From contig JBGAHS010000004.1 in assembly GCA_044226015.1 (NCBI GenBank), positions 192,001 through 256,000 of the forward strand: DNA of 64,000 bases, in the 5' to 3' direction. Made by a program: the position numbers and the translations under genes. The stretch comes from Candidatus Obscuribacteraceae bacterium (GTDB lineage Bacteria; Cyanobacteriota; Vampirovibrionia; Obscuribacterales; Obscuribacteraceae). Below are positions 1 to 64,000 of this stretch, in pieces (the first letter of the stretch is position 1; every line of letters starts with the position of its first letter). The notes under the pieces are model-generated. The model did no database searches, was not told the DNA's origin, and saw only the letters and a program-made list of their open reading frames with translations.

Positions 1-697
1 TGTGGCTGTCGTAATAGGCGGCATTATCATCTTTATTGAGACCGCCACCGAATTGCAAAATCGCTACTGATTGGCCCGCCCCCATAGCTTCTTTTGGAAA
101 TTTGTAGAAGTCTGCCACTTCATCTGGATAAAACGCGAATCGAGAACTAAGAGGGGCTATTTTTGAATTCTCTCTACTTATATGTGGAACTGCTTTGCGT
201 TCTTTTTCAAGTCCAAAAATGCCATAGACCGAGCCTTTTAATTCATCGGGAATTTGTATAACTCCATCTTTGCCTCGAGGCACGATGCCTTGTCTCTCCG
301 CTAAGTCGACGTGAAAAACAGTCCCCAATTCTTCTGCGCTAGCACTGAGATACATTTTCCCCGAGCGTACATTTTCTTCCTTGACGATTAGTTTGTTTGC
401 TCTAGCAAAGTCTCGTACTTTCTGCATTGCTGCTGGGTCTGCACCAAATCGCTGTTCAAATTCGGAGTCGCTTAATGGCGCTCTCTCCCTTCTCGCGACC
501 TTTTCCATTGTTTCGTCTATCTCGGCATCGCTTGCTCGAGAACGTACGATTACCGTCACACCTTTATTGTTCTGTTCATTCAGATTCGATTTGATTTCTC
601 TTTCTGAACTCTCCGCCTGAAGCTTGTGCAGAGCAGATGCCTGATTCTGATTTGATTCGTCTGTTGCAGGTATCTTATCGTTTGATTCCATTATCAT
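1..697 (-). CDS. Sedolisin/kumamolisin-like S53 peptidase, 5' part only (runs off the left edge; missing from the ORF track)
   Basis: My translation from ATG 697 (alternative ATG 691) is stop-free to base 1: ...VTVIVRSRASDAEID...FEQRFGADP...IFGLE...FYPDEVADFYKFPKEAMGAGQSVAILQFGGG. It is collinear with the prodomain and catalytic-domain start of 785..2455. Confidence 0.9.
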   Translation of the reverse strand, partial: MIMESNDKIPATDESNQNQASALHKLQAESSEREIKSNLNEQNNKGVTVIVRSRASDAEIDETMEKVARRERAPLSDSEFEQRFGADPAAMQKVRDFARANKLIVKEENVRSGKMYLSASAEELGTVFHVDLAERQGIVPRGKDGVIQIPDELKGSVYGIFGLEKERKAVPHISRENSKIAPLSSRFAFYPDEVADFYKFPKEAMGAGQSVAILQFGGGLNKDDNAAYYDSH

Positions 698-723
698 AGC
701 CAACACCCTGAATTGCCTCTATG

Positions 724-756
724 ACATTAGATTCGGCAACGTGCGAACAGCGTGTA
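724..756 (-). promoter_or_regulatory. Degenerate direct-repeat promoter TACAC-N6-CGCAC-N11-TAATGT
   Basis: Same geometry as the sites at 2772, 15007 and 15118; lies 27 nt upstream of the first S53 gene. Confidence 0.45.
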
Positions 757-784
757 AGCCAGTCGTGATTTGATTTTATTAAAC

Positions 785-2455
785 TTATTTGTTCTGTTTC
801 TTCAGTTCATCAAGAAACTTATCGCCTTTGATTGAACCAAATCCTGTAGGTGCGTCCCAACCTGGACCTGATGTGTAGCCGTTGTTGTTGCCGTCTGTTA
901 TGTCTTTGAAGATTCCTTTACTAGCATTCTCGTAAAGGAAAGGGTTCAAGTAGCCAACGGAGTGACCAAGAGCACCGTTTACTCGCATCATCAACGCGGC
1001 ATAAAGCGGTGCCACTGCGCTGGTGCCACCAGTGATTGTCTCGGTGCCTCCGACTCTGATTCTATAACCAGTGATTGGGCTCGCGTTCCCGGAAATGTCT
1101 GCTGCCCCACGTCCAGTTTTTCCTGTACCATTGGCTTCTGCAGGCAAAGTAACGTTCTTTTGAAAATCAGGCACATCGAATTTTGCGCTGATGCCACCAC
1201 CAGAAGAGCCGCCGAAGAAGCCGTCATTCCAGGTTACTTCCTTTCCTGATCGCTCAAGGCGAGTACCGCCAGTGCCTGTCACAAATGGATCTGAGGATGG
1301 ATAGTCGGGCGTGTATTTTCCGTTGGACGATTTATCTCGTGCCCCATCATCTCCAGATGCGGCAAACACAGACACTCCTTTTAAAGCCGCTTTCTTGAAT
1401 GCCAGATTCATGTTTCGAATTGCCTGTTCGTTCCAATCTGATTCAGGTGCGCCCCAACTAATGCTGATCGCTGAATTTTGAATCTCGTTTTTCTCTGCGA
1501 ATGTTGCTCTAGTGATTGAATCGAGAAATCCCTGATCGCTGTTGTCCGCGAAAATAAGTTGCTGCTTTGCGTCTGGTGCAACTGCTCCAATTACTTGGGA
1601 ATCCAACGCGACTTCGCCGTCAGCGTCTCCTCCAGTTTTGTTTTTTGCTTTTCCCAGCTCTATGACCTGAATGCTCGGTTCTTTGAGTCCATGGTCCTTG
1701 TAATATTTTGCATTGTCTGCCATGTCCAGCCCACCGCCGAACTCGACTATGCCGACTGACTGCCCTCTTCCCATAGAATCCTTCGGGAAGCTGTACATAT
1801 CAGCAACTTCATTTGGCATAAAGTTCGCTGCAGCTCTCGGCGCCACAACTCCGTCGGGCGCCGTTCTAAAATGAGTCTTTAACAACTTTGGGTTTTCTAA
1901 TCCGAATACCCCCTGTATGTCATCAGACATTGTTCGCGGCACTAAAACATTTCCAGAGCGCTGTCTGCAAATTTCTTTTCCGTCCTGATAATCATCTAGC
2001 TGAATACCGAATGCCTTGGAAAAGTCACCAACTTTTCCATGAAGCTTTATTTGTCCACTTGCATCATCTGTTTTGGTAACACGCAGATGGTTATCTTTTG
2101 CGAACTTCAAAACTCGCTTCATCGCGTCTTTATCTGCACCGAACTCAGACTCGAAGTCTCTATTGTTCAGCGGCTTCCTTTTTCCTGAACTCAGTTCTTC
2201 CAGGGCTTTGTCTATGTCTTGCTCAGTCGCTTTCGATTTCACCATCACAGTGACATCGATTTCTTTTGATGGATCCGTTGGACCAATCTTCGTTCCGCGA
2301 GGTGACGCAACCTGCGTATAGAGCAATTCTGCTTTGTCAGCCGTAAATCTTATTCGAGGGCTAAATTTTCCGGCAGCCTCTTCTTGAAGCGCATTATTAG
2401 CCTCGTTTGCATCTCTGTTCGGCTGTTTTTCGCCCCGATCTTCCAATCCACTCAT
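785..2455 (-). CDS. Kumamolisin-like S53 serine-carboxyl peptidase with prodomain
   Basis: EVALD (catalytic Glu/Asp), SISWG, ASGDDG (oxyanion Asp), GGTSAVAP (catalytic Ser), Ca-site DITDGNN...GWDAPTGFGS; no signal peptide. Confidence 0.95.
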   Translation of the reverse strand: MSGLEDRGEKQPNRDANEANNALQEEAAGKFSPRIRFTADKAELLYTQVASPRGTKIGPTDPSKEIDVTVMVKSKATEQDIDKALEELSSGKRKPLNNRDFESEFGADKDAMKRVLKFAKDNHLRVTKTDDASGQIKLHGKVGDFSKAFGIQLDDYQDGKEICRQRSGNVLVPRTMSDDIQGVFGLENPKLLKTHFRTAPDGVVAPRAAANFMPNEVADMYSFPKDSMGRGQSVGIVEFGGGLDMADNAKYYKDHGLKEPSIQVIELGKAKNKTGGDADGEVALDSQVIGAVAPDAKQQLIFADNSDQGFLDSITRATFAEKNEIQNSAISISWGAPESDWNEQAIRNMNLAFKKAALKGVSVFAASGDDGARDKSSNGKYTPDYPSSDPFVTGTGGTRLERSGKEVTWNDGFFGGSSGGGISAKFDVPDFQKNVTLPAEANGTGKTGRGAADISGNASPITGYRIRVGGTETITGGTSAVAPLYAALMMRVNGALGHSVGYLNPFLYENASKGIFKDITDGNNNGYTSGPGWDAPTGFGSIKGDKFLDELKKQNK

Positions 2456-2771
2456 TTGCTTTACCCGGTTTTGCTTACACCCGCAATTGCAAGCTAGCTT
2501 GACTGTAAGTTAAAAGTTCGGGGCTGCCACCCGTGATCTTACGAATTATGTGAGATATCTAAAGCTAGTGGCGCCGGGCTCTTTCGGCAATAATGCTCCG
2601 AGAAAATTCGGCTCAGAGTTTTAGAAGCGCGAGCCGCGTCTGCTAGCCGGAATCTACCACTGTTATGGCTGATTGAGCCCATCCTGGTGACAAAGCGGCG
2701 AGCCCATGCATCTTTTTCGAAGTCTCCCCGAGCTCAGAGATAAGCTAAAAGTTTTCGACCTCATTAGTAAT

Positions 2772-2804
2772 TTCACGGTGAATTCACATGGCGAGCATTA
2801 GCAT
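2772..2804 (+). promoter_or_regulatory. OmpR/PhoB-type direct-repeat promoter TTCAC-N6-TTCAC-N11-TAGCAT
   Basis: TTCAC at 2772 and 2783 (11-bp period), -10-like TAGCAT at 2799-2804, upstream of the His-rich gene. Confidence 0.6.
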
Positions 2805-2858
2805 TTACTCACAAATGAATCGGACTTGCCGTAACGCGGTTGGATAGAGGGAAAAACG

Positions 2859-3809
2859 ATGAGCAATCACCATCATGAAATTCACGAAGGTCACAAAATC
2901 GCCAAAGATTTGAAAGACCACCATTACAAATCTGCTGGGCATGAGCTTTCAAATGAGATTCATCATAATCCCTCCCATACCAAACATCTCATTCACGCAA
3001 TCAATCATAGCTTGCATCAGCACAACGAAAAGAGCCTTCACGTCCAACACGACAAGCATGGAAAGCCTGTTCACATCACTTTTAACAACCACAGCATTTA
3101 TGACTCGCACTCATCACATGCTGCAGCAAAACATCCTGCAAAAAAGGCAGAAACTCCCCAGCCACCTGTACGACCGCAAGAACTCAAGGCACACAAAGAG
3201 CACGAGCAAAAAGTCCCGGGGAACCACTCAGGAGACCGCACTCCCCAAGGTGGAATGATGGCTGACTCGCAGGCTAAAGCACATGAGCAAAAGAAGTCCA
3301 GGCACGCTGACTCTACACCAGGAGCCCAGTCAGGAGACCACTCTGCTCACGGCGGAATGAGAGATGATGCACAGAAAGCTCATGAACAAAAGAAAAAAGA
3401 TTCAACACCGGCTGGCCGCTCAGGAGATCACTCTGCGCACGGGGGAATGAAAGAAGACGAACAAGCAAAAGCGCACGAACATAAGAAGCATGGCGACTCT
3501 ACAGCCGGTAACCGCACAGGAGATTACTCTGCGCATGGCGGAATGAAAGAAGACGAACAAGCCAAAGCACACGAACAGAAAAAAGCTAGACATGTTGACT
3601 CTATTCCCGGCAGCCACTCAGGCGATCAGACTCCCCACGGTGGTATGCATGAGCAAGGTCATCGTCATGGCTCAGCAGAATCAAGAAATGCAGCATCAGT
3701 TCCCGGAGCAGCTTCAGGTGACCATTCAGCCAAAGGCGGAATGATGGAAGGATCTCAGTCCCGAGCAAAGCAGCACAAACTAATATTGCCCCCCATTGAC
3801 ATACGCTGA
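2859..3809 (+). CDS. His-rich repeat protein (hypothetical, possibly metal binding)
   Basis: SD-like GAGGG before the ATG; His-rich N-terminal domain; six GDx(S/T)(A/P)xGGM repeats; hairpin downstream. Confidence 0.85.
   Translation: MSNHHHEIHEGHKIAKDLKDHHYKSAGHELSNEIHHNPSHTKHLIHAINHSLHQHNEKSLHVQHDKHGKPVHITFNNHSIYDSHSSHAAAKHPAKKAETPQPPVRPQELKAHKEHEQKVPGNHSGDRTPQGGMMADSQAKAHEQKKSRHADSTPGAQSGDHSAHGGMRDDAQKAHEQKKKDSTPAGRSGDHSAHGGMKEDEQAKAHEHKKHGDSTAGNRTGDYSAHGGMKEDEQAKAHEQKKARHVDSIPGSHSGDQTPHGGMHEQGHRHGSAESRNAASVPGAASGDHSAKGGMMEGSQSRAKQHKLILPPIDIR
3231..3743 (+). repeat. Six degenerate ~30-36 aa coding repeats ending in a GDHSAHGGM-like motif
   Basis: GDRTPQGGM, GDHSAHGGM x2, GDYSAHGGM, GDQTPHGGM, GDHSAKGGM. 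Confidence 0.85.
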
Positions 3810-3878
3810 TAAATGACTATATGGACAGATTCACAACTCCGAAAGGCTGGTAATCTCGGAATCATGTTTGTGAAGGTC

Positions 3879-3919
3879 TAGTTCAAGAAGGGAAGCCTAG
3901 CGCTTCCCTTCTTGAACTA
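3879..3919 (+). terminator. 18-bp perfect hairpin, probable terminator or RNA stabiliser
   Basis: TAGTTCAAGAAGGGAAGC-ctagc-GCTTCCCTTCTTGAACTA; weak U-tract. Confidence 0.6.
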
Positions 3920-4082
3920 CTTGCCAGCTACTTTCGTTGTTCCTCGCCCAGAGGACTCCCTGCTCGCGCTTAGCAGTGTACTTTTAGATGAATCTCTTTG
4001 AAAAGCTGACTTTGAACAGCAGCTGACCTTGATCATGCCAATGTCGTTGGTCTAAGATCCTGTTTCCCCATCCGAGGATCAT

Positions 4083-4580
4083 ATGACCAGCATCAAAACT
4101 GAAATGTGTACGAAAGAATCCATTGCACCAGCCTTAGGAAAGCTCTCGTCCGGTGTATATATCGCCACCCTTGAGTATCAGAAAGAAAAGCATGGCATGC
4201 TTGCAACTTGGATTGCCCAAGCTGCTTTTGAGCCACCGATGTTGACGATATCTGTGCAAACTCAGAGAGATCTGCTGCGCTTTCTCAGCAACGGAACCGC
4301 CTTCAGCGTGAATGCTCTCGGCAAGAAAAATATGGACATCTTTAAAGCCTTCGCCAAACCCCTCAAAGAAGGTGAAGACCGTTTTGCCGACCTTGAATTG
4401 CTCAAGCTGCCCACCTCTGGACCTGTTTTTGCTCAAGCTATCTCCTATCTCGATTGTGTCGTGAAGGGGCAAATTCAAGCTGGTGACCATGTGGTAATCC
4501 TTGCAGAAGTCTTGGCGGGCAAACTTTTGAACGAGGACGAGCCCATGCTTCATACTCGCAAAAACGGATTTCAATACTAA
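4083..4580 (+). CDS. Flavin reductase-like protein (DIM6/NTAB family, similar to the C-terminal domain of cyanobacterial flavodiiron proteins)
   Basis: ALGKLSSGVYI, MLATWIAQAAFEPP, GDHVV, C-terminal HTRKNGFQY. Confidence 0.88.
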   Translation: MTSIKTEMCTKESIAPALGKLSSGVYIATLEYQKEKHGMLATWIAQAAFEPPMLTISVQTQRDLLRFLSNGTAFSVNALGKKNMDIFKAFAKPLKEGEDRFADLELLKLPTSGPVFAQAISYLDCVVKGQIQAGDHVVILAEVLAGKLLNEDEPMLHTRKNGFQY

Positions 4581-4746
4581 AAATCGCCTCGCTAGGCGGT
4601 TGAATTGGCAGTTACACAATGTTTCCACATTTTGTAGCTGCCTTTTTGCTAGTTTATTTGAGTGGATATTCTTATGCGATTCATTCTGAAACGTGTTACC
4701 AATTGACTTAGGTTCTCTTGGTTGCAAGCGGGTGGCGGCGAATAAG

Positions 4747-5421
4747 ATGGCGAAGATACTTTTAGTTGAAGATGAAATTGACCTCGCCGATACAGTAAAA
4801 AACTGGCTCGAAGAGGAAGAACTCAATTGCGTCGAGCATGTTAGCGATGGTGAAGATGCTCTGCGTAAACTTGAGATTAGAAGCTACGATTTGATGATTC
4901 TAGATTTGCTTTTGCCTCGCCTTGATGGAATGCAGGTATGCAAAAACTACAGGAAAAACGGGGGATGCATGCCAATCCTCATGCTCACTGCAAAGGGGTC
5001 TTTAGCTTCTAAGGAAGCAGGGCTTGATGCGGGTGCCGATGACTACCTCACCAAGCCGTTCCAATTAAGAGAACTAGGGGCACGCATCCGCGCTCTCTTG
5101 CGGAGACAGGGAACACCCAGAAGCGAATTTCGAATCGCAGGGCTTGTGCTTGATCGCGGATCGCACAAAGTGATGAAGAACGCAAAGGAATTACATCTGC
5201 TGCCCAAAGAATTTATGCTTCTAGAGTACTTCATGCGAAATGATAATGTAGTAGTAAATGTTGATACCTTGATTGATCAGATTTGGGGCTCTGATAGCTC
5301 AATTACAGCTGAGACTGTGCGTAGCAATATCAAAACACTGCGAAAAAAAATAGATGAACCTGGACAGGCATCTCTTATCAAAAATGTCTACGGTAGCGGC
5401 TATAAATTGGATGCAAGTTGA
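4747..5421 (+). CDS. OmpR/PhoB-family response regulator
   Basis: MAKILLVEDE, LDLLLP (phospho-Asp), LMLTA, GADDYLTKPF, winged helix ending NVYGSGY; ATG 4747 preferred over 4693. Confidence 0.95.
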   Translation: MAKILLVEDEIDLADTVKNWLEEEELNCVEHVSDGEDALRKLEIRSYDLMILDLLLPRLDGMQVCKNYRKNGGCMPILMLTAKGSLASKEAGLDAGADDYLTKPFQLRELGARIRALLRRQGTPRSEFRIAGLVLDRGSHKVMKNAKELHLLPKEFMLLEYFMRNDNVVVNVDTLIDQIWGSDSSITAETVRSNIKTLRKKIDEPGQASLIKNVYGSGYKLDAS

Positions 5422-6668
5422 TGTTTGAGAGTCTGAGATGGCGAATAACATTACTGTTTCTGGGTCTGTCAGCAACTTTGTATGTAGCCCTTACTGCGCT
5501 TGGGCTCATCGTTTTTCAACATGAGCTTAGCTCTTCGCTTGATGAACAGTTGAGAGTCGTACTATCTGAGATTGGCCACGCAATCGAACTTGAAAGCAAT
5601 GTTCCTCACTTCCGGAACTGGATAAGGACTGTGCAAACCGAGCCTCCCCGTTCTCTTGCATCCATACAGCTTTTTGATACCTCAGGTCATATGCTTGAAC
5701 ATTATGGTGCCGCGGGTGTGGAAAGATTGTTTCTGCAGCAAACCGAAGTTAAAGACTCAAGCAAATCTGTGAGAATTTTGTGCAGCCCTGTTCTCGAAAA
5801 TGGTATCACCAGAGGCTATGTTCAGGTACAGCTTTCTACTCTAGATCGCGATGAAACGCTGACAAAATTGCAACATAGCGCGTTCGTTATCGGCATCATA
5901 TTCCTATTCTCTTTGAGCGCTCTGAGTTATTGTATTGCTAAATTAGTAACACGCCCGGTTCAGCAGAGTATTGAAATTTTGAAATCGTTTGTTGCGGATG
6001 CCGGGCACGAACTCAATACACCGATTACCATTTTGCAAACTCGAATTGAGTCGCTTGAGAGGAAACTTTCCAAAGCAGGAATTCAAGATCTGGAAGACCT
6101 CGCAGTGGCTGAAAAGTCGGTAGCCAGGCTCAGTCACGTTGTTAATGACCTCCTTTTGCTTTCCGAGGTGGAAGACCCTGTCTCCGAAATCAGAAAAAGC
6201 GCAGTTTGCGTCAGCAATCTGATTCAGCAAATCGAAACCGAAGTAAAAGATCGCTATATGGAAAAAGGCATAGCGCTGACTGTTGCTGAGTTGCCCGAAA
6301 CTTATGTGAAAGGAAATTGGGATGCGTTGCACCGCTTATTCAGCAACTTGATTGAAAACGCTTTGAGGTACACGGAAAAAAATGGGGAGGTAAAAATCTC
6401 TCTCTACAACTCAGACAGAGATGTTTGTGTCTCGGTGAAAGACACTGGAATAGGAATTCCAGAGGATGCGATTCCTCATATATTTGACCGTTTCTTTCGT
6501 GTTGATAAGTCTCGTTCAAGAGCCTCCGGTGGCACGGGGCTTGGACTCTCCATCGCCAAGGCTATTGTTGATGCGCATGATGGCGCCATTGTTGTTGAAA
6601 GCGTCTTAGGAAACGGCAGCAAATTCCTAGTTTCTATTCCTAAATTGAAAGATCAAAATAGCTACTGA
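5421..6668 (+). CDS. Membrane sensor histidine kinase
   Basis: Two TM helices, H-box DAGHELNTP, N-box NLIENALRY, DTGIGI, FDRFFRVD, GGTGLGLSI; TGATG overlap with the regulator. Confidence 0.95.
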   Translation: MFESLRWRITLLFLGLSATLYVALTALGLIVFQHELSSSLDEQLRVVLSEIGHAIELESNVPHFRNWIRTVQTEPPRSLASIQLFDTSGHMLEHYGAAGVERLFLQQTEVKDSSKSVRILCSPVLENGITRGYVQVQLSTLDRDETLTKLQHSAFVIGIIFLFSLSALSYCIAKLVTRPVQQSIEILKSFVADAGHELNTPITILQTRIESLERKLSKAGIQDLEDLAVAEKSVARLSHVVNDLLLLSEVEDPVSEIRKSAVCVSNLIQQIETEVKDRYMEKGIALTVAELPETYVKGNWDALHRLFSNLIENALRYTEKNGEVKISLYNSDRDVCVSVKDTGIGIPEDAIPHIFDRFFRVDKSRSRASGGTGLGLSIAKAIVDAHDGAIVVESVLGNGSKFLVSIPKLKDQNSY

Positions 6669-6675
6669 GGCGCAG

Positions 6676-6930
6676 ATGAAAAAAGAAAATGTACTTTTTC
6701 AAATGGACAAGCTCTTGGCTGAGTTGGAAGCACATTCTGGACTTGCTTTACTCAAACAAATGCAATTGGAAGTGCAGTGGCTTAAATCGCGCTTGCAATC
6801 AGACAGGCTTGTTTTGCCTGATTGGCCGCTTGTAATTCTGAAACCATTGCAGGATGGTACCCAGATGAAGAGTGTTGAGTTAGCTCGAAAAGATCTTGTA
6901 GAGTCCATATATAAGTATATGAATCAGTAG
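6676..6930 (+). CDS. Hypothetical protein, probably co-transcribed with the two-component system
   Basis: 7 bp after the kinase stop, GAGG SD, 84 aa. Confidence 0.5.
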   Translation: MKKENVLFQMDKLLAELEAHSGLALLKQMQLEVQWLKSRLQSDRLVLPDWPLVILKPLQDGTQMKSVELARKDLVESIYKYMNQ

Positions 6931-7179
6931 AATCTGCTCGTCAATTCGTGGAATTTTTGTGATCAATAAATTCCATAAGAGACTTTGCTTAGGCTAAATA
7001 GACGATTTAATAGAACCGGAAATGCTTGCCTGTGGAACACTTCAGTGCTCGACTGTGCTTTTCTGCAAAAAACATGTCAAGAAAATAACGTTCCAGTATA
7101 CAAGTAAAACATGGGGCAGTCGCGAATGTTCTCGGGTGGTTGATGGGATGGATGAGCCAAACACCAGGAGATTCTTACA

Positions 7180-8271
7180 ATGGCAAACGAACTCGTAAAC
7201 GAAGGCAAGGATTGTTGCAAGGAAACCAAAGCACAGGAAGATAACGGTTGCTGTTTACTTTCAATTATGGAATCTGCCGGTCGCGGCATGGTTAATGGTA
7301 TCGGCAACGCAGTAAAAGGAGCTGAAACAGTTGGCTCAGCAGCAATTAGCTCTGCTGCAAACGGCGTAGGATTGACGATTTCAAAAGAAACCAGTGATGT
7401 GATTGCAAAAGGCGTAGTTGGTGGAGCTGCGTTACTTGCAGCCGAGCAAGCCGCTAAGCATCCCTGGGCAGCTGTTGGTATCGCAGCTGGTGTCGGCGCG
7501 GTAGGTGCAGCAATCAAAGATGCAAGTAAAGACAATAAGAGCACAATTGCAGATTGCGCCAAAGATATCGCAATCGGAGCCGCAATAGGTGGAGCTGCTA
7601 CAGCAGCAGCCACAGGTGATATGACTCGTGCTGCAGCGGTGGCTGCACTCGGAGGAGTAGCTGGTTGTGCAGCAAGATGCGCAGCCGAGATGATGAAGCC
7701 TTCATGCTGTGTGAAACCAAACGATGCTGTATCTGTCGCTAAGGAACTAGGAAAAGCAGTTCTCGACCATGTACAGAAACGTCCTCTAGAGTCAGCCGCC
7801 GAAGGCATTGTTGCGGGAGCAGGTGGTATTATCACCGGTGCCATGGCTCACAAAATGGCAGAAAAGAGCTGCTGCCCGAACGTGGTGCAGAAAGCGATGC
7901 AAGGAGCTGCCAAAGAAATTCAACGTCAATCTGAAATGCTGAAAGATATGCTGTTTCCACACCCACTTCTAGAAATGGGACCTGGACAAATCAGAGCAGG
8001 TGCTGAGACAGTTGGTGAGGCTGTGGTAGCTGGCGCCGTAGGTGGTGTTGTCGCTGGCGAAGCTGTAAAAGTCGGAGTACAAGCTGCAAAATCGGTTCAA
8101 AGTGATGTAGAAAAACATCGCCAGGCCAATCCGCAGGCTTCCCGCATTGAACGTGCCGCAGGTCAAGCCATCGGTGGAGTAGTTGGAGGCAAAGCCGTCG
8201 GAACAGCTATCGAGTACGGTGATGCTAAAGCTAGACAGGCATACAACTACATCAGAAGCTGGTTCGAATAA
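7180..8271 (+). CDS. Ala/Gly-rich glycine-zipper-like protein with four Cys-Cys doublets
   Basis: AGGAG SD; repeated GxxxG hydrophobic stretches; DCCK, GCCL, SCCV, SCCP. Confidence 0.85.
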   Translation: MANELVNEGKDCCKETKAQEDNGCCLLSIMESAGRGMVNGIGNAVKGAETVGSAAISSAANGVGLTISKETSDVIAKGVVGGAALLAAEQAAKHPWAAVGIAAGVGAVGAAIKDASKDNKSTIADCAKDIAIGAAIGGAATAAATGDMTRAAAVAALGGVAGCAARCAAEMMKPSCCVKPNDAVSVAKELGKAVLDHVQKRPLESAAEGIVAGAGGIITGAMAHKMAEKSCCPNVVQKAMQGAAKEIQRQSEMLKDMLFPHPLLEMGPGQIRAGAETVGEAVVAGAVGGVVAGEAVKVGVQAAKSVQSDVEKHRQANPQASRIERAAGQAIGGVVGGKAVGTAIEYGDAKARQAYNYIRSWFE

Positions 8272-8282
8272 ACTAAGCTTCG

Positions 8283-8327
8283 AAAAAAAAACGGGCGGCA
8301 CCATTCTTGGTGCTGCCCGTTTTTTTT
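8283..8327. terminator. Bidirectional intrinsic terminator
   Basis: A-tract-CGGGCGGCACCA-ttct-TGGTGCTGCCCG-T-tract between convergent genes. Confidence 0.85.
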
Positions 8328-8416
8328 GATTGTGTTTTGAATCCATCAAATTGAAAATAAAAAATACTCCGGGCATAGCAAGCTACGCCCGGAGTTGGGA
8401 TTGTCGAATGAAAACT

Positions 8417-10711
8417 TTAGTTTTCGCTGCCGTCCTTCGGATTATTGTCCGATTGATCAGGCTTTTGAGTGGGGTCAGCGTCGGGATAGGTCTTTATTTG
8501 AATACCTGTTCCTTTTTCTGCGCCAGGCGGAAGTACTTCAATTGATTTGTACGTTCCAGCCTCTGCGTCCCATTCGCCAAGAACAAGGTCTGTTCCCGTT
8601 CCTGCTTCGTGGTTTGCAACTACCTGTGAAATGAGATCCATTTGTGCATCCATATCACCTTTTAGTTGCTGCAAGTCTGATACCAATCTGGTGGCTGCAG
8701 CCTTGCTGTCTCCTGCATCAAGTAATGCTGCGATGACAGCTATTTCTTGATGCGCCCATGGATCTTTTGAGTCATTCGATTTTGTAGTGTCGATAACTCC
8801 ATCGGGTTGCTCTGCGTCCGACTTTTCAAAAGTGTCAATCTGCGTTCCATTGCCAGGGTCGGTGAGCGCCGGCAACACCTCGATGTTCTCGTATGTGCCA
8901 GTGTCAGGGTTCCATACACCTAGTTTCAGATCAGTTCCAGCGCCCTTTCGATCATTTTGATCAACCAGGTCGAGCAGAGTGTTTTGCGCATCGAGGTTTC
9001 CTCTTAATGCATAGAGATCAGATTTCAATCTCGTCGCTGCAGCATCGGAATCTCCTGCATCAAGAAGCGATGAAATTACATTGCTTTCGAGTTGCATCCA
9101 CGGGTCTTCATCCGGGTTAGGAACCGGAATAGGATCCTCCGGTTTCGGCTGTGGTTGATCCGGAGCTGGCGGTGGTGGTGCAGGCGGTACCACCTCGATG
9201 GTGTCCCACGTACCACTTTTGGGATTCCACTTATCCAGATTTAGCCATCCACCTCTATCGCGGCGAAGTTGGTCTGCGATTTCTCGAAGTAGTTCATTTT
9301 GCGCATACCTGTCATATCTGAGGTCGTATAGCTCTCTGTTCAGCTCATAGCTTGCCTCAGCAGACCGTCCCGTTTCGATCAAACGCGCGATACGGTTTGC
9401 TTCGATCGTGATTACTGGTCCCCAGTGATCACAATTAGGGCTCTGCTTCCAGAACCATGGGTCCCAGCCTCGGTTCCAGCGATCCCGATCATGCCATCCC
9501 CAGTTTTCATTACCAGGTCTGTACCAGTGTCCATCACGGTACGGGTGATGGTCTGTCGGCCGTGGTGGATGCGGGTGCTCCTGTGGAGGATGCGGACGCG
9601 GTTCGGGGTGTGGATGCGGCTCTGGACGCGGCGGATGAGGACCTGGACCAGGCTCTGGTCTTGGTGGGTGCGGCTCCGGCCGGGGTGGATGAGGACCTGG
9701 ACCAGGTTCCGGCCTTGGCGGATGAGGTTCTGGTCGCGGATGAGGCTTCGGAGGTTCAGGACGCGGTGGGCGCGGCGGCTCCGGATGCGGATGAGGTCCA
9801 GGACCCGGCTCGGGTCTTGGAGGATGTGGACGGGGAGGCTCCGGTCTAGGCGGATGCGGCTCCGGTTTAGGAGGATGCGGCTCCGGTTTAGGAGGATGCG
9901 GCTCCGGTCTAGGAGGACCCGGCTCGGGTCTTGGAGGATGTGGACGTGGAGGCTCCGGTTTGGGAGGATGCGGCTCCGGCTTAGGAGGATGCGGCTCCGG
10001 CTTAGGAGGATGCGGCTCCGGCTTAGGAGGATGCGGCTCCGGCTTAGGAGGATGCGGCTCCGGCTTAGGAGGATGCGGCTCCGGTCTTGGAGGATGCGGC
10101 TCCGGTCTCGGAGGATGTGGCTCCGGTCTCGGAGGATGTGGCTCCGGTCTCGGAGGATGTGGCTCCGGTCGCGGAGGCTGCGGACGAGGAGGCTCTGGTC
10201 GCGGAGGCTGCGGACGAGGAGGCTCTGGTCGCGGAGGCTGCGGACGAGGAGGCTCTGGTCGCGGTGGTTGCGGACGAGGAGGCTCTGGTCGCGGTGGCTG
10301 CGGACGAGGAGGCTCTGGTCGCGGTGGTTGCGGACGAGGAGGTTCTGGTCGTGGTGGCTGCGGGCGAGGAGGCTCTGGTCGCGGTGGTTGCGGACGAGGA
10401 GGTTCTGGTCGTGGTGGCTGCGGGCGAGGAGGCTCTGGTCGCGGATGCGGTGGCTCTGGTCGCGGATGCGGTGGCTCTGGCCGTGGAGCACCGCCACCGC
10501 CGCCGGGGCGTGGTCCGCCACCACCACCCTGTCCACCGCCTCTGCCATGCGGTTCAAGAAGCGTCTGAGGATCAGGTGGATTCTTGTCTTTATCTGTATT
10601 TTTGTCTTTATTATCGGCTTTAAAAAGTTCTGCGTGAAACGGAAGTTGTTCGTTCGCATTGCCGGATGAACGCGCCGAGATTTCCTCGGACTTGGCCGCG
10701 TTTTGCTCCAT
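8417..10711 (-). CDS. Pro-rich repeat protein with three C-terminal copies of an unrecognised ~80-aa domain
   Basis: GAGGAG SD; about 300 aa of [13 protein letters not shown] repeats, a Trp/Arg/Asp-rich segment, then three related domains ending IEV(V/L)P. Confidence 0.85.
9960..10440 (-). repeat. Coding tandem repeats: about 9 x 30 bp ([10 protein letters not shown]) and about 10 x 21 bp ((R/K)PEPHPP)
   Basis: Near-identical contiguous units at 10171-10440 and 9960-10170, no unique spacers. Confidence 0.9.
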
Positions 10712-11059
10712 GAGTTTTTCTCCTCAGCAACTACAACCACACCTATCAACCTGTTTCCAACTTAATTCGGACCGTATCCGACAACAATTCGTAGAATTAC
10801 GGTTTGCCACTAAAACTGCTTTAATAGCCGAACTCGGCGAGGACAGAGCGATACCGCTAATGGTGGCGAAGCCGGACGCCCTGCAAAGCGAAAGACTCGT
10901 ACTGTCTACTTCTTCGGATTTAGAGTAAAATCTCAGCTAATGCTGTGCAGTCAAGATGGAATTTGTCTCATAGAACTGTTCCATAATTTCGATGAAATTG
11001 CATTTCTTGTATTAGACTGATGATGTGGCGCATTGCCACATTGGAAACCCGGAGCCATT

Positions 11060-11995
11060 ATGGAAACAAGTGGATCTCACGAAGAGCCAGAAAAGCCAAA
11101 GAAACGCGCATTAGTGATGCCTGGTGGTGGTGGAAGAGGCGCTTACCAGGTGGGAGTCGTAAAAGCGCTACTCGAGTCTGGATTGAAATTCGATATGGCT
11201 TTCGGAACTTCTATAGGTGCAATAAACGCTACTTTTTTAGCCCAAGGTGAACTCCGTCGTCTTGAAGAGATGTGGTGCAATCTCAGACCCTGGGATGTTT
11301 TCAAATTGCCTGACGCCCACCAACTTGGTCGCATGGTGCTTGGTCGTAAGTTGGGGATGCTCGACACTCGCCCGCTCGAAGATCTCTTGCGTCGCGAGTC
11401 AGACCTCAAACGAATCAAAGAATCGAGCATGAAGGTACGTCTCGTGACGACAGATTTGTGCAGCCTCGAAACCAGGATGATAAATCTTGAGGAAGTGCGC
11501 ACCACAAGTGAACTTATTGACCTTTTGATGGCAACCTCTGCTGTTCCAATCGCTTTTCCACCGCGGCAACTTCATGGTGAGGGTCTCTGGGTGGACGGAG
11601 GTCTCGTTCGAAATACTCCCTTGAGGGCAGCTATCGACAGTGGAGCAGATGAGATCTTCATGGTGCTTTTGCACCCTGAAGAGGTTAAGGCTTGCCCATC
11701 TAATATGTGGCAGTTAATCGCTCGGTGTTTGGACGTTGTCCTTGATGCTTCGGCAAGAAAAGAACTTGAATTGGCTCAACTATATAATAGATTGATCAAA
11801 GAAGGTGCTGCCGAAGCCGCCGGTATGAGAGCCGTGAACTTGGAAGTCATTCAACCAAATCGAGCTGTCGATATCAATTTGCTCGAAATAGATCCTGAGC
11901 GCTCTCGCTCTCTGATTCGCCAGGGATATGAAGATGCACGCTTGCATCTTCAGAATATAGAACGAAAGAAAATGGCTGCTTCCGTGGAAGGTTGA
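11060..11995 (+). CDS. Patatin-like phospholipase
   Basis: GGGGRG oxyanion motif, GTSIG nucleophile elbow, DGG; ATG 11060 follows GGAG. Confidence 0.92.
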   Translation: METSGSHEEPEKPKKRALVMPGGGGRGAYQVGVVKALLESGLKFDMAFGTSIGAINATFLAQGELRRLEEMWCNLRPWDVFKLPDAHQLGRMVLGRKLGMLDTRPLEDLLRRESDLKRIKESSMKVRLVTTDLCSLETRMINLEEVRTTSELIDLLMATSAVPIAFPPRQLHGEGLWVDGGLVRNTPLRAAIDSGADEIFMVLLHPEEVKACPSNMWQLIARCLDVVLDASARKELELAQLYNRLIKEGAAEAAGMRAVNLEVIQPNRAVDINLLEIDPERSRSLIRQGYEDARLHLQNIERKKMAASVEG

Positions 11996-12061
11996 TTTCG
12001 CAAAAGATAAGGGAGGATGGTTTCCCTTCCTCCCTGTATGGAATCTGCTCTGCTTTCTAGA

Positions 12062-14101
12062 CTACTTTGTTTTTTTCACATTGGCTGAGCTGTCTGTTTT
12101 TTGTGCTGGAGTGCCTGTTTGCGCCTTGCTTTCAACTGCTTTAGTCGAGCCGGAGTTCTTGTCGTCTGTTTCAACAATGTCATCGATATGTGCTTTCAAA
12201 ACGATAAGGCTCAGCGGAGGTAAGCGTAAAGATATCGACTGATCTCTTCCGTGCTTCGACCAGTCATCAGACCAAACGCCACCGTAGTTGCCAACTCCGC
12301 TGCCACCGTATTCAGTGGCGTCGCTGTTGAGCAATTCTTGCCAGAAGCCTTTGTGAGGCACTCCCACTCTGTAATCTTCACGTACGATAGGCGTGAAGTT
12401 TGCAACCACTAGAACTACGTCACTAGCTTTGACACCTTTTCGCATGTAGCAGAGTACGCTTTGTTCGCTGTCCTGGCAGTCGATCCATTCAAATCCTGAG
12501 TCTTTGCAATCGAGTTCATGCAATGCCTTCTCTTTAACGAGCAGGTGGTTGAGATCTCGAACCCAGTTTTTGATGCCCTGGTGTGTACCATACTCAAGCA
12601 GGTGCCAATCAAGGCTCTTGTCGAAATCCCACTCAATCCACTGTCCAAATTCACCACCCATGAACAGAAGTTTTTTGCCAGAAATTGTCCACTGACTGCC
12701 AAGCAAAAGTCTCAAGTTGGCGAATTTTTGCCAGGTGTCTCCAGGCATTTTGTTGAGTAACGAAGCTTTTCCGTGCACTACTTCGTCGTGTGAAAGCGGT
12801 AGCATGAAATTCTCTGAGCTACTGTAGAGTCCACGGAATGTAAGTTTGTTGTGATGGAAACGGCGGTATACTGGGTCGAATGACATGAACTTCAACGTGT
12901 CATTCATCCATCCCATGTCCCACTTGAAGCCAAATCCGAGCCCACCAACATATGTCGGACGTGTTACGCTTGGCCACGCAGTTGATTCTTCTGCGATCAT
13001 CATCGCGTAGGGAAATTCAGAATAAACTCGCTCGTTTAGATTGCGCAGAAAGTTGATCGCATCAATGTTTTCGCGACCACCATATTGGTTGCTAACCCAC
13101 TGCCCATCTTTTCGATCGTAGTCGAGATAGAGCATTGAAGCGACTGCATCAACTCTCAAACCGTCAATGTGATACTTGTCGAACCAGAACATCGCGTTGC
13201 TGATCAAAAAGTTTGCAACTTCATATCTGCCGAAATTGAAAACATAGGTTCCCCATTCCTTATGCTCGCCCTGTCGCGGGTCTTCGTGCGCATAGAGATG
13301 GGTTCCATCAAACAATCCCAAACCGTGACCATCGCGCGGAAAATGTGCTGGTACCCAATCTAGTACCACTCCGATTTCGTTTTGATGCAGTTTGTCAATC
13401 AAATACATCAAATCATCTGGTGTGCCGTAACGGCTGGTAGCAGCGAAATATCCTGTGCTCTGGTAGCCCCATGATGCATCAAGCGGATGCTCGGCAACCG
13501 GCATAAATTCGACGTGGGTGAATCCCATTTCTTTGACATAAGGAACTAGTGTCTCCGCCAACTCTCTGTAAGTTAGCCAGCGATTGCCTTCTGCTCTGCT
13601 CCATGAACCGAGATGCAACTCGTATATTGATATCGGCGCATCGAGTCCATTTTTTTTCTGGCGAGTTTTTTGCCATGTTTCATCGTTCCATTTATGTTTG
13701 CTCAAATCGCAAACAACAGAGGCAGTTTTGGGACGCATTTCTGCTGCGAAACCGCAAGGGTCGCTTTTCTCTGCACGATAATCATTTACTTTTGAGTGAA
13801 TGAAATACTTGTAGATGGTTCCTTCTCCAAGCTCTGGAATGAAAGCTGACCAAATGCCGGAGTTACCCGTTTGCTCCATCTGGTTCTTTGAAGCATCCCA
13901 ATTGTTGAAGTCTCCGATGACACTTACCATAGCTGCATTTGGCGCCCAAACGGCAAAGTGAGTCCCCTTCATGCCGTCGATCGTAACTGGATGCGCTCCG
14001 AACTTATCGTAAATACGGCTGTGAGTGCCCTCTGCAAAAAGGTGCACATCAAAATCCGTTAAAAAAGATGCCTGTTTTTCTTTTGTGTCTTGCGCTGCCA
14101 C
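12062..14101 (-). CDS. glgB: 1,4-alpha-glucan branching enzyme (GH13)
   Basis: FAVWAPNA, DWVPAHF, LRVDAVASMLY, IAEEST, LSHDEVVHGK; GTG 14101 follows GAAGGA (ORF-track start 14158). Confidence 0.96.
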   Translation of the reverse strand: MAAQDTKEKQASFLTDFDVHLFAEGTHSRIYDKFGAHPVTIDGMKGTHFAVWAPNAAMVSVIGDFNNWDASKNQMEQTGNSGIWSAFIPELGEGTIYKYFIHSKVNDYRAEKSDPCGFAAEMRPKTASVVCDLSKHKWNDETWQKTRQKKNGLDAPISIYELHLGSWSRAEGNRWLTYRELAETLVPYVKEMGFTHVEFMPVAEHPLDASWGYQSTGYFAATSRYGTPDDLMYLIDKLHQNEIGVVLDWVPAHFPRDGHGLGLFDGTHLYAHEDPRQGEHKEWGTYVFNFGRYEVANFLISNAMFWFDKYHIDGLRVDAVASMLYLDYDRKDGQWVSNQYGGRENIDAINFLRNLNERVYSEFPYAMMIAEESTAWPSVTRPTYVGGLGFGFKWDMGWMNDTLKFMSFDPVYRRFHHNKLTFRGLYSSSENFMLPLSHDEVVHGKASLLNKMPGDTWQKFANLRLLLGSQWTISGKKLLFMGGEFGQWIEWDFDKSLDWHLLEYGTHQGIKNWVRDLNHLLVKEKALHELDCKDSGFEWIDCQDSEQSVLCYMRKGVKASDVVLVVANFTPIVREDYRVGVPHKGFWQELLNSDATEYGGSGVGNYGGVWSDDWSKHGRDQSISLRLPPLSLIVLKAHIDDIVETDDKNSGSTKAVESKAQTGTPAQKTDSSANVKKTK

Positions 14102-14239
14102 GGTTTTGTCCTTCTGGTGTTCAAATACTGCGCTTTTCGAGCATCGGTATATTGTCACACAAGAATATGCAATCCAAGCGCTTCTGTGGCTGATTCTTGA
14201 CTTTGTGTAAAACGATTTCTGTTTGTAACTATTCTGTGA

Positions 14240-14989
14240 TCAGTGCTTCGGTATTGGAGCTTTAAGCCAGGGTTGCTTCTCCAGGTCAAAAATAAAGATA
14301 GACACTTCTGCCTTCGGATCGCTTCCCGTCGCGTTTCGACCCAGTGTTGACCAAAATTTCATCGCTCGGTCATTGCCGGACAATACACTTGCATAAACTC
14401 TTCTGACTGGCGTTTGCTCATAAAGCGCACGCAATCCGGATTGAACAAGTTGAGAGCCAATGCCTGTGCCTCTGCTTTCAGGAGCGACTGCCAGATGATT
14501 TATCATTCCTCGAAGACCTGTTTCACCTATGAAGACGCCACCAACTAGTTTGCCATCGTGAAATGCAGCTTGAGATAAGCCAGGGTTGCTCTCTAAGGCT
14601 CGCTTGAGAGCCGCTGTTGTCTCTTCCGGGCGAAATGCAAGTCCTTCAGTCTTTTCCATGAGAGCGCGCATACTGGGAAGGTCAGAAGGAGTCATAGCGC
14701 GAATCTCCAATTCTTTACCAGGCTGCGCCAAGCCGAATCTGTGTGAAGCTTCTAGTCCCAATTTCTCACCAGTCAGCTCAGCTGTGGCAAGCTCGCGCCC
14801 AAGAGTCGTTTCCACAGCGCCTTGCTCAAGCCTTGCTGTGGCAGTACTAGCGGCTTTTCCGAATATTTCCGGTAGAGTTTTAAGAAGATTTGCTCGACCA
14901 AGAAGAATTCCTGCTCCGAGAGCTAGCTCTTCTTTCCAATGCTCTTCCACAAAAGTCCTTAAAGTCATTCCGTCGCTTTCCTTGTGCAC
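14240..14989 (-). CDS. GNAT acetyltransferase with a ~95-aa N-terminal extension
   Basis: INHLAVAPESRGTGIGSQLV acetyl-CoA motif, NDRAMKFW. Confidence 0.85.
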   Translation of the reverse strand: MHKESDGMTLRTFVEEHWKEELALGAGILLGRANLLKTLPEIFGKAASTATARLEQGAVETTLGRELATAELTGEKLGLEASHRFGLAQPGKELEIRAMTPSDLPSMRALMEKTEGLAFRPEETTAALKRALESNPGLSQAAFHDGKLVGGVFIGETGLRGMINHLAVAPESRGTGIGSQLVQSGLRALYEQTPVRRVYASVLSGNDRAMKFWSTLGRNATGSDPKAEVSIFIFDLEKQPWLKAPIPKH

Positions 14990-15006
14990 AGTGTGTTGTC
15001 AGCTTC

Positions 15007-15039
15007 ACGCTAGAAATGGAGGAGTGAAATTCGCGTGAA
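15007..15039 (-). promoter_or_regulatory. Direct-repeat promoter TTCAC-N6-TTCAC-N11-TAGCGT
   Basis: GTGAA at 15024 and 15035 on the + strand; -10 at 15012-15007; faces the GNAT gene. Confidence 0.6.
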
Positions 15040-15117
15040 TGCTTGTGCTAAAACCACCAATGTTGTTGGCTTTTGTTTCCTGCATCGGCGGTTGAATTGG
15101 GGTTTGTCACATCAGCT

Positions 15118-15150
15118 TTCACGTCTTATTCACCCCTCGGGGGGTAGAAT
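15118..15150 (+). promoter_or_regulatory. Direct-repeat promoter TTCAC-N6-TTCAC-N11-TAGAAT
   Basis: TTCAC at 15118 and 15129, TAGAAT at 15145-15150; an extra GTCAC at 15106. Confidence 0.6.
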
Positions 15151-15671
15151 TTGACGATAATTGGAGGTGTCTGATGATAGATTATTCCTGAGTTGATAAG
15201 AATAAGCCTGCTCTGGAGCTTTAATAGAGGTTTGTCGGCTATCAGCTGAGCAAAACCACGATGCATATTTTGTTGCACATTGGCTATTCAAGCCATTTCT
15301 CGCGTGCATTAAACTGTTCATCCTTCCGTAATTTTTCGAACTCCACGGGGCTGAACCACGCTTACCTTCTTGGCTTATAGAGGTTTATAGACTTAATGTA
15401 TTTTGGGTATTAAATAAGCTAGAAGGATGGGTTCTGATCTTGACTCTTTTGATTAAACTGAAATAATATTCATTATTAACAGGATCTCATTTTTTTTTAA
15501 TTTCTTCGCAGAGAGGTAATGCTCAACCAGAAGTCACAAGAATTTCTTTGGAAGCGGCGGGTTCGCTTCTTTTGTACCTCTGGTACTTGAGCTATCTTTG
15601 TTCCTATACTTTGTTCCTACTCAAAAATCGTCAAATAGGGTTTTTTGCAGTCCATCTGGAGGCACCTATTC

Positions 15672-17837
15672 GTGGTCCCACGTAAGAAGAAGGGCGCTAC
15701 TCTCGCCCTCGTTATTTCCCTGATGTTCGTGTTCCTGTTTATAGGAGCAGCCTTTTTCGTTTGGCAGCTGTTAATCGGCGGCGGAAAGGAATTGCAGCAT
15801 GCGACTGACTCAGGCAACTTGAACGTAGCTAAGCAATCTCTCAAAACACCAAGCTATGTGATTCCCGCTGGGCCCGACCCTACAACTGGGACGGACCTCA
15901 GAGCGGAGTTCAAGGATGTTGTCGACCCTGGATTCAAGGTCAATCTCCTTAACTTCAATAGATTGGTGGGGAAAGCAATCCTGGCGCAACTTAATGCCAA
16001 ATCTGAAGGCACGGCTGCCGCTAAGGAAAATGCCCGCCAGCTCACTGATGCTGTGTACAAAATCGGGCAACAATTGCAATCACAACTGGCAAGTTCATCA
16101 TCTCTGAAATCTCAATTCGAAGATGTTTCGAACAAAAACAGTGTTCGAATGTTGCAACATCCTGACACGGCCGGCCAGGCTGGGGTATCACACACTGATG
16201 CAGAATACGCCTTATCGTATGTTGCTCGTGGTAAAGCCAGCAATCTCTACATCGATAGAGCCGAGCTCCCTCCCGGTGCGCAGTTCAGTAACAGCGATAT
16301 CGTGAAAAAAGATGTTGGCGGCGATAAAGAGTTTCTCGTTGGATACTCTGAGCTATCGACTTCGAAGAACCTGAGCGGCATGCCACAGACTTGGACAGTG
16401 CCACTGCGCCCTGGCGAACAGCCGCACTTGATTGGTGTAGATGATTTTGCAAACGGTACAGAACCACCGTTCAATCCCTACACATTACCAAATGCATTCA
16501 AATCAGGTGGAGAAACCAACTTCATTCGCGCCTCAGCTGACGTCAAATTGCGGTCATGCGCGGTAGTCGGTGTTCTGGATAAAACCTTCCCGCTGCTTTC
16601 TTCTGGCGGAACCATCATTGTTGATAATGCTGGAGCATACATAGATTCTGACACCATTAACGATAGTGGTTCATCCATCTACGCTGACAAGGACAAGATG
16701 ATGGAACCTGCTGGGGTGGAGATCTTTAAGGTTCGAGCCAATAATGGAACTTTCTCGGATGGTAAGCAAGAACATGAATTCATGCTGCATTCTTCTGGAA
16801 ATCAATATCCATCATTGAGCATAACTCCTCAGTCTACGCAGACTGCAGGCATTGAAAGCTCCCCAACTTTGGGGAATCCAGAAAATGAGGTAAAGACCTA
16901 TCCTGGTAACGACTCACCTTCAAGTGAAGATTACTGGGCAATGAAGATGCGTGATCAGCCACGCTACGTATCACAATGGCCAGATCGTCGCCGGATAATG
17001 GGTGTTGATGGTCGCACTGACTATGGCGCCACTGTAGGTGGACCCACATCCTCATTTGTTCATGTCGCTTACTGCAACAACTTGAGCTTCTCCGGAGGCG
17101 GTGGTGCAGCTAACCCATCAGAGTGCGGCAATACTCCTGTTTTTGCTGCATATTTCCGGGGCGACATTGGAGTGCCTTCCGGTGGAACGGGTAGCACTAC
17201 CTACACAGATTTGATGCCGCTTGAGCAATACATTTTGAAAATTCAAGGTGGATTCGGAGCCGGTGCAGGATGTGTGTTTGTACCTGCAATGGGACCAATT
17301 GGTGGCTGTGCAAATGGCACTGTTGGTTCGCCTATGAAGCACATAACTGGTTCACCGCCGTTCCCAATCGGCACACTTCAAGACTTGATGAACGACACGG
17401 GTGCTGGCGCAGTCAAGAGCGACATGCTTGCGAGAATCAGGCAGATTGTGCCGAATTCCGATGCGGATTCTATATTCAGCAAGCCCATTCCGTTCAATTC
17501 GATTATGTACATATACAACAAAGAAGGCAGTCTTGTTATGGATACAAACAAGCCGTCGTCTTTGCAATACGATTACAATCGCAACCAGCCGAATCGCCCA
17601 GTTATCACACCGCCTATGAACATTCCAGATGGCACAAGACAAGACTCTAGCCATCCGATTCAAGTAAGCGGAACCTGGGTTAGTGGCAGCATGTGGGAAT
17701 GTGGAAGCGGCCGCGCCGATGGACGTTCCAATTCTGTAGCATCGTGGTATCCCTCATCTGGTAAGGGAGGCTTGCTAGGAATCTTACGATTCCAGAACTG
17801 TACGGAAGCAAGCGGACCCGACTGGTGTTGTCCGTGA
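15672..17837 (+). CDS. TadG/Flp-pilus-associated membrane-anchored protein (putative adhesin or minor pilin)
   Basis: Prepilin-like RKKKG/ATLALV plus TM, then ELQHATDSGNLNVA (TadG-like LQxAxD); Cys-rich C-terminus; GTG 15672 follows GGAGG. Confidence 0.7.
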   Translation: MVPRKKKGATLALVISLMFVFLFIGAAFFVWQLLIGGGKELQHATDSGNLNVAKQSLKTPSYVIPAGPDPTTGTDLRAEFKDVVDPGFKVNLLNFNRLVGKAILAQLNAKSEGTAAAKENARQLTDAVYKIGQQLQSQLASSSSLKSQFEDVSNKNSVRMLQHPDTAGQAGVSHTDAEYALSYVARGKASNLYIDRAELPPGAQFSNSDIVKKDVGGDKEFLVGYSELSTSKNLSGMPQTWTVPLRPGEQPHLIGVDDFANGTEPPFNPYTLPNAFKSGGETNFIRASADVKLRSCAVVGVLDKTFPLLSSGGTIIVDNAGAYIDSDTINDSGSSIYADKDKMMEPAGVEIFKVRANNGTFSDGKQEHEFMLHSSGNQYPSLSITPQSTQTAGIESSPTLGNPENEVKTYPGNDSPSSEDYWAMKMRDQPRYVSQWPDRRRIMGVDGRTDYGATVGGPTSSFVHVAYCNNLSFSGGGGAANPSECGNTPVFAAYFRGDIGVPSGGTGSTTYTDLMPLEQYILKIQGGFGAGAGCVFVPAMGPIGGCANGTVGSPMKHITGSPPFPIGTLQDLMNDTGAGAVKSDMLARIRQIVPNSDADSIFSKPIPFNSIMYIYNKEGSLVMDTNKPSSLQYDYNRNQPNRPVITPPMNIPDGTRQDSSHPIQVSGTWVSGSMWECGSGRADGRSNSVASWYPSSGKGGLLGILRFQNCTEASGPDWCCP

Positions 17838-17879
17838 TAATCTAAAGCAGGAGCGCCGTGAGCGATCCACAAACCTAAG

Positions 17880-17916
17880 AAAACAAAGGGCACTCAAAGC
17901 GAGTGCCCTTTGTTTT
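17880..17916 (+). terminator. Intrinsic terminator
   Basis: AAAACAAAGGGCACTC-aaagc-GAGTGCCCTTTGTTTT. Confidence 0.85.
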
Positions 17917-17943
17917 TGTTGAGGAGGCTTTCACAGATTGGTT

Positions 17944-17972
17944 TTGCCTCAATAAAAAGTGGAACATATAAT
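17944..17972 (+). promoter_or_regulatory. Sigma70-type promoter
   Basis: TTGCCT-N17-TATAAT upstream of ATG 17998. Confidence 0.6.
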
Positions 17973-17997
17973 CTATGAATTTTCTGGAGTTAGTTTG

Positions 17998-18474
17998 ATG
18001 AAGCTGCGACTGTCGATTTTTTTGACTTTGATTAGCGTCTTTTGCTCATCTAACCTCGCTTTTGCACAACAAAATCCGCCAACGTTGAAGTCCACTACGA
18101 CCGTTGTGCGCAGGCAAAAGGCACCACCGCTGAAAACTAGAAGTGCAGGTAATTCAGAAATCAATAATTTGGAAAAGCCGCCTGAAATGCCAGGAATCAC
18201 CTTCCCTAATGCTAAATTCCTCTATGGTTTTAGCTCAGAGCTAAAAGGTAGTCGCAGTATGGGTGCACGATTTGAGGTACCAGAGCAGGGATCGTCCGTA
18301 ATTTCTTACTACAAACAAAATTTGGCAAATACTGGATGGAAAGTTTATCCCTCGGACAAACCAGATCAAATGTCTGCAGAGAGTACACAATACAAATCTT
18401 CGGTAACCATAACCACTTTTAGGTCATCAAAGCCCGGCTGTGAAGTGCTTTTTGGTTATGCCGTGAAGTACTAG
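17998..18474 (+). CDS. Secreted hypothetical protein
   Basis: Signal peptide MKLRLSIFLTL...LAFA; VISYYKQNLANTGWKV; GGAG SD. Confidence 0.75.
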   Translation: MKLRLSIFLTLISVFCSSNLAFAQQNPPTLKSTTTVVRRQKAPPLKTRSAGNSEINNLEKPPEMPGITFPNAKFLYGFSSELKGSRSMGARFEVPEQGSSVISYYKQNLANTGWKVYPSDKPDQMSAESTQYKSSVTITTFRSSKPGCEVLFGYAVKY

Positions 18475-18711
18475 TGCGAAATACTTACCCTCGCGAAGTG
18501 ATTACCGCACAGGTCGCTAATCAGTTGACTCAAAGGATCAAAACGGGATCAAAACAATCGGTTGAAGGATGCTCAATAAAAGATCCTCAAGAAAAGAACT
18601 CAGCTTCCGATATATGGCAGTGAGCCGTGAGTACGATTCCAGAGAGAAGTAGTGATGCTCTAATAGTCTCTAGGGATCCGTTACAGAGAAGATGGAGCCT
18701 TTACAGCGAGA

Positions 18712-19707
18712 TCAGCTGGAAGCTGAGCGTGCCTGCTCCAGGAAAAAGTCGGCTCGCGGGTTGCCTTCTTTTTTGAGTTTTTCGGCCATTTGCTCAAAAA
18801 CCTTTTTTGCTTCAGCGCCGCGCTTTTGATCGGCTAACGCATTTCCTAGTTCATGTGCTATTTCGGGGGCTAGAATTGAACTGTACTTTGCTTGACCTGG
18901 TCCTGATATTTGGAAAGCTTCCTGGAGCAAGGGAATTGCTTTAGCACTCTTTTTTCCTTTTACCAGTGCTCTTGAATAACCGAGCAAGACTTCTGGAAGC
19001 ATTCCCGGTTTGCTTCTGCGACATGCAGCAACACAATCGTCGTAAATCTTGTACGACTCTGTGAATTGCCCTTTGTGATAGAGGCAGTTTGCTAAAATGC
19101 TCTTGTCTCTGATTGTTTCTATATCGTCTTTTGGTGTGAACTTCTCACGGAGGCGTACTAGTCTCCTGAGTTTTTCTGCATCAATTTCGTCGCCACACGA
19201 CTGTGATTTACTTCGCGCGTAACTATCTAAGAGCCACATAACTGGCATGCTTTCAGCTCCGCTCGCTTTCTCTTGCAGTAGTATTGTTTTATCAATACAC
19301 TGCGAAACTATTTGTCTTTCTGGAATAGAAGAAGCAACTTTCTGAAGAAGTATCACCTGCGGAATCACGTGCACATTGTCGGGACCGTAGTGACGTTCTG
19401 CCATGGATACAGAGGTATTTGCATATTCGAGTGCTTCTTTTTTCTTGCCGCTTTTTACTAACTGAGTAATTAGCTGTTCATAAACAGGCAGCAGGTCTGT
19501 GGCGCTCGCATCTGCTGCTTTCATAGTTTTGATTTTTTGCTGATACCAGCTTGCGTCGTGCTCTTCTTCTTGCTGTCTAGCCGGCAGGCTGGCTTGTCTG
19601 GGTTCAACTGAGCTTGTAGTGCTGCTTTTAGGTGTGGTGTTTGTTTGGCATGACGTGACTATCAATAAACCTGATGCCAGCGTGAGACCTTGCAGCTTAT
19701 TAAGCAT
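18712..19707 (-). CDS. TPR-containing lipoprotein
   Basis: Lipobox-like IVTSC after a hydrophobic stretch; TPR-like helical repeats. Confidence 0.75.
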   Translation of the reverse strand: MLNKLQGLTLASGLLIVTSCQTNTTPKSSTTSSVEPRQASLPARQQEEEHDASWYQQKIKTMKAADASATDLLPVYEQLITQLVKSGKKKEALEYANTSVSMAERHYGPDNVHVIPQVILLQKVASSIPERQIVSQCIDKTILLQEKASGAESMPVMWLLDSYARSKSQSCGDEIDAEKLRRLVRLREKFTPKDDIETIRDKSILANCLYHKGQFTESYKIYDDCVAACRRSKPGMLPEVLLGYSRALVKGKKSAKAIPLLQEAFQISGPGQAKYSSILAPEIAHELGNALADQKRGAEAKKVFEQMAEKLKKEGNPRADFFLEQARSASS

Positions 19708-19786
19708 ATTTGGAACCTCTAAAGGGTCTTTGGTGAATTATATACTCTTATGTGCTAACTTAACACGTGATTGAGTGAGGTAGAAA

Positions 19787-21115
19787 ATGTATTGCAAAGT
19801 TCTTGATGAGATTGGCATACAAGCTAAGTGGGTGGACCTTGTCACCAAAGGACTTTTTGTTACCTTGCTCTTTTTCTCCTCTCAGAACGTATATGCTGAA
19901 AACCAGCATTCACACGGTGGTAAACCTGACGAAGTTGCAATGATACAAGCTCAGCTTGATAGCGACAGAGACGTCAAAGGCGCTATGGAAAAGTTGCAAG
20001 CATTGCTCGTGAGAGAACCCAATAACATCGAGGCGCACATGATGTTGGGAAAAATTTTCCAACTGCTCGGTTTTGAATCTATGGCAGACGAAGAGTTTAA
20101 GCGAGTTGATCAGCTTGATCCAACAAAACCAACTTCCGTTCTAAATCTGTTTCAAAATAAACTTGCCGCGCAGGGCGGCATGGCTGCATACGAGTATCTT
20201 CGTTATGTTGAAAGAAGATTTCCAAATGATCCGTCAGTTTTGCTCATGCAAGGAATGCTCGCAAGAATGCGCGGAGAATTGGCTAAAGCCGAGTTCTTTT
20301 ATGGACTAGCTCTTGATAGAAATCCTTCATCGCCTGGTATTTATACTGCAATAGCTGCCGTGAGATTGAAGCAGAGCAGATTCAGAGACGCTCTTATTCT
20401 GGCTGAAAAAGATTTGGCTTTGAAAAAAGATCACCCTGCTGCAAACCTGGCGAAGGCTCAAGCACTGATGGCGATGGGTGAGTTTGAAAGAGCGATTCCC
20501 GCTCTGAGAATTGCTTATGCGGGTGTTCAGGACAAACGTGCCGTAGCTGATTTACTTTCTAGGGCTTTAATAAGCAATAACGAATACTCAGAAGCAATCG
20601 AGCCGACTCTAGTTTGTTTGAGTTTGACTCCAATGACTGAAAGAGAAACTGTCGAGCAACTGAAGGTCAGAATTGGCATGATTCTTCGCCACGTCAAAGT
20701 GACGGAGTTGACTAATTCCTTGCAAATGGCTACCCGTTATGTCTTTAACTCAGAGTCCCTGGCGCTCTTGTACTTTGCCTGTGGAGATGTTTTGGCGAAA
20801 GCTGGTGCCGATAAAGCAGCTCAAAAAGTTTTTGGCGACGGCATTACAATGTCTCCTTATCATGGACGACCTTACTTGCGATTAGGTATTTTGCAGGAAA
20901 AAACTGGTGATTATGCCGCTGCTCTAAAAAGTTATACGAGTGCTTATCAATACAATCCTGATGACCGAGAGATTGCAGCACGGCTTGCAAGGCTAATTAA
21001 ACGGGCACCAATGCAAGAAAATGACATCGCCTGGTATCTGAAGGATTTGATTCGAAATGGTGGCAGGAAGTCAGCGATAATGAGTGGTGTGAGTACAGGT
21101 TCTGGTTCTTATTAA
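19787..21115 (+). CDS. Exported TPR protein
   Basis: N-terminal hydrophobic segment; several TPRs (EAHMMLG, PYLRLGILQE...AYQYNP). Confidence 0.8.
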   Translation: MYCKVLDEIGIQAKWVDLVTKGLFVTLLFFSSQNVYAENQHSHGGKPDEVAMIQAQLDSDRDVKGAMEKLQALLVREPNNIEAHMMLGKIFQLLGFESMADEEFKRVDQLDPTKPTSVLNLFQNKLAAQGGMAAYEYLRYVERRFPNDPSVLLMQGMLARMRGELAKAEFFYGLALDRNPSSPGIYTAIAAVRLKQSRFRDALILAEKDLALKKDHPAANLAKAQALMAMGEFERAIPALRIAYAGVQDKRAVADLLSRALISNNEYSEAIEPTLVCLSLTPMTERETVEQLKVRIGMILRHVKVTELTNSLQMATRYVFNSESLALLYFACGDVLAKAGADKAAQKVFGDGITMSPYHGRPYLRLGILQEKTGDYAAALKSYTSAYQYNPDDREIAARLARLIKRAPMQENDIAWYLKDLIRNGGRKSAIMSGVSTGSGSY

Positions 21116-21169
21116 GCGCTTGCCCTGTTCCCAGCCCTATCCCTGGCTCCTGTACGGATGGCGCTTGAC

Positions 21170-21823
21170 TCAGCGGCGAGATACTTTGACTGCTTCTATT
21201 TCTAATGTAATTTGCGCTTCGTCCGATACCATTTTGATTCCCTTTGCGACATCTCTATTCCAAGTCATGCCGAAATCGTTTTTGTTGATTTTCGTTTTTG
21301 CTGTGATGCCGATGTATGTTTGTTTATGGCTGTCGTCATAGACAGGACCTTTTGGACCTTCGCAATCCAGGCTCACACTCTTGCTTATTCCTCTTATTTT
21401 GAGGTCTCCCTGCATTTTGAATTTCCCAGAACCCGTCGGGGTTATCTTGGTGGAGCGAAATTCCATTATGGGATATTTCTTTACGTCAAAAAAATGTTCT
21501 GAACGAAGGTGCATATCGCGAAGCTGTGAACCTGAATCAAGGCTGTCGGTGTTTATGTATGCAAGAACTTTGGCTGTGGCTAGATTCTTTCCGTCATACT
21601 CGACTGTTCCGCTGACATTGTCGAACCATCCGGTTACGGGCGACAGAGTGTCATGTGTTGCGGCAAAAATGGCTTTGCAATGAGTTTGATCGAGCGACCA
21701 GAGATTAGCTTCCGGTTTTGCAGTAACAAAGCCGATGTTTGAAAGTAAAAGTGCAGCGAATATCGTGATTGGTATAAATCCTTTCACTGAATATGGTGCT
21801 GTTCCATTTAGTCTTTTTTGCAT
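21170..21823 (-). CDS. YceI family lipid/polyisoprenoid-binding protein
   Basis: WSLDQTH, RDMHLRSEHFFDVKKYP, GDLKIRGISKSV, DFGMTWN. Confidence 0.92.
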   Translation of the reverse strand: MQKRLNGTAPYSVKGFIPITIFAALLLSNIGFVTAKPEANLWSLDQTHCKAIFAATHDTLSPVTGWFDNVSGTVEYDGKNLATAKVLAYINTDSLDSGSQLRDMHLRSEHFFDVKKYPIMEFRSTKITPTGSGKFKMQGDLKIRGISKSVSLDCEGPKGPVYDDSHKQTYIGITAKTKINKNDFGMTWNRDVAKGIKMVSDEAQITLEIEAVKVSRR

Positions 21824-22127
21824 GTCGGGTCGCCTTCATAGTTCACGTACTGAACAAATAATAGCAGTTTGCCTGCCACTTGAAATATTTGATAATGAAC
21901 CAAATTTCGTGCTTTCCTATTGGGCTGAAAGCGGTTCAAATATTTCTGCGGGAGCTGCGCTGATTTTATTGCAAGAGGGGGGAGAATCCGCTCGGAGGGG
22001 AATCATTGCACTTAGGTAGGTGCAGCAGGCCCTATCGAGTTTGAGAGGTTTTGCCCTCTAATGTACTTCTGGAGTCAATCTTGTACTATTCGCCTGTATT
22101 GTGTCGGCACCAAGCAGGAGTTGTGCT

Positions 22128-25100
22128 ATGAGGAAGATTTGTGGACCGAAGATTCGTACTGGCACAATAAGCGCAGTTTGTACTAGCTCAAACCTGGCCT
22201 TAGCAGCTACTGTATTCCTGTCTACTATATGCACATACACTCCAGCTTTCGGACAAGAATTGCCGAGCAGTCAGGGAACTCGTCCGGGCTCTCATGTCGG
22301 TGCTCCCGTAGTCCCTTCTGCCAGTGCGTTGAATCAAATTCTGCACTCCGGAATCAAAACTTTTGTAATCAATGGTGGCAACTATCAGGGCGATGTTCAG
22401 ATTCCCCGGGGAGTAACTCTGGTAAACATTGCTGACAAGAATTCTCAATCGTTGAATATTCAAGGTTCGCTCGTTGATTCTGGTCGTCTTGTCTTCAGGG
22501 GGGCCGAAGTAAGCCAGGCGAATTTGAATGCTCAGAATGTATTTGTTCGCAGTGGAGCCTCTATTGCATCTCTAGACAATCTGACGCTTAGCATCAGTGC
22601 TCTGAACAACATCGTTAATGCCGGCACCATATCTAGTGCGTCGGGGTTGAATTTGTTCGCCGGCAATTCCATTACTAATATCAGTGGAACTGGTCATACT
22701 GCCCTTATACAAGCAGGAAATGCTATAAATCTATTTGCTGGTGCCGGTGGCATAATTAACACCGGGTTGATACAAAGCCACTCAGGCGACATTAGCTTGA
22801 ATTCTGCAAGCGCGGCGCAATATGCTGTTTTGAGCCAGGCTTTGCTAAGTCAAGTTTCCAGTTATACCGAGTCTTCTCTTTTGCTTAATAACAATCATGG
22901 TGTTATTGAAGCTTTAAGCGGTGGCATTAGTGCCCAGTCAGTGCAGAACCTGAGTCTGATTGCTGGTGACTACTTATCCAATTCACTAAATTTGAAAGGC
23001 GTTGATGTTTTTGCAAACGTCTCAAAAGTTAGTGGCGTTGTGAATGCTGAAGCTTGCAATGCACATTTGTTTGCAGATTCTCCGAACTTAAGCGTTGGAA
23101 CCTGGAATGTATCCGGAGATCCAATAATTGCAAATACAGGAAATGTTCCTTTGTCGGACCAAATGACCAACGGCGCCCCGCTTGTTGTGGTTGCCGGAAA
23201 AGACATTACCTGGACAAATGGTATCACAAACAAAATTGATACCAGAGGGACTAACGGTGGCAATGTCTACCTTGTAGCAGGTGCTAAATTTACGCCATCA
23301 CCCTATCTGTCCTCTACTGTACCAATCACCATTACAGGTGCCAGCAGCACTGGAGGGAAAATTGATTTCACAGGAAGCTCATTTCAGGGTATCGTAACTG
23401 ATCCTTTAACGAGTCCGGGAAGTGCTGGAAATGTCGAAATGTCAGCATTCTCTGGCTCTGCGGCTGGTTCTGGAACGATTAAGTTCCCGCTTGCAAGCAG
23501 CATTTCCACTCTGGGAGCAGGTAGCGGTTCGTCAGGTCATATCTTTGCAGTTGCAGGTGGCTCTTTGAACACATCTGCAAATCCCAGTATTGTGTTGCCC
23601 GATTTGAATTCAGCTGGTGGCACTGGTGTGGGCTCAAGTGGACTCTCTGGCGGACACATGATAATAAGCACCACTCAACCAAATGTGTCTCCAACAAATC
23701 CAATGGTGCTTGACCCAGTTGATGGCAGAGTTTTACAGGGAGGAATTCTTGGCGGTGCTTTAGCAAACTCTGCCATTCAAATCAAATCAATCTCAACAGG
23801 AGGTGGGCAAGTTTACGTGTTATCTGGTCTTAGCACCCAGGTAAGTTCCAACATTAACACCACTGGTAATTCTGGACGGCCGGGTGGTGCAGTGAATTTG
23901 CTTGCAGGCGCAAACGGCAAAGATCCCGCTAACTCCGATCTAAATATTCTAGGTACGATCACAACTGATGGCGCTAGCGGTTTCCCCTCGGGGAAGGTGA
24001 ATCTTGTTAGTTCTGGTAATGTGAATGTCGGCGATATTGACACAAAATCCGCTGACGCAGCCGCTGGCTCTGTATTTATAGGAGCCGGTTCTGCCAACTC
24101 TTCAGGTACGATAAATTTCACTAACATCACAACGAGTGCGTCTGGTTCAGCAACTCAAAAGTCTGGCTCGGTTGTTATTATCAGTACGAGTACTTGTTCG
24201 ACCTGTCCAACGCCCGGCGTGATAACTGGAACAAGCATAGACTCCAGTAATACAAGTCTCTCTGCTGCCGCTGCACCCGTATCCATTTCGGCCACTGGCA
24301 ATATACAGCTGCAATCAGTCACTGCAAAGGGCTCCGCCAGTGGCACTGGTGGCGTAGGCGGGTCTGTTTTTCTTAGCAGCGCTGCTTCCATACTAGCTTC
24401 TTCTGGTATTGATACTAGTGCCTCTGGGGCTGGCAACCAGGCTGGTGGTATTTACTTGATAGCCAGTGGCAGCGTTAGTTCGGGCACCACTCAAACTCAA
24501 TCTGGAGCTAGCTCGCCTAATCTGGTGATAAGCCCCAACTTCGTGAGTTCCTCTCCTTCAATTCAAGGAAATGCGCTAAATGTTCAAATTACCTTCAATG
24601 GAAATACAGCGCCAGCTGCGTTCAACCCTGGTGGCTACGTCGCAATAAATGATCAACTTGGTGCAAAGAAGGGTGGTACTGTAATCACGTTAACAGTGCA
24701 AAATGACAACAACGTTCTTGTGCCAATCGTATCGCGCTCTGCTACGCCATTTACTTTGATAGGGTCTGCAACAGCGCCGAGTGGCATTTCCGCGAAGTTG
24801 TCTAACTCATCAAGTATGGTCTTTTTTGGTGCTGGGGGGCTGAACATTGGAAGCGCTAACGCCTTCCTCACATCACCGGTTACTCCCTTTCCCATAGCAG
24901 TGGTGAGTGCAAATCGGGGCAACGTGCAAATTAATAATGCTAGTCTTTTTGGGCGATCACTCAACATTGCAAATGCAGTGAGTAACTCCGGCACCATTTT
25001 CCTGAGTTCCCCTGGGCTAACTGTTGGACCTGTCGTGAGTGGCGCGACTCCAAGCAAGGGCAGCTCAATTACGCTTGATGCGCTTTCGGCTGGGACTTTG

Positions 25101-28100
25101 CTTCTGACCGATAGTATTAGTTCAGCTGCTGCTGTTACGCTCATGCCAACTGGAATAGGTAACATGCAAGAGCAGACCCCGAGTGTAATTGATGCTTCTG
25201 CATTATTTCTTGGAAATGCTAATTTGAATGGTCAACTGGGCTCTACACCCAATCCTATTTATGCTGACGTAAACCGATTGGTTGTTAACACGGACGTCGC
25301 TGTGCAAGGAAATGGCGCGTCGGTAGAGAGCGTCTCAGATATGACCGTTTCGTTTTCTGTAGGTGGGGTCTTTCAGTTGACTGGAGGAAACTCCATCATT
25401 CTGGACAATACGAAACCTAACTTTGCGGGTGGTACTGCTAGTATTGCAGTAGGAAATATTTCGGCTCTCAAAACAACTCCAGCGATTTTGAGTCCAGCGA
25501 TTTTACTAACTTCGAGCAATCCGCATGGAATTGGCACTAGTGCAATTCCGGTCAATATTGGTAATGTCGCTGGAAATACTAATCCAATTCTTTTGCAAAC
25601 AGATTCGGCGAGTGCACCCCTGTTCATAAGTAGTTCTGCGAATAACGGTGTTGAGATAACGAGTACGCCCATCAATGCCGGGTCGTTTTCATTAGCATCT
25701 GGCGGGAACATTATTTTTGATCCAGGGGCTGCGATCATTTCGTTGAGCAGTATAACTCTGAATTCGAAGGCAGGTATTTCCGTCGCTGCAAATACAGCGT
25801 CATTAAAGGCCGCTACAGCACTTAATCTTGTTGCCGGAACTGCTGGCATCGGGTTCGGTAGCTTTGGCGGTGGAACCGTTGTCGTAGAGTCTACTTCTTT
25901 GAACATTCAATCTGTTGGACCAGTAGTGCTTGCTCAAAGTGGTGCTGTCACCTTCTCTGGCGTTTCTAACGTGGGCAAGAGCACAAGTGATTCCTTCTCA
26001 TTGCTTTCATTAGGCAACAACGTCACATTTGCGACTGGTGCAAGCATCAATACACCATCTTTTCTTGCTATATCAAGTACAGGAGGTGCTATCACTCAAG
26101 CATCTGCTACTGCTATTTCAATAAACTCGAGTCAGCTCAGGCTCGATGGTCTTGTTGTTGGAGGAGCCAATCCGCTGGGCATAAAAGGTGGCAGCTTACG
26201 CTTGAACACAAGCAGTGCTGTCAATCTTCTTAGCTCAACAGGGGTAGTGTTTGCCGATATGGCTGTGACCGGTAGCTTTAACCTAGAGGTCAAATCCGGC
26301 AACATTAATGCTGATGTATCCGTTGTGCCATATGCAATTTTATCTAACGACGTGAGTTTGAAAATTGATTCGACTGGAGATATAGGCTCAGCATCAAGAC
26401 CTCTGGTTCTCGACACGGGCTCAAACAACATAGCCTTGAGTTTGCAAGCCGAAGCCAGCAAAGGCAGTGTATATATTTCTGGGGCGGCAGATCTCACAAA
26501 AGGCGCTGTTGGACTAACAGTGAAGAATTCGTCTGCCGGCTCTATGTTCTCAATCAGCACGCTTGCTCCCGTTACCTTCGATTCAACCAGCAAGTTTGCG
26601 ATAACTGCTGGCAAATCCGTTACTGTTTTTTCGAATAGCAAATTGACGCAATCTGGAACGGCTGCTGCTATTTCTAGCCCTGTGGTATCGCTTTCAAATA
26701 CTGGTACTACCAATACAATTCTTCTGAGCAACCTTGTGGGCAAAACTGCAGCTGTTGACCTCACCTTCGCCACTAAGCTAGCGCCCGCCTCTTACCAGGG
26801 CGCTTCGCTCCGTCTTGTTGGCTCTTCTGTTCTGTCTAACAGCGCCGCTGTAACCGCTAGCACCACATCTGGTGATATCTCCATTGCTGCCGGCGCGACA
26901 GTAAAGCTTACTGATGGAAGTCCAGCTACATTGTCGCTTCTGTCTAGTGGAAATATCTTTCAAGCCGCTAAAGGCACTACCCTATCGGTTCCTAACTTGA
27001 ATCTGTCCGCGTTGGGAAGCAATACCTCGATTGGAACGGCAGCCGTTAACATCGGTACGAGCAGTGGAAGACCAGCTTCTATTCTGCTGAACCCTGATGC
27101 CACTGGAAATGTTTTTATCACCAACAATGGGCAAGTGTCTCTTGTAACAACCACTACTACGGTTAAGACATTCCAGCTTTCTACGACTGGTCCAGATGCA
27201 TTGGGCGCTATTCTTGTTTCTAATAGTTTCACTGCGTCAGACATAAACTTGCATGCTGGCGGTGCTGCTGGAATTGCTATTTCAAGCCCGATTACGGCTA
27301 CAAACAACATGACGCTAAGCACGGCGGGGGTGGGGTCCATTCTAGGATTCGCTACCATATCTGCCTCGAACCTTGGTTTGTCCACTGGCTCTGGCGCTAT
27401 CGGTGGCAGCACTCCCATGCTGACTGCAGTGACTTCGTCGATTACTGCAAATGTCAGCAGTGGAGTCGCCGGGGGAGTAAATATCTCTAATACCGGAGCC
27501 AACGTTATTTTGAAAAACTCGAGCTCAGGTGGAAGTTTTACTTTCACTAATAACGGAACTTTGACAGTTAACAGTGTGACTTCGCGAGCTGCCTTCACAT
27601 CTCTGCAAGGAACCATAATTGTCAGTACTACAGGTGGTGCGTCCAATTTGAACATTGCTCCATCGGCAAAAATCTCTACCAGTTCTGGTTCAATTCTCTT
27701 CCAGAATGCTAACGCGACCGGACTCATAGATGTGGGTAAGGGCGCGAAGATTTCAACAATGTCGCCGATAGCTGGCTCTAGCGGTTCAGTTGGATTTCTT
27801 GTTGGCGCGACCTTTGGATCTCTCGTGTCGGGTCAAGTTTTGCCTGCTGGTCTGAGTCTGGGTAAAGTCACTGGCGGTGGTGTTTACTCATTGGGGCAGA
27901 CATCAGGTTCTTCCGTGAAGGTAAGTTCTCCAGGAAATGTACTTAACCTGATAGGGCAAGCTGTTCTCTTTGACACCGGTGCAGGTTCTCCGCAATTGAT
28001 CACTCTTGGGGGCGGGGTGGTTATCACAGCTGACCCTGTGGATCCATCTGCGGCTCAGGCCGCTTCTCTAACTGGAGCTGCTCTGAAAGCAACTGCTCTA

Positions 28101-28931
28101 GCTCCGCCTGCAAGCAGTTCTGCTCTTATTAATAGTGAATTCCGCCCTGCCTCAGGAGACGCAATAGGGAGTCATCTTGTGTCCAATCTGAACAGCTTTG
28201 TTTTAAATCAATCAGCTGCCTCGTCTTCGTTGAATACCTTAAGTGGTGCCGCTATAAATAGCAAACTTCGTGAATCTAATGGACAAAGTGGAGGTCCTGT
28301 ATTTTTTCAATCAGCGGGGGGACCTCATTCCGCTAAAGCTGACGACTCTAACTTACGTCCAATAGCTTTCACTTCCTGTAACTTGAAATTGAGTGAGGTT
28401 CAACGAGCAGAAGTGGCTGCCAGTGTCATCTTCAGCACTCCTGATCTTTGTGTTGAAGATGCTTCGAATGAATTGCATGTCTCACATGGAACGCTAATAC
28501 TTGTTCCAAAAACTGATACCAAGTTAGTTCTGGGTGGATTAGTTTGTACCGTAAAAAGGGGCGTCGTTCTCTATGCAAGAGTAGGAAAAGAAAGCACTGA
28601 AATCGTGAATCTTGCCGATAAGCAGCGAGGGCAAGTTGAAGTTCTAACTCCAAACGGTGCTGTTCAAGTGGAGATGGGTAAGACACTGGTCTTATCTAAT
28701 TCTGCTGAGCGTCTGCAATCAGAATTTCCAGTTAGAAATGAAGTCAGGCATTCGAGTTTGCTGACTGCGGATATTTCGTTGCCATATCTCCTAACGACAG
28801 AGTTGGCTAAAGGCTTGAAGTCGAGTGATTTAGGTTCTGACCGTTCAGCATATCTGCATGTACTGAAGTCTTGCGCAGCTTACGTTTCGATGAACAAGAA
28901 GCAGGGCTATGCTTTTTCTTCGCGTAAGTAA
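22128..28931 (+). CDS. Giant filamentous-haemagglutinin-like beta-helical exoprotein
   Basis: About 2270 aa of S/G/T/A/N-rich beta-helix-like repeats, signal peptide ending PAFG, distinct C-terminal domain; ATG 22128 follows AGGAG. Confidence 0.8.
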   Translation: MRKICGPKIRTGTISAVCTSSNLALAATVFLSTICTYTPAFGQELPSSQGTRPGSHVGAPVVPSASALNQILHSGIKTFVINGGNYQGDVQIPRGVTLVNIADKNSQSLNIQGSLVDSGRLVFRGAEVSQANLNAQNVFVRSGASIASLDNLTLSISALNNIVNAGTISSASGLNLFAGNSITNISGTGHTALIQAGNAINLFAGAGGIINTGLIQSHSGDISLNSASAAQYAVLSQALLSQVSSYTESSLLLNNNHGVIEALSGGISAQSVQNLSLIAGDYLSNSLNLKGVDVFANVSKVSGVVNAEACNAHLFADSPNLSVGTWNVSGDPIIANTGNVPLSDQMTNGAPLVVVAGKDITWTNGITNKIDTRGTNGGNVYLVAGAKFTPSPYLSSTVPITITGASSTGGKIDFTGSSFQGIVTDPLTSPGSAGNVEMSAFSGSAAGSGTIKFPLASSISTLGAGSGSSGHIFAVAGGSLNTSANPSIVLPDLNSAGGTGVGSSGLSGGHMIISTTQPNVSPTNPMVLDPVDGRVLQGGILGGALANSAIQIKSISTGGGQVYVLSGLSTQVSSNINTTGNSGRPGGAVNLLAGANGKDPANSDLNILGTITTDGASGFPSGKVNLVSSGNVNVGDIDTKSADAAAGSVFIGAGSANSSGTINFTNITTSASGSATQKSGSVVIISTSTCSTCPTPGVITGTSIDSSNTSLSAAAAPVSISATGNIQLQSVTAKGSASGTGGVGGSVFLSSAASILASSGIDTSASGAGNQAGGIYLIASGSVSSGTTQTQSGASSPNLVISPNFVSSSPSIQGNALNVQITFNGNTAPAAFNPGGYVAINDQLGAKKGGTVITLTVQNDNNVLVPIVSRSATPFTLIGSATAPSGISAKLSNSSSMVFFGAGGLNIGSANAFLTSPVTPFPIAVVSANRGNVQINNASLFGRSLNIANAVSNSGTIFLSSPGLTVGPVVSGATPSKGSSITLDALSAGTLLLTDSISSAAAVTLMPTGIGNMQEQTPSVIDASALFLGNANLNGQLGSTPNPIYADVNRLVVNTDVAVQGNGASVESVSDMTVSFSVGGVFQLTGGNSIILDNTKPNFAGGTASIAVGNISALKTTPAILSPAILLTSSNPHGIGTSAIPVNIGNVAGNTNPILLQTDSASAPLFISSSANNGVEITSTPINAGSFSLASGGNIIFDPGAAIISLSSITLNSKAGISVAANTASLKAATALNLVAGTAGIGFGSFGGGTVVVESTSLNIQSVGPVVLAQSGAVTFSGVSNVGKSTSDSFSLLSLGNNVTFATGASINTPSFLAISSTGGAITQASATAISINSSQLRLDGLVVGGANPLGIKGGSLRLNTSSAVNLLSSTGVVFADMAVTGSFNLEVKSGNINADVSVVPYAILSNDVSLKIDSTGDIGSASRPLVLDTGSNNIALSLQAEASKGSVYISGAADLTKGAVGLTVKNSSAGSMFSISTLAPVTFDSTSKFAITAGKSVTVFSNSKLTQSGTAAAISSPVVSLSNTGTTNTILLSNLVGKTAAVDLTFATKLAPASYQGASLRLVGSSVLSNSAAVTASTTSGDISIAAGATVKLTDGSPATLSLLSSGNIFQAAKGTTLSVPNLNLSALGSNTSIGTAAVNIGTSSGRPASILLNPDATGNVFITNNGQVSLVTTTTTVKTFQLSTTGPDALGAILVSNSFTASDINLHAGGAAGIAISSPITATNNMTLSTAGVGSILGFATISASNLGLSTGSGAIGGSTPMLTAVTSSITANVSSGVAGGVNISNTGANVILKNSSSGGSFTFTNNGTLTVNSVTSRAAFTSLQGTIIVSTTGGASNLNIAPSAKISTSSGSILFQNANATGLIDVGKGAKISTMSPIAGSSGSVGFLVGATFGSLVSGQVLPAGLSLGKVTGGGVYSLGQTSGSSVKVSSPGNVLNLIGQAVLFDTGAGSPQLITLGGGVVITADPVDPSAAQAASLTGAALKATALAPPASSSALINSEFRPASGDAIGSHLVSNLNSFVLNQSAASSSLNTLSGAAINSKLRESNGQSGGPVFFQSAGGPHSAKADDSNLRPIAFTSCNLKLSEVQRAEVAASVIFSTPDLCVEDASNELHVSHGTLILVPKTDTKLVLGGLVCTVKRGVVLYARVGKESTEIVNLADKQRGQVEVLTPNGAVQVEMGKTLVLSNSAERLQSEFPVRNEVRHSSLLTADISLPYLLTTELAKGLKSSDLGSDRSAYLHVLKSCAAYVSMNKKQGYAFSSRK

Positions 28932-28956
28932 AAGTTGATTGCTTATGTGGCTGATT

Positions 28957-29074
28957 CTTGCTGCTGTTGATGGAGCCTTGCTGCTGTTGATCCTTGCTGC
29001 TGCTGGTTGATCCGTGTGGCTGCTGGTTGATCCGTGGCTGATAGATTGTGCTGCTAGATCCTCGTGCTGGCAAT
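28957..29074. repeat. Degenerate short intergenic repeat (core GCTGCTG(G)TTGAT)
   Basis: About 6-7 units of 14-20 nt, decaying rightwards. Confidence 0.6.
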
Positions 29075-29116
29075 CAACCGTGTTCCCCGGCTGCTGCACA
29101 AGAAGACCTTGAACAT

Positions 29117-29151
29117 AAAAGAAAAGCCGAGTCTTTTGACTCGGCTTTCTT
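29117..29151. terminator. Bidirectional terminator
   Basis: AAAGCCGAGTC-tttt-GACTCGGCTTT with flanking A/T tracts, between the FHA-like gene and sucD. Confidence 0.8.
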
Positions 29152-29170
29152 GATAGAACTAAGCTAATGC

Positions 29171-30058
29171 TTATTTGCTTACTGGTTGTTTGACCAATTT
29201 GGCTGCTTTTTCAGCAACTTCGCGAGGAGTCATTGCAACTTCGATGCCGACAGCTTGAAGCGCCTTCATCTTGGATGCTGCTGTTCCCTTGTCACCAGAT
29301 ATGATGGCGCCGGCGTGACCCATGCGCTTCCCGGGAGGTGCGGTTTGACCAGCAATGTACGCAACAACAGGCTTTTTGATGTTGTGCTTAATGAATTCAG
29401 CAGCTTCTTCTTCAGCTGTTCCACCGATTTCTCCGATGAGAACAATTACTTCAGTTTCGGGGTCGTTTTCAAACATGGTCAATACTTCAGGGTATTCCAT
29501 GCCTTTCACTGGGTCGCCACCAACGCCAACGCAGGTTGATTGACCCATGTTGTTGTCTGTTAGTGCAAGTGCGATTTCGTATGTTAACGTTCCGCTCTTG
29601 CTGACCATTCCAACTGGTCCCTTCTTGAAGATTGAGCCAGGAAGAATTCCGAGCAACGCTTCTGATGGTGTGATCACGCCTGGGCAGTTTGGTCCCACCA
29701 TTTTGACGCCTTTAGCTTTTGCTTGAGCAACAAGCTTTGCTGTGTCTTGTGGTGGCATGCCTTCGGTGATAACTACCAACAAGCTGATGCCTGCATCGAT
29801 AGCTTCGCACGACGCATCGAGCACCAAATATGGTGGTACGAATACAACGGTGGCTGTAGCGCCAGTTGCGTCCATAGCTTCTCTAACGGTGTCGAACACT
29901 GGCAATTCTGTGCCAGGAACTTTCGAGCCGCCGCGACCTGGTGTGACGCCACCTACGACTTGAGTACCGTAGGCAAGCATGCGCTTGGTGTGTGCTGCAC
30001 CCATCTTACCTGTGGCGCCTTGCACGATTACTTTGGTGTTCTTATTTACGAGAATCAC
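29171..30058 (-). CDS. sucD: Succinyl-CoA synthetase alpha subunit
   Basis: [32 protein letters not shown] phospho-His. Confidence 0.95.
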
Positions 30059-30083
30059 TTTCTTATCTCCTAGCCAATTGGTA

Positions 30084-31190
30084 CTACTTAGCGGCAGCTA
30101 CAGCTGCTTTAACGGCGTCCTCGATATCTGGATATAGTTTGGTGCCCGACTCAGCGAGCATCTTTTCTGCAATATCCTGATTGTTGCCACGAAGGCGAAC
30201 AACCATTTTGCGATCTGGGTGGCGCTTCATGAATTCAACGAGTGCTGTTGCAACTTCATCGCATGCAGTGATTCCGCCGAGAATGTTCAGAAGAATTACT
30301 TTTACGGTTGGGTTTTCGCTGATGATTTCCAGACCAGCGAGTGTCTTTTCGGAATCGCTTCCGCCGCCAGCATCAAGGAAGTTACTTGGGTTGCCACCAA
30401 AGTTCTTAACCATGTCCATTGTGGCCATCGTCAAGCCTGCGCCGTTGCACATGATGCCGATGTTGCCTTCGAGTTCGACCAGGTTGAGTCCAGCTTTCTT
30501 CGATTTGCGTTCGCGTTCCGGCAGGTCGCTCATATGCTTATCAGCCCAGCCGTTGAATCTTTCCTGGCGTCCGAGTGAATCGTCATTGACTGTCATCTTT
30601 CCATCAAGCGCAAGTACATCATCACCCTTGGTGACAACAAGCGGGTTGATTTCTGCAAGGTCGAGATCCAATTCTTCGAAGCAGCGATACAGCTTGTTAG
30701 CAACATCGGCAATCTTCGCAGCCAGGGCGCCTTTCAAGCCCATAGCTTGAGCAACTTTTCTACCCTGGAATGCGGAGTATGGGTATGTGATTGGAACTGT
30801 CACGATTTTGTCGTTGCTTTCAATTTCAATTCCACCGTCCGCTGCAGCGATGAAAATTGGGCACGCACGAGCGCGGTCTAAAGTGATTGCTAAATACATC
30901 TCTTTTTTGAGGTCGCACTTTGGCTCGACGAGCAAGCTCTCGGTTTTGGAATTCTTGATGGTCAAGCCGAGCAAAGTTTCAGCGAGTTTTTCGCCTTCTT
31001 CCAGGTCTTTTGCAAACTTGATTCCGCCTGCTTTGCCACGTCCACCTGAGAGTACCTGGCACTTCAAAGTCAGCGGGTAACCGAAATGAACTGTGCGCAG
31101 TTGTTCTGGCTTAGTGATTCTGACGCTGGGCGGAGTTTTGATTCCAAATTCCGCAAAAATTCGTTTGGCTTCGTATTCGTAAAGGTCCAC
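30084..31190 (-). CDS. sucC: Succinyl-CoA synthetase beta subunit
   Basis: [48 protein letters not shown] 31190 follows GAGGAGAGG. Confidence 0.93.
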
Positions 31191-31763
31191 AATCCCTCTC
31201 CTCAAGATGTTGAGATGTAGCAGGCATGTCGCCTAGCCACAGCTTCCGAACGCTAGGTTCTGCTTATGGCTATCGAATTTTACGTTGCTGTACTCGTTTA
31301 CCTATAAATGATCATGAAATGTTCGATATGTTGGCTTAACAGTCCTCAATGCTCCTTACTTACGCTTGAGAAGTCATTTACTGTCTGCGGCTTTCTGTGA
31401 TCCATTTCATAATTCAAGATCTGGCATCTTCCATCGCTGTTGAATTAGATTTTGACCCAATTGAGGTATCTTGGTAGCGATTGAAAATAAATCAGCACCG
31501 TATGTGGTGTTGTCTACTTAGTCTAAGTCGTTGAATTGATGCTGCAGGAATTCTGTTTGCCAGCCTCGGTTTCGCTTGCATTGGGGCTTTTACTAAAACG
31601 CGTGATTTCTGCGTGAGAATGCCCTCCAGTAAAGAATGTTCCAGAGTTCGGTTTAATCTAAAACCTGCGGAAGTCCGTCAAATTTTTGCGGGCATCGGAT
31701 ACATCTGAGCACGCAGAAGATGATGCAATATTCGATAGGGTAGAGTGAAATCGGGGTATCTCA

Positions 31764-32000
31764 ATGAATTCGGCTGTAAACGGTTCATGGTTCGGAACAG
31801 GCAAATGGTCCTCTAACAAACAAACGGTTTCTCAAACTGTAAAAGGAGACCATTTGTCGACATTAAATCAAGTCGCTAATTTGGTTCGCTCTTGTTCAAA
31901 TAATCAAGTGAAGAATTCTTGTGAGAGAATCTTCTTGTATATAACTGATGTAAACCCTGAGCTAGAAGAGCTTTCGCTCCTATTTTCTCAGCCATACTAG
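31764..32000 (+). CDS. Possible small hypothetical protein
   Basis: 78-aa ORF with GGGG upstream in a long intergenic region; no recognisable motif. Confidence 0.3.
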   Translation: MNSAVNGSWFGTGKWSSNKQTVSQTVKGDHLSTLNQVANLVRSCSNNQVKNSCERIFLYITDVNPELEELSLLFSQPY

Positions 32001-32142
32001 GCTCTTGACACTGCCAGAAAGTAAAGTTCGTAAACGCACTATTTGTAATGATCGCGGGGCACAAGGCCAGTCCCAGTATAATCAGGCTGCGCCAAAATGA
32101 CACTTGGCGACCCTGCCATTACATTATAGAGAGGCGATAAAC

Positions 32143-33171
32143 ATGCGAATTGGCATCCTTACCGGCGGCGGCGACTGTCCAGGTCTCAATGCCGTGATAA
32201 GAGCAGTTGTTAAAAGAAGTGCCAAAGACTACGGTTCTGAAGTGATCGGCTTCCTCGAAGGCTGGCGTGGACCGGTGGAAAATCTGGTTATGCCCCTGAG
32301 CTTGCAATCAACCGGCGGGCTTATTCAAAGAGGCGGAACAATCATCAGAACTTCTAGAACTAACCCCTTCAAAGTTGAAGGTGGTCCAGAAAAAGTTCTG
32401 GAATCAATGAAAAAAAACAACCTTGACGCACTCATTGCTGTTGGTGGAGAAGACACAACAGGAGTTGCGAACAAACTGTACAAGCAGTACAACCTTCCAG
32501 TCGTTTGCGTTCCCAAGACAATTGACAATGACTTGAGCGCTACTGATTACACATTCGGTTTTGACACCGCAGTAAACATCGTGTGTGAAGCACTAGACCG
32601 ATTGCACACGACTGCCGAGTCGCATAACCGAGTACTGGTCTGCGAAGTTATGGGTAGACATGCCGGATGGATCGCCTGCTACGGCGGTATCGCTGGTGGT
32701 GCTGACTATATCTGTATTCCGGAAAAGCCCGTTGAAATTAAAGAGATGCTTCAGGTAATCAAAAAGCGTCATGCTCGTGGCAGACTCTTCTCAATTATCG
32801 TTGTTGCTGAAGGCGCAAAGCTGGCTGAAGAAGAAATTCTCAAGGACAAAGAGCTTGATGCTTTCGGTCACGTTAAACTTGGTGGAATTGGTGAGCAAAT
32901 CGCTAAGATTATCGAGAGAGAAACTGGCTATGAAACCCGTGCCATGACTCTGGGTCACTTGCAACGTGGTGGCGCTCCAAGCGCTTTCGACAGAATTCTT
33001 GGAACCAGATTTGGCGTTCGCGCTGCAGACCTGGTTCATGAGGGCAAATTCGGTTTGATGGTTGCGCTTCAAGGAACCAAAATTGTCAATGTTCCAATTG
33101 AAGAAGGTGTTGGTGCCCTGAAGACACTCGACGAAGAGATGTACAAAGTAGCAGAAGTATTCTTCGGCTAA
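32143..33171 (+). CDS. pfkA: 6-phosphofructokinase, group III, with PPi-dependent signature
   Basis: TGGGDCPGLN, GGEDT, PKTIDND, EVMGRHAGW, LGHLQRGG; ATG 32143 follows GAGG. Confidence 0.95.
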   Translation: MRIGILTGGGDCPGLNAVIRAVVKRSAKDYGSEVIGFLEGWRGPVENLVMPLSLQSTGGLIQRGGTIIRTSRTNPFKVEGGPEKVLESMKKNNLDALIAVGGEDTTGVANKLYKQYNLPVVCVPKTIDNDLSATDYTFGFDTAVNIVCEALDRLHTTAESHNRVLVCEVMGRHAGWIACYGGIAGGADYICIPEKPVEIKEMLQVIKKRHARGRLFSIIVVAEGAKLAEEEILKDKELDAFGHVKLGGIGEQIAKIIERETGYETRAMTLGHLQRGGAPSAFDRILGTRFGVRAADLVHEGKFGLMVALQGTKIVNVPIEEGVGALKTLDEEMYKVAEVFFG

Positions 33172-33206
33172 TAGTATTGCTCTGTAGTTTCAAACTATTG
33201 AAATGC

Positions 33207-33240
33207 AAAAGAGGAACCCTTAGCGGTTCCTCTTTTTTTC
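33207..33240 (+). terminator. Intrinsic terminator
   Basis: AAAAGAGGAACC-cttagc-GGTTCCTCTTTTTTT. Confidence 0.85.
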
Positions 33241-33395
33241 CAGCTTGCTCACTTTTCCAGCTTAATGAATTTTTGGCAGCCAGCTGCAGCGGGCTCCAAA
33301 GCTTAAATCGCAAATAAAATTGCTTACACTCTTCCATATGTTCATCTCACCTGATACGCTTACAACCCTGTATTTGAGCTGGAGATGTAGAAGTC

Positions 33396-35504
33396 ATGAG
33401 CGAACTCGATGACAAACCCCGGAAGCTTGGCGAACTGCTGGTAGGAGCCGGGTTGGTGCCTGCTGAGCGCCTCAATGAGGGGCTCGATTACGCTAGAAGG
33501 CACAGTTTGCCTCTTGGTCGAGTTCTCATTACTTTGAAATTGCTTCGCGAGGAAGATCTGGAGTCAGTCTTGCATTCGCAAGCGCTCATGAAAATGGACC
33601 GCCTGCCCGCGAGACTTGCTGTAAAAGCTATTTCGCTGGCGTCAAGCAGCCATATTTCCATCGATAAAGCTCTGAAGAAGATTGGTTGGTTTTCTGAAAA
33701 ATATGTTGAAGGCGAAGCTATAAGCATTGCTGTTGCAAGAGAACAATTGCACAACTGCGAGTCATCTTTTGGTCACGACCATCCAGAAACCGCTGCTGCC
33801 TGTTTGAAGCTTGCCGAGTTGCTGACTGCAAATAGGAAGTTTCTCGATGCAGAACTGCTGTACAACAGAGCGCATCAAGTTGTTGAAGAGTGCTTCGGTG
33901 CTCAGAGCCTTGAGATGGCCAATCTGCTTTCACAAATTGGCGAACATTATTTCGCTCAAGATCGCTTTGCCGAAGCCGAGAAGAATTATTGGCAGGTTTA
34001 CGAAATCAAACTCAGCCTTTTGGGCGAACGAAACCTGGCGGTGGCAAAATGTTTGGAAGATCTGGCAGAGCTTTATGATGTTCAGTCAGAGTTTTTGCAA
34101 GCAGAACGCCTCTACCTGTCTTCGATTGGTATAAAAGAAAAACTGCTCGAAGCTGACGACCCTGAAATGCTATCGAGTCTGCGCAAGCTTGTTTTGATTT
34201 GCCGCCAGTCAGAGCACGGACCAGAGAGCCGCCCTACTGGTGAGTTGCTCGTAGAGTCCGGCATTGTTCAACAACAGCAGATTGATGAAGGCTTGAAAGT
34301 CGCTGAGAAATACAGCATTCCCATTGGTAGAGCACTCATCAATTTGAAGCAGCTCAACGAGGAAGACTTGCAGAGAGCAATGCACACTCAACTTCTAATG
34401 AAGGATGGTGGCATTCCTGGTTATATTGTGATTCGCGCGCTCAAAACAGCTTGTCGCATGAATCGCAGTTTGGCGGATGCTTTGAAATTATTGGGATGGA
34501 GGCGAGAACATCCCGCTGATCAACGTCATTTAGAACTACTTTTACGTTGTTCTGACGAGTTGATAAAACTTGAACAAGAACTAACCCCAGAGCATGTTGA
34601 TGTCGCAAAAAAATGCATTGAGTTAGCTGACCTTTATGCTGGAGCCAATAATTTGCGCGAAGCCGAGATTCTTCTGAAGCGTGCCTTGAACATTTTCATG
34701 GATCGCGTAGGTGAAGACGAAATTGATACAGCTTCTGCCTTGTGCAATCTCGCCCAAGTTCATTGCAGACAGCACAGGTTTGAAGAAGCAAATCACTTAA
34801 TGGAGAGAGCAATAAATCTGGCTCGCAAGCGGAACACAAAGGGCTCTCACGAGCTTGCAGATTATCTCGAAAAACAGTCGCGCATCTTGTTAGCTGCTGG
34901 ACAAAAAAAGGAATCATTGTCCAAGGCAAGTGAACTTTTGACTCTCGCTAAGAAGCTTGAGAAGGGAGACACAGCCTATATTTCGCAGATACTAGAACTG
35001 CAAGGCGACATCCATATGATGCTCGACCAGTCTGCTCCTGCAATCAAAGCCTATTTGCAGAGTTTGACGATTCGTGAAAAGGTTTTGACTGGTGGCAATC
35101 CACAAGTCACCGGGCTCTTAAATAAGATTGGTCAGATGGAACTGGCGGAGAAACGCCCCAAAGAAGCTCTTCCTCACTTTCAGAAGGCGCTCGATTTGAG
35201 CAGAAAGCTATTTGGTGACAATCATCCGATGACAGCTTTTGCTGAAATAAACACTGCTAATTGTTATGTGCAGTTGAAGGACCCGAAAAAGGCCAAAGTA
35301 TCCTTCGAAAGAGCTGTTAAGGCGATGGAAGACTCCGCAGAAGTGAATCAAAAGGACATGTCCAGCGTGCTTGAGCAGTACGCCAACTTCCTGCGCAACA
35401 ACGGGCTAGATACCGAGGCAAAGCACGTTGAAGATAGAATATCGAAATTGCGAGGTGCTACTGACCTGCGACAAACAGCTGTGCACCTGAAAGTAATGCA
35501 TTGA
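33396..35504 (+). CDS. TPR protein with two MshEN/GSPII-N-like modules
   Basis: KLGELLVGAGLV...PLGRVL and PTGELLVESGIV...PIGRAL, each followed by kinesin-light-chain-type TPRs. Confidence 0.8.
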   Translation: MSELDDKPRKLGELLVGAGLVPAERLNEGLDYARRHSLPLGRVLITLKLLREEDLESVLHSQALMKMDRLPARLAVKAISLASSSHISIDKALKKIGWFSEKYVEGEAISIAVAREQLHNCESSFGHDHPETAAACLKLAELLTANRKFLDAELLYNRAHQVVEECFGAQSLEMANLLSQIGEHYFAQDRFAEAEKNYWQVYEIKLSLLGERNLAVAKCLEDLAELYDVQSEFLQAERLYLSSIGIKEKLLEADDPEMLSSLRKLVLICRQSEHGPESRPTGELLVESGIVQQQQIDEGLKVAEKYSIPIGRALINLKQLNEEDLQRAMHTQLLMKDGGIPGYIVIRALKTACRMNRSLADALKLLGWRREHPADQRHLELLLRCSDELIKLEQELTPEHVDVAKKCIELADLYAGANNLREAEILLKRALNIFMDRVGEDEIDTASALCNLAQVHCRQHRFEEANHLMERAINLARKRNTKGSHELADYLEKQSRILLAAGQKKESLSKASELLTLAKKLEKGDTAYISQILELQGDIHMMLDQSAPAIKAYLQSLTIREKVLTGGNPQVTGLLNKIGQMELAEKRPKEALPHFQKALDLSRKLFGDNHPMTAFAEINTANCYVQLKDPKKAKVSFERAVKAMEDSAEVNQKDMSSVLEQYANFLRNNGLDTEAKHVEDRISKLRGATDLRQTAVHLKVMH

Positions 35505-36634
35505 TGGAGCAGTCCCAGGTCGATCGCGAAATGATGCAGCGATGCATCGCTCTTGCGCGTAAAGCTGAAGGACGAACCTCACCAAATCCGATGGTTGGTG
35601 CCGTGGTTCTAGATGCCGAAGGCAAGATTGTTGGAGAAGGCTTTCATCCGAAAGCTGGAATGCCTCATGCGGAAGTTTTTGCGCTTGATCAATCAGCTGA
35701 TAAAAGTGTGGGGGGAACGCTTTACGTCAATCTAGAGCCGTGTTCGCACTTCGGCAGAACGCCACCATGCGCTGATAGGGTTATCGCTAGTGGAGTGAAA
35801 AGAGTCGTGGTGGGCATGATTGATCCCAACCCGAAAGTTGCAGGAGCCGGCGTAAAGAGACTCACCGAATCTGGTATCAAGGTCGATTTTTCTCAACTCG
35901 AAACGGAGTGTCAAGTTCTCAATCGAGCATTTGTCAAACGAGTCAGCTCAGGTTTACCCTGGCTGACTCTGAAAATGGCTTGTACACTTGATGGGCGTAT
36001 TGCTGATCGCGATGGAAAAAGCCGCTGGATTTCCGGACCAGAAGCAAGGGCTTTTGTTCACTCACTGCGCAATACATATGACTGTGTTCTGATTGGCGGT
36101 GCCACGGTAGCGAAAGATGATCCTGAACTGAATGTTCGAGATATTGAAAACAGCCGTAACCCGCATAGAGCTGTTATCGCTCCTCGACTGGATCTCACTA
36201 AGGGACTGCGACTCTTCAAAACTACATCCCCAGATCTAATTACTGCGATTTTTTACGATAGCAGGAAGGTAGAAAAGGTTTCTGACTACGGACAGAACTG
36301 CACGTTGGTGAATTTGCATGAGCTTTCAGAAGGTAACTCATCTTTGAAGAATGCTTTGCTCTGGCTTGCACAGCAGGGAGTTCAATCAGTACTATGCGAA
36401 GGCGGTGGAAGGCTGGCGGCTGCGCTGCTCAAAGAAGGTCTAGTGGACGAGGTCTGCTGGATTCTCGCTCCGAAATTTCTTCCCGATGATCTGGCGAAAT
36501 CAGGGCTTTCTTCTGATGGAGCTGTGTCCATCGAGCAAGCCATTAACTTGCATGATCCAGAATACATTCAACTGGGGCGAGACATTCTGGTGCGTGGATT
36601 AGTCCGCTCTGGTGATGAGAAAAATACAATCTAA
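35504..36634 (+). CDS. ribD: Riboflavin biosynthesis deaminase/reductase
   Basis: PNPMVGAV, HAE, LEPCSHFGRTPPC, SRWIS, EGGG. Confidence 0.96.
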   Translation: MEQSQVDREMMQRCIALARKAEGRTSPNPMVGAVVLDAEGKIVGEGFHPKAGMPHAEVFALDQSADKSVGGTLYVNLEPCSHFGRTPPCADRVIASGVKRVVVGMIDPNPKVAGAGVKRLTESGIKVDFSQLETECQVLNRAFVKRVSSGLPWLTLKMACTLDGRIADRDGKSRWISGPEARAFVHSLRNTYDCVLIGGATVAKDDPELNVRDIENSRNPHRAVIAPRLDLTKGLRLFKTTSPDLITAIFYDSRKVEKVSDYGQNCTLVNLHELSEGNSSLKNALLWLAQQGVQSVLCEGGGRLAAALLKEGLVDEVCWILAPKFLPDDLAKSGLSSDGAVSIEQAINLHDPEYIQLGRDILVRGLVRSGDEKNTI

Positions 36635-36792
36635 GCTGAACTTTGGAGCTTTCAAGGCTTTGATTTTCAATTTTTCCTTAGAGAATCTTTGGAAAGTGTC
36701 GGTCTGGGTATGCGTTTCCAGGTTTTAAGGTTACACTTAAGCCTGTACCTGTTTTCGCGGGCGATCCAAATCGCTTTCTAGGAGCGTGTCAA

Positions 36793-38181
36793 ATGACACA
36801 ATCACTTATTGACACCAAAAAAGTCGCTGAAGCAAAATCTGAAAAAGCCCAAGCTACCGTTTATATCGAAACATTCGGCTGCCAGATGAACAAGGCAGAC
36901 TCCGAAAACATGCTTGGATTGCTTGAAGAAATCGGTTACACAAAAACTGATGATCTCAAAAGCGCCGACTTGCGAATACTGAATACATGCGCTATCCGTG
37001 GTGGCGCCGAAGACAAAGTATTCAGTCATTTGGGTCACTGGCACAAGCTAAAGCGAACGATAAATCCAGGCAGTCTGATTGCTGTTGGTGGCTGTGTAGC
37101 ACAGGATGAGGGCGCGAATATGTTCAAGCGCTCGCCTGGCGTCGATATTGTTTTTGGTACTCATAATCTCTTCCGTTTGCCTGAGTTAGTCATGCGTGCC
37201 AGAGGCGGTGAAAAGAGAGTCGTAGAAATTTACCAGGAGCTGCCTGAAGATTTGCCCGAGATGCCAGTTATAAGGCAGAGTGACATTAGTGCCTGGGTTT
37301 CGGTTATTTATGGTTGTGATTACAACTGCACTTATTGCATCGTTCCTTACGTGCGTGGAAGAGAGAAGAGCCGTCCGGCCGATCAAATTCTTAGAGAAAT
37401 TGAAGAACTCGCAGATGCCGGCTATCTGGAAGTGACTCTGCTGGGGCAGAATGTAACTGCTTACGGTCACGATTTAGACCCGGTTTTGCATCTCGGTGAC
37501 CTTATTCGCAGAACTGGAAAAATCGAGAAAATCAAGCGCGTGCGCTTTTTGACAGGGCACCCGCGCGATTTGAAGGAAGAGATAATTGATGCCGTGGCAG
37601 AAACAGCGAATGCTTGCGAGAACTTTCATATACCAATTCAGTCGGGTGATGATCGCATCTTGAGGCGAATGGCTCGCGGATATAAGACTGATTTTTACAG
37701 AAAAATGGTCGACAAAATAAGGACCAGAGTTCCTAACTCAGCACTGACATCTGATTTCATTGTGGGCTTCCCAGGCGAAACAGAGCAAGAGTTCATGAAC
37801 ACCGTAAACTTCATTGAGGAAATGGGTTTCGATAGCTGCATGACTGCTGCTTATTCTCCGCGTCCGCACACACCTGCATCTAACTGGCCAGATCAGGTTC
37901 CGGAAACTGAGAAGTTTGAGCGCTTACGATTCCTCAATTCTGTCGTTAATGAGGTTGCTCATAAGTGCAACAAAGCTTATCTTGGGCGAACGGAAGAAGT
38001 CCTGGTTGAAGGTAAGAGTTCTCGTAATGAAGAGCGACTGACTGGCAGGACACGCACAGGAAAGATCGTAAACTTTGAAGGACCAGAACTCTTGATTGGA
38101 AAATTGGTCGACGTTGTGATTGAGTCTGCAAATCCATGGGCTCTTCGTGGAAGCATTAAAGTTCACGGCTTCGTGAAGTAA
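36793..38181 (+). CDS. miaB: tRNA i6A37 methylthiotransferase
   Basis: TFGCQMN, NTCAIR, radical SAM CDYNCTYC, C-terminal TRAM domain. Confidence 0.96.
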   Translation: MTQSLIDTKKVAEAKSEKAQATVYIETFGCQMNKADSENMLGLLEEIGYTKTDDLKSADLRILNTCAIRGGAEDKVFSHLGHWHKLKRTINPGSLIAVGGCVAQDEGANMFKRSPGVDIVFGTHNLFRLPELVMRARGGEKRVVEIYQELPEDLPEMPVIRQSDISAWVSVIYGCDYNCTYCIVPYVRGREKSRPADQILREIEELADAGYLEVTLLGQNVTAYGHDLDPVLHLGDLIRRTGKIEKIKRVRFLTGHPRDLKEEIIDAVAETANACENFHIPIQSGDDRILRRMARGYKTDFYRKMVDKIRTRVPNSALTSDFIVGFPGETEQEFMNTVNFIEEMGFDSCMTAAYSPRPHTPASNWPDQVPETEKFERLRFLNSVVNEVAHKCNKAYLGRTEEVLVEGKSSRNEERLTGRTRTGKIVNFEGPELLIGKLVDVVIESANPWALRGSIKVHGFVK

Positions 38182-38204
38182 GCACTTTTCTTTTAGAAAT
38201 CAGC

Positions 38205-40760
38205 TCATTCATTTTCGTTGTCGGCGGCTTCGGCTGATTCCGCTTCTTTTTCTAATTTCTGGTATTCAGGCTCGCGCTTGCTCAATTCGTGATGACTGTC
38301 CATTGCTATTCTTGCCACGCGTAAGTAGTCTCTGCTAAGAGCTTTATTCTTTGTTTTGAGTTTATGGCAAAGTTCAAAGACCTTATTCAAAAACTCATCT
38401 GCGCTCGTTTTCTTGCAAGCTTTGTCTATGTAGTTCTGCGCTCTATCTGGAAACTTAATTGCAAGGTATGTGTATACCTCACAAATATGAGCGTTTGAAA
38501 ATTTAGCTCGGTCAATGTTCTGGTCGAGTAATTCAAGAACCCTGGTCTGTTCCCTTTGTGCTTTAGAACCTGTGTTGTTTTGAAAATCTCTAACCAGTTG
38601 AAGAAGCAGAGCCGCTGATTCCTCGGGCTCTGAATTCAGATGATTTGACAGTAATGGACCTATTGTTGTCCACAGTCTTTGATGGCTATATTCCACCGGA
38701 TAAAGCACTGGAATCAGAGCTTTGCTTGATGGCAAAAAATATTTTGTGTCCTCCGCGTCGATTCTACTCAAATAAGTCAAACCTTCCTTCAGTACAGTTT
38801 CTTTTCTGTTTGCGGCGCCGGACTTCAGAGCGGTTAAGTAGATAATCTCCACCTGATCTCTCAGGTCTGGTTTTAATTCATTCAGTCGCACTGCACGAGT
38901 CAGTGCTGTTGCGTATTGCAGCGCCTTTTGCGGCTCATTATTTTCGATGAATGCGTTTACTCGGTAGCTCATCAAATTGACTGATTCATTACTGTAAAAA
39001 TCACTTTTTTCGGTAGGAAGATCTCCGTACATAAATCCTGTAATTTCAAGCATTTCATTTGCGGAGATATCCTGACGAATAAGCCTGCAGAATTCTGCGA
39101 GTCTGGACACATTGATGAACTCCTCTTTTTCAAATGCTCTTCGTAATGAGTTCGCAGCTTGCAAGGCTATTGCCTTTCTCTTCTCTGATGAATATTCCGT
39201 GTGAAAAAGCAGTTCCCGAGTTAACGCAAGAGCCCTACCCACATTATCGTTTTGCGTTATGCTGACTAGATACTCATTTAGTTTTCTTGCGTTGTCTGAG
39301 CGTTTTGTAAGTCCGAAAACGTCTTCGCAAGCAAGTATGTTGTCGCGCAACATTGGCATCAATTCTGGTTCTTTCTCGATTGTTTTTGAAATTAATCGCA
39401 GATATTTGATGGTGTCATCATAATTGCTAATCCACGAGCTTAATAATGCCAGGTATGAAAGCCTCTCTAATTCACTTTTGGGGTCTGCTAAATGGGTTTG
39501 GCTGAGCCTGTTCAAAATGTTCTGAAAGACAGCTCGTTTTGAATAACCAGCATCGTTTTGCTTTTTGACAGTGATATTGTATTGAAGGCATTTCTGGGCA
39601 ATTTTAGCCAACTTCAAAGGCGCTATCGTCTTATTTGATGCATTTGAGATCAGAAAGCTGTTTGCCTGCTCAAACAACTTGTCGTTGCTAATATCGCTAC
39701 TTTCGCTGAAGTATCGTGCCCGGTCCTTGAGTTCTACTTTCTCGGGGGCTTTGCCAAAATGAAGGGCGCTAAGAGTAATCAACCCCATGATTAATCCGAC
39801 GGCTACAATAGACCAGAACCACTTTTTTTCAAGGACTTTTCTTGAATCTGATTCGCCCGAGGAATTTGAGCATGCTTCTAATGCTATTAGCAATTCTGAT
39901 GCAGTCTGAAATCTCTTTGTCCTGTCCTTTTCGCAGCAACGCAAAATGCAGTCAGCAAATTTCTTGCTTATGCCATATTTAGCTGGCACAGAGAGTAATG
40001 GTTTGTTTACGTGGTTGTGCATCGTTGCTAGCTCGTTTGCATCTTCCATGGGCGGCGTGCCCACCATTGCCTCGTACATCACGCAAGCTAGCGAATAAAT
40101 GTCAGAGCGTTGATCGAGTTCCTTTTCACTACATTGCTCTGGGCTCATGTAGTTTACGGTTCCCAACATGACGCCTGTCTGAGTCAGGTTTTGATTGCTT
40201 GATTGAAGTGCTTTGAATATTCCAAAGTCGAGCAGTTTTGCAATTCGTTCGTCGGGTTCCTCTAAAAGCATTATGTTGGCTGGTTTGAGGTCACGGTGGA
40301 TAATATGCTTTTCGTGCGCATATTCTAGGGACTTGCAAATTTTGATGAAAATTGGAATGGCTTCTTCTTGTTTCAGAGGACCGTTTTTTTTCAATTTCTC
40401 AGCAAGAGTCTCACCTTTTAGGCGCTCTAAAACCATGTAGTTGCGACCATCTGGGAGACTCGAGAATGCAAGAAACTGTACGATGTTCTCATGATCAAAT
40501 GTACTTAAGACCTGAGCTTCATTCTTGAATCGCAATGATGAATCAGAACTTTGTTCTGGAACCTTATTCAGGATTTTAACTGCTACTGTTTTTTCAAGTA
40601 GCCTGTGGAATGCTTCGTAAACAACTCCATTGCCACCTTCGCCAATGATCTTCCGTACTTCCATCTTCTGGTCAATTAGTGTTCCAACCAGGTTTGAAGA
40701 CGAACTCGGGCTGTCTGGCCTTTGTTGTTCGTCTTCAGGTTCGTGTTCGCGATTCTTCAA
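38205..40760 (-). CDS. Hanks-type Ser/Thr protein kinase with TM and helical C-terminal domain
   Basis: IGEGGNGVVY, VAVK, HRDLKPANIM, DFG, YMSPEQ; TM WFWSIVAVGLIMGLITLSAL. Confidence 0.92.
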   Translation of the reverse strand: MKNREHEPEDEQQRPDSPSSSSNLVGTLIDQKMEVRKIIGEGGNGVVYEAFHRLLEKTVAVKILNKVPEQSSDSSLRFKNEAQVLSTFDHENIVQFLAFSSLPDGRNYMVLERLKGETLAEKLKKNGPLKQEEAIPIFIKICKSLEYAHEKHIIHRDLKPANIMLLEEPDERIAKLLDFGIFKALQSSNQNLTQTGVMLGTVNYMSPEQCSEKELDQRSDIYSLACVMYEAMVGTPPMEDANELATMHNHVNKPLLSVPAKYGISKKFADCILRCCEKDRTKRFQTASELLIALEACSNSSGESDSRKVLEKKWFWSIVAVGLIMGLITLSALHFGKAPEKVELKDRARYFSESSDISNDKLFEQANSFLISNASNKTIAPLKLAKIAQKCLQYNITVKKQNDAGYSKRAVFQNILNRLSQTHLADPKSELERLSYLALLSSWISNYDDTIKYLRLISKTIEKEPELMPMLRDNILACEDVFGLTKRSDNARKLNEYLVSITQNDNVGRALALTRELLFHTEYSSEKRKAIALQAANSLRRAFEKEEFINVSRLAEFCRLIRQDISANEMLEITGFMYGDLPTEKSDFYSNESVNLMSYRVNAFIENNEPQKALQYATALTRAVRLNELKPDLRDQVEIIYLTALKSGAANRKETVLKEGLTYLSRIDAEDTKYFLPSSKALIPVLYPVEYSHQRLWTTIGPLLSNHLNSEPEESAALLLQLVRDFQNNTGSKAQREQTRVLELLDQNIDRAKFSNAHICEVYTYLAIKFPDRAQNYIDKACKKTSADEFLNKVFELCHKLKTKNKALSRDYLRVARIAMDSHHELSKREPEYQKLEKEAESAEAADNENE

Positions 40761-40793
40761 TCAGAACTCACCGTTGATTATGGATTGGAAGTA

Positions 40794-42614
40794 TTATTCT
40801 TTCGGAGCTTTAATGACTGCTTGAACTGATTTCTGACCGTTTCGGAAAATCCATGGTGGAACTGGTTTAGCGCTGGTCCAGATACCAATCTTGGCTATCT
40901 TTGCAGTGTTCTGGAGCCGTTTCAGTTCTTCGTCTTTGGGGGCGTACTTGTCGCTCCACCAGGCCAGTCCCTTCTCAACCAGCTCTTGATTCAGATTGCA
41001 GCCGTCGTCGAGAATAACATCGGCAATGGTTCTGCCCATGCGATCCTTACCATGTAAGGTCAAAGTGACCATCTTATTCTTGCAAATTTGTTCTGTAAAA
41101 CTCTTCGCCTGGGGTCCATATTCCTGAGCCATCTCTGGGCAGTCTATTCCGTAGAGAATAACTTTCTCTTTTTTCTGATCACGCAGAATTGTAAGACTGT
41201 CTCCATCTTGCACCGATACAATTTTAGCCTTTATGTCTTCGGCGCTTGCCGGTAGGGCTGACAGTGCGATGAGCATCAATACGGCAAGAACTGACACGAG
41301 TTCCTTGCTTATTCTCTCGATTGTACTAAGCGCAATTTTTCTAACTTCTTCTCTTCTAGCCACTTTATCTCTTACTTTCATTAGTTCTTCCGGTGTATCA
41401 ATTATTCCCCAATTTGAATTTATTGGTTGGAAGTGCTTTGCGTCAGCACTAGTGATGTAGCGTATTAAAGCTCCGATCATGCAAGTACCCGGCAAAGTCA
41501 ATAATTCCTCGCCATTTAATCGTCTTGCTGCATTAATTGCAGCGATGATACCAGTGGCAGTGCTCTCCGAGTAGCCCTCTACGCCAGTCAACTGACCGGC
41601 AAAAAATACATCGGGACGTTTGCGCAGGTTCAAACTAGGCGACAAGACCACGGGGCTGTTCAAATAAGTGTTGCGATGCATGACGCCGAGTCTGACAAAT
41701 TCGGCAGATTCCAAACCTGGTATCAGTCCAAAGATTCGTTTCTGGTCAGGCCATTTCAAGTTCGTTTGAAAACCAACTATGTTGTAGAGCTTGGCGGCTG
41801 CATTGTCTTGTCTCAGTTGAACGACTGCGTAGGCTCGTTTTCCAGTCTTGGGGTCTTCCAATCCAACAGGTTTCATCGGACCAAATCGCAGTGTATCCAC
41901 ACCTCTTGAAGCGATGACTTCGACCGGTAAGCAAGATTCAAAATATGGTGTGTCTTTCTCGAAGTCCTTGAGCTCAACCCTTTCCCCTTCAGTTAAGGCT
42001 GTCCAAAACGCGAGGTACTGTTCTTTGTTCATTGGGCAATTAATGTAGACGCCTTCACCTTTGTCATAGCGACTTTTCTCATAGGCGATTTCCATGTTGA
42101 CAGATTCGCGCGTGAGAATTGGAGCTGCGGCATCGAAAAAATGTAATTGAGCTTCGCCCGTGGTGCTGCTTATTGACTCAGCTAGAGCTGCAGATGTTAG
42201 AGGTCCGGTCGCTACAACGCATACACCATCGGTTGGAATGCTCGTTATTTCTTCCCTGTGCAAGGTGATAAAAGAATTGCCGCTGATTGCTTCAGTAATT
42301 GTGTTTGCAAAAGCTTCTCTGTCGACTGCCAGCGCGCCACCAGCCGGAACTTTGCAGTTCCAGGCCGATTGCACAATCAGTGAATCGAGAATTCGCATCT
42401 CTTCTTTGAGAAGCGCCGAAGCATTCTTGCTATCATAAGAACCGAGGCTGTTCGAGCAAACCAGTTCGGAAAGATTATTTGTGTGATGCGCGCCGGTCAT
42501 CTTTACAGGTCGCATTTCATAAAGGTCGACGTGTATGCCTCGGCGCGCCAGTTGCCAGGCTGCTTCAGTTCCAGCCAGACCGCCACCGATAACCGTAACT
42601 CGCTTTTCGGACAT
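40794..42614 (-). CDS. trmFO: TrmFO (FAD/folate tRNA U54 methyltransferase) fused through a hydrophobic helix to a thermonuclease (SNase) domain
   Basis: VIGGGLAGTEAAW, ELVCSNS, FESCLP, HRNTY, GQLTGVEGY over about 438 aa; then LVSVLAVLMLIALSALPASA; then DGDS...GIDCPE...DRMGR...LVEKGLAW...AKIGIW; ATG 42614 follows GGAGG. Confidence 0.9.
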   Translation of the reverse strand: MSEKRVTVIGGGLAGTEAAWQLARRGIHVDLYEMRPVKMTGAHHTNNLSELVCSNSLGSYDSKNASALLKEEMRILDSLIVQSAWNCKVPAGGALAVDREAFANTITEAISGNSFITLHREEITSIPTDGVCVVATGPLTSAALAESISSTTGEAQLHFFDAAAPILTRESVNMEIAYEKSRYDKGEGVYINCPMNKEQYLAFWTALTEGERVELKDFEKDTPYFESCLPVEVIASRGVDTLRFGPMKPVGLEDPKTGKRAYAVVQLRQDNAAAKLYNIVGFQTNLKWPDQKRIFGLIPGLESAEFVRLGVMHRNTYLNSPVVLSPSLNLRKRPDVFFAGQLTGVEGYSESTATGIIAAINAARRLNGEELLTLPGTCMIGALIRYITSADAKHFQPINSNWGIIDTPEELMKVRDKVARREEVRKIALSTIERISKELVSVLAVLMLIALSALPASAEDIKAKIVSVQDGDSLTILRDQKKEKVILYGIDCPEMAQEYGPQAKSFTEQICKNKMVTLTLHGKDRMGRTIADVILDDGCNLNQELVEKGLAWWSDKYAPKDEELKRLQNTAKIAKIGIWTSAKPVPPWIFRNGQKSVQAVIKAPKE

Positions 42615-42667
42615 TTTTCTTCCTCCGATGACACCCGCCATCGCTTCGGGAAGTCATTATATCCCAG

Positions 42668-43039
42668 CTATTCGAGGACGACTTTGCTGCGTGAAAAGTC
42701 GAGTGTAAGTTTTCGTCCTGACAAAAACTTTTCGCCAATTATTGCCCGATTTTTAATTCCACCGAGCACGACTACCTGATGAGGCTCGCCGCCCAGTGCC
42801 ATCGTGCCGAGATAATGGTCCATCAGTACCGTCTGGAAACCCACAACAACTCTGCGTGAGCCAAGCCTTCTCCAGCCCAGGCGCACAGCCAGCTCTTCGT
42901 TAATTGCCATGGCTCCGCCATATTCCAGAGACACAGCAGCTTCCACTTCTACTTCTAAGCCGTCTGCTGCAATAACAATAACCGGCAGCAAAACTTTACC
43001 TGCCTCATCTATGCGACCCTGGATTACCGAATTTCTCAA
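42668..43039 (-). CDS. Clan AA retropepsin-like protein lacking the catalytic DTG
   Basis: IQGRID...IAADG...AINEELAVRLGW...IIGEKFL pattern of small aspartyl-protease-like proteins; VSLEY where LDTGF is expected. Confidence 0.6.
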   Translation of the reverse strand: MRNSVIQGRIDEAGKVLLPVIVIAADGLEVEVEAAVSLEYGGAMAINEELAVRLGWRRLGSRRVVVGFQTVLMDHYLGTMALGGEPHQVVVLGGIKNRAIIGEKFLSGRKLTLDFSRSKVVLE

Positions 43040-43060
43040 GAACCTGACCCTTTTGACGGA

Positions 43061-43324
43061 TTAACAAAGAGTGTCTACAGCCGGATTATCGCTCAGCCTG
43101 TATGCGAAGAACTGCGAGCGTGGATGTTTCTTTCTCGCTCTATTCAAAACCTCATAGTCGTCCAAACCAATGAAATAATCACCTGTCTCCGGCTCAATAG
43201 CCACGATCCAGTCCTTATAGCGCTCTCCCAGCTCGGTGTAGAGCCGTTCGAAGGTCGGAAAACAAAGGCGGTCCAATTCTTCCCTTGAATAAATCTTAGT
43301 TTCCCGTGATTCTGGTTGACCCAT
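43061..43324 (-). CDS. Small DUF5678-like protein
   Basis: YKDWIVAIEPETGDYFIG...ARKKHP; this type commonly precedes retropepsin-like genes. Confidence 0.6.
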   Translation of the reverse strand: MGQPESRETKIYSREELDRLCFPTFERLYTELGERYKDWIVAIEPETGDYFIGLDDYEVLNRARKKHPRSQFFAYRLSDNPAVDTLC

Positions 43325-43646
43325 GATGCTTACCGAATGTTTCGTTGTTAGAACGATAGTAATATTGCTTGAAATGCTCTGAACGCTGCCAAGAGAAAGC
43401 GGTTTGAGACTTTAGTCAATTATAACGTCAGACTGCCTTGAATCATTCCTCTTGGCGTCAATCCTTCATTATGATAGCCTTTAGCTCTTGTTTCAGAGTA
43501 GAAGCCAGAGCAGGCGCCGTTTATTTTAAGACTGCTGGGAACACCAGACACTCAATTAAGTCTTTCAAATAGAGGAAAAAACGCGAGCGACTCAGTCATT
43601 CTTGTGATTAGTCGAACAGGAAATCAGGCAGGAAATCAGGCTAGGA

Positions 43647-46600
43647 ATGGTTCAGGAGCCGCTAACCAGAGAATCAGTCGAAGAGCCGCAGCCTGCAGAC
43701 GAATCCAGGCTGAAATTTCGCATCATCCTTAAGTTCTTTGCAATGTGGCTGAGCTCTCTTGCAGTGCTTGTAGTTATTGCCTTGTTAAGCAACATAGAAT
43801 GGGCTCGTCGACACATCGAGACGGCTCTGCGCCAATCATTTCATCGCCAGGTGCATCTTGGGCGCTTGAGTTGGAGCTTTGGTTTGCAGGGCTTAGCGAT
43901 AGATACCGATCGGCTAGAATTGAAAGAAGAGAAAACCGGGGCGCCTTTTATCAGTTCCGGACCATCTGAAATTGGTATTGCCGTCTTACCGCTTTTGCAA
44001 AAGAAGCTGGTTGTAAAACATCTCGAATTTGAGAAGCCTGAAGTTTGGGCAATCAAATTAGACGCAAAGCGTTGGAACTTCAGCGATTTAATTACTGAGG
44101 GACCGGAAATAAGAATGCTGCGTATTGAAGATGGTCAGCTTCATCTTCTCAACCATGACTTGAAGACTTTGAATCCAACTGTTGAGGGCAATTGGCAAAA
44201 GTATGACTTGAAGAACATCAAGTTGTCCCTCACGCTGCCGAAAAACAATCGTACCTGGCCAGCGTTTCTATCTTTCAAGCTTCCTGTTAAAGACGACTCA
44301 GGGCATGACTATGATTGCTCTGTGCGACTTTCTGCAACGGGCAAAGGTCCGTTTGATGCGTGGAACAAAAACAAATATACAGTTGATCTGCAGCTGCAAA
44401 AATTTGACCCATCGAAGTTTCGTCCCCTTCTCACTAAGTTGCCGAAATTGCGCGGCATTTGTGATCTCACATTAAAAGGCAGCGGAATATTTGACGAGGG
44501 ATTTTCAGCCACTGCAGATGGTGGCGTATCTGATTTGCGTCTTGAGACTGCCGAGCATAAAGAACTAGTAATTGCGTCAACCAAGCTGTCTAGCAATCTC
44601 ATGATCAGTCCAGGAGATTTGCGCTGGACAAATCTAAATGTAGGGCTGCAAGAATGGCAGCTGAATTCTGACGGTTCACTTTCTGACTGGCAAACTGACT
44701 CTTTCGCGTATAAGGCGCGCATTGGTGGACAGCTCAGTGACCTGAAGGGATTCTTCAACACTGTAGTTTCCAGGTTCTTGCCAGATCAAGCTGCGGCAAA
44801 ATCTAATGCTACCGACAATAAACTCAGCAAGATTGAGAAAGCCACGAAAAATGGAGAGCTTGCTGGCAAAGCAACAATTGAGCTGCATTTAAATGGAAAC
44901 AAGACTAATCAAACTGTGGCGACAAACATAAAGGCTGACGGTATTCCACTTGCGCAGTTGGTCGATGATGAGATGGCTAGTGGTGTTATAGAAGCCTTCA
45001 AGTTAAATCCTGATGCACCCATTCGTGGCGAGTTGAGCATAGACCCTGGCAAGAAACTGGAATTGAAAGATCTGGAAATTCCAATGGAAGATTCCAAAAT
45101 TCATCTCTCTGGTTTTGTCGATACAGTCACACGCGCCACTGAAATTGAGTTCAATGCTGACAATCTGAGCTTCGATACTTTCAAGAAACGAATTGGTGAA
45201 AAAAATGAACTCATCAAAGCAATATGCGGACCCAGTGGAAAAAACAAAGGCTATTATGTCGCTGGTAATCTGGACATAAAGGGCAGTTATAAATCTGATG
45301 GAGTCAAGGATGCAGTGATTCAAGTTGACTCCAACTTGAAAGGGCTGAAGCTAACCAGAGTTGATTCCAAAACCCCTGCCGCCACGGGCATCAAAGGGCA
45401 GATCAATTACTCTAATGATCGTGTGGACATCAAGCAACTCTCTGGTAGCACCATCTTCTCTCCGACAGATTCGGGTGATTTCGCTCTGAGTGGTTCTTTC
45501 AATCCAAAAAATTCGAAAAATGGATTGCTAGATCTCAAAGCTCATGGAGTGAATATCGCCACTTTGAAGGAATGGTCCAATCGGTTCAATATAAACCTGC
45601 AAGAACGTGGCTTTGACAGAATTGCGGGAGATCTGCACGAACTAAAAGCGCATGCAGAGTTAAAAAACGGACAGGTCGCTAGCACCTTCACGATTAACCC
45701 CTCTGACCTGTATGTGAATTTAGCTGGAACTGGAAAGGCGAACGAATCTAATCAACTAAGATTGAGTTCTGGAGTTATAAGTTATGAAGGTAATGAACTC
45801 AAAGTTGATGATGTGGTGCTGAGTAGCCGAGCCGGCAAATTAACTCTTGATGCAGGACTCTCTGGCGCTCTCGATGCACTTAAATTTCGTTGGGCCAAAA
45901 TCAGAACCGATGGATATGAACTGGCTGACTTGCACAGTGTGTGGCGAAGCAACATGGCTACTCCGCCCGCGAAATCTGCCAGTACGGCTGTAGCCAGCAA
46001 TAATGTCTTGCCTTCATTCTTGACGCCATCAAACAATTCGCAGTTACATGGAAAGGTTTATGGTGAAATGCAATTCTCTGCAAGTGGTGCCAACGCTGTT
46101 TCTGGCGTTGTGGGCTTCAGCAACGCAGGAGGTCGTTTTGGTAAGACTCAAGTCGCCGTTGAAAAATTGACAGGTGTTGCAGTGATAACAAAAGACCAGA
46201 TTGTGTTGCAGGACACGACAGGTCAAATTGGAAAGAGTACCTTTAATCTTGATGGAACAATGAGCAATTACGCTCAGGCAAATTGCAACTGGCAGGGACA
46301 ATTGCGGGGACAGTTCTATCCTGATGAAGTTGACGCGATTATGGATAATTTGGGGCATGGAATTGCTTTGTCCTCCAGGCAAAATGAAGCCCTTTCTCTG
46401 CGAGTCACCGGCAATGGTGACATGCGCAGTGCAAATCTGAAATTTAGAGGACGAGCCGCCGCGACACAGGTTTTGAATCTGAAGACTGCTTTTGGTGTGT
46501 TTCGTCAACCGAAAGGACGCCCACTGGATTTTCAGGGCGGGCTGAAGGTCGATGACGCGCAGTCAGAACTGGTTTTGAACGACTTTCAAATGAACTCTGC

Positions 46601-47834
46601 TAGTGAGGTTCTTCACGCAGATGGAGCCTTCCGCTGGGCGAATGAAACTGCGGAGAAGCCGGCTTCTCTCTCGTTCGCATTGAAGACACCAAGCCCCGTA
46701 AAGACAGCGACTCTTGTCGAAATAACATCGCAGAAACCATCAACTGAACCGATTCAGATTGGTGGCACTTCTGACCTTAATCTCAAGGTTGAGGGGCCGG
46801 TGAATGACCTCGTTTTGACGGGGAATATTTCGCTGGATAAGAACACGATGCCCAGCATCCACATGGATAATCTAACGGGCAAGCTTGATTTACCCGGTTG
46901 GCATTTCAACAAGTCCGGAAATGATTCCGCTGTTTCAATTGCAAAATTGCAATTGAAGTCTCTAAATCTTGGTGGTCTTGCTTTAAGAGAAGCAAACACC
47001 ACGCTCTCTTTGGAAGGAAACAAAATAAGTTTCAAGGACTTTCAAGCCGCCATGTCTGGTGGCAAGGTCAATATTTCAGGTTATGCCAACACAGATACTC
47101 AGAGTTTTCATGCTGAGATAAACGCGTCGAAGTTGGTTGTTGATGAGTTGGTGAAAGATTTGATTGATCACTCTGGTGGTGTCACAGGTCTTGCTGATGT
47201 AAGTTTGTCTATCGACAAAATTCCTGGTGAAGAGAAAAGCGGAAGCCTGACAGGAAGCGGAAAATTCAACATTTATCAGGGCTCTGTTGCCAGCTTTGGA
47301 AAGTTGCAGGTCAAACTAAATGAAGCCAACCTATTGCAACAGGGTCTATTTGGTTTCAACGTAAACAACTTACTGCAAGCAATGATGCCTGTCAATTCTG
47401 GTCAGTTCAATGAAGTTTCGGGTGACCTGCGCATGTCGAATGGCTCAATTCAGTTTGAACAAGTGCGATTCGAGGGCAACAATTTGCGAATGCGTGCAGC
47501 AGGCAGATTCGATTATCTAGGTCGAAGTATGGAGGTTGCTGTTGCAGGTGATATCCCTCGTGTCAGCTCAAGTTTGATTCCTGGTCCGATTGGTGAAATG
47601 TCGCGCAAAGTGACTCTGCAACGTATGTTCCGTATCGTCACTTTCAAAAAGCTGAAAGACTTACCTGCGCTTCCACTACTTGGAGACCTTGCGAATGATG
47701 ACCCTCGAGCATTTGCATTTTCTGTTAGTACTAGCACTGAGTCTCCTAAACTTATCACTCAGGCGGTAGAGAAATCATTCAAGTGGCTGCCAAACAAACC
47801 TTTTGCGTCTGCGCACCCTGTTCCCGGTATCTAG
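43647..47834 (+). CDS. AsmA-like/DUF3971 bridge-like lipid transfer protein
   Basis: N-terminal TM anchor, long amphipathic beta-strand repeats, WNFSDL, AsmA-like C-terminus. Confidence 0.8.
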   Translation: MVQEPLTRESVEEPQPADESRLKFRIILKFFAMWLSSLAVLVVIALLSNIEWARRHIETALRQSFHRQVHLGRLSWSFGLQGLAIDTDRLELKEEKTGAPFISSGPSEIGIAVLPLLQKKLVVKHLEFEKPEVWAIKLDAKRWNFSDLITEGPEIRMLRIEDGQLHLLNHDLKTLNPTVEGNWQKYDLKNIKLSLTLPKNNRTWPAFLSFKLPVKDDSGHDYDCSVRLSATGKGPFDAWNKNKYTVDLQLQKFDPSKFRPLLTKLPKLRGICDLTLKGSGIFDEGFSATADGGVSDLRLETAEHKELVIASTKLSSNLMISPGDLRWTNLNVGLQEWQLNSDGSLSDWQTDSFAYKARIGGQLSDLKGFFNTVVSRFLPDQAAAKSNATDNKLSKIEKATKNGELAGKATIELHLNGNKTNQTVATNIKADGIPLAQLVDDEMASGVIEAFKLNPDAPIRGELSIDPGKKLELKDLEIPMEDSKIHLSGFVDTVTRATEIEFNADNLSFDTFKKRIGEKNELIKAICGPSGKNKGYYVAGNLDIKGSYKSDGVKDAVIQVDSNLKGLKLTRVDSKTPAATGIKGQINYSNDRVDIKQLSGSTIFSPTDSGDFALSGSFNPKNSKNGLLDLKAHGVNIATLKEWSNRFNINLQERGFDRIAGDLHELKAHAELKNGQVASTFTINPSDLYVNLAGTGKANESNQLRLSSGVISYEGNELKVDDVVLSSRAGKLTLDAGLSGALDALKFRWAKIRTDGYELADLHSVWRSNMATPPAKSASTAVASNNVLPSFLTPSNNSQLHGKVYGEMQFSASGANAVSGVVGFSNAGGRFGKTQVAVEKLTGVAVITKDQIVLQDTTGQIGKSTFNLDGTMSNYAQANCNWQGQLRGQFYPDEVDAIMDNLGHGIALSSRQNEALSLRVTGNGDMRSANLKFRGRAAATQVLNLKTAFGVFRQPKGRPLDFQGGLKVDDAQSELVLNDFQMNSASEVLHADGAFRWANETAEKPASLSFALKTPSPVKTATLVEITSQKPSTEPIQIGGTSDLNLKVEGPVNDLVLTGNISLDKNTMPSIHMDNLTGKLDLPGWHFNKSGNDSAVSIAKLQLKSLNLGGLALREANTTLSLEGNKISFKDFQAAMSGGKVNISGYANTDTQSFHAEINASKLVVDELVKDLIDHSGGVTGLADVSLSIDKIPGEEKSGSLTGSGKFNIYQGSVASFGKLQVKLNEANLLQQGLFGFNVNNLLQAMMPVNSGQFNEVSGDLRMSNGSIQFEQVRFEGNNLRMRAAGRFDYLGRSMEVAVAGDIPRVSSSLIPGPIGEMSRKVTLQRMFRIVTFKKLKDLPALPLLGDLANDDPRAFAFSVSTSTESPKLITQAVEKSFKWLPNKPFASAHPVPGI

Positions 47835-47858
47835 TTTAGTTGATAGGAGATCAAATAC

Positions 47859-48557
47859 GTGAAAGCTTTTTCGATGGCTCTATCGTTGTTAGTACTTTGT
47901 TCTGTACCTGTTCTTGCTGCTCCCTCTGCAGCACCTGGCTCACCTGCAGCTAAGTCGACTGCCGCTAAGTCCACTGCCGCTGGTGCGGAGCTTGCAGATG
48001 AGAAGGCGTGCCGAAAATTTGTACAAGAGTTTTACGATTGGTACTTGAAGCAATCCAAGCGTGACGATAACAAGGACGATCCAAGTTCTACTGCGCTCAA
48101 AACAAGAAAGGACTCGTTTGATCCGCCTTTGATCAAGAAGCTGGAAGAAGATGAGGCTGCATCAGCGAAGTCACCCGATGAAATTGTTGGACTAGATTTT
48201 GATCCTTTCATGAATGCTCAAGATGTTCCTGAAAGCTACACAACTGGTAAAGTGGCAAGGAAAGGACAGTCTTATCTTGTCGAAGTCTACGGCAAATGGA
48301 CAGGCGACAACAGCAAAAATCGCAAGCCCGATGTCAGACCAGAACTTGTTTATCGCAACAATCACTTTGTGTTTGTAAACTTCCTCTATCCACCATCTGA
48401 TATTCCAGTGAATGCTGATTTGATAAGTGTTCTCAACGAACTTAAACGATCTCGCGATGAGGACAAGAAGTCTGCTTCGAACAAGGCTGTGAAGAGCAAA
48501 ACGTCCTCGTCAGCGAAATCAGCAGCAAGTAAGCCAGCTGGCAAATCCTCAAAATAA
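47859..48557 (+). CDS. Exported DUF3828/YbjP-like protein
   Basis: Signal peptide; FVQEFYDWY and LDFDPFMNAQD motifs. Confidence 0.75.
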   Translation: MKAFSMALSLLVLCSVPVLAAPSAAPGSPAAKSTAAKSTAAGAELADEKACRKFVQEFYDWYLKQSKRDDNKDDPSSTALKTRKDSFDPPLIKKLEEDEAASAKSPDEIVGLDFDPFMNAQDVPESYTTGKVARKGQSYLVEVYGKWTGDNSKNRKPDVRPELVYRNNHFVFVNFLYPPSDIPVNADLISVLNELKRSRDEDKKSASNKAVKSKTSSSAKSAASKPAGKSSK

Positions 48558-48827
48558 AGACGCATCTTTTTGAGTCTGTCGCTTAGCGTGGAACATTTGC
48601 ACTCGAAAAGAAATCTATACCTATGTGAGCGATTATCGCCAAACCTGGTGCTTCGTTGATTTTCATTGAAGGAAATCGCTAAAACGCCGAAATATGCAAA
48701 ACATATGCTAGTCTGATGGCGATTTGCAGACATTGTCAGCAAATCAACGACAGTCGTCGTCGTGCAGTGACAAGCTTTCTAGCTTGTTTTGCGTAATTGT
48801 CAATATAGGAGTGTGAAGGACTAGCTT

Positions 48828-50888
48828 ATGAAATCATCCAGCCTGGTTCGCAATACTGTGCTTGTATCGTTTGCCTTTTCAATGCTGGCAGCGCAGGCTG
48901 CCAGCTCAGTGGTATCTGAAAAAGAACCAAAAATTCCACGCTTTTCAGTGGAAAACATGGACAAAAGTGTTGATCCAGGAAAAGACTTTTACATGTATGC
49001 AAACGGATCTTGGGTGAAGAATAATCCTGTTCCCGCTGACAAATCGCGCTGGGGTAGTTTTGGTGAATTGGCAGAGCGAAACAATTACCTTATTCACGGT
49101 ATTTTGGAAGAAGCTAAGAATGATGCTAATGCCAAGCCTGGCACTCCAAAAAAGGAAGTCGGCGATTTGTTCGCATCTGCGATGAATACAGCTAAGTTGG
49201 AGGAACTGAAGTTCAAGCCTATCGAAGCTGATCTTGCCAAAATTGATGCAGTGAAAAATGCTGATGATTTGATCAAGCTTCTAGCTTTCTTCCATAAAAA
49301 TGGCTATGGTGGCATTTTTTACAATGAAGTTTCTCCGGACGCAAAAGACTCTTCAATTTATGCTTTTCAATTGAGTCAGGGTGGGCTTTCCTTGCCCGAT
49401 CGTGATTACTATCTTTCCGATAGTTTCAGCAAGCAAAAGGAAGCATATGTCGCTCATGTGACCAAAATGTTGACACTTCTCGGTGAGACGCAGGAAGATG
49501 CAGCAAAACATGCAGCTACTATTTTATCTCTTGAAACCGAGTTAGCAAAGGCTAGTCGCTCTCGAGTAGATTTGCGGGATCCGATCAAGAACTACAATAA
49601 AGTTAAGACTGCAGATCTGATCGCTGGCGCACCTAACTTGCCATGGAAGCTCTATCTCTCAGACAGAGACATTGCCTCGGTTCCTTACGTGATTGTTGGG
49701 CAGCCCGAATTCTTCACGGCAGTCAACAACATGTTGAAAGACCGTCCAATCTCTGAATGGAAGACCTACATGCGTTGGAAAATTCTGCACGCTGCTGCAC
49801 CATTTTTGCATGATGCTGTTGAAACCGAGAACTTCAATTTCTTTGGCAAGACACTGTCTGGTCAGCTAGAGCAAGAGCCACGCTGGAAGCGAGCTTCCAA
49901 AGTCATTAATGATTCTATTGGTGAAGCACTTGGAGAACTTTATGTAGAGAAGTACTTCCCTGCTGAAGCCAAAGCCAGAATGGCTGAACTCGTAAACAAT
50001 CTGCGCGAAGTGTTCAAAGATCGTTTGCAACACCTTTCCTGGATGAGTGATGAAACTCGTGGAAAGGCCCTGGCGAAATTTGATCGCTTTACTCAAAAGA
50101 TTGGTCACCCTGATAAGTTCAGAGATTATTCGTCCGTCGAAATTAAGCGTGACGACTATCTAGGAAACGTTAAGAGAGCAGATGCTTTTGATACCCAGCG
50201 CAGGCTGGTTCGAGTTGGCAAACCTGTAGATAAGTCAGAATGGGAAATGACACCACCTACGGTGAATGCTTATTTTAATCCATTGTTCAATGAAATTGTA
50301 TTTCCAGCTGGAATTCTGCAACCACCTTTCTTTGACCTGAGTCTTGATGATGCTGTCAACTATGGTGCAATTGGCGCAGTCATCGGACACGAAATTACAC
50401 ACGGCTACGATGATGAAGGTCGGCACTACGACGCGAATGGCAACCTGGTTGAGTGGTGGACTGAGAAAGATTCGAAGGAATTTGAGGACCGAGCACAAAA
50501 GGTTGTCGACGAATACGACAAGTTTGAAGCTCTTCCAGGTCTGCACGTTAACGGCAAGCTAACCCTGGGAGAAAACATTGCCGACCTTGGTGGAGTAAGC
50601 ATCGCGTACGATGCACTTCAGAGAGCCTTGAAGAAAGACCCATCGAAGCGAAAGAACATCGATGGACTCACCCCAGAGCAACGCTTCTTCCTCTCCTTTG
50701 GTCAAATCTGGCACACAAATATTCGTGATGCCGAAGCGAAGCGTTTGGTTACGGTTGACCCCCACTCTCCAGGACGATTCCGCTCCTATGGACCGCTCGT
50801 TAATTTTCAGGAATTCTACGATGCCTTTGGTATTAAAGAAGGTGCTCCTCTCTGGCGGAAGGATACTGAGAGAGCAAAGATTTGGTAA
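48828..50888 (+). CDS. M13 family (neprilysin/PepO-like) metalloendopeptidase, exported
   Basis: DFYMYANGSW, VNAYF, FPAGILQPPFF, HEITH, GENIAD, DPHSP; signal peptide. Confidence 0.95.
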   Translation: MKSSSLVRNTVLVSFAFSMLAAQAASSVVSEKEPKIPRFSVENMDKSVDPGKDFYMYANGSWVKNNPVPADKSRWGSFGELAERNNYLIHGILEEAKNDANAKPGTPKKEVGDLFASAMNTAKLEELKFKPIEADLAKIDAVKNADDLIKLLAFFHKNGYGGIFYNEVSPDAKDSSIYAFQLSQGGLSLPDRDYYLSDSFSKQKEAYVAHVTKMLTLLGETQEDAAKHAATILSLETELAKASRSRVDLRDPIKNYNKVKTADLIAGAPNLPWKLYLSDRDIASVPYVIVGQPEFFTAVNNMLKDRPISEWKTYMRWKILHAAAPFLHDAVETENFNFFGKTLSGQLEQEPRWKRASKVINDSIGEALGELYVEKYFPAEAKARMAELVNNLREVFKDRLQHLSWMSDETRGKALAKFDRFTQKIGHPDKFRDYSSVEIKRDDYLGNVKRADAFDTQRRLVRVGKPVDKSEWEMTPPTVNAYFNPLFNEIVFPAGILQPPFFDLSLDDAVNYGAIGAVIGHEITHGYDDEGRHYDANGNLVEWWTEKDSKEFEDRAQKVVDEYDKFEALPGLHVNGKLTLGENIADLGGVSIAYDALQRALKKDPSKRKNIDGLTPEQRFFLSFGQIWHTNIRDAEAKRLVTVDPHSPGRFRSYGPLVNFQEFYDAFGIKEGAPLWRKDTERAKIW

Positions 50889-50922
50889 TTGCGAAACTGA
50901 AGTTATTTGAAAGAAATTGAAG

Positions 50923-50954
50923 AGAAACGCCGCAGAAATGCGGCGTTTCTTTTT
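50923..50954. terminator. Intrinsic terminator
   Basis: AGAAACGCCGCA-gaaa-TGCGGCGTTTCTTTTT between convergent genes. Confidence 0.85.
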
Positions 50955-50993
50955 GCTGATACTAAAAGGTTGGAAATTTTCTGTGCCAGCAGT

Positions 50994-52034
50994 TTAAACC
51001 CTAACCACTAACTTACCCAGATTCTTCCCTTCAAAAAGGCTGTTTAGTGCCTCTGGAAGTTGCTCAAATCCATCAACCACTGTCTCTTCAAAGACAATTT
51101 CGCCGTCTTTTACCCAGGGAGATACTACAGCCAACATTTCATCCATTCTGTGGTTGTAGTCTCTCGCGAGCACGCCTTGAATTGTTGCTCTTTGAAACAG
51201 CATATGTTGTAAGAAACGTGGTCCCAATTCTGGCTTATCGAGTTTTCCATCGTACTGACTGATGGCTCCGCATATAATCACACGCGCTCTAAGCTTGATA
51301 TTGCTCATAACGGCGTCTGTGATCATTCCGCCCACATTATCAAAGTAGATATCAACGCCGCCTGTTTTCTTTGCAATTTCTTCGGACATTGATTCCAGGG
51401 TTTTGAATTGTCGATAATCGATTGCGCCGTCGAGCCCCAATTTTTTTGTTAAGAACTCACACTTCTCGCTACCGCCAGCAATACCATAAACCTTACAGCC
51501 GGCTTTCTTGCCGAATTGCACAACTAGCGAGCCCACAGCTCCGGCTGCTCCCGATACGAGAAGTGTTTCTCCCGGTTTCGGTTTTCCTGAATCCATCAAT
51601 CCGAACCATGCAGTTCTTCCCGGCATTCCAAGCACACCAAGCGCAGTGCTAACTGGTGCTGCAGCTGCATCGATTTTCTTGAGTTCGCTGGCATGACATT
51701 TTGCGTATTTTTGCCAGCCGCTGTATGCTAGAACCCAATCGCCCTCGGCAAAGTCTTTGCTTGCGCTTTGTTTAACCTGTCCGACAACACCAGCTCTCTG
51801 CACGATACCAATGGGGTGTGGGGCTTCCCATGTGTTTCTCTCAGCTTGTTGAATTCGCATGTATGGGTCAACGCTGATGTATTTCGCTTCCAATATCACT
51901 TCGTTCACTGCTAAAGCAGTGTTTAGCTCCGTTTCTCTGAGTTCATAATGTTCATTGGAAACACGACCATCCGGACGTTTTACGTAATACCATTGCTTGT
52001 TAGTGATGCTGGAATTTGCTGTTTGCGATGGCAT
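50994..52034 (-). CDS. NADP-dependent oxidoreductase (MDR family, CurA/prostaglandin reductase-like)
   Basis: SVDPYMR, GMPGRTAWFGL, SGAAGAVGS, YFDNVGG, CGAISQY, GKNLGKLVV. Confidence 0.93.
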   Translation of the reverse strand: MPSQTANSSITNKQWYYVKRPDGRVSNEHYELRETELNTALAVNEVILEAKYISVDPYMRIQQAERNTWEAPHPIGIVQRAGVVGQVKQSASKDFAEGDWVLAYSGWQKYAKCHASELKKIDAAAAPVSTALGVLGMPGRTAWFGLMDSGKPKPGETLLVSGAAGAVGSLVVQFGKKAGCKVYGIAGGSEKCEFLTKKLGLDGAIDYRQFKTLESMSEEIAKKTGGVDIYFDNVGGMITDAVMSNIKLRARVIICGAISQYDGKLDKPELGPRFLQHMLFQRATIQGVLARDYNHRMDEMLAVVSPWVKDGEIVFEETVVDGFEQLPEALNSLFEGKNLGKLVVRV

Positions 52035-52272
52035 TAACTGTCCCTCTATAGATGCAGGCTCGATCTTAGAGCAATCGTCGAATTCCAAGCCAAATTTCAT
52101 CTGAATCGCAACTCAAAGTAACATTATTCAGTGTGGAAGCGACTCCAGCAGTAGCGAGTTAGTAAAAGAAGTCCTCTGGGTTTCTTCAAGTTTTGATTTC
52201 TTCGCCTTTGCAGTTTTGAAGTTAGCAACAAGATTGTGTAATCTTGCTGTTAACTTCTTGCGAGAGAATCGT

Positions 52273-52881
52273 ATGGCAGTTTTTGAAAAGGTGTATGAAA
52301 TTGTTCGACAGGTTCCTAAAGGTAACGTCGTTACTTACGGAACGATATCTAAAATGCTGGGAGGTGCTCTGACGGCTCAGGGGGTGGGCTGGGCACTCAA
52401 AGCGCTTTCTCCGCTACCAACTCCGGAGAAGAAATATTCGTCATTGAATGTGCCCTGGTACAGAGTGGTGAATTCGAAGGGGGGCATCAGCACTCCTGTA
52501 TCGGGTGACGAGCCAGATTCGCAAAAGCGCTTATTGCAAGCCGAAGGTGTGCGTTTTAATCGGGAAAGTGGTTTGATCGATTTGTCGAAATACGAATGGC
52601 AATTTCGTGAGTTTGATGGAGCTGTTATTGGAGTAAAAATAACGGTAAAGAAAAAGAAGTCTGCAGAAAGCAGCGCAAAAACGTTGGACGCATCTAAGAA
52701 AGTGCCGGCTGCTAAGAAAGTGCCGGCTGCTAAGAAAGTGCCGGCTGCTAAGAAAGTGCCGGCTGCTAAGAAAGTGCCGGCTGCTAAGAAAGTGTCGGCT
52801 GCTAAGAAAGCGCAGGCTGCTAAGAAAGCGCCGACTACAAAAAAAGTGCAGCCAACGAAGAGAACCAAAAAGAGGTTGTAG
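52273..52881 (+). CDS. Alkyltransferase-like (ATL/YbaZ-type) protein with a histone-H1-like Lys/Ala tail
   Basis: VYEIVRQVPKGNVVTYG, PWYRVVN (Trp replaces the catalytic Cys), QKRLLQAEGV; KKVPAA repeats. Confidence 0.88.
   Translation: MAVFEKVYEIVRQVPKGNVVTYGTISKMLGGALTAQGVGWALKALSPLPTPEKKYSSLNVPWYRVVNSKGGISTPVSGDEPDSQKRLLQAEGVRFNRESGLIDLSKYEWQFREFDGAVIGVKITVKKKKSAESSAKTLDASKKVPAAKKVPAAKKVPAAKKVPAAKKVPAAKKVSAAKKAQAAKKAPTTKKVQPTKRTKKRL
52696..52857 (+). repeat. 18-bp tandem repeat (KKVPAA), 5 perfect plus 4 degenerate units
   Basis: AAGAAAGTGCCGGCTGCT units. Confidence 0.9.
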
Positions 52882-53141
52882 TCCGCCTGGAGGAAGACTC
52901 GTCCGCGGAAAGCATTCACGCCACGAAACCTCTACTCTGTAAGCAACCCCCAGTTTGAAAAAAATGCCCCTTTCGCATAAGCAGTTTTCAGCGCTAAGCG
53001 AACAGCGCTTGTGCTTTCTCCTCCTCTGCGATCGGCGCCACCTGACATGTCGACGCTGAGCAGTGTCTGAGCCTGCCTCGCTTCATGCAAAGTGGACCCG
53101 AAAGTGTTAGATTTAGAATCGAAGCTGATTAGAGGTCGCCA

Positions 53142-53519
53142 ATGCCATTTCCTTACAAACAGCAGTCCAATGCAACCACTACCGAAAGGGTCATTGGCGC
53201 TTTGAGCTACTTAACATCTGGTCTTGCTGGACTTATTTACATAATTATTTCCCGGTCAAGCGCCCAGTCCAATTTTTTTCGATTCCATTTCCTGCAATCG
53301 ATTGTGCTGGGAATTATTTCGATTCTTTTGAGCTACAGCATCAGGGCTTTTGGGACAATCGCACCAGCCCTTGCCAGTATGCCTGGTGTTGGAACAGCCC
53401 TCTGGATAGGCGCTTCCGCCTTCAGCCTGGTCCCAATTTATGGACTAATCTTCTGTCTTCTTGGCAAGTACGCTGAAATACCATGGCTTTCGGATGTTGT
53501 GCGGAATCAGATGCGCTGA
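53142..53519 (+). CDS. Tic20/DUF4870-like membrane protein
   Basis: ERVIGALSY, FFRFHFLQSI, GKYAEIPWLSD. Confidence 0.75.
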   Translation: MPFPYKQQSNATTTERVIGALSYLTSGLAGLIYIIISRSSAQSNFFRFHFLQSIVLGIISILLSYSIRAFGTIAPALASMPGVGTALWIGASAFSLVPIYGLIFCLLGKYAEIPWLSDVVRNQMR

Positions 53520-53569
53520 TAAGCTTTGCTTGTGGTATGTAATTCCCAAGTGGAAGAAAGATCAAGTCT

Positions 53570-54436
53570 GTGGCTCAACCGGTAAGAACAAACAAAATAA
53601 TTTGCGTTGCTAACCAGAAGGGTGGCGTTGCGAAAACGACCACGGCGGCATATCTTGGTGCAGCGCTCGCACGCCTCAATAAGTATGTTTTGGTTATTGA
53701 TAGCGACCCCCAATGCAATCTCACCTACAGTATGGAACTGGATGAGAAGCAGCAAGAGCACGCGCTCGAAAATAATCTCGCCACCATATATGAATCTGGG
53801 CAGTCCGCCGATGAGTGTCTCGTCAGACTGAGAGACAATCTGACTTTGATCGCTGGCTCTTCGGACCTCGTAATGACTGAAATTACGATGGACAGCAATC
53901 CGCAGAGTCTTTCCTCTGACCCTGAACGAATCTTGCGCAACGCGCTTGCGCCGATGAAAAATCGTTTCGATTACACCATAATTGACTGCCCACCTAGCCA
54001 GGGTATGCTCACTCTAAATGCTCTTGTGGCCGCAGATTATGTGTTGATTCCATCGCTAGCTTCTGTGATCAGTTTGACTGGTTTGGAAAGAATGCTTGAA
54101 CAGATTCACGAAATCGTCCATGGTGATATGGCTTTGAACCCCGATTTGAAGCTGCTTGGTGTGCTAATCACTAGATTTAGAAAAGATAGAAACACCGAAC
54201 TCGAAATGGAAGCAAAATTGCGCTCCGCTGCCGAAGAATTCTTCGTGTTCAAAACTGTAATTCCCGACCGAAGTCAGTTTGGTTTAATGGGCGAACTGAA
54301 AACACAAACTGGCAAACATTTGATGGATCTATCCATGGTCAGCTACAGCTTGCTACCATACCTGACATTAGCTATGGAAGTCGAAAAAATGTTGCTGCCG
54401 AAGCCAGCTAAAGCTGGTGGAAACACTAATCAATAA
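53570..54436 (+). CDS. ParA/Soj family ATPase
   Basis: NQKGGVAKTTT deviant Walker A, IDSDPQ, IIDCPPS. Confidence 0.92.
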   Translation: MAQPVRTNKIICVANQKGGVAKTTTAAYLGAALARLNKYVLVIDSDPQCNLTYSMELDEKQQEHALENNLATIYESGQSADECLVRLRDNLTLIAGSSDLVMTEITMDSNPQSLSSDPERILRNALAPMKNRFDYTIIDCPPSQGMLTLNALVAADYVLIPSLASVISLTGLERMLEQIHEIVHGDMALNPDLKLLGVLITRFRKDRNTELEMEAKLRSAAEEFFVFKTVIPDRSQFGLMGELKTQTGKHLMDLSMVSYSLLPYLTLAMEVEKMLLPKPAKAGGNTNQ

Positions 54437-54475
54437 CATTGCTTCCCGCTAACAAAACGGGGTAGAAATAGAGAG

Positions 54476-56239
54476 ATGAGATCTGCAAGACGACGATATT
54501 CTCTCAGCATGTTGCTAGTGTTTTGCTTGCAACTTCAATTGCCTGTGTTCTCTGAAACCTACCTTGAGGCTTTCATGCGTGGGCGTAATCTTATGCAGGC
54601 TGGAGACGACGAAGGCGCAATCGCCGCTTATTGTATCGCCAAGGGATTGCTGAATTCGGGAAACAATAATGATGTTTCCACAGACCCCAGGTTGCCACTG
54701 GCGCGTCTTTATACGAAGTGCGGTCGTTATTCCGAGGCAGAGACGGAATATCAGGGGCTGATGAGTTATGGTGGCACACCAATCAAATATGAGTATGGAC
54801 AATTTCTGATGAATCAAGGGCGATTTGCAAGTGCAATGAGCATCTGGTCAGATTTGATCTCCCAAAACCCGAAGGATCCTATTCCTGTTTATGGGATGGC
54901 ACTGGCGCTAGAAGCCACTGACAGCCCTGATTCTGCAAAAGATTATTATCATCGCTGTGTGGACATGGCACCAAATTCGGAGCAAGCAGCTAATGCAAAA
55001 ATGAAGCTTGCTCGTCTTGATTCTGCGATTGAAAAACGTGATAGTGGTACTTTCTTTCCGGTTGACCCTGAGTACGGAGAGGGCGTTCTCGGCTGGTGGA
55101 GCCTTGAAAAAATGCCTCTGCATGTTTACATCGATGATGGTACCAATGTTCGCGGCTACCGTCCCGAAATGAAGAACTTCATTTATCGTGCGCTGGAAGA
55201 ATGGAGGCAAGCATCAAAAGGTCACATAACATTTGTGCTTGATCCGCCAGATCCGAAGGGAGAAGCAGCCTGGAGAGAAGCTTTTGGAAAGACTGACCCG
55301 CTTTTGAAAATGGAGTCAACAAAAATGCAGGCTCCGGAAGACCCTGTCATAACTAATATTCATGTGCATTGGACCGAGTCTCTCGGTGGTTTAGCTTTGG
55401 GACTAGCTTGGACGAGTGCTTACGGCAGTAAAATGAAAGGTAAAAAGCACGCGCTGAATTCGACTGCCCATATTTGGATAAATACAAATTCTCTGGCAGA
55501 CGGCAGCGCAATTCCTAAAATTACGGCTGCTAATACGGCCATTCTTGAGAAACAAAATCGTGTTATTTCTGAAGTATCAGTTCACGAATTTGGACATGTA
55601 CTCGGGCTGCCACATTCTTCAAATTCAAAGGACGTTATGTGTTCTGGCATATTCTCGCTGAACACTTCTGACCTGCTAGAGAGCCGCGCGCTTTCCGTGG
55701 GCGATATTCGCTCGTTAGCAGAACACTACAACAATTTCGAGGGGCGTGGATATCCTGCCTCTGCTATTTTGGTAGATGATGACGAAAAGGCTGATGATAA
55801 GCCATCGGAACTTAAGCCTCCGGCGGCTTCGGGGGGAGGTAAGGGGTCTTTTAAAGTTACTGCGCTGCCATCGACCGATTCAAGTTCTTCTGAAGCGAAA
55901 AAGAATCCTTCTCCAAATAACAAGGGGGCAGGCAGTCCCTATTCGATTCACATTCCGAGCCCACAAGAGTTAGCAAAAAAGAGGCTAGAGAAAGATCTCA
56001 ATGACGCCAATTTTGAAATCGAAACCAAGAATTACGCTGAAGCTATAACAAAGTTAGATAGCATTTTGCTACAGCAGCCTGCTAACCCGTCGGCTCATTA
56101 TATGAAGGCTGTAGCCTATGTTTATTTGAAAAATTACAAAGAAGCTCAAAAAGAATATGCTCTTGTGATTAAGGCTGCGCCGGGTTCGGCGCTTGCACAG
56201 AGAGCCAGTGAAGGGTTAGCCAAATTAAAGAACAATTGA
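54476..56239 (+). CDS. Exported TPR plus matrixin (metzincin) metalloprotease
   Basis: Signal peptide, N- and C-terminal TPRs, HEFGHVLGLPHS...DVM (Met-turn). Confidence 0.88.
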   Translation: MRSARRRYSLSMLLVFCLQLQLPVFSETYLEAFMRGRNLMQAGDDEGAIAAYCIAKGLLNSGNNNDVSTDPRLPLARLYTKCGRYSEAETEYQGLMSYGGTPIKYEYGQFLMNQGRFASAMSIWSDLISQNPKDPIPVYGMALALEATDSPDSAKDYYHRCVDMAPNSEQAANAKMKLARLDSAIEKRDSGTFFPVDPEYGEGVLGWWSLEKMPLHVYIDDGTNVRGYRPEMKNFIYRALEEWRQASKGHITFVLDPPDPKGEAAWREAFGKTDPLLKMESTKMQAPEDPVITNIHVHWTESLGGLALGLAWTSAYGSKMKGKKHALNSTAHIWINTNSLADGSAIPKITAANTAILEKQNRVISEVSVHEFGHVLGLPHSSNSKDVMCSGIFSLNTSDLLESRALSVGDIRSLAEHYNNFEGRGYPASAILVDDDEKADDKPSELKPPAASGGGKGSFKVTALPSTDSSSSEAKKNPSPNNKGAGSPYSIHIPSPQELAKKRLEKDLNDANFEIETKNYAEAITKLDSILLQQPANPSAHYMKAVAYVYLKNYKEAQKEYALVIKAAPGSALAQRASEGLAKLKNN

Positions 56240-56277
56240 GCAATGAATATCTGGTGTTAGAAAGAAAGGACGAGGAA

Positions 56278-57012
56278 ATGCAAAATCTGCCGCTTATTGT
56301 TGCACATCGCGGAGGGCGCGATTGGGCTCCAGAAAATACAATGGCGGCTTTTCGCAAGACTGTCGCAGCAGGAGTCAAGGGAGTTGAGTTTGACGTACAT
56401 AGATGCTTGTCTGGTGAGTTGGTGGTGATTCATGATGATGACCTAAATCGCACCACCAATGGTGTTGGGCTCGTGAAAGAAAGCAGCTACGCTGAGCTTG
56501 TGCGACTCAGTGCCGGGCTTTGGTATGACAAAGAGTTTCGTGAAGAGCGTGTGCCGTTGTTGACCGAGGTGCTCGATCTATTTGATGAGGAAACCCTGAT
56601 TGATATCGAGATTAAGAATTCGCCAATCGGTTATGAAGGAATTGAAGAAGATTTGCTATCCGTTATTGAGCCCTATCGTCAAAGTCGTAGACTTTGCGTA
56701 AGTAGTTTTGATCATCGCTGCTTGAGGCGCCTTCGAGAGTTAGACTCGGAAATTGAAATCGGCGTACTTGCATCGGCATCTTTGCTCGACTTGAAAGAAT
56801 ACTGCGGCAAAGTCAACGCTGCTTTTTACATTCAGGACTATGATTGCTTGATGCCTGACGCGGTGCATGAGGCTCATGCTGCTGGTCTGAAAGTCATTGT
56901 TTGGACAGTCAACGATAAATACAAATGGCAGAAGCTGATTGACTTAGGCGTGTACGGTATCTGCACAGACACACCACAGGATCTCCAGCTCTACTATGAA
57001 AGCTTGAGCTGA
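56278..57012 (+). CDS. Glycerophosphodiester phosphodiesterase
   Basis: AHRGG...PENTMAAF, EFDVH, HDDDLNRTT, WTVND, ICTD. Confidence 0.93.
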   Translation: MQNLPLIVAHRGGRDWAPENTMAAFRKTVAAGVKGVEFDVHRCLSGELVVIHDDDLNRTTNGVGLVKESSYAELVRLSAGLWYDKEFREERVPLLTEVLDLFDEETLIDIEIKNSPIGYEGIEEDLLSVIEPYRQSRRLCVSSFDHRCLRRLRELDSEIEIGVLASASLLDLKEYCGKVNAAFYIQDYDCLMPDAVHEAHAAGLKVIVWTVNDKYKWQKLIDLGVYGICTDTPQDLQLYYESLS

Positions 57013-57036
57013 CGGATTGTAAGTCTGGTTTCAAAC

Positions 57037-57573
57037 TTAAATATCGATTGCTTTAACAGGGCGCAAAATTCCCAATCGCAAAGTAATTTCCAACTTGGGA
57101 GGATTCACCAGGATTTTCTCGACAGGAAGATCTATGCCATGTTCGACAGCCGATAGACCTGCGATGTTGGTGAGAACGAGCCTATCTTTCTCTCTAGCGA
57201 CTTCAAATTTGATTTGCTCTTTCAATTTGATCAAATAACCAGACCAATTTGTTTGAGAGAAATGCACGTTGTAGAGCTTAATAACGTTGGACTGGCGCAC
57301 CACTTCTTTGAGATGGGCCGACAAAATATTTACCAATCCTGGAATCTCATCGTAGCTGCCAAACGTATCGAGAAGAACATGTTTCACCGATGAACCGTTT
57401 AGAGAAACATTTTCTGGTCGCTCATGGAGGAATCGAATAACAGCAGTGAAAGGATCGCTTGCTGTTTTGACAATGCGTTTTGCGGTATCAGTTATTTCTG
57501 CTATTTCCGCTTCGAGCTTTTGAAATTGCTTCGCTACGGAATCGCTTGGGTCGCCTGGGCAAGAGCAGCTCAC
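57037..57573 (-). CDS. Hypothetical protein
   Basis: 178-aa ORF filling the gap, GAGG SD before GTG. Confidence 0.65.
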   Translation of the reverse strand: MSCSCPGDPSDSVAKQFQKLEAEIAEITDTAKRIVKTASDPFTAVIRFLHERPENVSLNGSSVKHVLLDTFGSYDEIPGLVNILSAHLKEVVRQSNVIKLYNVHFSQTNWSGYLIKLKEQIKFEVAREKDRLVLTNIAGLSAVEHGIDLPVEKILVNPPKLEITLRLGILRPVKAIDI

Positions 57574-57877
57574 GTCTAATCCTCAAAAAGGGTTATAAGA
57601 TCGACTCTGAAGAACGGTATTTTAGGACCTCTTTGGTTCTATAAATATAGTGTGATACTAAAATGCACTCTTTGCAACAAAGTTGCCTTTTTTAGTCTGT
57701 CGGAAAGCGATTGTGCGGCAAGAACTTTCACGGCATGGTATGAAATGGAGCTGCCCAATTAATATTAATTCACTAAGAATGAAGCCCAGTAAAGGATTTA
57801 TTGCTCATGTCAAGCTAGCATATTAGCTTGCAAAGAAGCAGCGAGGAAGGCGCTTCTAGTTTCAGGAGGCTGAACGA

Positions 57878-58684
57878 GTGAAGAACAAGAAAGTAGCAGT
57901 CGTAATTCCGGCTCGCTATGCATCAACCCGATTTCCAGGAAAACCGCTAGTCGATATTGCTGGTATGACCATGATTGAGCGTGTCTACAAGCAAGCTCAG
58001 AAGGCTAAGTTGGTTGATGAGGTTCTTGTTGCAACTGACGATCAGCGCATTTTTGATAAGGTGCGTTCGTTCTCCGGGAATGTTCTGATGACCCGAAACG
58101 ACCACCCAACTGGTACCGATCGCCTTGCCGAAGTCGCAAGTGCGAGACCAGATGTCGATATCATTGTGAATGTCCAGGGTGATGAGCCGATGATCGACCC
58201 GGCTACCATCGATGCCGCTGTTCAGCCTTTGCTGGCAGACGACACGATGGATATGGGCACCATTTGTGCTCGCATAACTGATGCTGACGAGATCAACAGT
58301 AATACAATCGTCAAGGCTGTATTCGATGCCAGAGGAAAGGCTCTGTATTTTTCGAGACTACCAATTCCTTATTACCGCGAATCAGACGCGAATCAAAAAC
58401 ACTTTGCACATATTGGGCTCTATGTATATCGAACAGATGTGCTTTTGCGGTTGGCGTCTCTCGAGCCTACGCCGCTTGAGAAAGCTGAGGCGCTAGAGCA
58501 GCTCAGGGCGCTGGAAAACGGCATTTCTATCAGCGTTGTCGAAGTGGCACGCCGTTCTCCGGCAGTAGATCGTCCTGAAGACCTTGAAGCGGTGCTTGAG
58601 TGCGTTCGCCAGGCAGAATCGGCTCAGCCAGATCTGCCTCCGTTTGTTGCTGCTCCTGCTGCTGTCAACACAGGAACTAGATAA
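57878..58684 (+). CDS. kdsB: 3-deoxy-manno-octulosonate cytidylyltransferase
   Basis: IPARYASTRFPGKPL, GTDR, VNVQGDEP, ALYFSR, HIGLY, LEQLRALENG. Confidence 0.96.
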   Translation: MKNKKVAVVIPARYASTRFPGKPLVDIAGMTMIERVYKQAQKAKLVDEVLVATDDQRIFDKVRSFSGNVLMTRNDHPTGTDRLAEVASARPDVDIIVNVQGDEPMIDPATIDAAVQPLLADDTMDMGTICARITDADEINSNTIVKAVFDARGKALYFSRLPIPYYRESDANQKHFAHIGLYVYRTDVLLRLASLEPTPLEKAEALEQLRALENGISISVVEVARRSPAVDRPEDLEAVLECVRQAESAQPDLPPFVAAPAAVNTGTR

Positions 58685-58757
58685 GCAATTTCTCTAAAAC
58701 AAGCGAGCAAAGGCAAGTTCGTTTAGAATTTTGCTTAGTGAGTGTTTTGGGGTTGTC

Positions 58758-59546
58758 ATGCTAGCTAAGAAGATTCTTCCAGCTGTTCTGGTTTTCGCAG
58801 TTTCGCTTCCGAGCTGTTTTGGTGCTGGAACTGATTCGCGAGTGCCGCGTATGGCGCCAATCAACGGACTGGCTCCAACTATGCGTCCAATGGAAATGAA
58901 GAATCTGCCAGACTTCGCCAGCCATGCAAATGATCAGCCAACGCAGGACAATGGGCAAGGAACAGCACTGAGGGCTGGTGTTCAGTCAGCAACGCTTCCC
59001 ACTCAAACACACATGAAGTTGATTGTGGAGTATGCCGTTTCAGCGACCACAAGCCAGCCAGGCGATATTTTTGAAGGACACGTCAAAGAAGATATCTTTT
59101 TTGGCAGAACGCTGATTTTGCCTAGAGGCAGCTTGGTGCGCGGGCGAGTTGCTGAAGTGTCGAAACCTAGACTTCTTTCCAGGGCTGGAAAAATCGGCTT
59201 AAAGCTTGACCAGATTGATACGCCTACTGGTGAAGTGATACCGCTTGATGCAATGCTGGAGTTCCAAAAAGGCACCACCAATAAATCAGGTCAATTAGAC
59301 CCCGGCACCAATCTTGGTACCAGAGTAAATGCCAGCATCAGAACTGTGTCAGGAATGAACGAAACTGGTGCGGCTCGCGGTGCGCTCGTCGCAGCTAACG
59401 TTGCCACTCTTGGTGCACCAATAATCGCAACGGCTATAGGTAGTTCAGCAATTGGACTTTTCCGCTCTGGCGATAACATTAGCCTTCAACCCGGGCAAGA
59501 GCTGGAGATTCTGCTCACCAACGAACTCGGCGTTCAGGTGAACTAA
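58758..59546 (+). CDS. Exported beta-rich hypothetical protein (TrbI/VirB10-like beta pattern)
   Basis: Signal peptide; PGDIFEG...LPRGSLVRGRV...G.IGLKLDQI...LQPGQELEI. Confidence 0.65.
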   Translation: MLAKKILPAVLVFAVSLPSCFGAGTDSRVPRMAPINGLAPTMRPMEMKNLPDFASHANDQPTQDNGQGTALRAGVQSATLPTQTHMKLIVEYAVSATTSQPGDIFEGHVKEDIFFGRTLILPRGSLVRGRVAEVSKPRLLSRAGKIGLKLDQIDTPTGEVIPLDAMLEFQKGTTNKSGQLDPGTNLGTRVNASIRTVSGMNETGAARGALVAANVATLGAPIIATAIGSSAIGLFRSGDNISLQPGQELEILLTNELGVQVN

Positions 59547-59733
59547 GTCTTTATCGGCGTGTGTTTCAAATTGACCGAGATCTTCTAAGGCGGGCTCACA
59601 TGATCCGCGTGCATCGCTGCTTGCCTCCATTGGATCCATACCCCTTTGAAGATGCCCTGTAGCAAATTGATTGGGAACTTACCGAATGATGGTGTTCAAA
59701 AATTGGTGCGTGCTCAAAAATGACGAGCCGCGC

Positions 59734-60735
59734 TTACATCGTGGCGCCTTTGCGCTTCTTCTCTGCAATCTGTTTTTGCACCGAATTGATGTTTGCTGTG
59801 AAGGTCTGGTTGCCTGGGGAAAGTTCCTTAGCTTTGCGGAATTCTTGCAGCGCTTCTTCCGGATAGTTCTTTTGCAAGAACAGCACGCCGATGTTATTGT
59901 GCACCATTGGATCTCTCGGCTTCATCCGCATGCACATCTTGTACTCTTTGAGCGCATCTTCGAGTTTGCCTTCTTCAAGTAGTACGTTCGCTAGATTGTA
60001 TCTAGCTTCATAAGAAGCCCAGTTGTGTTGAAGCACCGCGCGTAGTTGCTCTTCTGCTCCCACATAATGCTTATGCTTTCTATGCAGTGCAGCAAGATTG
60101 ATGCGGACTTCATCCATATCTTTGTACTTCAGAATGTCCTGATAACGGCGAGCTGCGTATTTGTCCATTCCGACTAACTGGTAAACCAGTGCTTTCTTGT
60201 ACGAAGCTTCGTAATATCGTGGGCTCAACTCTAATGCTTTATTGAAAGCATCAAGCGCGAGCTGAAACTTCTTCATGCTGATGTATCTGCATCCAGCATC
60301 GTAATACATTTTGGGGTCGACCGTTCCGCCTGGATGTGAATCATCATGAGACATGTAAGCTTGTTCCCGAGCTTCTCTGTCGTCTTTTTCGATATCATCT
60401 GATTTCTCTCGATTGGCATCATGGTCATCCAAGTCTTCTTTTGGAGCCTGAGCCTTGTACTTCGAGGGGGCCGCTTCTTTGCCGGAAGCGCCTGCTGATG
60501 GTTCCATCTGCGAACTCGCTGCCACCGCTTTCGATGCTCTTGCGTCCGCTGCGTCCTTCAGGTTTTGTTCGCCATTGTCGATCAGTTCAGCTGGTTTTGC
60601 TGCGTCAGCGGCTTCTGAAATCGATTCTGTGTTCGCCGGCGCCGAGCTTGCCGAATTTTCACTTTTCGACGCATTCGCGCAGATGCCTAACTCTAGTATC
60701 GCCAGTATGGCTAAGAGAGCTACTGTTCTGGACAT
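59734..60735 (-). CDS. Exported TPR protein
   Basis: Signal peptide, acidic linker, TPRs (YEARYNLAN, VHNNIG). Confidence 0.85.
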   Translation of the reverse strand: MSRTVALLAILAILELGICANASKSENSASSAPANTESISEAADAAKPAELIDNGEQNLKDAADARASKAVAASSQMEPSAGASGKEAAPSKYKAQAPKEDLDDHDANREKSDDIEKDDREAREQAYMSHDDSHPGGTVDPKMYYDAGCRYISMKKFQLALDAFNKALELSPRYYEASYKKALVYQLVGMDKYAARRYQDILKYKDMDEVRINLAALHRKHKHYVGAEEQLRAVLQHNWASYEARYNLANVLLEEGKLEDALKEYKMCMRMKPRDPMVHNNIGVLFLQKNYPEEALQEFRKAKELSPGNQTFTANINSVQKQIAEKKRKGATM

Positions 60736-60781
60736 GCGATATGTCTCCTTCCGGCAGTGTTTTTGGTGCTATCGGGCGACT

Positions 60782-60810
60782 TTGAGTCCGATCGCGGCTC
60801 TGTCTATAAT
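60782..60810 (+). promoter_or_regulatory. Sigma70-type promoter for the kinase pair
   Basis: TTGAGT-N17-TATAAT. Confidence 0.6.
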
Positions 60811-60867
60811 AGGGGAGTTTTCAACGGCTTGCCCGTCAAGAGTTCTAATCTAAATAGCGAAGTATAT

Positions 60868-61524
60868 ATGGCACTAACCCTGAAGCATAACTATCCTGGG
60901 AAACTCGTAGTCGTTGAGGGCGTGGATGGTTCGGGTAAATCAACTCAACTTAATCTTTTGCGCAACTGGTTGGAAGACAAAGGGCAGAAGGTGATTTTCA
61001 CTGAATGGAATTCTTCTAAGCTTATTTCTGAGACGATAAAAGAGGCAAAACGGAGCAACACGCTCATTCCCGTGACTTTTAGTCTTCTTCATGCGACAGA
61101 CTTTGCTGACCGAATGGAGAACGTGATTAAGCCCGCCCTTAAAGCCGGTTTAACTGTTCTGGCTGATCGCTATTGTTTCACCGCCTTTGCTCGTGATGTC
61201 GCCCGTGGTGTTGACCGAGACTGGGTTCGAAGTCTATATGGCTTTGCTATCAAGCCTGATGCAGCTTTTTACTTTCAGGTTCCTATCGAAGTTTCCCTGC
61301 AGCGAATTTCGGCAAGTCGTGCCCCGGGATTTTACGAAGCCGGCATGGACATAGGGCTTTCGAAGGATCCACACGCATCCTTTCAGATGTTCCAGAGTCG
61401 AGTCATCGCTGAGTATGACGGCATGGTGCAAGAATTCGGGTTGAATCTTATGCACGCCACTGAGTCAATTCACGACCAGCAAGTTGCTTTTCGCCAGAAG
61501 GTTTCGAAAATTTTCTTTCCATAA
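60868..61524 (+). CDS. Thymidylate-kinase-like P-loop kinase, copy A (candidate catalytic subunit of a heteromeric polyphosphate kinase)
   Basis: VVEGVDGSGKSTQ, TEWNSS, ADRYCFTAFARD. Confidence 0.85.
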   Translation: MALTLKHNYPGKLVVVEGVDGSGKSTQLNLLRNWLEDKGQKVIFTEWNSSKLISETIKEAKRSNTLIPVTFSLLHATDFADRMENVIKPALKAGLTVLADRYCFTAFARDVARGVDRDWVRSLYGFAIKPDAAFYFQVPIEVSLQRISASRAPGFYEAGMDIGLSKDPHASFQMFQSRVIAEYDGMVQEFGLNLMHATESIHDQQVAFRQKVSKIFFP

Positions 61525-61560
61525 AAGTGCTCTCGCTCGTTTTATCGCTTTTAGAATTAG

Positions 61561-62316
61561 TTGCCACCATATTCACTTGAGGAACTCCACGTGCCGGAAC
61601 CATACCCCGGAAAATTAGTTGTGATAGAAGGAACCGACGGCGTCGGACGCAGCACCCAGGTTGAGATGCTGAAGCGCTGGTTGGAAATCGAAGGTTATGG
61701 GGTTGTCGTTTCTGAATGGAAATCATCTCGATTGATTGCGAATGCTATCGACAAAGCAAAGTCCAACAACGCGCTGAATACTATTACGTTTTCACTTTTG
61801 TATGCCACTGATCTGGCCGAGCGTCTGAATCGCGAAATTATTCCAGCTTTAAAAGCCGGTTTTATTGTCATCGCAGATCGTTATATTCATACAGCTTTCG
61901 CTCGTGATGTTGTTCGCGGAGCTGATGCAGCCTGGGTTCGTAAGGTATATGGCTTCGCCCCAGCGCCTGACCGTGTGTTCTATATGAAGATGCCCATCGA
62001 TGATTTGTTGAGGCGAATAATCAGCAACAAGGGTGGACTCGACTTTTATGAATCAGGTAGAGACATGGGAATGTCCTCTGACTTGTACCAATCATTCAAG
62101 TTGTATCAATCAAAAATCGTGCACGAATACGAGAAGATGATTGACGAGTTTCAGTTCAAAGTAATTGATGCTGGGCAGCATCAACAGCACGTGCAAAAGA
62201 TATTGCGAGCCAATTTGAAGTTGTTGCTTGGACATAATGAAGTTACGGTAGACCCACATGTGTATGTTCGCGACCACAATTCGTTGATGGATTTTCGCCC
62301 AACGAATCTGACATAG
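61561..62316 (+). CDS. Thymidylate-kinase-like protein, copy B with a variant P-loop
   Basis: IEGTDGVGRSTQ (Arg in place of Lys), ADRYIHTAFARD; paralogous to copy A. Confidence 0.85.
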   Translation: MPPYSLEELHVPEPYPGKLVVIEGTDGVGRSTQVEMLKRWLEIEGYGVVVSEWKSSRLIANAIDKAKSNNALNTITFSLLYATDLAERLNREIIPALKAGFIVIADRYIHTAFARDVVRGADAAWVRKVYGFAPAPDRVFYMKMPIDDLLRRIISNKGGLDFYESGRDMGMSSDLYQSFKLYQSKIVHEYEKMIDEFQFKVIDAGQHQQHVQKILRANLKLLLGHNEVTVDPHVYVRDHNSLMDFRPTNLT

Positions 62317-62409
62317 ACGAGGTCCCAGAAAGCAGGCTGGAAACCTGCGCCCCAGGTCAAAGCAGGGGCTGGAAGTCTCCACTCTCAGGGGGAGAGCAAG
62401 AATATAGCG

Positions 62410-63705
62410 TCAGCGCTTTCTGGTTCTAATACTCTTCAGTCTGTCTTCTAATTCGCTTACTTCAGTTTCGGCATTCTGTTTCTTACATAGCTCGAGATAT
62501 TCTTTGAGGACTTTGCCTAGAAGTGGGTGATTGGAGCCAAAGGCGTTCTCTCGGTATTTGATTGTCTCATCAAAAAGTTTCTTTGACTCTTCAAAGCGTC
62601 CTTGCTCTCGATATAACTTTGCGAGTTCAAACATGGTTTCGTGTGTCTGCGGAGATTTGTATTTTTGTCGAATTCGTAGTGATTCTGTCAAATCTTTTTC
62701 GGCGGCTTCAAGATTTCCTGTTGCGCAGAGCGCGTTTCCGCTATTGCAGAGAACTGCGCTCCAGATTCGATGATTCATTTTTGCAAGATTTATTTCTTCG
62801 CCGATTTTCTTTGCCTTTATGCAATTTTCGGCACCTTCTTGAGTGTTGCCTGCGCACAGGTGCGTATAGCCCAAGTTTGTGTACCCGGTTGCTGCCTCGC
62901 GACTCAATTCGCCAAAAGCCTCAAGCTTTATATCTAGCGATTTCTTGTAAAGCTCAAGAGCCGCTGCTTCTTCGCCGGCTTCTTCAAAGCAGCTTGCTGT
63001 GTTGTTTAGAATCATACCTAGCGAAATTGTGTCCTGCTTCTTAACGAATGGATTAGTCTCGTTGGCGAGAAGCCGTTCTTGCATTTTGATTGCTTTATTA
63101 CCAGCTTCCAAAGCTGCATCCATCTTTCCCATTTTTGAATGAGTTGCCGCTACATCAGCCAATGTGGCGGCTATCTGGCGAGGGTCAGCATCACTTGATT
63201 CCATTTCATGAATTGCTTCTTTCATAACTGATTCTGACTTGGAGTATTCTCCTTGAACTGATAAAGCCGTACCTAACAGTACCTTTGCTTTGGCTATGGA
63301 CAGGCGATAGCTAGGTTTGTATTTTTCAAGAAATCCTATTAACTCGTAGCTCTCCTTGACGGCATCCTGGGTTTCTTCAAGGAAGATTAGCGCGCTAATT
63401 TCGGTCTGCATGTAATTGTGCAGGCTTAAACTCAATGGGTTTGCAGGAATGAGATTCAAAATGCGAGCCATGAAAACGGCGTTCGATGCACAGAACGCCA
63501 TCAGCTTGTACCGCCGTTGCATACAAAAAATCATTGACGCCATATGAAGCCAACCTGGCATCAGCAAGAAGACTAATACGGCGTTTCCAATGACCCGTCC
63601 TTGCCAGTATGAATTGGGGAGGATGTTGAAAATCACGAGCGTGACAAAAACGAGTGTGCTGGCTTGTGCTCGCTTCGTTTGGTCTGATATCTCTTCGGAG
63701 TCCAA
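62410..63705 (-). CDS. Membrane-anchored TPR protein
   Basis: N-terminal TM helices, kinesin-light-chain-type TPRs (FGSNHPLL). Confidence 0.8.
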   Translation of the reverse strand: MDSEEISDQTKRAQASTLVFVTLVIFNILPNSYWQGRVIGNAVLVFLLMPGWLHMASMIFCMQRRYKLMAFCASNAVFMARILNLIPANPLSLSLHNYMQTEISALIFLEETQDAVKESYELIGFLEKYKPSYRLSIAKAKVLLGTALSVQGEYSKSESVMKEAIHEMESSDADPRQIAATLADVAATHSKMGKMDAALEAGNKAIKMQERLLANETNPFVKKQDTISLGMILNNTASCFEEAGEEAAALELYKKSLDIKLEAFGELSREAATGYTNLGYTHLCAGNTQEGAENCIKAKKIGEEINLAKMNHRIWSAVLCNSGNALCATGNLEAAEKDLTESLRIRQKYKSPQTHETMFELAKLYREQGRFEESKKLFDETIKYRENAFGSNHPLLGKVLKEYLELCKKQNAETEVSELEDRLKSIRTRKR

Positions 63706-63767
63706 TTTTGTGCCTCGGCCGCTGCCACGATTATGGCAGGTTTAGGCTTGCCTTGCATTGTGCAATC

Positions 63768-64000
63768 CTATCTCAGGCTGAGCGCAGGTTCCGGGCGAGA
63801 AACTGGAGCGAATTTTGACTTTAGTGTTTCATGCCACGAATTCCAGATTTCAATTGCCTGTTCAGAACTGAGATAAATAGAACTGCTTCGTTTTGAGTGT
63901 GAGCCTGCCAGCGACTGGGTGATTGAACCTTGTGAGTTTAGCGTCGGAATTAGCTCGGAGAAGTATTTGAATGCTTGTGAGCCAACTATCGTTAGCTTGG
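63768..64000 (-). CDS. Probable 3' end of a gene entering from the right edge
   Basis: Open frame 63998-63768 (...EQAIEIWNSWHETLKSKFAPVSRPEPALSLR*); no motif. Confidence 0.35.
   Translation of the reverse strand, partial: KLTIVGSQAFKYFSELIPTLNSQGSITQSLAGSHSKRSSSIYLSSEQAIEIWNSWHETLKSKFAPVSRPEPALSLR

Follow-up and report, generated by a model that had tools for sequence, protein, structure and literature searches.

A single gene on the minus strand of a Candidatus Obscuribacteraceae contig (JBGAHS010000004.1) joins a complete TrmFO to an SNase-like domain through a hydrophobic segment that has the features of an internal signal peptide. The gene lies in a stretch of 64,000 nucleotides, hereafter the window, and the TrmFO/SNase fusion is real. 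From the arrangement of its parts, we propose that the protein is made as a single precursor, oriented N-in at the inner membrane, which signal peptidase I would cut after A458 to give an SNase-like protein in the periplasm and a TrmFO in the cytoplasm. We lean toward this reading and, by analogy, we regard the fusion as a new example of an FbcH-like polyprotein architecture. The features on which the argument draws are as follows.

40794..42614, minus strand: whole fused open reading frame (ORF; protein P0001, 606 aa), consisting of TrmFO, a predicted internal signal peptide, and an SNase-like domain
42622..42626, minus strand: GGAGG Shine-Dalgarno site, 7 nt ahead of ATG 42614, scored by duplex energy
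41301..42614, minus strand: TrmFO domain, residues 1-438, from profile match and catalytic residues
41301..41375, minus strand: last helix of TrmFO, basic (8 K/R and 5 D/E per 25 residues), the predicted cytoplasmic n-region, from composition and model
41241..41300, minus strand: predicted internal signal peptide (h-region about L439-S452, c-region ALPASA, predicted cut after A458), from hydrophobicity, model, and homologs
41295..41306, minus strand: AAGGA and GTG 41297, a proposed internal start that homolog codon and duplex energy leave unsupported
40794..41240, minus strand: mature SNase-like domain, residues 459-606, plus stop codon, from profile, alignment, and structure
41157..41159, minus strand: I486 in place of the catalytic Arg35, from alignment to Protein Data Bank (PDB) nucleases

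The ORF runs from ATG 42614 to TAA 40794 in one frame without an internal stop, so that TrmFO passes directly into the helix and the SNase domain, as the preliminary description of this DNA had read it. The GGAGG at its start forms a duplex of -9.5 kcal/mol, equaled by 0.8% of internal ATG/GTG codons; a scan for promoters and terminators gave signals at chance level. The preliminary description had pointed to a stop codon or indel around 41300 as a possible flaw. Contigs of four public runs (X1-X4; assembled contigs rather than raw reads) cross the TrmFO/SNase junction with no stop and no indel there. The X1 contig covers the full 40794-42614 unbroken with 0 differences, and the X2 contig does the same with 12 substitutions and 0 gaps, these two runs being possible sources of the window DNA itself. 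X3, from the same sample as X1, covers 40975-42469 across the junction with 8 differences and 0 gaps (6/7 of its variants inside the fused ORF are synonymous), and X4, from a separate study, contributes a 189-nt piece across the junction at a depth of 2.6. The preliminary description had also looked to related genomes for the same fusion, and the same in-frame junction is found in three related proteins: P0002, 90% identical to the window protein; P0003, 69% identical; and P0054, a partial protein that includes the junction. An assembly or sequencing artifact is ruled out, as far as assembled contigs can show, by these proteins together with the intact contigs, and since the junction contains no stop, neither stop-codon read-through nor an alternative genetic code is necessary.

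The fusion is rare and comes from a few uncultured kin of the cyanobacteria that lack photosynthesis. TrmFO was found in 8/8 genomes of the genus and is fused in two, the genome of the window (G000) and G007, which encodes P0003. A separate SNase gene lies directly downstream of trmFO in G002 and G006 (gaps of 129 and 97 nt, respectively), the SNase ortholog is on a different contig from trmFO in G003 and G004, and no ortholog was found in G001 or G005 at E <= 1e-40. A 694-aa open frame in G002 was considered as a further fusion and ruled out, as 4 stops of three kinds separate the same-frame genes. Since separate and distant, adjacent but unfused, and fused states occur within one genus, the passage from an operon to one gene for two compartments can be read from sequence. 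Across the family, TrmFO is patchy, with a strong match to the window query in 18/104 genomes, and only the same two carry the fusion; many family genomes contain the SNase ortholog and no full TrmFO match. In the protein database, the 36 close TrmFO proteins comprise 3 full-length fusions (P0001, P0002, and P0003) and 33 unfused proteins. A homologue search of limited reach found both domains in 3/44 proteins, and the TrmFO motif was absent from 147 new 50%-cluster representatives for residues 331-606, taken from the best 150 of 22,613. No fusion outside this group appeared among the protein matches covered by these limited-reach searches, and most loci whose products are related to the junction-plus-SNase region are titled Obscuribacterales or Melainabacteria. 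A title-level search of the literature on TrmFO with fusion or nuclease, or on Obscuribacterales, which is thin on subscription journals and covers main articles rather than supplements, returned no TrmFO-SNase form.

The first 438 residues are a TrmFO by sequence. Residues 2-438 match full TrmFO models well above the curated cut-offs (NF003739, 662 bits versus 262; TIGR00137, 642 versus 429), which bears out the complete TrmFO of about 438 aa originally placed at 42614-41301. In an alignment to the Thermus thermophilus enzyme (PDB: 3G5Q), C53, C228, H313-R314-N315, and Y348 correspond to C51, C223, H308-R309-N310, and Y343, the catalytic cysteines, the folate H-R-N, and the FAD-stacking tyrosine of that enzyme (PMC7226160, in part). 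Both catalytic cysteines, the folate motif, and the FAD motif with its tyrosine are thus all present, and on this alignment the TrmFO part of the fused protein is a TrmFO with all catalytic residues. The gene is also the sole full-length TrmFO match in G000. The protein therefore shares its full-length match and its catalytic residues with the TrmFO family of folate/FAD-dependent tRNA m5U54 methyltransferases (T. thermophilus, PDB: 3G5Q/R/S), and differs from that family in its 168 extra residues, the predicted signal peptide and the SNase-like domain. A full-length structure model was poor in the TrmFO part (mean pLDDT of 67, 13 rows) and was set aside.

Residues 439-458 (41300-41241) read LVSVLAVLMLIALSALPASA, and no other part of the protein has a 19-mer of comparably strong hydrophobicity (mean Kyte-Doolittle value of 2.37; runner-up 1.34). 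The segment ends in ASA, in line with the signal-like stretch with an A-x-A end proposed previously. Using simple scales of our own rather than a trained predictor, we compared it with the features of Sec signals, among which high hydrophobicity favors SRP (PMC5875014, in part). A basic n-region (supplied by the TrmFO helix), an h-region, and small residues at -3 and -1 are present, whereas the segment begins at residue 439 instead of at the N terminus. The final TrmFO helix of the fused proteins contains 8-10 K/R versus 5 D/E, with a net charge of 0 over the last 12 residues in P0001. The cut sites of the four fused sequences are LPASA/E, LQASA/E, LPASA/E, and TPALC/E (the slash marks the predicted cut); the small -3 and -1 residues and the acidic +1 residue are kept in 4/4 while adjoining residues vary, and P0001 and P0002 differ at 7/20 segment residues with the cut site retained. 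A small-x-small site occurs at the same place in 81/81 parsed standalone SNase orthologs (A-x-A in 69%). Few of these orthologs match the h-region hydrophobicity of P0001 (4/81), P0002 (1/81), or P0054 (2/81), which counts once because the three are close kin; the h-region of G007 is average, being matched by 37/81. A model of residues 399-606 (pLDDT of 92.9), which contains no membrane and is silent on topology, shows a single helix over 408-452, followed by extended chain at 453-459 and by the SNase fold. G000 has two signal peptidase I genes. Judged by its sequence features, the middle segment is the signal peptide that belongs to the SNase, and the basic last helix of TrmFO serves as its predicted n-region.

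Residues 484-580 match SNase PF00565 (80 bits versus a cut-off of 21), and the modeled fold returns Foldseek matches to PDB nucleases (E 4e-12, rmsd of about 2.2 Å). D470, D472, D491, E494, and R528 correspond to Staphylococcus aureus D19, D21, D40, E43, and R87; D19, D40, and E43 are kept in 55/55 sequences and D21 in 54/55. In staphylococcal nuclease, Arg35 and Arg87 polarize the scissile phosphate (PMC8436206, in part). The Arg35 position is Ile in 87/98 parsed homologs, fused and unfused alike, and Arg in 6; among 147 more distant representatives from the best 150 of 22,613 it is Arg in 113 (26 unparsed), and an SNase paralog elsewhere in G000 (C3:32660-33127) retains it as well. The Ca2+ ligands and the general base of an active thermonuclease are thus in place, and one of its two arginines is replaced (R35 = I486). 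The domain is likely no ordinary thermonuclease, since Arg35 is replaced throughout the subfamily, so that the thermonuclease domain originally assigned to 41240-40794 stands as an SNase match and falls short as a statement of function, the Arg35 to Ile change having been overlooked. Since five active-site residues remain and only Arg35 is lost, the exported half, whether fused or not, is expected to act as a weak or altered nuclease or to bind nucleic acid or Ca2+. It has the fold of S. aureus Nuc and Nuc2 (PF00565), shares D19/D21/D40/E43/R87 with them, and likewise has a signal preceding the domain; in contrast to them, it has Ile for Arg35 subfamily-wide, scores far under the NucI and EcnA cut-offs, and is placed behind an entire cytoplasmic enzyme.

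As a separate observation, the 40794-41240 domain and P0055-P0153 belong to a secreted SNase subfamily that is widespread in the family and apparently unstudied; about 90 sequences keep five active-site residues and have lost Arg35 to Ile. Fusion has left the rate of change of the SNase half unaltered. Identity between P0001 and P0002 is 91.6% for TrmFO and 88.5% for the mature SNase, as against 92.2% and 88.5% in the unfused pair G002/c5237. On these identities, the SNase half is not decaying in the fusion and is as conserved fused as unfused. The analysis behind these identities, which also gave the AU p of 0.179 quoted below, treated six further unfused TrmFO/SNase pairs as neighbors, which they probably are, only because the longest contigs of each pair have the same length.

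Under the precursor reading that we favor, TrmFO would be translated first and would fold in the cytoplasm. The hydrophobic segment would be recognized late, probably cotranslationally, by SRP/Sec, and signal peptidase I is predicted to cleave at ASA/E. The SNase-like domain would then be released to the periplasm and TrmFO would work in the cytoplasm on a short membrane stub, which may stay as a tail anchor or be trimmed by a protease within the membrane. Each half probably retains the role that it has in unfused relatives, which would make the fusion a tolerated and maintained economy; with SNase orthologs in many family genomes that have no full TrmFO match, nothing indicates that the halves cooperate. 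The bitopic protein with a nuclease-like domain outside, possibly cleaved off, that had been suggested earlier is therefore the best-supported branch, its topology and cleavage being predictions. Several points count against the precursor reading. The conserved cut site could equally serve a separately started signal peptide; the G007 h-region is only average and begins with an in-frame Met; the fused form is confined to 2/8 genus genomes, 2/18 TrmFO-bearing family genomes, and 3/36 close TrmFO proteins; and the 438-residue folded domain before the signal is longer than in the precedents compared.

A comparable case is FbcH of Bradyrhizobium japonicum, a cytochrome b/c1 precursor that Thony-Meyer et al. 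are said to have described in 1991, in which one gene reportedly gives two proteins by way of an internal signal peptide. Like FbcH, the gene reported here encodes an internal signal peptide within one frame, an arrangement shared by relatives (P0002, P0003, and P0054), and two products are predicted. FbcH, however, joins two subunits of one membrane complex, whereas here a soluble housekeeping enzyme is joined to an unrelated exported protein, and cleavage is only predicted. The gene would be a bacterial polyprotein caught near birth, and it allows a natural test, in compact form, of whether a signal peptide that follows a 438-residue flavoenzyme can be handled by Sec/SRP and signal peptidase I. 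Its reach is limited by the rarity of the fusion and by the uncultured state of the organisms, and a new joint function is not indicated.

The alternative that fares best is an uncut type II membrane protein, in which TrmFO is tethered inside and the SNase-like domain anchored outside, a Nuc2-like arrangement with a cytoplasmic enzyme added. The 20-residue uncharged run and the very hydrophobic core in the G000 lineage would suit it, and signal-anchored SNases exist, Nuc2 being an uncut type II example (PMC3994088, in part). Internal sites can also be shielded from signal peptidase until triggered, as in Bacillus subtilis RsiV, which signal peptidase cuts at a non-N-terminal site in a ligand-gated manner (PMC4183432, in part). 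The fused protein resembles RsiV in having a signal peptidase site, here predicted, away from the N terminus in a protein with a cytoplasmic function; it differs in that RsiV cleavage is ligand-gated and regulatory and RsiV has a small cytoplasmic anti-sigma domain, whereas no gating is indicated here. Against an uncut protein, the modeled helix has just 14 or so hydrophobic residues and then gives way to an extended c-region with a Pro, and the cut-site residues at -3, -1, and +1 have stayed constant in all four fused sequences amid changing neighbors. We consider an uncut protein unlikely, if still a serious candidate.

A nested gene is the next candidate: translation of the SNase-like protein would begin at a start inside the long frame (GTG 41297 or ATG 41276, or the junction Met in G007), with the long product a by-product whose tail TrmFO tolerates. 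The AAGGA noted previously just before the in-frame GTG 41297 is present, 4 nt ahead, and its duplex with the genome's own anti-Shine-Dalgarno sequence is -4.3 kcal/mol. This value lies close to the median for 2,554 putative real starts, approximately half of which are no stronger, and 21% of the 7,612 internal ATG/GTG codons sampled equal it, so that it neither identifies a start nor speaks against one. The codon at this position is Ile in P0002, 3/4 standalone SNase genes tested have Shine-Dalgarno sites of -6.6 to -10.5, and a signal begun there would have no basic n-region, which lowers export (PMC5875014, in part). ATG 41276, which no site precedes (-1.7), leaves only 12 residues. Sequence comparison thus gives little support to the internal start at GTG 41297 raised in the preliminary description. 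Internal initiation is a more open question in G007, where an in-frame Met sits exactly at the junction, at the start of the h-region, in an A-rich context without a Shine-Dalgarno site, because the trmFO start of that genome likewise has no such site. Overall, we judge the nested gene improbable.

As for the history of the precursor gene, QPINSNWG in TrmFO and DGDS in the SNase lie 222 nt apart in G000 and 234 nt apart in G007, compared with 387 nt in the unfused G002 and 361 nt in G006. The adjacent unfused genes are thus 127-165 nt longer between the same landmarks, which rules out point loss of a stop codon and makes an in-frame deletion in a two-gene unit the likely origin. In the ancestor, a secreted SNase-like gene would have come immediately after trmFO. 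Loss of approximately 130-165 nt in frame would have removed the short tail of TrmFO, its stop codon, the spacer, and the start and n-region of the signal, and the n-region role would have passed to the basic last helix of TrmFO. The junction DNA alignment is too diverged for placing breakpoints. The fused state persists between proteins that are 10% apart (P0001 and P0002). The lost stop codon suggested earlier is accordingly correct as history and wrong as an artifact or point mutation.

A further proposal is that the fusion arose twice in one genus because it is useful, linking tRNA methylation with the membrane or with a nucleic-acid sensor in the periplasm, with cleavage as an RsiV-like switch. 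If so, the outer domain would gate cleavage or hold TrmFO at the membrane, and m5U54 methylation would be coupled to periplasmic contents. The TrmFO tree, built without P0020 (motif mismatch), places P0001 and P0002 beside the unfused P0009 and P0010 (97/94) with G007 apart and needs 2 changes, and the G000 and G007 junctions differ by 4 residues. On the other side, two tests do not reject a single fused clade (AU p of 0.062 and 0.179), and the RpoB+SecA tree joins G000 and G007, weakly (72/85). Across three trees, either one or two origins would fit, the TrmFO tree suggesting two and the RpoB+SecA tree weakly suggesting one. Moreover, same-strand adjacent genes fuse by deletion without any benefit, and both the unfused state of most close TrmFO proteins and the family genomes with an SNase ortholog and no full TrmFO match argue against a coupling. 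We regard selection for such a coupling as quite improbable. Least probable of all is a cytoplasmic two-domain enzyme whose segment does not serve export and whose nuclease-impaired OB-fold is an RNA-binding accessory of TrmFO, for although Tudor-SN SN domains with mutated active sites bind RNA (PMC2441809, in part) and the fused domain does lack Arg35, that arginine is equally absent in the secreted standalone orthologs, the linker keeps and even raises its hydrophobicity and retains the cut site, and the SNase half has undergone no rate change after fusion.

Upstream of trmFO in most genus relatives lies a 123-aa gene (42668-43039, minus strand) with no Pfam/NCBIfam match, whose product has language-model features like those of clan AA aspartic proteases (0.96); no DTG-type motif was seen in it, so it may be inactive. 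The product was ruled out as a processing enzyme for the fusion, since the gene adjoins unfused trmFO too and the motif was not seen. An 87-aa ORF without a Pfam/NCBIfam match (43061-43324, minus strand) has conserved counterparts next to the protease-like gene in G003 and G005. On the other side, a Ser/Thr kinase gene with a predicted membrane segment (38205-40760, minus strand) begins 33 nt past the stop of the fusion; a kinase gene likewise comes after the SNase gene in G002, G004, and G007, and does not in G006. Outside the window, 8/8 genomes of the genus have two RpoB-like genes whose products are only 44% identical (in G000, C11:704340-708179 and C11:1301474-1304422), and the product of C11:704340-708179 exceeds the NCBIfam rpoB cut-offs.
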